A stretch of 32,000 nt of DNA, taken from NCBI GenBank assembly GCA_019468145.1, contig JAHXDM010000002.1, positions 262,757-294,756 of the forward strand, in the 5' to 3' direction. The position numbers were made by a program, and so were the translations under genes. Within the stretch, counting starts at the first letter, position 1; each line of letters opens with the position of its first letter. This document shows, piece after piece, positions 1 to 32,000 of the stretch. The notes beneath the pieces are model-generated. The model had not been told where the DNA came from and ran no database searches. It saw only the letters and a program-made list of their open reading frames with translations. The stretch comes from Rickettsia endosymbiont of Bradysia coprophila. GTDB lineage: Bacteria; Pseudomonadota; Alphaproteobacteria; Rickettsiales; Rickettsiaceae.

Positions 1-655
1 GCTGTATGACGACGGAGTTATTTTGCTTGAAAAACAAAAATATTCGCAAGCGGCTGATCAATTTTCCAGAATTTTTTATCAAGATCCTGGTAATAAAGCG
101 GCTCCGCAAGCTGAATTAATGCAGTCATATTCTTTATTTTTAGCAGGGCAGTATGATGAAGCCGTGGATGTCTTGACTACCTTTATCAAACTTCACCCAA
201 TGAATGCTGATATCTCTTATGCTTATTATTTAAAAGCCTTGTCATATTATATGCAAATATCTAATACCCAACTTGATCAATCAAGGACATTTTTGGCGAA
301 AGAAAGTTTTGAAGAAGTCATAACTCTTTTTCCAGGTACGCGATATGCTGTTGATGCAGCCTTAAAAATTGATTTAGTTAATGATCATTTAGCGGGCAAA
401 GAAATGGATTTAGGTCGTTATTATTTGCGGAAGAACAACCCAATAGCCGCTATTAATAGATTTCAAGTGGTAGTAGATAATTATCAAACTACTTCCCATA
501 TAGCAGAAGCGCTGTATCGGTTAGTGGAAGGGTATTTGATGCTAGGGTTACCTGAACAAGCTAAAAAATTTGCTGCAGTACTAGGCCATAATTATCCTCA
601 GAGTAATTGGTATCGATATGCTAATACATTAATTAACCATTCCTTAAAAGGATAG
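1..655 (+). CDS. bamD: Outer membrane protein assembly factor BamD (YfiO), 5' partial
   Basis: The frame is open from the window edge (LYDDGVILLEKQKY...), so the track Met at 23 is internal. TPR-like BamD pattern: ...TRYAVDAALKIDLVNDHLAGKEMDLGRYYLRKNNPIAAINRFQVVVDNYQTT..EALYRLVEGY. Confidence 0.8.
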   Translation, partial: LYDDGVILLEKQKYSQAADQFSRIFYQDPGNKAAPQAELMQSYSLFLAGQYDEAVDVLTTFIKLHPMNADISYAYYLKALSYYMQISNTQLDQSRTFLAKESFEEVITLFPGTRYAVDAALKIDLVNDHLAGKEMDLGRYYLRKNNPIAAINRFQVVVDNYQTTSHIAEALYRLVEGYLMLGLPEQAKKFAAVLGHNYPQSNWYRYANTLINHSLKG

Positions 656-656
656 G

Positions 657-2375
657 ATGTTACAAAGTCTTTCGGTTAAAAACTTTATTCTGATAGACGA
701 AGTAGAAATTGAATTTGAGACAGGTTTGTGCGTAATTACCGGGGAAACAGGAGCAGGAAAATCTATTCTCCTTGATGCGATTTTATTTTCATTAGGAGGC
801 AAATTTTCAGATGATATAATAAAACATGGGAGCGATTATTGTGTAGTCACCACGATTTTTACCTTAAATGATAATTTAAAAAAACTTTTAGAACAATTTG
901 ATATTGAATATGATGGAGAATTGCTGATAAAACGTATTCAAAAATTGGGTAATCGCAAAAAATTCCTGATTAATGATCAAGTAGTTACTCAAAATACTTT
1001 ACAACAAATAGCCGGGCATTTATTTGAATTGCATGGTCAAAATAATCATACTTCATTGCTTTCTCCTTCTTCTCATCTCAATATTTTAGATAATTATGGG
1101 GATCTTCTGGATTTAAAAGCTGAATTGAATAAATATTATAATATTTATCAGGAAATCACTAAGGAGACAAATAAAATTCAGCAAGGTAAAGAGGCGATAG
1201 ATAGGGAGATTGGTTATTTAACTTTTATAATTGAAGAATTAACAAGCTTGGACATTCAAGAAGGAGAAGAAGAAAAGCTGGTAAATATAAGGCGTAACTT
1301 GCAAAATCGTGAGAAAGAATTACGTGCTACGGAAGATATTCTTTCCTATCTAGAGAATCCTAATTTAAGCAACTTAATCAATAGCGCCCAACGTTTAATA
1401 ACGCGCCAGTTATCCAACAATGAAGAATTTCTAGTGATTTCCGCAAATTTAGATGATTGTGATACTAGTTTAGAAGAAGCTCGTATTAAGTTACAAAATA
1501 TTATTAATAAGTTTGAGGCGAATGAATTTAATATCGAAGAAATAGAGCAGCGATTATTTACCTTAAGGGCTAAAGCTCGTAAATATAATATTTCGTGTGA
1601 TTTGATTCCGCAATTCCTTAAAAATTCTAAAGAGCAGTTAAAGATTTTAAAAGATCAAATTAATAATATTAAAAGTTTGGATAGTAGTAGAGGGGAGAAA
1701 TATCAGGAATATTTTAGATTAGCGTCAATTTTATCACAAAAAAGAACATTTAGCGCAAAAAAGTTAGAAATAGCTATTAAAAAAGAGCTAGTACAACTTA
1801 AAATGGAAAAGACAGTTTTTAAGGTAGAAATTGTTTCGAAGAGTATCGTTCCAAAAAATAATGTATCTTCCAGTGAGTTGGAGGCCAAGAATATAGGAGA
1901 GAAGTGTGATAATCAAGCTGTAATATATAAGGATGGAATTGATAATGTCCGGTTCTTAGCTACCACTAATCCTGGTATGGAGCCTGCTTCTATTGATAAA
2001 ATTGCCTCTGGAGGGGAATTATCACGCTTTATGTTAGCAGTAAAAACTTGTCTTTTTGATAAATTATTAGTTGATACTATAATTTTTGATGAAATAGATA
2101 CGGGTATTGGTGGGGTTGTAGCGGATAAAATAGGGGAAAGACTAAAGAATCTTAGTTCTTTAGCGCAGGTAATTGTGATTACTCATCAACCACAAGTAGC
2201 AGGCAAAGCAAGTCAGCATATTTTGGTTAGTAAAACTCACTATGATCGGGGTACTAAGGTGGCTATCAAAACTTTAAATATTGATGAAAGACAACAAGAA
2301 ATTGCTCGGATGATCTCAGGTAAATCTATTACTAAAGCCAGTTTAATAGCTGCAAAGGAATTATTAATAAGTTGA
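657..2375 (+). CDS. recN: DNA repair protein RecN
   Basis: 572 aa. N-terminal Walker A GETGAGKS, long coiled-coil middle, C-terminal SMC-type signature ASGGELSRFMLA and Walker B IIFDEIDTGIGG. Confidence 0.9.
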   Translation: MLQSLSVKNFILIDEVEIEFETGLCVITGETGAGKSILLDAILFSLGGKFSDDIIKHGSDYCVVTTIFTLNDNLKKLLEQFDIEYDGELLIKRIQKLGNRKKFLINDQVVTQNTLQQIAGHLFELHGQNNHTSLLSPSSHLNILDNYGDLLDLKAELNKYYNIYQEITKETNKIQQGKEAIDREIGYLTFIIEELTSLDIQEGEEEKLVNIRRNLQNREKELRATEDILSYLENPNLSNLINSAQRLITRQLSNNEEFLVISANLDDCDTSLEEARIKLQNIINKFEANEFNIEEIEQRLFTLRAKARKYNISCDLIPQFLKNSKEQLKILKDQINNIKSLDSSRGEKYQEYFRLASILSQKRTFSAKKLEIAIKKELVQLKMEKTVFKVEIVSKSIVPKNNVSSSELEAKNIGEKCDNQAVIYKDGIDNVRFLATTNPGMEPASIDKIASGGELSRFMLAVKTCLFDKLLVDTIIFDEIDTGIGGVVADKIGERLKNLSSLAQVIVITHQPQVAGKASQHILVSKTHYDRGTKVAIKTLNIDERQQEIARMISGKSITKASLIAAKELLIS

Positions 2376-2414
2376 ATATATAAAGATAAACGTAAGATTG
2401 ATATGAAAATACTC

Positions 2415-2523
2415 TATACTCCTCTAATATGAATTTGCATGAGTTATTACTTCAATGCTCTCCTAGATTTTGACTCAGCTCTGCCCTCAGGCAAGGCAGT
2501 AAAATCATCTGAAGAGGAGTATA
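2415..2523. repeat. Palindromic RPE-like (MITE-like) element, copy A, intergenic between convergent recN and the methyltransferase gene
   Basis: Perfect 11-bp terminal inverted repeats: tatactcctct (2415-2425) and agaggagtata (2513-2523). The reverse complement of 2415-2438 matches 20080-20103 at 23 of 24 nt. The interior is G+C-richer than the flanks. Confidence 0.6.
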
Positions 2524-2543
2524 TTGTTTCGGGAAGTGAAGAT

Positions 2544-3272
2544 TTAAGGGACTGAAGATAAATAAAAGGCGATAGAAGCAGCGTTTGATACATTGAGGCT
2601 TTCTACTTTATTTGATATGGCTATTCTCGCTAACTGATCACATGTTTCTTTTACTAATGACCTAATACCTTTATCTTCAGAACCAAGCACTATCGCTATT
2701 TTTCCTGCGAGCATCTTGCTGGTTAAAATGTGGTCTGCATAACCATCTAGACCTATGATCCAAAAATTTTGTTTTTTCAAATATTCTAATATTCGTGTTA
2801 TATTAGTTACTTTAAGAACCGGGACTATTTCAAGAGCTCCAGAAGCTGTTTTAGCTATTAAGGCGTTTTCAGCAGGGGTATTATCCTTTGGCAATATTAT
2901 AGAGCTAATATTAAAAGAGGCGGCGCTGCGAATAATTGCTCCAATATTATGCGGGTCGGTGATTTGATCAAGAATTACGATTTTACAATTAGGATTTTTT
3001 ATGTTAATATCTTCAATATGATTTAAAAATATAGTTTGAACGTAAGCTGCTATTCCCTGGTGATTTTGCTTTAAACCAAAAAGACGCATTAAAGATTCCA
3101 TTGTTGTAATCTGATAGGCAAAATTAGAGATTAATTGTTGGTTAGAATTAAAAATCTCTTCTGTGCATAAAATATTTTGTATATGGCGTTTAGGGTTTTG
3201 AAGTGCGGCCAGGACCGTATGTTTCCCATATATATAATGGAAGTTTTTAGAAGATTTGTGTTTATTTGACAT
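2544..3272 (-). CDS. rlmB: SpoU/TrmH-family RNA 2'-O-methyltransferase (RlmB-like, 23S rRNA Gm2251 type)
   Basis: SpoU motifs ILDQITDPHNIGAIIRSA, IVLGSEDKGI and LNVSNAASIAFY. ATG at 3272 (MSNKHK...) is preferred over the track's upstream TTG at 3290. Confidence 0.75.
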   Translation of the reverse strand: MSNKHKSSKNFHYIYGKHTVLAALQNPKRHIQNILCTEEIFNSNQQLISNFAYQITTMESLMRLFGLKQNHQGIAAYVQTIFLNHIEDINIKNPNCKIVILDQITDPHNIGAIIRSAASFNISSIILPKDNTPAENALIAKTASGALEIVPVLKVTNITRILEYLKKQNFWIIGLDGYADHILTSKMLAGKIAIVLGSEDKGIRSLVKETCDQLARIAISNKVESLNVSNAASIAFYLSSVP

Positions 3273-3488
3273 CTTAAGTAAACCGAACAAGAATTAATTC
3301 TTGACACAAAGTACTATTTATTATAGAAAGTTACAACTGATAAACGTTTTGGGTATATAAAATTTAATGTGGGCTTCATTAGCGGGCTTCAAGAAAAATG
3401 AGTAAGGTAGCTTATTTACTCTTCTTGTGCTTTTTAAGAGTTGTGCTTTACGTTTTGTTGAACTATTTAATACTTGCGTAAGTTCTGC

Positions 3489-3574
3489 GGAGGAATGGCC
3501 GAGTGGTCAATGGCAGCAGACTGTAAATCTGCCCGCGTAAGCGTACGAAGGTTCGAATCCTTCTTCCTCCACCA
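3489..3574 (+). tRNA. tRNA-Tyr (anticodon GTA)
   Basis: Manual cloverleaf: acceptor GGAGGAA/TTCCTCC, anticodon stem GCAGA/TCTGC with loop CTGTAAA, long class II variable arm, T-loop TTCGAAT, encoded CCA. Confidence 0.95.
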
Positions 3575-3596
3575 CACTGGTTTTTAGGTGAAATAC

Positions 3597-3670
3597 GCGG
3601 GTGTAGCTCAATGGTAGAGCCCCAGCCTTCCAAGCTGGTTGCGTGGGTTCGATTCCCATCACCCGCTCCA
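3597..3670 (+). tRNA. tRNA-Gly (anticodon TCC)
   Basis: Acceptor GCGGGTG/CACCCGC, anticodon stem CCAGC/GCTGG with loop CTTCCAA, T-loop TTCGATT, encoded CCA. Confidence 0.95.
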
Positions 3671-3764
3671 AGAGTGTAAGTAAAATAGTTGGAAATTGGG
3701 TAATTTGTTGTTTATTAATTAGTTAAATTGTATTAAACCTTAATATTTGTGGAGAAAATAAATT

Positions 3765-4949
3765 ATGGGAAAAATGAAATTCGAGAGGTTAAAACCTCAT
3801 TGTAATATAGGAACTATAGGTCACGTAGATCATGGTAAGACCTCTTTAACAGCAGCAATAACTATTGTGCTCGCCAAAGATGGCGGAGCGAAAGCTAGAA
3901 AATATGATGAAATTGATGCTGCTCCTGAAGAGCAAGCAAGAGGGATTACCATCTCTACTGCTCATGTGGAATATGAAACTAAAGCAAGGCATTATGCGCA
4001 CGTCGATTGTCCTGGTCACCAAGATTATATAAAAAATATGATTACTGGAGCGGCTCAAATGGATGGTGCTATCTTGGTAGTGTCTGCTGCTGATGGTGTT
4101 ATGCCTCAGACTAAAGAGCATGTGTTGCTTGTTAAACAACTTAACGTTACCCACATAGTTATTTTTTTAAATAAAGTGGATATGGTAGATGATCCTGAGA
4201 TGATTGAACTAGTTGAGGAAGAAATAAGAGATTTATTGAAAGAACATGGTTATGATAGAGACAATACCCCAATTATTAAAGGTTCGGCTCTGCAAGCTTT
4301 AGAAGGAAAACCTGAAGGAGAAGCAGCAGTTAAAGCTTTGATGGATGCAGTTGATGAGTTTATACCACAACCTAAGAGAGATACGGACCGTCCTTTTTTA
4401 ATGCCTATCGAGGATGTCTTCTCTATTTCTGGAAGAGGGACAGTTGTTACTGGACGAATTGAGAAAGGGATGGTAAAAGTTGGGGAAGAAGTAGAAATCG
4501 TGGGTATTAAAGATCTTCAAAAAACAACTTGTACGGGTGTAGAAATGTTCAAGAAGTTGCTGGATCAAGGTGAAGCAGGTGATAATGTTGGAATATTATT
4601 ACGAGGCACTAAGAGAGAAGATGTTTGTAGAGGTCAGGTGCTTGCTAAACCTGGGAGTATCACTCCCCACAATGAATTTGAAGCAGAAGTATATGTGCTT
4701 ACTACCAAAGAAGGGGGGCGTCATACAGCTTTTACAACTAATTACCGTCCGCAATTCTACTTTAGAACCACTGACGTAACTGGGGAAATTACTCTATTGG
4801 AAGGTAGAGAAATGATTATGCCAGGTGATAATGCAAAATTAAAGGTGACATTAATTGTACCGGTGGCGATGGAAGAAGGTTTACGTTTTGCTATCCGAGA
4901 AGGTGGTAGGACTGTAGGTGCGGGAGTGGTTACTAAGATCTTAAAATAG
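3765..4949 (+). CDS. tuf: Translation elongation factor Tu
   Basis: 394 aa. G1 GHVDHGKT, G3 DCPGH, G4 NKVD. Full-length EF-Tu pattern through the C-terminal [15 protein letters not shown]. Confidence 0.97.
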
Positions 4950-5177
4950 ATATTTTTAAGCATCTTTAGGTAAAATATACTCAAAATTAGAATACCGTTT
5001 GTTAACCGTTTTAAGAAGGTATTCTCTCATTTTGCTAGCTAGTTTGGTATAATTGATAAAAAATCATCCTATACCAAATTTTAGATGGTGAGGGAGCTTT
5101 TTTAAAAGATTTTAAAGAGATAGAGGAATTAATTATGGTGTACGGTTGTACCCTGCTGTTTATCAAAAGGTTAGTTA

Positions 5178-5507
5178 ATGAAGAATAATCAGAAAATTGA
5201 AATCCGCTTAAAGTCATTTGATCATCGTGCACTGGAACGGGGTACTAAAGAGATAGTGGGAGCTGTTAAGCGTAGAGGAGCCGATTCTGACGTTATTGGT
5301 CCCATACCACTGCCCAGGAGGATTGAAAGATTTACTGTGAATAGATCTCCACATGTTAATAAAAAATCAAGGGAGCAATTTGAGATTAGAATTCAGAAGA
5401 GGTTGATAATAATAAATTACCCAACCCCGCAGATTGTAGATGCTTTGAAAAAAGTAGATTTGCCTGCTGGTGTTGATGTTGAGATTAAGTTAGTGAGTGT
5501 TGAATGA
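5178..5507 (+). CDS. rpsJ: 30S ribosomal protein S10
   Basis: [12 protein letters not shown]...[30 protein letters not shown]. The stop overlaps the rplC start (ATGA). Confidence 0.95.
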
Positions 5508-6151
5508 TGAGAACTGGTTTAATTGCTAAAAAAATTGGTATGACCATGATCTTTGATGACAAAAATGAAAAAAGTGCTGTGACTTTTTTGCAAGTTGAAG
5601 ATTGTCAAGTAGTTGGTCATAAAACTCTTGAAAGAGATGGTTATAATGCTCTGATTATCGGAGTAAAAAATAAGAAACTTTCTAAAGTAACAAAACCATT
5701 GAAACAAGTTTTTGCTAATAATAAAGTTCCTCCTAAAGAAAAGCTAAAAGAGTTTAGGATCTCACAAGATTACTTTGTTGAAGTGGGCGCCGAGTTGTAT
5801 GTTGATCATTTTGCGGTTGGGCAATTTATAGATGCTGTGGGTATTACTATTGGTAGAGGTTTTGCAGGTGGTATGAAAAGGCATAATTTTAGGGGGCTTG
5901 AAGCTTCTCATGGCGTGTCAATATCTCACCGTTCTCATGGTTCTACAGGTGGAAGACAAGATCCTGGTAAAGTGTTTAAAGGCAAGAAAATGGCTGGGCA
6001 TATGGGTAGTACTAGAGTAACTGTTCAGAATTTAAGAGTAGTTATTACTAATAAAGAAAAAGGGATTATAGCAGTTAGGGGTAATGTTCCTGGCTCAGAA
6101 GGATCTTACATCTATCTCCAAGATGCTGTTAAGAAAACTGTAGTAGGATAA
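5504..6151 (+). CDS. rplC: 50S ribosomal protein L3
   Basis: [13 protein letters not shown]... and [20 protein letters not shown] motifs. S10-operon order. Confidence 0.95.
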
Positions 6152-6156
6152 AATAT

Positions 6157-6780
6157 ATGAAAGCCGAATTAATAAATCTTGAAAATAAAACGGTCGGTGA
6201 AGTTGAATTAAACAGTGAAATATTTGCTATAGACTATATTAGAGATGATATTATTAAACTTGTTGTTGACTGGCAATTGCTTAAAAGAATGTCTGGTACC
6301 CATCATACTAAAACTATATCGCAAGTATCTGGTACAACAAAAAAACCTTTTAAACAAAAAGGGACAGGAAACGCAAGACAAGGTTCTTTAAGATCAGTAC
6401 AAATGAGAGGAGGCGGTGTTTCGCATGGTCCGGTCGTTCGAAGTCATGCTATAAAATTACCTAAAAAGGTTAGAAAATTAGGCTTAAAACATGCTTTATC
6501 GGGTAAATTTGCTCAAGGAAAATTATTAGTGGTAGATTCTTTAAAATTAGATCAATATAAAACGGCTAACTTGCTGAAATTATTAAATAATTTTAATGGC
6601 AAAAGCTATTTTATGGTTAGTGGAGATGAAGTTGATATTAATTTTGCATTAGCTGCAAAAAATATTCCTAATGTAGTTTTAGTGCCACAAATTGGAGCCA
6701 ATGTGTATGATATAATACGTCATGACTATATCTTATTATCCCAAGAAGCTGTCGGGGCTTTAGAAAAGAGGTTGAAGTGA
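6157..6780 (+). CDS. rplD: 50S ribosomal protein L4
   Basis: KPFKQKGTGNARQGSLRSVQMRGGGVSHGP motif. Operon position. Confidence 0.95.
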   Translation: MKAELINLENKTVGEVELNSEIFAIDYIRDDIIKLVVDWQLLKRMSGTHHTKTISQVSGTTKKPFKQKGTGNARQGSLRSVQMRGGGVSHGPVVRSHAIKLPKKVRKLGLKHALSGKFAQGKLLVVDSLKLDQYKTANLLKLLNNFNGKSYFMVSGDEVDINFALAAKNIPNVVLVPQIGANVYDIIRHDYILLSQEAVGALEKRLK

Positions 6781-7073
6781 AATCTTATAAACATTATGAT
6801 CTAATCAGGTTTCCTGTTATAACTGAAAAGTCAACTATTTTAGCGCAGCAAAATAAATTCACTTTTCATGTAGCTGGTAAGGCCGAAAAAGCGTCTATTA
6901 AAATAGCGATTGAAGAAATTTTTCAAGTAAAGGTTGAAAAAGTTAACATCATGAATGTTAAAGGTAAGAAAAAGAGATTTAAAGGTGTTAATGGTCAACA
7001 ATCTGATAAAAAGAAAGCGATTGTGACATTAGAAAAAGATTATACTATCGATTTTAGTGGAGGTATTAAATAA
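6777..7073 (+). CDS. rplW: 50S ribosomal protein L23
   Basis: 98 aa. [10 protein letters not shown]... L23 N-terminus. GTG start overlapping the rplD stop. Confidence 0.9.
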
Positions 7074-7894
7074 TGGCTTTAAAAACTTTTAATCCCGTTA
7101 CTCCTTCTCTTAGAGAATTAATACAAGTTGATAAATCTAGCCTTTCAAAAAATAAACCTTATAAACCTTTAACTAAAGGGCTAACTAAAACGGGTGGTAG
7201 GAATAATTTGGGGCGTACTACCTCTTGGCATAGAGGGGGAGGGCATAAGAGGCTTTACCGGATAATTGATTTTAAAAGAAATAAACTTGATATTTTTGCT
7301 ACAGTTGAAAGAATTGAATATGATCCGAATAGGACTTCATTCATTGCCTTGATTAAATATGATGATGGTGTTTACTCTTATATTTTAGCTCCGCACAAGC
7401 TTGTGATAGGTGATAAAATAATCTCAAGTAATGAAGCTGATATTAAAACTGGCAATTGTTTACCCCTGAAATTTATTCCTGTAGGAACCACCTTACATAA
7501 TGTGGAAATGAAGATCGGTAAGGGGGGGCAATTAGCAAGATCAGCTGGCACTTCCGTTGATTTAGTAGGGAAAGATGCAGGTTATGCTCAGCTTAAGCTT
7601 CGGTCTGGGGAGTTTAGATTAGTACCATTAGATTGTAAGGCCTCGATAGGAGCTGTTTCAAATCCTGATCAAAAAAATATCAATTTAGGAAAAGCGGGGA
7701 GAAATAGGTGGTTAGGTTGGAGACCACATGTGCGTGGTGTTGCAATGAATCCAGTAGATCACCCCCATGGTGGTGGTGAAGGGAAAACATCTGGAGGTCG
7801 CCATCCAGTGACTCCATGGGGGTTTCCAACTAAAGGGAAGAAGACTCGTAAGAATAAGCTTACATCAAAATTTATTATTAAACGAAGAAAGTAA
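7073..7894 (+). CDS. rplB: 50S ribosomal protein L2
   Basis: 273 aa. [46 protein letters not shown]. Confidence 0.97.
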
Positions 7895-7907
7895 TTAGGT
7901 AGTAAAT

Positions 7908-8186
7908 ATGGCACGTTCAGTTTGGAAAGGACCTTTTGTAGATGGTTATCTAATAAAAAAGGTGCAAAAACTAATTGATTCTGGTAAATCAGTAATGATT
8001 GAGACCTTTTCTAGAAGGTCGACTATTTTACCATTTTTTGTGGGTATAACGTTTTCTGTGTATAATGGAATGAAATTCATCCCAGTGACTGTTACGGAAG
8101 AAATGGTTGGGAGAAAATTAGGGGAATTTTCTCCGACTAGAACATTTCACGGCCATGGGGCAGATAAAAAAGTTAAGAGAAAATAA
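7908..8186 (+). CDS. rpsS: 30S ribosomal protein S19
   Basis: [12 protein letters not shown]...[17 protein letters not shown]. Confidence 0.95.
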
Positions 8187-8188
8187 AT

Positions 8189-8548
8189 ATGGTGAAGGTG
8201 AATAATAATTCGGCAACAGCAATCGCGAAATCTTTGAGGGTAAGTCCTAGAAAACTCAATTTATTGGCCACTTCTATCAGGAACATGAAGGTTTCGGAGG
8301 CATTAGTACAGCTTACATTCTCACCGCGCAGGATTGCTAAAGATGTTAAGAAATGTTTGCAATCTGCGGTAGCAAACGCCGAAAATAATTTTGGTTTAGA
8401 TATTGATATATTATTTGTGACATCTGCAACAGTGGGTAAAGCTTTAGTAATGAAAAGAATTATGCCAAGAGCCAAAGGAAGAGCAGCAAGAATTAATAAA
8501 TTTTTTAGTAATTTATATATTACAGTTACTGAAGTGGAGAGGGATTAA
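8189..8548 (+). CDS. rplV: 50S ribosomal protein L22
   Basis: 119 aa. RVSPRKLNL....IR...[23 protein letters not shown]. Confidence 0.93.
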
Positions 8549-8551
8549 AAT

Positions 8552-9208
8552 ATGGGGCAAAAAGTTAATCCACATGGTTTTAGAGTGGGGCCAACTTTAA
8601 TAAAAGGTTGGGATTCGGTGTTGTATGCTGAAAAGCAATATAAAATTTTATTCCTTCAGGATTTAAATATTCGGGCTATAATTGATAAAAACTATGTACC
8701 AGCACAAGTTAGTAGAATTTTAATAGAAAGACCTTCTAATAAAAGTGTTATAATTAATATTTTCGCTAAAAATCCGAAAATGATCATTGGAAAAGGTGGG
8801 AATGATATTGACAAACTAAAAAAAGATGTACAAAAAATTACGACATTAGAAGAGATATACATTAATATCCATGAAGTAAAAAAACCTAATATAGATGCTG
8901 TTATTATTGCTAAGACAATTGCTATGCAGCTTAAAAAAAGAGTCTCTTTTAGAAAAGCTATGAAAACTGCTATCCAAGCTTGTTTGAAACAGGGTGCTTT
9001 AGGCATAAAAGTAGCTTGTTCTGGCCGTTTAGCTGGTGCTGAAATAGCAAGGACGGAGAGATATAAAGAAGGGAGAGTTCCGCTGCATACTTTAAGAGCT
9101 GATATTGACTATTCGGCAGCTGAGGTCATAACAACTTATGGTGTTATCTGTGTAAAAGTATGGGTTTACAAAGGTGATCATGTTGAGATCAGAAAAAAAC
9201 ATAATTAA
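8552..9208 (+). CDS. rpsC: 30S ribosomal protein S3
   Basis: [13 protein letters not shown]..., KH-domain region, [30 protein letters not shown]. Confidence 0.96.
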
Positions 9209-9223
9209 TATTGAAGAAAAATA

Positions 9224-9634
9224 ATGTTAGCTCCAAAAAAACAAAAATTTAGAAAAGCTCATAAAGGAAGAGTTCCTTCAAAAGCTAAAGCGGGCACTAT
9301 GTTAGCGTTTGGTTCTTTTGGTTTAAAGTCTTTAGATGGCTTAAGGGTTACTGCAAGACAAATAGAAGCCGCAAGAAAAGCAGCTATTCGTTGTATGAAA
9401 AGGCAAGGAAGATTATGGATTAAGATTTTCCCTGATTTGCCTGTCTCTAAAAAGCCAGCAGAAGTTCGAATGGGGAAAGGGAAGGGTTCACCTGAGTTTT
9501 TTGCTGTAAGAGTAGCTCCTGGCAGAATAATGTTTGAAATTGAAGGTGTAACAGAAGATATCGCAAATAGAGCATTGGAACTGGCTAGTGCGAAATTGCC
9601 CGTTAGGACAAAGATAGTGAGGCGTTATGAATAA
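9224..9634 (+). CDS. rplP: 50S ribosomal protein L16
   Basis: [16 protein letters not shown]..., [19 protein letters not shown]. Confidence 0.96.
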
Positions 9635-9839
9635 TCCTAGAATATCTACTAAAGAATTGGTAGGACAAACAACAGAAGAACTTAATAAAAAACTATTTTT
9701 GTTTAAAAAAGAGCTATTGAATCTTAGATTTCAGAGAAAATTAGGAGAATTAAAAAATATTAGCAGATTTTCTGTTGTAAAAAAAAATATAGCTCGTATT
9801 AATACAGAATTAACAGTAAGATTAAAAACTGGAGAATAG
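9627..9839 (+). CDS. rpmC: 50S ribosomal protein L29
   Basis: 70 aa. [15 protein letters not shown] pattern. Overlaps the rplP end by 8 nt. Confidence 0.88.
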
Positions 9840-9844
9840 AGAAA

Positions 9845-10078
9845 ATGCCAAAAAGAGTATTGCAGGGTGTAGTAGTTAGTGCTAAAACTGATAAAACAAT
9901 TAAAGTTAAAGTTGAACGGAGATTTAAACACCCTATATACAAGAAAATTGTAAGAGTCTCTAAAAAATATACTGCTCATGATCCAGAAAATACCTATAAA
10001 GATGGGGACAAAGTTAGTATAATAGAAAATCGGCCTATTTCTAAGACGAAATCTTGGGTAGTACTAGTAGGAGAATAG
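9845..10078 (+). CDS. rpsQ: 30S ribosomal protein S17
   Basis: 77 aa. [29 protein letters not shown]...ISKTKSW. Confidence 0.93.
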
Positions 10079-10092
10079 TTTTTTCTCTGGAC

Positions 10093-10121
10093 TTGAATGG
10101 CGTATTTTATTGTGTTATTAA
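10093..10121 (+). promoter_or_regulatory. Candidate sigma70-type promoter at the S10/spc operon boundary
   Basis: TTGAAT (10093-10098), a 17-nt spacer, then TATTAA (10116-10121) preceded by TGt (extended -10). Lies in the 67-bp rpsQ-rplN gap. Confidence 0.3.
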
Positions 10122-10145
10122 ATATCTTTAGTGAGAAATTAAGTT

Positions 10146-10514
10146 ATGATTCAGATGGAGAGCACCTTAAAGGTTACAGATAATTCTGGAGCTACAATGG
10201 TGAAATGTATTAAAGTCCTTGGTGGGTCGCATCATATGATAGCAGATCTTGGGGATGTTATCGTAGTATCGATAGTAAAAGCATTACCGAGGAAAAAAGT
10301 AAAAAGCGGTGAGGTACATAAAGCATTAATTGTTAGAACAAAAAAAGGGGTTAGAAGAGCAGATGGTAGTACCATTAAGTTTGGTTCTAATGCAGTAGTG
10401 CTTTTAGATAAACAAGGGGAACCAATAGGTACAAGAGTGTTTGGTACAGTAACCCGAGAATTAAGGGCGAAGAAATTTGTTAAAATTATGTCGCTTGCAG
10501 AGGAGGTATTGTAA
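10146..10514 (+). CDS. rplN: 50S ribosomal protein L14
   Basis: 122 aa. [16 protein letters not shown]...; [24 protein letters not shown]. Confidence 0.96.
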
Positions 10515-10844
10515 ATGATAAAACTGAAAGTAAGAAAAGGTGATGAAGTTATTGTTATTACAGGAAAAAATAAAGGAAAAAAAGGGAAGATTATAAAAAT
10601 TTTTCCTGATGAAAATAAAGCTCTGGTGTCGGGCGTAAATATTGTGCGTAAGCACACTAAAGCCAGTCAAGTAAGTGATGGGGGAATTATAGCTAAGGAA
10701 TTACCTATTCATATTTCTAATATTGCTCATATAGATCCTAAGTCTGGTGCTCATACTAAAGTTGGTTTTAAAATTTTAGAAGATGGTTCTAAAGTTAGAG
10801 TGGCAAAAAAATCTGGTGAAATTATTGGTAAGGATGGTAAATAA
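10515..10844 (+). CDS. rplX: 50S ribosomal protein L24
   Basis: 109 aa. [22 protein letters not shown] (KOW motif). Confidence 0.93.
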
Positions 10845-11386
10845 TGTTGCTTAGATTTAAAGAATTATATACTAAAGAAATTATTCCAAATTTGCAAAAA
10901 AAGTTTGCCTATGCTAATAAACACCAAATACCTAAAATTATTAAGGTTGTGATTAATATGGGCGTTGGGGAAGCTGTAGCAGATTCAAAAGTAATTAATA
11001 ATGCTGTAAATAATTTAACTTTAATTTCAGGACAAAAACCTGTAGTAATTCAAGCAAAAAAATCTGTGGCTATTTGGAAATTACGGGAAGGAATGAAAAT
11101 AGGTTGTAAGGTTACGTTGCGTAAAGATAGAATGCTTGATTTTTTTGAAAGATTGCTGATGGTGGCTTTACCGAGGGATAAGGACTTTAGAGGGTTTTCT
11201 AGTAAAAGTTTTGATGGGAAAGGTAACTTTACTTTTGGTATCAAAGAACAGATAGTTTTTTCAGAAATAAAATATGATGAAATAGATCAGATTCGTGGTA
11301 TGGATATTACTATTGTTACGAGCGCCAAAACTAACGAAGAAGGAAAAGCTTTGCTTTCGGGCTTTAATTTTCCTTTTTATAATTAA
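10844..11386 (+). CDS. rplE: 50S ribosomal protein L5
   Basis: 180 aa. [16 protein letters not shown]..., [28 protein letters not shown]. Confidence 0.95.
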
Positions 11387-11403
11387 TATTTAGAAGATAA
11401 AAA

Positions 11404-11708
11404 ATGGCTAAAATAAGTTCTATTCAAAAAATAATAGAAGAAAAAAAAATGCACAGAATGCATATAATAAACGTACTAAATTAAAAGAAAAAATCTATGA
11501 TAAAACCTTATCATTAGAAGAAAGATTTTCATTAGTAATGGCCTTGGCCAAATTACCAAGAAATTCAGCTATGAATAGGGTTAGAAATAGATGTGAAATT
11601 ACTGGGCGCCCAAGAGGGGTATATAGTAAATTTGGTTTATCAAGAAATAAATTAAGAGAGATTGGTAGTAAAGGTTTAGTGCCTGGGTTAATAAAAGCAA
11701 GTTGGTAA
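11404..11708 (+). pseudogene. rpsN: 30S ribosomal protein S14, reading frame interrupted (needs a -1 shift or one extra A); possibly functional or an assembly artefact
   Basis: Absent from the ORF track. The frame starting at ATG 11404 reads [26 protein letters not shown] and stops at 11482-11484. The -1 frame reads [93 protein letters not shown], with its stop at 11706-11708. Joining the two at the A6 run (11426-11431) gives a canonical 101-aa S14. Confidence 0.85.
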
Positions 11709-11726
11709 AATAATAGGTTTATTCAT

Positions 11727-12125
11727 ATGTCAATGACAGATAATATAGCAGATATGTTAACTCGGATTAGAAATGGTCAAAAAAGTAAGTTGATTAGTAT
11801 ATCTCTGCCTGGGTCAAAAACAAAATGTGCTATTTTAAAAGTACTGCAGGAGGCAGGATATATAAAAAGTTATGAACTTTCTACTGAGCAAAATATAAGT
11901 CAAATTGAAGTATATTTGAAGTATTCTATTAAAGGAAAACCTGCTATATTTAAGATAGATAGAGTATCCAAACCTGGAAAAAGAGTTTATTCTTCCATAA
12001 GTAAATTAAGGGGATATTATAACAATATGGGAATTTATATTCTTTCTACCTCTAAAGGAGTATTATCTGATAGAGAAGCACATAACCAGAAAGTTGGTGG
12101 TGAAGTAATTTGTAAAGTGTTCTAA
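11727..12125 (+). CDS. rpsH: 30S ribosomal protein S8
   Basis: 132 aa. [13 protein letters not shown]...; [14 protein letters not shown]...[10 protein letters not shown]. Confidence 0.96.
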
Positions 12126-12134
12126 GGTATAAAA

Positions 12135-12668
12135 ATGTCACGTGTTGGAAAATCGCCAATTTTTATTCCTACAGGGGTAATAATTGAGCTGGATGGACTT
12201 AAAATAAATGTAAAAGGTCCTAAAGGAGAGTTAACAAAAGTTTTTGTAGGAAATATAGAGATTGTTTTGCAAGATAAATTTTTGGTTGTTAAACCATTAT
12301 CTAAAAGTAAAAAAGCAAGGGAAATGTGGGGTACTACAAAAAGGCTTATCGAGAATATGGTAAAAGGTGTGACAGAAGCTTTTACTACGGAACTTGAATT
12401 AAGTGGTGTAGGTCTAAAAGCGAGTGTAAGTGGTGAATATTTAAATTTAGCATTAGCTAAAAGCCATAACACTAAAATTAAAATACCGCAAAATCTTAAA
12501 ATCAATGTTCCTAAACCAAATCAAATTATATTGGAAAGTGTGAATAAAGAGCTACTAGGGGAATTTGTATCTATTACCCAAAAGCAGAGACCACCTGAAC
12601 CATATAAAGGTAAGGGGATTAAAATTAAAGGGCAGTATGTCCAAAGAAAACAAGGCAAGAAAAATTAA
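12135..12668 (+). CDS. rplF: 50S ribosomal protein L6
   Basis: 177 aa. [13 protein letters not shown]......[21 protein letters not shown]. Confidence 0.95.
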
Positions 12669-12684
12669 AAATTAAGAGTAAACT

Positions 12685-13041
12685 ATGCGTACTTCAAGGT
12701 CAAAGTTTGAAATAAGAAAAGCCAGAGTTAGAACTAAGTTATCAAAAATTTCCTCTAGGGTTAGACTATCTGTTTTTAAGTCGGGAAAGCATATATATGC
12801 CCAAATTATCGATGATAATCAAGCTATAACTGTTACTTCAGCGTCAACCTTAGAGAAAGAAATTAGGCAGCTTAAAAAGTCAAACTGTAATATTAGTTCT
12901 GCAATAAAAGTCGGGGAATTAATAGGTGAAAGAGCCTTCCAAAAAGGAGTGCAGGAAGTGGTGTTTGATAAAGGTGGTTATAAATACCATGGAGTTGTTA
13001 AGGCTTTGGCTGAAGCAGCAAGAAAAAAAATAACGTTTTAA
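12685..13041 (+). CDS. rplR: 50S ribosomal protein L18
   Basis: 118 aa. RLSVFKSGKHIYAQIIDD...; VVFDKGGYKYHGVVKALAEAAR. Confidence 0.94.
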   Translation: MRTSRSKFEIRKARVRTKLSKISSRVRLSVFKSGKHIYAQIIDDNQAITVTSASTLEKEIRQLKKSNCNISSAIKVGELIGERAFQKGVQEVVFDKGGYKYHGVVKALAEAARKKITF

Positions 13042-13114
13042 TCTAGATGTTGTGAGTTGTTATATCCAATTTCAGATGATTTTAAGGAATAATATTTTAA
13101 TTTAGGTGGTAAGG

Positions 13115-13657
13115 ATGGCTAAATCAAAAAATACTAATGAAGCATTAACAGAGACTCTAGTGGATGTCAGAAGAGTAACGAAGGTAGTGAAAGGAGGAAG
13201 AAAATTTTCCTTTTCTGCCTGTATGGTTGTTGGAGATAAGTCTGGTAAGGTTGGATATGGGCATGGTAATGCAAAGGAAGTAACTGAAGCTAGGGTTAAA
13301 GCTAGACAAGAAGGAGGAAAAAAGATGATAAAAGTTTTCCTTTATCAAGGGCGGACCATTCATCATGATGTTATTGGTAAAAGTGGAGCTGCCACAGTTA
13401 TTTTAAGACGAGCTAAAGCTGGTACTGGAATAATTGCGGGAGGAGCGATGAGAGCAATTTTTGATTCTTTAGGTATTCATGATATTGTCGCTAAATCATT
13501 GGGTTCTAGTAATGTTTATGCTATGATAGCCGCAACGTTTAATGCCTTATCGCAACTTTCTTCTCCTAGAAGTATTGCTGAAAGAAGGGACAAAAAAGTT
13601 AGTGAAATATCAACAAAAGCTATAAGAGAAGGAGTGACAGTAGTAACTGAAGCGTAA
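13115..13657 (+). CDS. rpsE: 30S ribosomal protein S5
   Basis: [44 protein letters not shown] 13115 is preceded by aggtgg (13104-13109) and is preferred over the track's GTG at 13106. Confidence 0.94.
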
Positions 13658-13837
13658 TTTGTAAGTTAAATAAATGCTATAAAAACTCTTCTATCATGCT
13701 ATACTTAAATTGTCACTAGATCTATTTTGAGATAAATAAATACCAGTGTCATTAAAGAGCTAACAGTTTATTCGTTTATAGTGGAGCCTCTTAAGGTGCT
13801 ATATAAAATAAAAGTAAAAATTTGATTGTAGGAATCT

Positions 13838-14182
13838 ATGAGTAATGATAAATTAGTAAATAACCAACTTTTTCCAGAAGATTCGAGCATGGAATCTGTA
13901 GAAGATACGGAACTTAAAAACCTAGCGTACGGCAGTAAAGGCGAGCTTGGTACTGGGTTTTCGCAATTACCAGCAGAACTAGATGTGCATAAGAGCTCTA
14001 TTCCAAGAATTAGAGTTACTCAAATCGGAAGTGGTATAGGACGCAAATATGATCAAGAACAAACTCTAATCGGTTTAGGTCTAAATAAAATGTATAAAAC
14101 TGTAATTTTAGAAAATACTGCTTCTATTAGAGGGATGGTAAAAAAAATACAACATTTATTAAAAGTAGAAAATTTAAATTAG
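13838..14182 (+). CDS. rpmD: 50S ribosomal protein L30 with an atypical ~50-aa acidic N-terminal extension (alternative short form from GTG 13985)
   Basis: The C-terminal 60 aa are canonical L30: [54 protein letters not shown]. The ORF stays open 49 codons upstream of the canonical start, back to ATG 13838, with AGGA 4 nt upstream. Confidence 0.8.
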
Positions 14183-14191
14183 AGTTTAAAA

Positions 14192-14647
14192 ATGAAGTTA
14201 AATGAGTTATTTAATAATTTCGGTGCTAAAAAAAACAAGAAAAGGTTAGGGCGTGGAATTGGTAGTGGTAAAGGTAAAACATGTGGAAGGGGGGTAAAAG
14301 GCCAAAAGTCTAGATCGGGTGTTGCGATTAAAGGGTTTGAAGGAGGGCAAATGCCTTTAATAAAAAGGCTCCCAAAAAGAGGTTTTAATTGTCCTAACAG
14401 TAAAAAATATAGTGTAGTAAATATTATCGATATTGAATTGTTGTTATTAGCAGGTACTTTAAAAAATACTGAGATAGTGACTAAAGACAAATTAGTTGAA
14501 TTAGGGATTATTAAAAACACTAATTTGTTAGTCAAGTTGCTTTCTGTTCATAGTGATGAATTTAATAGCCCAATATCATTTAAATTAGATGCTTATTCAG
14601 AGTCTGCTAAATATAAAATTGAACAAGCTGGTGGCCAAATATTGTAG
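14192..14647 (+). CDS. rplO: 50S ribosomal protein L15
   Basis: 151 aa. [28 protein letters not shown]...[17 protein letters not shown]. Confidence 0.95.
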
Positions 14648-14650
14648 TTT

Positions 14651-15952
14651 ATGAATTTAAATTCTATACCAAAATTTAATCAAGATCTGGTTAGTAGGAT
14701 TATTTTTACTATTTCAGTGCTTGTAGTTTGTAGGTTTGGATCTTTTATCCCGATAGCAGGGATTGATTCAATAGCATTACAGGCTGTTGTCCAGCAGAAC
14801 CAGTCGGGTATCTTAGGTATGTTTAACATGTTATCTGGGGGATCCTTAGGTAGGATGTCAATTTTTGCTTTAGCAATTATGCCTTATATAACCGCCTCAA
14901 TTATTATTCAATTATTGTCAATAGCTTATAAGCCTTTAGAAAATTTCAAAAAGGATGGTGAGTCTGGTAAAAGAAAAATCAATCAGTTATCTCGGTATCT
15001 AACAGTTTTATTAGCTTCTTTTCAAGCATATGGGGTAGCAATTAGTTTAGAACAGGCAGTAACGAATTTAGGTCCTGTGGTTATCATACCAGGGCTATTT
15101 TTTAAAATTACTACTGTTATTACGTTAGTTGGGGGAACTATGTTCCTTATGTGGTTGGGCGAACAAATTTCTGGTAGAGGGATTGGAAATGGCTCTTCTT
15201 TAATCATATTTATAGGTATAGTATCGGGCGTACCCAGCGCAATTATCAATATGTTTGAGTTATCAAGAAATGGGGGGATATCGCCATTGCTAGCTGTTAT
15301 TATTTGTCTAGGGGTAGTTGTCATGATAACTACGATAATTTTTTTTGAAAAAGCTCAACGGAAAGTTTTGGTACAATATCCAAAGCGTCAAGTGGGTAAT
15401 AAAATTTATGGTGGGGATGCAACTCATATGCCATTGAAACTTAACACTGCTGGAGTCATTCCTCCAATATTTGCTAGTTCAATTTTGTTGTTTCCCATTA
15501 CTATAGCTAATTTTTCTAGTAATAATTCAGAAACTATGAATTGGATAACTTTTTATTTAAGTCATGGAAAACCTTTATACATTTTCTTCTATATTATATT
15601 AATAATGTTCTTTAGTTTTTTTTATACCGCAATAGTTTTTAATTCTGAAGAGACTGCAAATAACTTAAGAAAATATGGTGCTTATATACCTGGGAGAAGG
15701 CCAGGGAAAAATACCTCAGAATATTTTGATTATTTACTAATGAGATTAACGGTAATGGGGGCTATATATTTAAGTTTTATTTGTGTAGTGCCTGAGATAT
15801 TAATGAATAAATATGCAATATCTTTTTCTTTAGGAGGAACAAGTTTTTTAATTGTTGTCAATGTGGTATTGGACACTTTTACTCAAATTCAAACTCATTT
15901 ATTTAGTAATAGATATGAAGGGTTGATTAAAAAAATGAAATTGAAAAACTAA
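14651..15952 (+). CDS. secY: Preprotein translocase subunit SecY
   Basis: 433 aa, multi-pass. GIDS....., [53 protein letters not shown]. Confidence 0.96.
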
Positions 15953-16140
15953 TAGTAGTTTTTTATGTTGAAAATTAGGACAATTTAGCCTAATATATAA
16001 CTTTTGAGAAATTGTCATATGAATTGGTAATCTTTAAATAATATATTGACATATATAAGAATAGGCGTTAACTTATGATTGTAATTTTTAAGACATATGT
16101 TTAAAAGCGAGTATCATTTCATGCTAAAAATGAGTTTAAA

Positions 16141-16779
16141 GTGATTATAGTACTTATGGGCCCTCCTGGTTCAGGGAAAGGAACGCAAGGAAAATTATTG
16201 GCAGAAAAGCTAGATTTACCCCATATATCTATTGGTAATATATTTAGAGAGATGGTAGGAGCTGGGAATAAAGAAGGGGAATTGCTTCAAGACTATATGT
16301 CCAAAGGAAAATTGGCTCCCACGGAATTAGTCAATGAGATAGTCCAAAAGTTTTTATCGCCAGTTAAATATGACAAAGGTTATGTTTTGGATGGTTATCC
16401 CCGTAACATAGACCAAGCTAAGTTTTTAGATGGTTTGATAAATCAAGATAGTAAGATATTATTTTTTGATATAGAGAATCAAACGATTATAAAAAGAATT
16501 TTAGGTAGATTTAATTGCACAAATTGCGGGCAAATCTATAATCAATTTTTTATTAAGCCTAAAATTGAGAATATTTGTGATCTCTGTGGCTTGAGTCAAT
16601 TCACTCACAGAAAGGATGATGACGAAGAAACAGTAAGACAACGAATAGAAGAATATAAAACAGAAACTTACCCATTAATTGATTATTATAACAATAATAA
16701 AAAGTTATATATGGTTAATGCCAATAAAAATAAAGAAGATATAGAGATTTTTATAGATAAATTATTAAAAATTGTTTGA
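16141..16779 (+). CDS. adk: Adenylate kinase
   Basis: GTG start. P-loop GPPGSGKGTQ. Cys4 lid CTNCG...CDLCG. Follows secY as in alphaproteobacterial spc operons. Confidence 0.93.
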   Translation: MIIVLMGPPGSGKGTQGKLLAEKLDLPHISIGNIFREMVGAGNKEGELLQDYMSKGKLAPTELVNEIVQKFLSPVKYDKGYVLDGYPRNIDQAKFLDGLINQDSKILFFDIENQTIIKRILGRFNCTNCGQIYNQFFIKPKIENICDLCGLSQFTHRKDDDEETVRQRIEEYKTETYPLIDYYNNNKKLYMVNANKNKEDIEIFIDKLLKIV

Positions 16780-16841
16780 CTTTATGGGTTATGTTTATAT
16801 TATTTACTTTTTGAGTGTTATAGAAATTTTGGAGATTATTT

Positions 16842-17219
16842 GTGGCAAGAATAGCAGGTGTTAATATCCCAGCAAACAAAAGACTAGTAATAAGTTTAAC
16901 CTATATTTATGGTCTTGGTTTTTTTGCTTCAGGGGTGATTTGTAAAGCAGCAGGAATATCTGAAAGTAAAAGAGTTAAAGATTTAACTGATCAGGAGCTG
17001 ATTGTTTTGCGTAATATTATTGAAAAGCAATATAAAGTAGAAGGTGACCTTAGAAGAGAAGTAACTCTTAATATTAAGAAAAAAAAGGATATTAGATGTT
17101 ATGAAGGCCTTAGGCATATCAGGAAATTACCTGTGCGTGGTCAAAATACTCACTCGAATGCCAGAACAAGAAAAGGCAAGGCTGTTGCAATTGCCGGTAA
17201 GAAAAAAGTTACAAAGTAA
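16842..17219 (+). CDS. rpsM: 30S ribosomal protein S13
   Basis: GTG start. [48 protein letters not shown]. Confidence 0.95.
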
Positions 17220-17231
17220 TATGGTAGAATA

Positions 17232-17618
17232 ATGAGTCAGGTTAGTAGTAAAATTAAGAAAAAAAAGAAGAATATCTCGTTGGGAGTTGTGCATATAAAA
17301 ACAACCTTTAATAATACTATTGTTACTTTTACAGATGTTCAAGGTAATGCTATAGCTTCTTCTACAGCAGGTTCTCATGGATTTAAAGGTGCTAGAAAAG
17401 CTACTCCTTATGCTGCTCAAGTAACTGTAGATAAAGCATCAGAATTAGCAAAAGAACATGGTATGAAAACAGTTTCTATTAGAGTACAAGGGGCAGGAGC
17501 TCAGAGGGAATCTGCTATGAGGGCAGTTTTTAGTCAAAATTTTATAGTGACCTTAATTCTCGATGTTTCCCCAGTAGCGCATAATGGTGTTAGAGCACCA
17601 AAAAGAAGAAGAGTATAG
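17232..17618 (+). CDS. rpsK: 30S ribosomal protein S11
   Basis: [22 protein letters not shown]...[14 protein letters not shown]...HNG.R.PKRRRV. Confidence 0.95.
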
Positions 17619-17634
17619 AATAATTAGGTAAGAA

Positions 17635-18654
17635 ATGTTATCGTTAAATAAAAACTGGAATTCTTTGATTAAACCCTCTAAAATAGTTTATGAAAATTCG
17701 GCAAGAGATGTTGATACCGTAAAGATGATTATAGAACCTTTAGAAAGAGGCTTTGGTTTAACAGTAGGTAATGCTATGAGGAGGGTGTTATTGTCTTCTC
17801 TGCAAGGAGCTGCTATAACCTCAGTAAAAATACCAGGAGTTGTGCACGAATTTTCTGCTATACCTGGTGTTAAAGAAGATTTAGTTGATGTAATATTAAA
17901 TCTTAAATCAGTAGTCATTAAAATGCATGGCTCAGATAAAAAGATTGTAAGGTTAAATGTTACTGGTCCTTGTACCGTAACAGCTGGTATGATTGCAGCA
18001 AGTCATGATGTTGAGATACTAACTCCTGATCATATAATTTGTACTTTAGCCAAAGATGTCCAGCTTGAAATGGAGCTCGGATGTGAAACCGGTAAAGGGT
18101 ACGTTCCAGCTATTACTAATGAAGATGCAAGTGCACCAATAGGATTAATCCCCATTGATGCGTTGTTTAGTCCGGTAAAGAAAGTTACTTATAAAGTAGA
18201 AAATACCCGGGTTGGGCAAGTGACAGATTATGATAAATTAATTATGACGGTTGAGACTAATGGCAGTATTCCTCCCGAGATGTCTATTGCTCTTGCCGCG
18301 AGGATTTTGCAAGATCAGCTACAATTATTTATTACATTTGAAGAACAAGAAGAAGAGAAAGAAGAACAGTTAGAAGAATTATTATTTAATCCTGCGATGT
18401 TAAAAAAGGTTGCAGAATTAGAATTATCTGTCCGCTCTCAAAATTGTTTGCAAAATGCTAATATAATTTATATAGGAGATTTGGTTATCAAAACTGAAGC
18501 AGAAATGCTTAAAACTCCCAATTTTGGTAGAAAATCTCTAAATGAGATTAAGGATATATTAGTAGGTTTTGGTTTGAAATTTGGTATGGATGTACCAGGA
18601 TGGCCTCCAGAAAATATCCAAGAATTATCTAAACGTTATGAAGATCCATATTAA
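17635..18654 (+). CDS. rpoA: DNA-directed RNA polymerase subunit alpha
   Basis: 339 aa. N-terminal [28 protein letters not shown]-terminal alpha-[26 protein letters not shown]...[12 protein letters not shown]. Confidence 0.96.
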
Positions 18655-18670
18655 TTGTTAAGGTAGTAAC

Positions 18671-19072
18671 ATGCGACACAAGATTAAGGGAAGAAAGCTA
18701 AATAGAACAAGTACGCATAGGCAAGCTATGTTCGCTAATATGGCTGTAGCGCTGGTAATGAACGAGCAAATTAAAACTACTCTACCTAAAGCTAAAGAGC
18801 TGAGGCCCTATATTGAAAAATTAGTGACTAAAGCAAAGAAATCGGATTTAGCCAATAGAAGAATAGTGCTAGCTAAAATCAAGGATAAGGTTGCTACGGA
18901 AAAATTGATTACTGTGCTCGGAAAAAGATATAATAATCGAAATGGAGGGTATACCAGAATAATCAAAGCAGGTTTTCGTTATGGAGATATGGCATCTATG
19001 GCCTATATCGAATTTGTGGATAGGGATGTGGAGAGTAAAGGCCGTATAATTCCTATAGCGGTTGAAGAATAG
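18671..19072 (+). CDS. rplQ: 50S ribosomal protein L17
   Basis: [26 protein letters not shown]...[17 protein letters not shown]. Confidence 0.95.
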
Positions 19073-19122
19073 GCTTTTTGCAGAACCAATTGATTTAATG
19101 AATTTATAGGGTAATAAATTAT

Positions 19123-19383
19123 ATGGCTAACCATACGTCAGCAAAAAAAGCAATTAGACAAACAATAAAAAAGACTTTAATTAATAAAAATAGATCGAGT
19201 AGAATAAAAACATATATAAAAAAAGTTTTACAAGCAATTGGTGAAGGATCAAGAGAATCTGCAAAATCTGCTTTGATAGTTGCACAATCTGAAATAATGA
19301 AAGGTGTAACAAAAAATATTATCAAATTAAATACCGCTTCCCGCAAGATTAGTAGATTATCTCAAAAAATTAAAAATATGTAA
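19123..19383 (+). CDS. rpsT: 30S ribosomal protein S20
   Basis: 86 aa. [14 protein letters not shown]....N.....RIKTYIKK pattern. Confidence 0.9.
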
Positions 19384-19398
19384 TAAAGGGGAGCCTCC

Positions 19399-20067
19399 GT
19401 GCTATCCTTAGAACAATTGACATTTAATATAGGAAAAAAAAAATTATTTGCTGGGATTAGCATATCTTTTTTACCATCTTCTATAATTTACTTACACGGC
19501 AGTAATGGATCGGGAAAAACTTCCTTACTGCGGATAATATCTGGCCTGCAGGTTCCAAGCAAAGGCAGAGTGCTGTATAGATCATTGGAATGTAAAGACC
19601 TTAAAAAACCATATTGCAATTATATTGGTCATAATAATGGATTAAAGTTGCAGCTCACGGTCTTAGAATATTTAAAATTCTGGAGCCAAATTTATGACTC
19701 TCTAGAAGCATTAGAGTCTGCAATATATTATTTTAAATTATCTTCTATTTTACATACCAAATGCCATATACTTTCTGCTGGTAATCAAAAAAAACTTGCC
19801 TTAGCTAAATTGATGGCTTGCCAAACTAATTTGTGGTTATTAGATGAGGTAGAAGCAAATCTTGATCAAGAAAATAAAGGATTATTATATAATTTAATTA
19901 TTTCTAAAGCAAATAATGGGGGAATTATTATACTAACTTCCCATTCAAATATAGATATTAAAACTGCTGAAATAATCAAGTTAGAGGATTATACCCCTCT
20001 GCCGATGGTTTTGCCGTCTTGTGCGATGGAGCGAAGCCTTATAGATAATAAGGCGAACGACGGGTAA
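19399..20067 (+). CDS. ccmA: Heme exporter ATP-binding protein CcmA; the 3' end (last 25 codons and stop) is supplied by an inserted palindromic element
   Basis: GTG start. Walker A GSNGSGKTSLLRII.GL, signature LSAGNQKKLALAKL, Walker B LWLLDEVEANLD, H-loop TSH. The tail YTPLPMVLPSCAMERSLIDNKANDG is encoded by the element at 19990-20103. Confidence 0.85.
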   Translation: MLSLEQLTFNIGKKKLFAGISISFLPSSIIYLHGSNGSGKTSLLRIISGLQVPSKGRVLYRSLECKDLKKPYCNYIGHNNGLKLQLTVLEYLKFWSQIYDSLEALESAIYYFKLSSILHTKCHILSAGNQKKLALAKLMACQTNLWLLDEVEANLDQENKGLLYNLIISKANNGGIIILTSHSNIDIKTAEIIKLEDYTPLPMVLPSCAMERSLIDNKANDG

Positions 20068-20103
20068 CCGACCGGCCCCGCAAATTCATATCAGAGGAGT
20101 ATA
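19990..20103. repeat. Palindromic RPE-like (MITE-like) element, copy B, inserted in-frame at the 3' end of ccmA
   Basis: 12-bp terminal inverted repeats tatacccctctg (19990-20001) and cagaggagtata (20092-20103), with 1 mismatch. Conspicuously G+C-rich interior (gccgatgg...cgacgggtaaccgaccggccccgc). Homologous in inverted orientation to 2415-2523. Confidence 0.65.
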
Positions 20104-20111
20104 TAAAGCCA

Positions 20112-20141
20112 TTGACATGAATTTGAGATAAATTCTATATT
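20112..20141 (+). promoter_or_regulatory. Candidate sigma70 promoter P1 upstream of the proline-rich orphan
   Basis: TTGACA (20112-20117), an 18-nt spacer, then TATATT (20136-20141). Confidence 0.3.
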
Positions 20142-20169
20142 TGTTGAAAATTGTTTCTTTAATTGTTTT

Positions 20170-20198
20170 TTGACTTTGCTAAAATGATGCTGTATTAA
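20170..20198 (+). promoter_or_regulatory. Candidate sigma70 promoter P2 upstream of the proline-rich orphan
   Basis: TTGACT (20170-20175), a 17-nt spacer, then TATTAA (20193-20198). Confidence 0.3.
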
Positions 20199-20236
20199 AT
20201 GTAAAAGTTAGTAATTAAATAAAATTGGTATTATAT

Positions 20237-32000: not shown

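Follow-up and report, generated by a model that had tools for sequence, protein, structure and literature searches.

A frameshift in rpsN of a Rickettsiaceae symbiont assembly is most probably a one-base homopolymer under-call

The gene for ribosomal protein S14 (rpsN) is divided between two reading frames in the deposited genome of a Rickettsiaceae symbiont, and we consider it very probable that this frameshift is an under-call of one base in the assembly consensus, a run of seven A (A7) having been written as six (A6), and that the gene is ordinary, intact and single-copy. The stretch of DNA that we analysed (hereafter the window) is 32,000 nucleotides long and represents positions 262757-294756 of contig C22 in a 2.27-Mb assembly (G000) of 25 contigs with a completeness score of 99.89%. 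Both states of the tract were observed directly, A6 in the window and A7 in three sets of contigs from independent sequencing runs.

Within the window, the parts of rpsN lie between two intact ribosomal protein genes, with the following features.

10844-11386, plus strand: rplE (uL5), an intact 180-aa ORF and the upstream neighbour in the spc operon, in the same order as in relatives
11404-11484, plus strand: ATG frame of rpsN, which encodes S14 only in its first nine codons (MAKISSIQK) and then reads through out of frame to a TAA
11426-11431, plus strand: A6 tract, where one base is probably missing; A7 in independent contigs
11430-11708, plus strand: remaining 92 codons and stop of rpsN, in the -1 frame (NNRRKK...GLIKASW)
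11441-11449, plus strand: A9 tract, not the site of the discrepancy; with the frame restored, it would encode lysine codons of the basic N-terminus (RRKKN)
11727-12125, plus strand: rpsH (uS8), an intact 132-aa ORF and the downstream neighbour

The ATG at 11404 opens a frame of 26 codons that closes with the TAA at 11482-11484, and the nine residues at its start match the N-terminal MAK[IV]SSI[QK]K of relatives. The -1 frame has a TAA at 11409-11411 and is open from 11412, its S14 portion running from 11430 to the stop at 11706-11708. Both A-tracts fall in the overlap of the two frames, the A9 starting 10 nt downstream of the A6. When rpsN was read with an X at the break, the product was 101 aa long and matched the Pfam model Ribosomal_S14 (PF00253) with 82.3 bits over residues 48-100 (cut-off 27), and a six-frame genome search with the same model found a 98-aa open frame at this locus with 82.8 bits. 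The score above the cut-off and the position between rplE and rpsH in the spc operon both place the gene in the long form of uS14. The original prediction had described a two-frame S14 at this position, and the sequence and ORF map bear out all of its coordinates and tracts. According to the same ORF map, the remainder of the window’s long ribosomal-protein operon is unbroken. An L30 ORF in the window (13838-14182, 114 aa) carries the L30 domain in residues 58-107 only, so it would extend about 57 aa further at the N-terminus with the upstream ATG as its start. At 655/657, a suspected break was rejected, as the site corresponds to two separate genes, one BamD/YfiO-like and one RecN-like (SMC_N).

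Support for a seventh A comes from public sequencing runs. Contigs of X5 (study P2), X7 (P4) and X9 (P5), three runs from three studies under two organism labels (that of X9 differs), were aligned to positions 9500-12300 of the window. Each set has one A inserted behind 11425, with depths of 54.8/54.8 in X5, 52.9/52.9 in X7 and 6.81/6.81 in X9. The X5 and X7 contigs show no other differences over the covered parts, while those of X9 carry eight substitutions and have A7 nonetheless. In all three, the extra A turns the tract into A7 and gives an uninterrupted 101-aa S14; a continuous frame of about 101 codons is thus present in the contigs of three runs and absent from the deposited window. This insertion was the sole frame-relevant indel in the 2,801 bases aligned, the other indel being a TCA variant in the rplE-rpsN spacer of one X9 contig only. 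No indel was found in the X5, X7 or X9 contigs at the A9 of rpsN (11441-11449). As a control, we considered a second in-frame A9 (9779-9787), which lies inside an apparently intact ORF (9627-9839); it agrees with the independent contigs, where it is unchanged. An A10 (19434-19443) inside another apparently intact ORF (19399-20067) falls outside the aligned stretch.

Several properties of these data bear on how they should be read. The support for A7 consists of consensus contigs rather than raw reads, and contigs drop rare variants. The library type of the runs is unrecorded or guessed (‘?’ or ‘DNA?’), and multi-gene contigs of 5-37 kb point to DNA. It had been stated beforehand that raw reads with A7 at 11426 would make the frameshift a simple assembly error, and A7 was indeed recovered there, in contigs of three runs and not in raw reads. 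A6 as the state of the organism’s DNA, which the prediction had entertained, is contradicted by these contigs. A k-mer comparison located the DNA in public runs of several studies: runs X1-X6 contained 0.98 of the sampled 31-mers of the window, and no run reached 1.00. A value of 0.98 is expected for one difference, since up to 31 of the roughly 1,271 words (2.4%) are lost through a single indel. The A6 version seems to be absent from all indexed runs. At the level of RNA, a poly(A)-selected RNA-seq run with the same species label (X20, raw reads) had 0 reads on the 2.8-kb stretch and gives no test either way, and a further search of the runs brought up none of RNA that was shown to contain the sequence.

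The spacer upstream of rpsN showed a peculiarity of its own. A second X9 contig (1,240 nt) shares just 30 nt with the window (11363-11392), with a TCA insertion behind 11375 and unlike flanks, and the X7 contigs break at 11363-11392 too. A short dispersed repeat is probably present in the rplE-rpsN spacer.

We also compared the locus with those of 36 Rickettsiaceae relatives, fetched via the neighbouring S8 gene. All 36 loci have the same rplE-rpsN-rpsH order and an intact 101-aa S14 starting MAK[IV]SSI[QK]KNNRR[KR]K, and none of these relatives has a two-frame rpsN. One of them (L016) has the nucleotide context of the window with A7 instead of A6 (C-A7-TAATAGAAG) and reads ATT CAA AAA AAT AAT AGA AGA AAA AAA. 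With a seventh A, the window would read ATT CAA AAA AAT AAT AGA AGA AAA AAA AAT GCA in a continuous S14 frame. The expectation that one A restored in the first tract would produce IQKNNRRKK and a 101-aa uS14 therefore matches what is found in relatives. In this Tisiphia-like symbiont of the Rickettsiaceae, the true gene of the spc operon would be a long-form rpsN (uS14, 101 aa), and its expression would involve no recoding mechanism. Five loci of spotted-fever-group Rickettsia (L020, L021, L025, L026 and L029) have an in-frame A9 at the equivalent lysine codons, which indicates that the A9 run is ordinary coding sequence in an AT-rich family. An alternative history of the A9, in which an A8 became A9 together with the loss of a G from ATGGCA, was set aside as inseparable from substitutions; it is irrelevant to the verdict.

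Further copies of the locus were sought in other collections. The protein database held no identical intact S14 (best match 88%), searching public assemblies for exact copies of the S8 protein returned no record, and a pattern scan of JGI metagenome contigs permitting A6 or A7 gave no match. In three genomes of the same genus (G001, G003 and G009), the DNA match is split at position ~11709, where the rpsN-rpsH spacer is longer by about 250 bases, which suggests an inserted element in this spacer.

We next considered gene copy number. No second S14 gene was found when all six frames of the entire 2.27-Mb assembly were searched with PF00253. Only rpsN scored above the cut-off of 27 bits, the next-best match reaching 14.9 bits (E 0.05), and the same search was positive in 14/14 reference genomes used as controls. 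This answers the question of a second rpsN, which had been raised together with the frameshift, in favour of a single copy. It also bears on the idea that rpsN is a dispensable pseudogene backed up by another S14 gene elsewhere, a reading that is refuted for the assembled contigs and to which we assign next to no probability. The genome, with its completeness score of 99.89%, has no other gene for S14, and if the frameshift at codon 10 were real, it would hit an essential gene.

Such a frameshift would need a rescue, and we judge it very unlikely that A6 is real in the sole rpsN with the symbiont kept viable by slippage of the polymerase or the ribosome on the neighbouring A9. Bacterial RNA polymerase is known to slip on runs of nine A or T, with Buchnera and Blochmannia among the cases (PMC5009743). 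By analogy, S14 could be made from a genuine A6 sequence if the polymerase, slipping on the A9 (or the A6), added one A in some transcripts. The layout is suitable for this, as the A9 lies 10 nt 3' of the A6 within the interval open in both frames, a single-copy essential gene would call for such a rescue, and Buchnera and Blochmannia are endosymbiont precedents (PMC5009743). What is seen in DNA argues the other way. A7 is present in three independent runs, two of which are otherwise identical to the window, no indexed run has all words of the A6 version, and neither X9, a slightly diverged strain, nor any of the 36 relatives has the frameshift, which is therefore not conserved. Compared with slippage-type systems, the window therefore has the run of about nine or more A or T near the indel, and it has neither a frameshift upheld in genomic DNA nor its maintenance in relatives. 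We regard transcriptional slippage as having only a slim chance of being correct.

Rescue at the ribosome can be described with similar precision. The zero frame GAA GAA AAA AAA ATG holds the heptamer A_AAA_AAA (11442-11448), and ribosomes shifting -1 on it would land on AAT GCA CAG, which is the S14 frame, entering at the AAT at 11448. A slippery heptamer of the form X_XXY_YYZ in the zero frame is shared with dnaX-type systems; conservation of the two-frame arrangement is not, as relatives lack the layout. The DNA of the independent runs requires no shift, and it is implausible that an essential ribosomal protein would be made solely through low-efficiency frameshifting. The probability that this explanation holds seems to us negligible. 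The predicted product of either route, slippage on the A9 or a -1 shift, would also be 101 aa long. Three options had been listed in the original prediction, and they fared differently: a homopolymer sequencing or assembly error is supported by A7 in the contigs of three runs, while transcriptional and -1 ribosomal slippage are unneeded and without positive evidence.

A mixed symbiont population in the sequenced host would be another source of disagreement. Most genome copies might have A7 and a minority A6, the assembler having settled on the minority form or on a state that was ambiguous locally. Homopolymers are hot spots of mutation, and a minority A6 in X5, X7 or X9 could hide, since contigs drop rare variants. 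This proposal lacks positive support, however, and a copy with A6 and no functional S14 would need complementation, in a polyploid cell or a mixed population; we think it highly improbable. Even then, the deposited consensus would still misrepresent the organism. The under-call of A7 as A6 remains our preferred explanation, and we infer that it originated as a consensus or polishing error and not as a mutation in the assembled sample. As a counterpoint, the assembly is not proven to derive from any of the runs, and the assembled sample might therefore carry a mutation of its own.

To see how common such errors are, we surveyed frameshifts across the whole assembly by comparing all ORFs of the closest complete relative (G011, 1,601,456 bp) with the assembly by tblastn, and the other way round. 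Of the conserved ORFs, 1,253/1,622 were each covered to at least 90% by one alignment to the relative. We counted 56 frameshift junctions in the assembly vs 35 in the relative. Most of the 56 were in multi-copy, apparently mobile families and showed no strong excess of homopolymers, with 6/56 beside runs of at least seven bases. The idea that the assembly is riddled with homopolymer errors was accordingly rejected, as there is no systematic signature. As the assembly is not generally full of errors, the S14 error would be a rare leftover outside any obvious pattern. A first scan for N-terminal frame switches was too noisy, owing to shadow ORFs and over-long start calls; after refinement, the scan picked up S14 together with one or two further credible cases.

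Two further genes were observed in the course of this survey. The recG gene (C22 ~793,887; L135:1062-1191) is split into ORFs of 371 aa (wedge, DEAD) and 295 aa (Helicase_C, RecG_dom3_C). Its break is a net 1-nt deletion at an A8/T8 run, and the gene shares ~70% identity with its counterpart in the relative, which is intact and 693 aa long. Either a further consensus error at a homopolymer or a real pseudogene may account for this split. The other is a conserved PPDK-like gene on the minus strand (C22 ~1,042,977; L134:2648-2722), of 857 aa, which shares 78% identity with the relative and matches PPDK_N weakly, at 28.4 bits (cut-off 27 bits; E 1.3e-6). Codons 1-14 of this gene (MAKEEIVEDQASDP) are in another frame than the rest, with the switch at a C7 run, an anatomy like that of the S14 case.

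On sequence comparison, the organism is a Rickettsiaceae symbiont of the same genus as Candidatus Tisiphia records. The S8 protein is 79-80% identical to those of Candidatus Tisiphia (Torix-group Rickettsia) symbionts, and the rplE-rpsN-rpsH DNA is 79-82% identical to that of twelve genomes of the same genus. Symbiont DNA makes up six contigs at ~33% G+C, and the remaining nineteen small contigs are foreign-looking, at 60-68% G+C. The latter (C2-C5, C7-C10, C13, C14, C16-C21 and C23-C25) measure 4-59 kb each and ~283 kb together. The largest of them, C18, is densely coding and includes a phage tape-measure protein (PF20155, E 4e-55). Foreign DNA of high G+C, from bacteria or phages, thus seems to be present in the bin and to go unnoticed by marker-gene contamination scores (0.16%).

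These results are of value mainly for quality control, as a public genome used as a species representative shows an essential ribosomal protein gene as a pseudogene, very probably falsely. In automatic annotation, rpsN will be dropped or marked as disrupted. Apparent homopolymer frameshifts in this assembly, such as those of recG (A8) and the PPDK-like gene (C7), need read support before they are interpreted biologically. Were A6 real, an essential ribosomal protein gene would be kept solely by recoding in a Rickettsiaceae symbiont, and the known range of rescue by poly(A) slippage would grow by a core ribosomal gene and by the family Rickettsiaceae; this is not supported by the evidence.

Comparison with known systems places the gene among its relatives. 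The window shares with the long form of uS14 in Rickettsia and Candidatus Tisiphia the PF00253 domain, the position between rplE and rpsH, the C-terminus GLIKASW and, at A7, the length of 101 aa. The N-terminus, again at A7, is as in these relatives, and the protein is 84-88% identical to its best protein-database matches, Ca. Tisiphia records among them. After RRKK, the window has N where its closest relatives among the Tisiphia and Rickettsia records mostly have L, M, I or F, and after restoration of the frame its lysine codons form the A9 run; there is no difference of substance. The slippage cases of Buchnera aphidicola and Blochmannia (PMC5009743) resemble the window in that an AT-rich intracellular symbiont shows an apparent 1-nt frameshift in a needed gene, with an A9 in the overlap. 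They differ in that the frameshift of the window is absent from independent DNA, from the sister strain X9 and from all relatives. Errors in long-read assemblies are predominantly short homopolymer-associated indels, with deletions reflecting conservative estimates of homopolymer length (PMC12007338), and such deletions are the error that typically persists in a long-read consensus. The present assembly differs from that description in having no obvious genome-wide excess of such breaks, and resembles it in that a single-base deletion in an A-run of 6-7 breaks a conserved gene and independent assemblies disagree at the site.

Follow-up and report, generated by a model that had tools for sequence, protein, structure and literature searches.

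The window, as we call the whole stretch of 32,000 nucleotides analysed here from the Rickettsia endosymbiont of Bradysia coprophila, holds a ccmA gene whose open reading frame runs past the part recognizable as CcmA into a G+C-rich palindromic element and finds its stop codon there. This raises the question of where the element came from, how it entered the gene and what became of the protein end that it displaced. Selfish palindromic repeats inside protein-coding genes are a known oddity of Rickettsia; Rickettsia palindromic elements (RPEs), including RPE-2, were reportedly described by Ogata et al. (2000/2002). A first-pass annotation of the sequence had proposed that an RPE-like element inserted into ccmA in frame, donated 25 codons and a stop codon, and pointed to an active or recently active repeat family. 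Here we follow up this proposal by comparing the locus with its orthologues, with the remainder of the genome and with curated RPE models.

The 3′ end of ccmA

The ORF at 19399..20067 is CcmA according to a curated equivalog model, which it matches over the full length and above the cut-off: NF010063 gives 265.9 bits (cut-off 200), with residues 1-196 aligned to profile positions 1-195 of 195, and TIGR01189 ccmA gives 167.6 bits (cut-off 131.6). The gene and the element comprise the following features:

19399..20067, plus strand: ccmA ORF in its present form, 222 aa plus TAA stop, with a GTG start (from the ORF list)
19399..19992, plus strand: ancestral coding part of ccmA, Met1-Tyr198 (orthologue alignment; GAGGAT TAT kept relative to the empty site at locus L059)
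19990..20103, plus strand: palindromic element with flanking TA dinucleotides (family profile; 112-bp gap relative to L059)
19992..20001, plus strand: left terminal inverted repeat TACCCCTCTG, 9 of 10 positions pairing with 20092-20101
19993..20064, plus strand: 24 element-derived codons forming the new CcmA C-terminus TPLPMVLPSCAMERSLIDNKANDG (translation; absent from all orthologues)
20023..20068, plus strand: central core common to the canonical RPE-2 of sister genomes (element positions 34-79, 83-92% identity)
20065..20067, plus strand: new stop codon TAA, inside the element (sequence and ORF list)
20092..20101, plus strand: right terminal inverted repeat CAGAGGAGTA, pairing with 19992-20001
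20105..20131, plus strand: relic of the ancestral ccmA tail, KAIDMNLR plus TAA, untranslated, downstream of the element (translation and alignment to the relative)

The composition of the element sets it apart, as had been remarked from the sequence: its G+C content of 0.509 exceeds that of the ccmA core (0.305), of the following 300 bp (0.297) and of the window overall (0.338). The outer boundaries first proposed, 19990-20103, hold as a description of the ends (TATACCCCTCTG and CAGAGGAGTATA, in which 11 of 12 positions are complementary), but the profile of the repeat family described below aligns to 19991-20102 (nhmmer, E = 6.7e-25) and the net insertion amounts to 112 bp. In a symmetric reading, the element proper (19992-20101, 110 bp) is framed by one TA on either side (19990-91 and 20102-03). 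As RNA, the element is predicted to reach -39 kcal/mol (z = -2.95), and none of 200 shuffled sequences folds equally well. An Rfam scan of 19300-20300 returned nothing relevant. Genome-wide, the G+C content is 37.8% as against 33.8% in the window, and the assembly contains many small contigs, some of them perhaps plasmids.

Homologues of this CcmA carry the names of Candidatus Tisiphia or Torix Rickettsia endosymbionts. The 17 orthologues that were aligned are 184-209 aa long and end 1-11 variable residues past Tyr198; the tail occurs in none of them. A six-frame search of 16 congeners gave ccmA open frames of 199-213 codons that likewise lack the tail, which is also missing from more distant Rickettsiales, and the family profile has no match at the ccmA 3′ end of the orthologous loci L032-L059. 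Nor is the tail shared by the closest relative found, whose CcmA (protein P0002) is 85% identical and is encoded at L059 on a 2.4-kb contig of a public run. Its empty site reads GAGGAT TAT AAA GAT GTT AAC ATT AAT TTG..., and compared with it the window shows a clean 112-bp insertion after TAT and then resumes TATAAAGCC.... The locus offers a clean before/after comparison: one can see the site without and with the element, the stranded remnant of the old tail and the newly acquired stop codon.

The exact extent of the new sequence follows from Tyr198, which is identical in at least 90% of the 17 aligned orthologues and whose codon TAT (19990-19992) the nearest relative has at its empty site as well. 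The insertion therefore brought 24 codons and a stop codon, not 25, and the CcmA core, which had been taken to end in ...KLED after about 197 aa, ends in ...KLEDY after 198 aa. The Tyr198 codon is ancestral and was either retained or rebuilt from the element's first bases. The stop codon TAA at 20065-20067 does lie inside the element, as first stated. The left part of the element is read by ccmA as YTPLPMVLPSCAMERSLIDNKANDG, then TAA, and TPLPMVLPSCAMER is a peptide that would mark the tail, if it is made. As the net insertion of 112 bp is not a multiple of 3, it shifted the frame, and the frame in which ccmA reads through the element is not the usual coding frame of the family; the insertion was thus not in frame, contrary to the first description. 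The canonical (RPE-2) frame of this copy holds two stops. The shift could be tolerated only because the insertion site lies at the extreme 3′ end of ccmA.

Downstream of the element, positions 20102-20131 read TAT AAA GCC ATT GAC ATG AAT TTG AGA TAA, that is, YKAIDMNLR*. The relic KAIDMNLR aligns with the CcmA tail YKDVNINLEEIQ of the closest relative at the protein and the DNA level, and its stop codon is possibly the ancestral ccmA stop. The C-terminus was remodelled as had been claimed, but the new tail replaces an ancestral tail of eight residues rather than being added to a complete protein. For annotation, the 222-aa CcmA should be described as a 198-aa core plus a repeat-derived tail. 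Within the stranded old tail there is a promoter-like site at 20112-20141 on the plus strand (TTGACA, 18 nt, TATATT; 11 of 12 positions agreeing with the consensus), just upstream of an orphan proline-rich gene at 20225/20237. In the closest relative, TTAACA stands in place of TTGACA, and a promoter may have been sharpened here once the coding constraint was lost after the insertion.

We consider it very probable that ccmA received, at a TA after Tyr198, a MITE-like element of the RPE-2 lineage that gave the gene a frame-shifted, near-neutral new tail. A non-autonomous palindromic element of this kind, inserting at TA dinucleotides, would have entered at TAT|AAA, between the Tyr198 codon and the next ccmA codon, in an ancestor of this bacterium after its split from the nearest sampled relative. 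Owing to the 112-bp shift, ribosomes would run through 24 element codons in a non-canonical frame and stop at the internal TAA, and the last eight ccmA codons with their stop codon would be left downstream as non-coding DNA. Since the ABC ATPase core is untouched and the segment past Tyr198 is short and variable, this change was probably near-neutral.

A dispersed repeat family and the fate of the ccmA copy

The genome searched for further copies comprises 2.27 Mb in 25 contigs. A BLAST search with the 114-base element returned at least 38 full-length matches of 75-85% identity, and three rounds of nhmmer returned 95 matches, 77 of them near full length (105-112 bp, mostly 105-108 bp), which is well beyond chance. 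The copies fall into two subfamilies with 36 and 33 members, of which the latter includes the ccmA copy, and one of the two subfamilies also has a replaced core. Across the 77 copies, an 11-bp terminal and a 9-bp subterminal stem are paired in 70-99% of the copies per position (70-97% for the terminal stem), counts that were made on a consensus-derived structure and are biased towards it. Folded one by one, the copies have a median z of -3.35 relative to shuffles; RNAalifold run on all 77 copies yielded no consensus structure. Two further copies lie in the window:

2416..2522, minus strand: second family copy, full length (nhmmer, E = 1e-26)
28364..28464, minus strand: third family copy (nhmmer, E = 6.9e-25)

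The copy at 2416..2522 is intergenic, between the convergent ORFs 657..2375 (plus strand) and 2544..3290 (minus strand). The one at 28364..28464 is read in frame as LPLSDDFAALRDGTKPIDNQALSNDAHKFISEGY inside a 681-aa ORF (27641..29686, minus strand). The segment 'PLSDDFAALRD' of this 681-aa protein is the in-frame family copy, and 11 unrelated ORFs encode this peptide of about 35 aa as well; the likeness of the segment to the protein's own DLSFADD repeats may be a coincidence.

Altogether, 12 copies are fully contained in long ORFs (281-1122 aa), sharing one orientation and one frame, and 11 of them span 101-105 bp, or about 35 codons; 62 family matches overlap no ORF of at least 80 codons. The peptide common to the in-ORF copies, about 35 residues long, reads I[LP]LSDDFAALR...KFISEEY and, where it turns up in unrelated proteins, should be annotated as repeat-derived and not as a functional motif. 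Pfam domains were found in five of the nine host ORFs scanned, namely those of an EAL protein, a Mrp/Nuo-type antiporter subunit, a Mur ligase, a thiamin pyrophosphokinase and the DNA polymerase III delta' subunit. The insert lies between the middle and the C-terminal domain in the Mur ligase and within the catalytic domain in the thiamin pyrophosphokinase. For the Mur ligase and delta', each fully matching congener aligns as two segments without the 35 residues, with no gap between the segments in G010 (Mur ligase) and in G011 (delta'). The same two congeners have full-length copies of this branch with 72-80% identity, some of which are located inside long ORFs in G011.

The ccmA copy has 85% identity to the consensus of its subfamily (median 92%); of the 37 copies that lie nearer to this consensus, just five have diverged further from it, and the nearest relative of the ccmA copy in the family is likewise 85% identical. 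The core of the ccmA copy is nearer to canonical RPE-2 than to the consensus of its own subfamily. Judged by these identities, the copy looks old for its family. Elsewhere in the family the identity to the nearest neighbour has a median of 0.92 and reaches 0.98, so that some of the spread must be more recent. An active or recently active family, as first suggested, finds little backing in the ccmA copy with its 85% but is in keeping with some other copies that are 95-98% identical to a neighbour.

The insertion might have been co-opted, that is, the tail or the mRNA hairpin might be under selection because it stabilises the mRNA, terminates transcription before the next gene or offers CcmA a new interaction. 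Public sequencing data bear on this idea. Contigs from three public runs span both filled junctions of ccmA: the first is identical across all 901 bases, the second, labelled as another organism, differs by two substitutions and lacks one base at 20074, and an air-metagenome contig has C>T at 20078 and G>A at 20146. The three differences in or just past the element (20074, 20078 and 20146) all follow the new stop codon, and an empty-site joint was found among none of the contigs of the three runs, which show presence only and leave rare empty alleles invisible. Several independent samples with only the filled allele, differences restricted to sequence past the stop codon, the stable fold and the near-consensus promoter-like site just downstream would suit selection. 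A clonal endosymbiont can, however, fix an insertion without it, and the scan for terminators found no terminator-like site at the element, with the T-run absent after the stem. The tail itself, taken as 24 or 25 residues, matches nothing in Pfam or NCBIfam up to E = 10 and is read in a non-canonical frame, and the segment that it replaced varies in length and sequence across the orthologues. In addition, the position of the ccmA copy among the most diverged of its subfamily is what neutral decay predicts. We regard co-option as improbable. Nothing in these comparisons points to a new function of the tail, which was most likely tolerated as near-neutral rather than selected.

Relation to RPE-2

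Membership in the RPE class was tested with the curated peptide models RPE-1 to RPE-5 in six-frame searches of the genome. The model for the Rickettsia palindromic element RPE-2 (PMC3767692, PMC10969869) is NCBIfam TIGR03774 'RPE2', which has 35 positions and a cut-off of 36.15 bits. It had 20 matches in this genome, all of them below the cut-off and the best at 26 bits; 18 of the 20 lie inside family copies, in the orientation and frame of the family, and cover model positions 12/13 to 25-32. The ccmA copy itself has no TIGR03774 match, and Pfam/NCBIfam scans of the whole 681-aa protein, in-frame copy included, detected no RPE domain up to E = 10.

Sister genomes contain a 107-bp family with the ends TATAGTCAATT...AATTGACTATA that passes the RPE2 cut-off (about 52 bits), and elements with these ends in another genus of the same family score up to 73.5 bits against the RPE2 model. 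Ten sister-genome elements belonging to the family above the cut-off were used to build a DNA profile, which hit 69 places in this genome. Among the 25 matches listed, 24 are copies of the family found here (best E = 1.5e-20), and several align over most of the profile (positions 2-107); the ccmA copy is matched with E = 2.2e-9. DNA homology to bona fide RPE-2 copies hence extends along the length of the element. The central core, positions 34-79 of the ccmA element, is shared with many copies in G001-G016, where L073 and L077 are one place.

In its general nature the family is of the RPE kind, a short dispersed palindromic repeat present in many copies in a Rickettsiaceae genome, and its 12 gene-internal copies leave the frame unbroken and keep one orientation and frame. 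The RPE-like behaviour proposed at first is borne out by a dispersed family of about 95 copies, the 12 in-frame inserts of about 35 codons and the RPE-2 homology. The resemblance to RPE-2 in particular includes a length of about 105-107 bp, a long terminal stem, TATA...TATA ends and a G+C content above that of the host genome, besides tens of dispersed copies and in-frame inserts of about 35 codons in unrelated housekeeping genes, in one orientation and frame, and a central core that in the ccmA copy is 83-92% identical. The terminal repeats differ: the family ends in TATACYCCTCT and AGAGGRGTATA where canonical RPE-2 has TATAGTCAATT and AATTGACTATA, the replacement extending over the terminal 11-25 bases. 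Furthermore, the ccmA copy is read outside the usual frame and ends its protein rather than forming an internal loop. With peptide scores below the cut-off and termini that are not canonical, the family does not belong to RPE-2 in the strict sense.

The other classes fit less well, though RPE-1, 3, 4 and 5 are selfish palindromic repeats of the same general sort. RPE-1 (TIGR01045) has seven matches above the cut-off in the genome, all away from the family copies; RPE-3 (TIGR03775) and RPE-4 (TIGR03777) have zero, and RPE-5 (TIGR03776) has one weak and unrelated match. Copies of RPE-1 are found, for instance, at C22:127704-127841, C22:1257445-1257579 and C22:376760-376903, several of them inside long open frames (260-1198 aa). 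Counting RPE-1, the number of gene-entering palindromic families in the genome comes to at least three or four.

A third family, of about 106 bp, combines canonical RPE-2 ends (TATAGTCAATT...) with another core and has at least 14 copies of 89-96% identity, for example at G000 C12:65999-66104 (L131:1246-1351), C22:37571-37681, C22:96249-96354 and C6:319827-319932. A truncated IS630-like (DDE_3) frame, duplicated on the contigs C12 and C15, lies downstream of one of its copies, about 120 bp away. At G000 C6:319439-320236 and C22:1076073-1076276, partial copies of the ccmA type adjoin copies of the TATAGTCAATT family, which looks like nested or clustered insertions.

Could the family be an independent MITE, unrelated to RPEs and only convergent with them in size and behaviour? 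The termini TATACYCCTCT, unlike those of the sister genomes' RPE-2, would fit, as would the lack of any copy above the RPE2 cut-off and of RPE domains in the whole-protein scans. Against this stand the alignment of the bona fide RPE-2 DNA profile with family copies, for several of them across most of the length, the identity of the cores, the 18 weak peptide matches in one frame and orientation, and the common length and TATA...TATA ends, and we hold an unrelated origin to be highly improbable. On the peptide-model matches, the RPE-2 DNA profile and the core identity, we place the family within the RPE-2 lineage, as a diverged branch that has acquired new termini. This lineage has diversified in the Torix / Tisiphia clade, giving rise to the present family, whose copies in this genome number about 95.

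The ccmA case is a known phenomenon, represented here by a very clear new instance in a diverged RPE-2-like family. An element in a coding gene of the same clade has been described in the Torix Rickettsia RiCNE, where an in-frame 107-bp RPE occupies positions 1560-1666 of RiCNE_05410 (PMC5656822); we liken the two by description and not by sequence. Unlike that internal in-frame insert, the ccmA element sits at the extreme 3′ end of its gene and provides the stop codon. Besides adding internal loops, such elements can also rewrite the C-terminus of a protein by frame-shifted read-through.

Insertion site and means of spread

Of the 77 copies, 67 have a T immediately to the left of the profile and 73 an A immediately to its right; one position further out, the base varies. 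All three empty sites that could be aligned have TA at the insertion point, GAT-TA-TAAAG in ccmA, GT-TA-GT in the Mur ligase gene and AA-TA-GC in the delta' gene. Two further genes yielded no empty site: in the antiporter gene the insertion region was too variable for alignment, and for the thiamin pyrophosphokinase gene no orthologue match was obtained in the four genomes tried. The symmetric reading would place an element TAC...GTA between duplicated TA dinucleotides, and insertion between T and A would fit equally well; with three empty sites, a TA duplication, a T/A insertion and a TA that is part of the element are indistinguishable. TA-flanked elements could in principle be excised precisely, and there is only one very close relative to compare, but we give practically no credence to an ancestral tail from which 112 bp were lost elsewhere by precise deletion or excision. 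None of the 16 congeners has the tail, nor do the closest relative and more distant Rickettsiales; the relative's functional tail aligns with the conserved Tyr and with the relic KAIDMNLR, which would be senseless as original non-coding DNA; and the sequence belongs to a dispersed repeat family.

A duplicated TA is characteristic of many MITEs and of transposition of the IS630/Tc1-mariner type. To our knowledge, the means by which RPE-2-type elements spread has never been pinned down, and a search of the available literature found no paper that ties RPEs to target-site duplication, save one MITE review mentioning both terms. Like the MITEs of IS630/Tc1-mariner transposons, the family is small, has terminal inverted repeats and no coding capacity of its own, and shows TA at its empty sites and flanks. 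What sets the family apart from them is that the search for a parent insertion sequence with matching inverted repeats was negative: in this genome, no transposase lies between paired family termini. Orphan termini form five pairs within 4 kb, which is about chance expectation, and one of these pairs is a large inverted genomic duplication. At G000 C22:664278-666847, a large inverted duplication unrelated to the element contains two copies of a gene beginning MKILAFDTANNSA.

The genome has four DDE_3 (IS630-type) frames, which are fragmentary and lie in degraded regions with no clear ends. Many identical copies of IS630-like (DDE_3) insertion sequences exist in congeners. Their ends start TA-TAGT or TA-TACT, and the likeness to the family ends ceases after about six bases. 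Tentatively, RPE-2-type elements could be TA-specific transposons in the style of IS630/Tc1-mariner that are moved in trans by the IS630-like elements of Tisiphia, the new termini seen here reflecting a switch of transposase; we think this rather unlikely as it stands. The TA at the empty sites is nevertheless a testable clue to the movement of RPE-type elements and a modest mechanistic lead. G014, G016, G011 and G002 each hold between 16 and 37 near-identical IS630-like elements, whose open frames measure only 179-203 aa; this points to transposases that are split over two ORFs or frameshifted and have recently been active in the genus.
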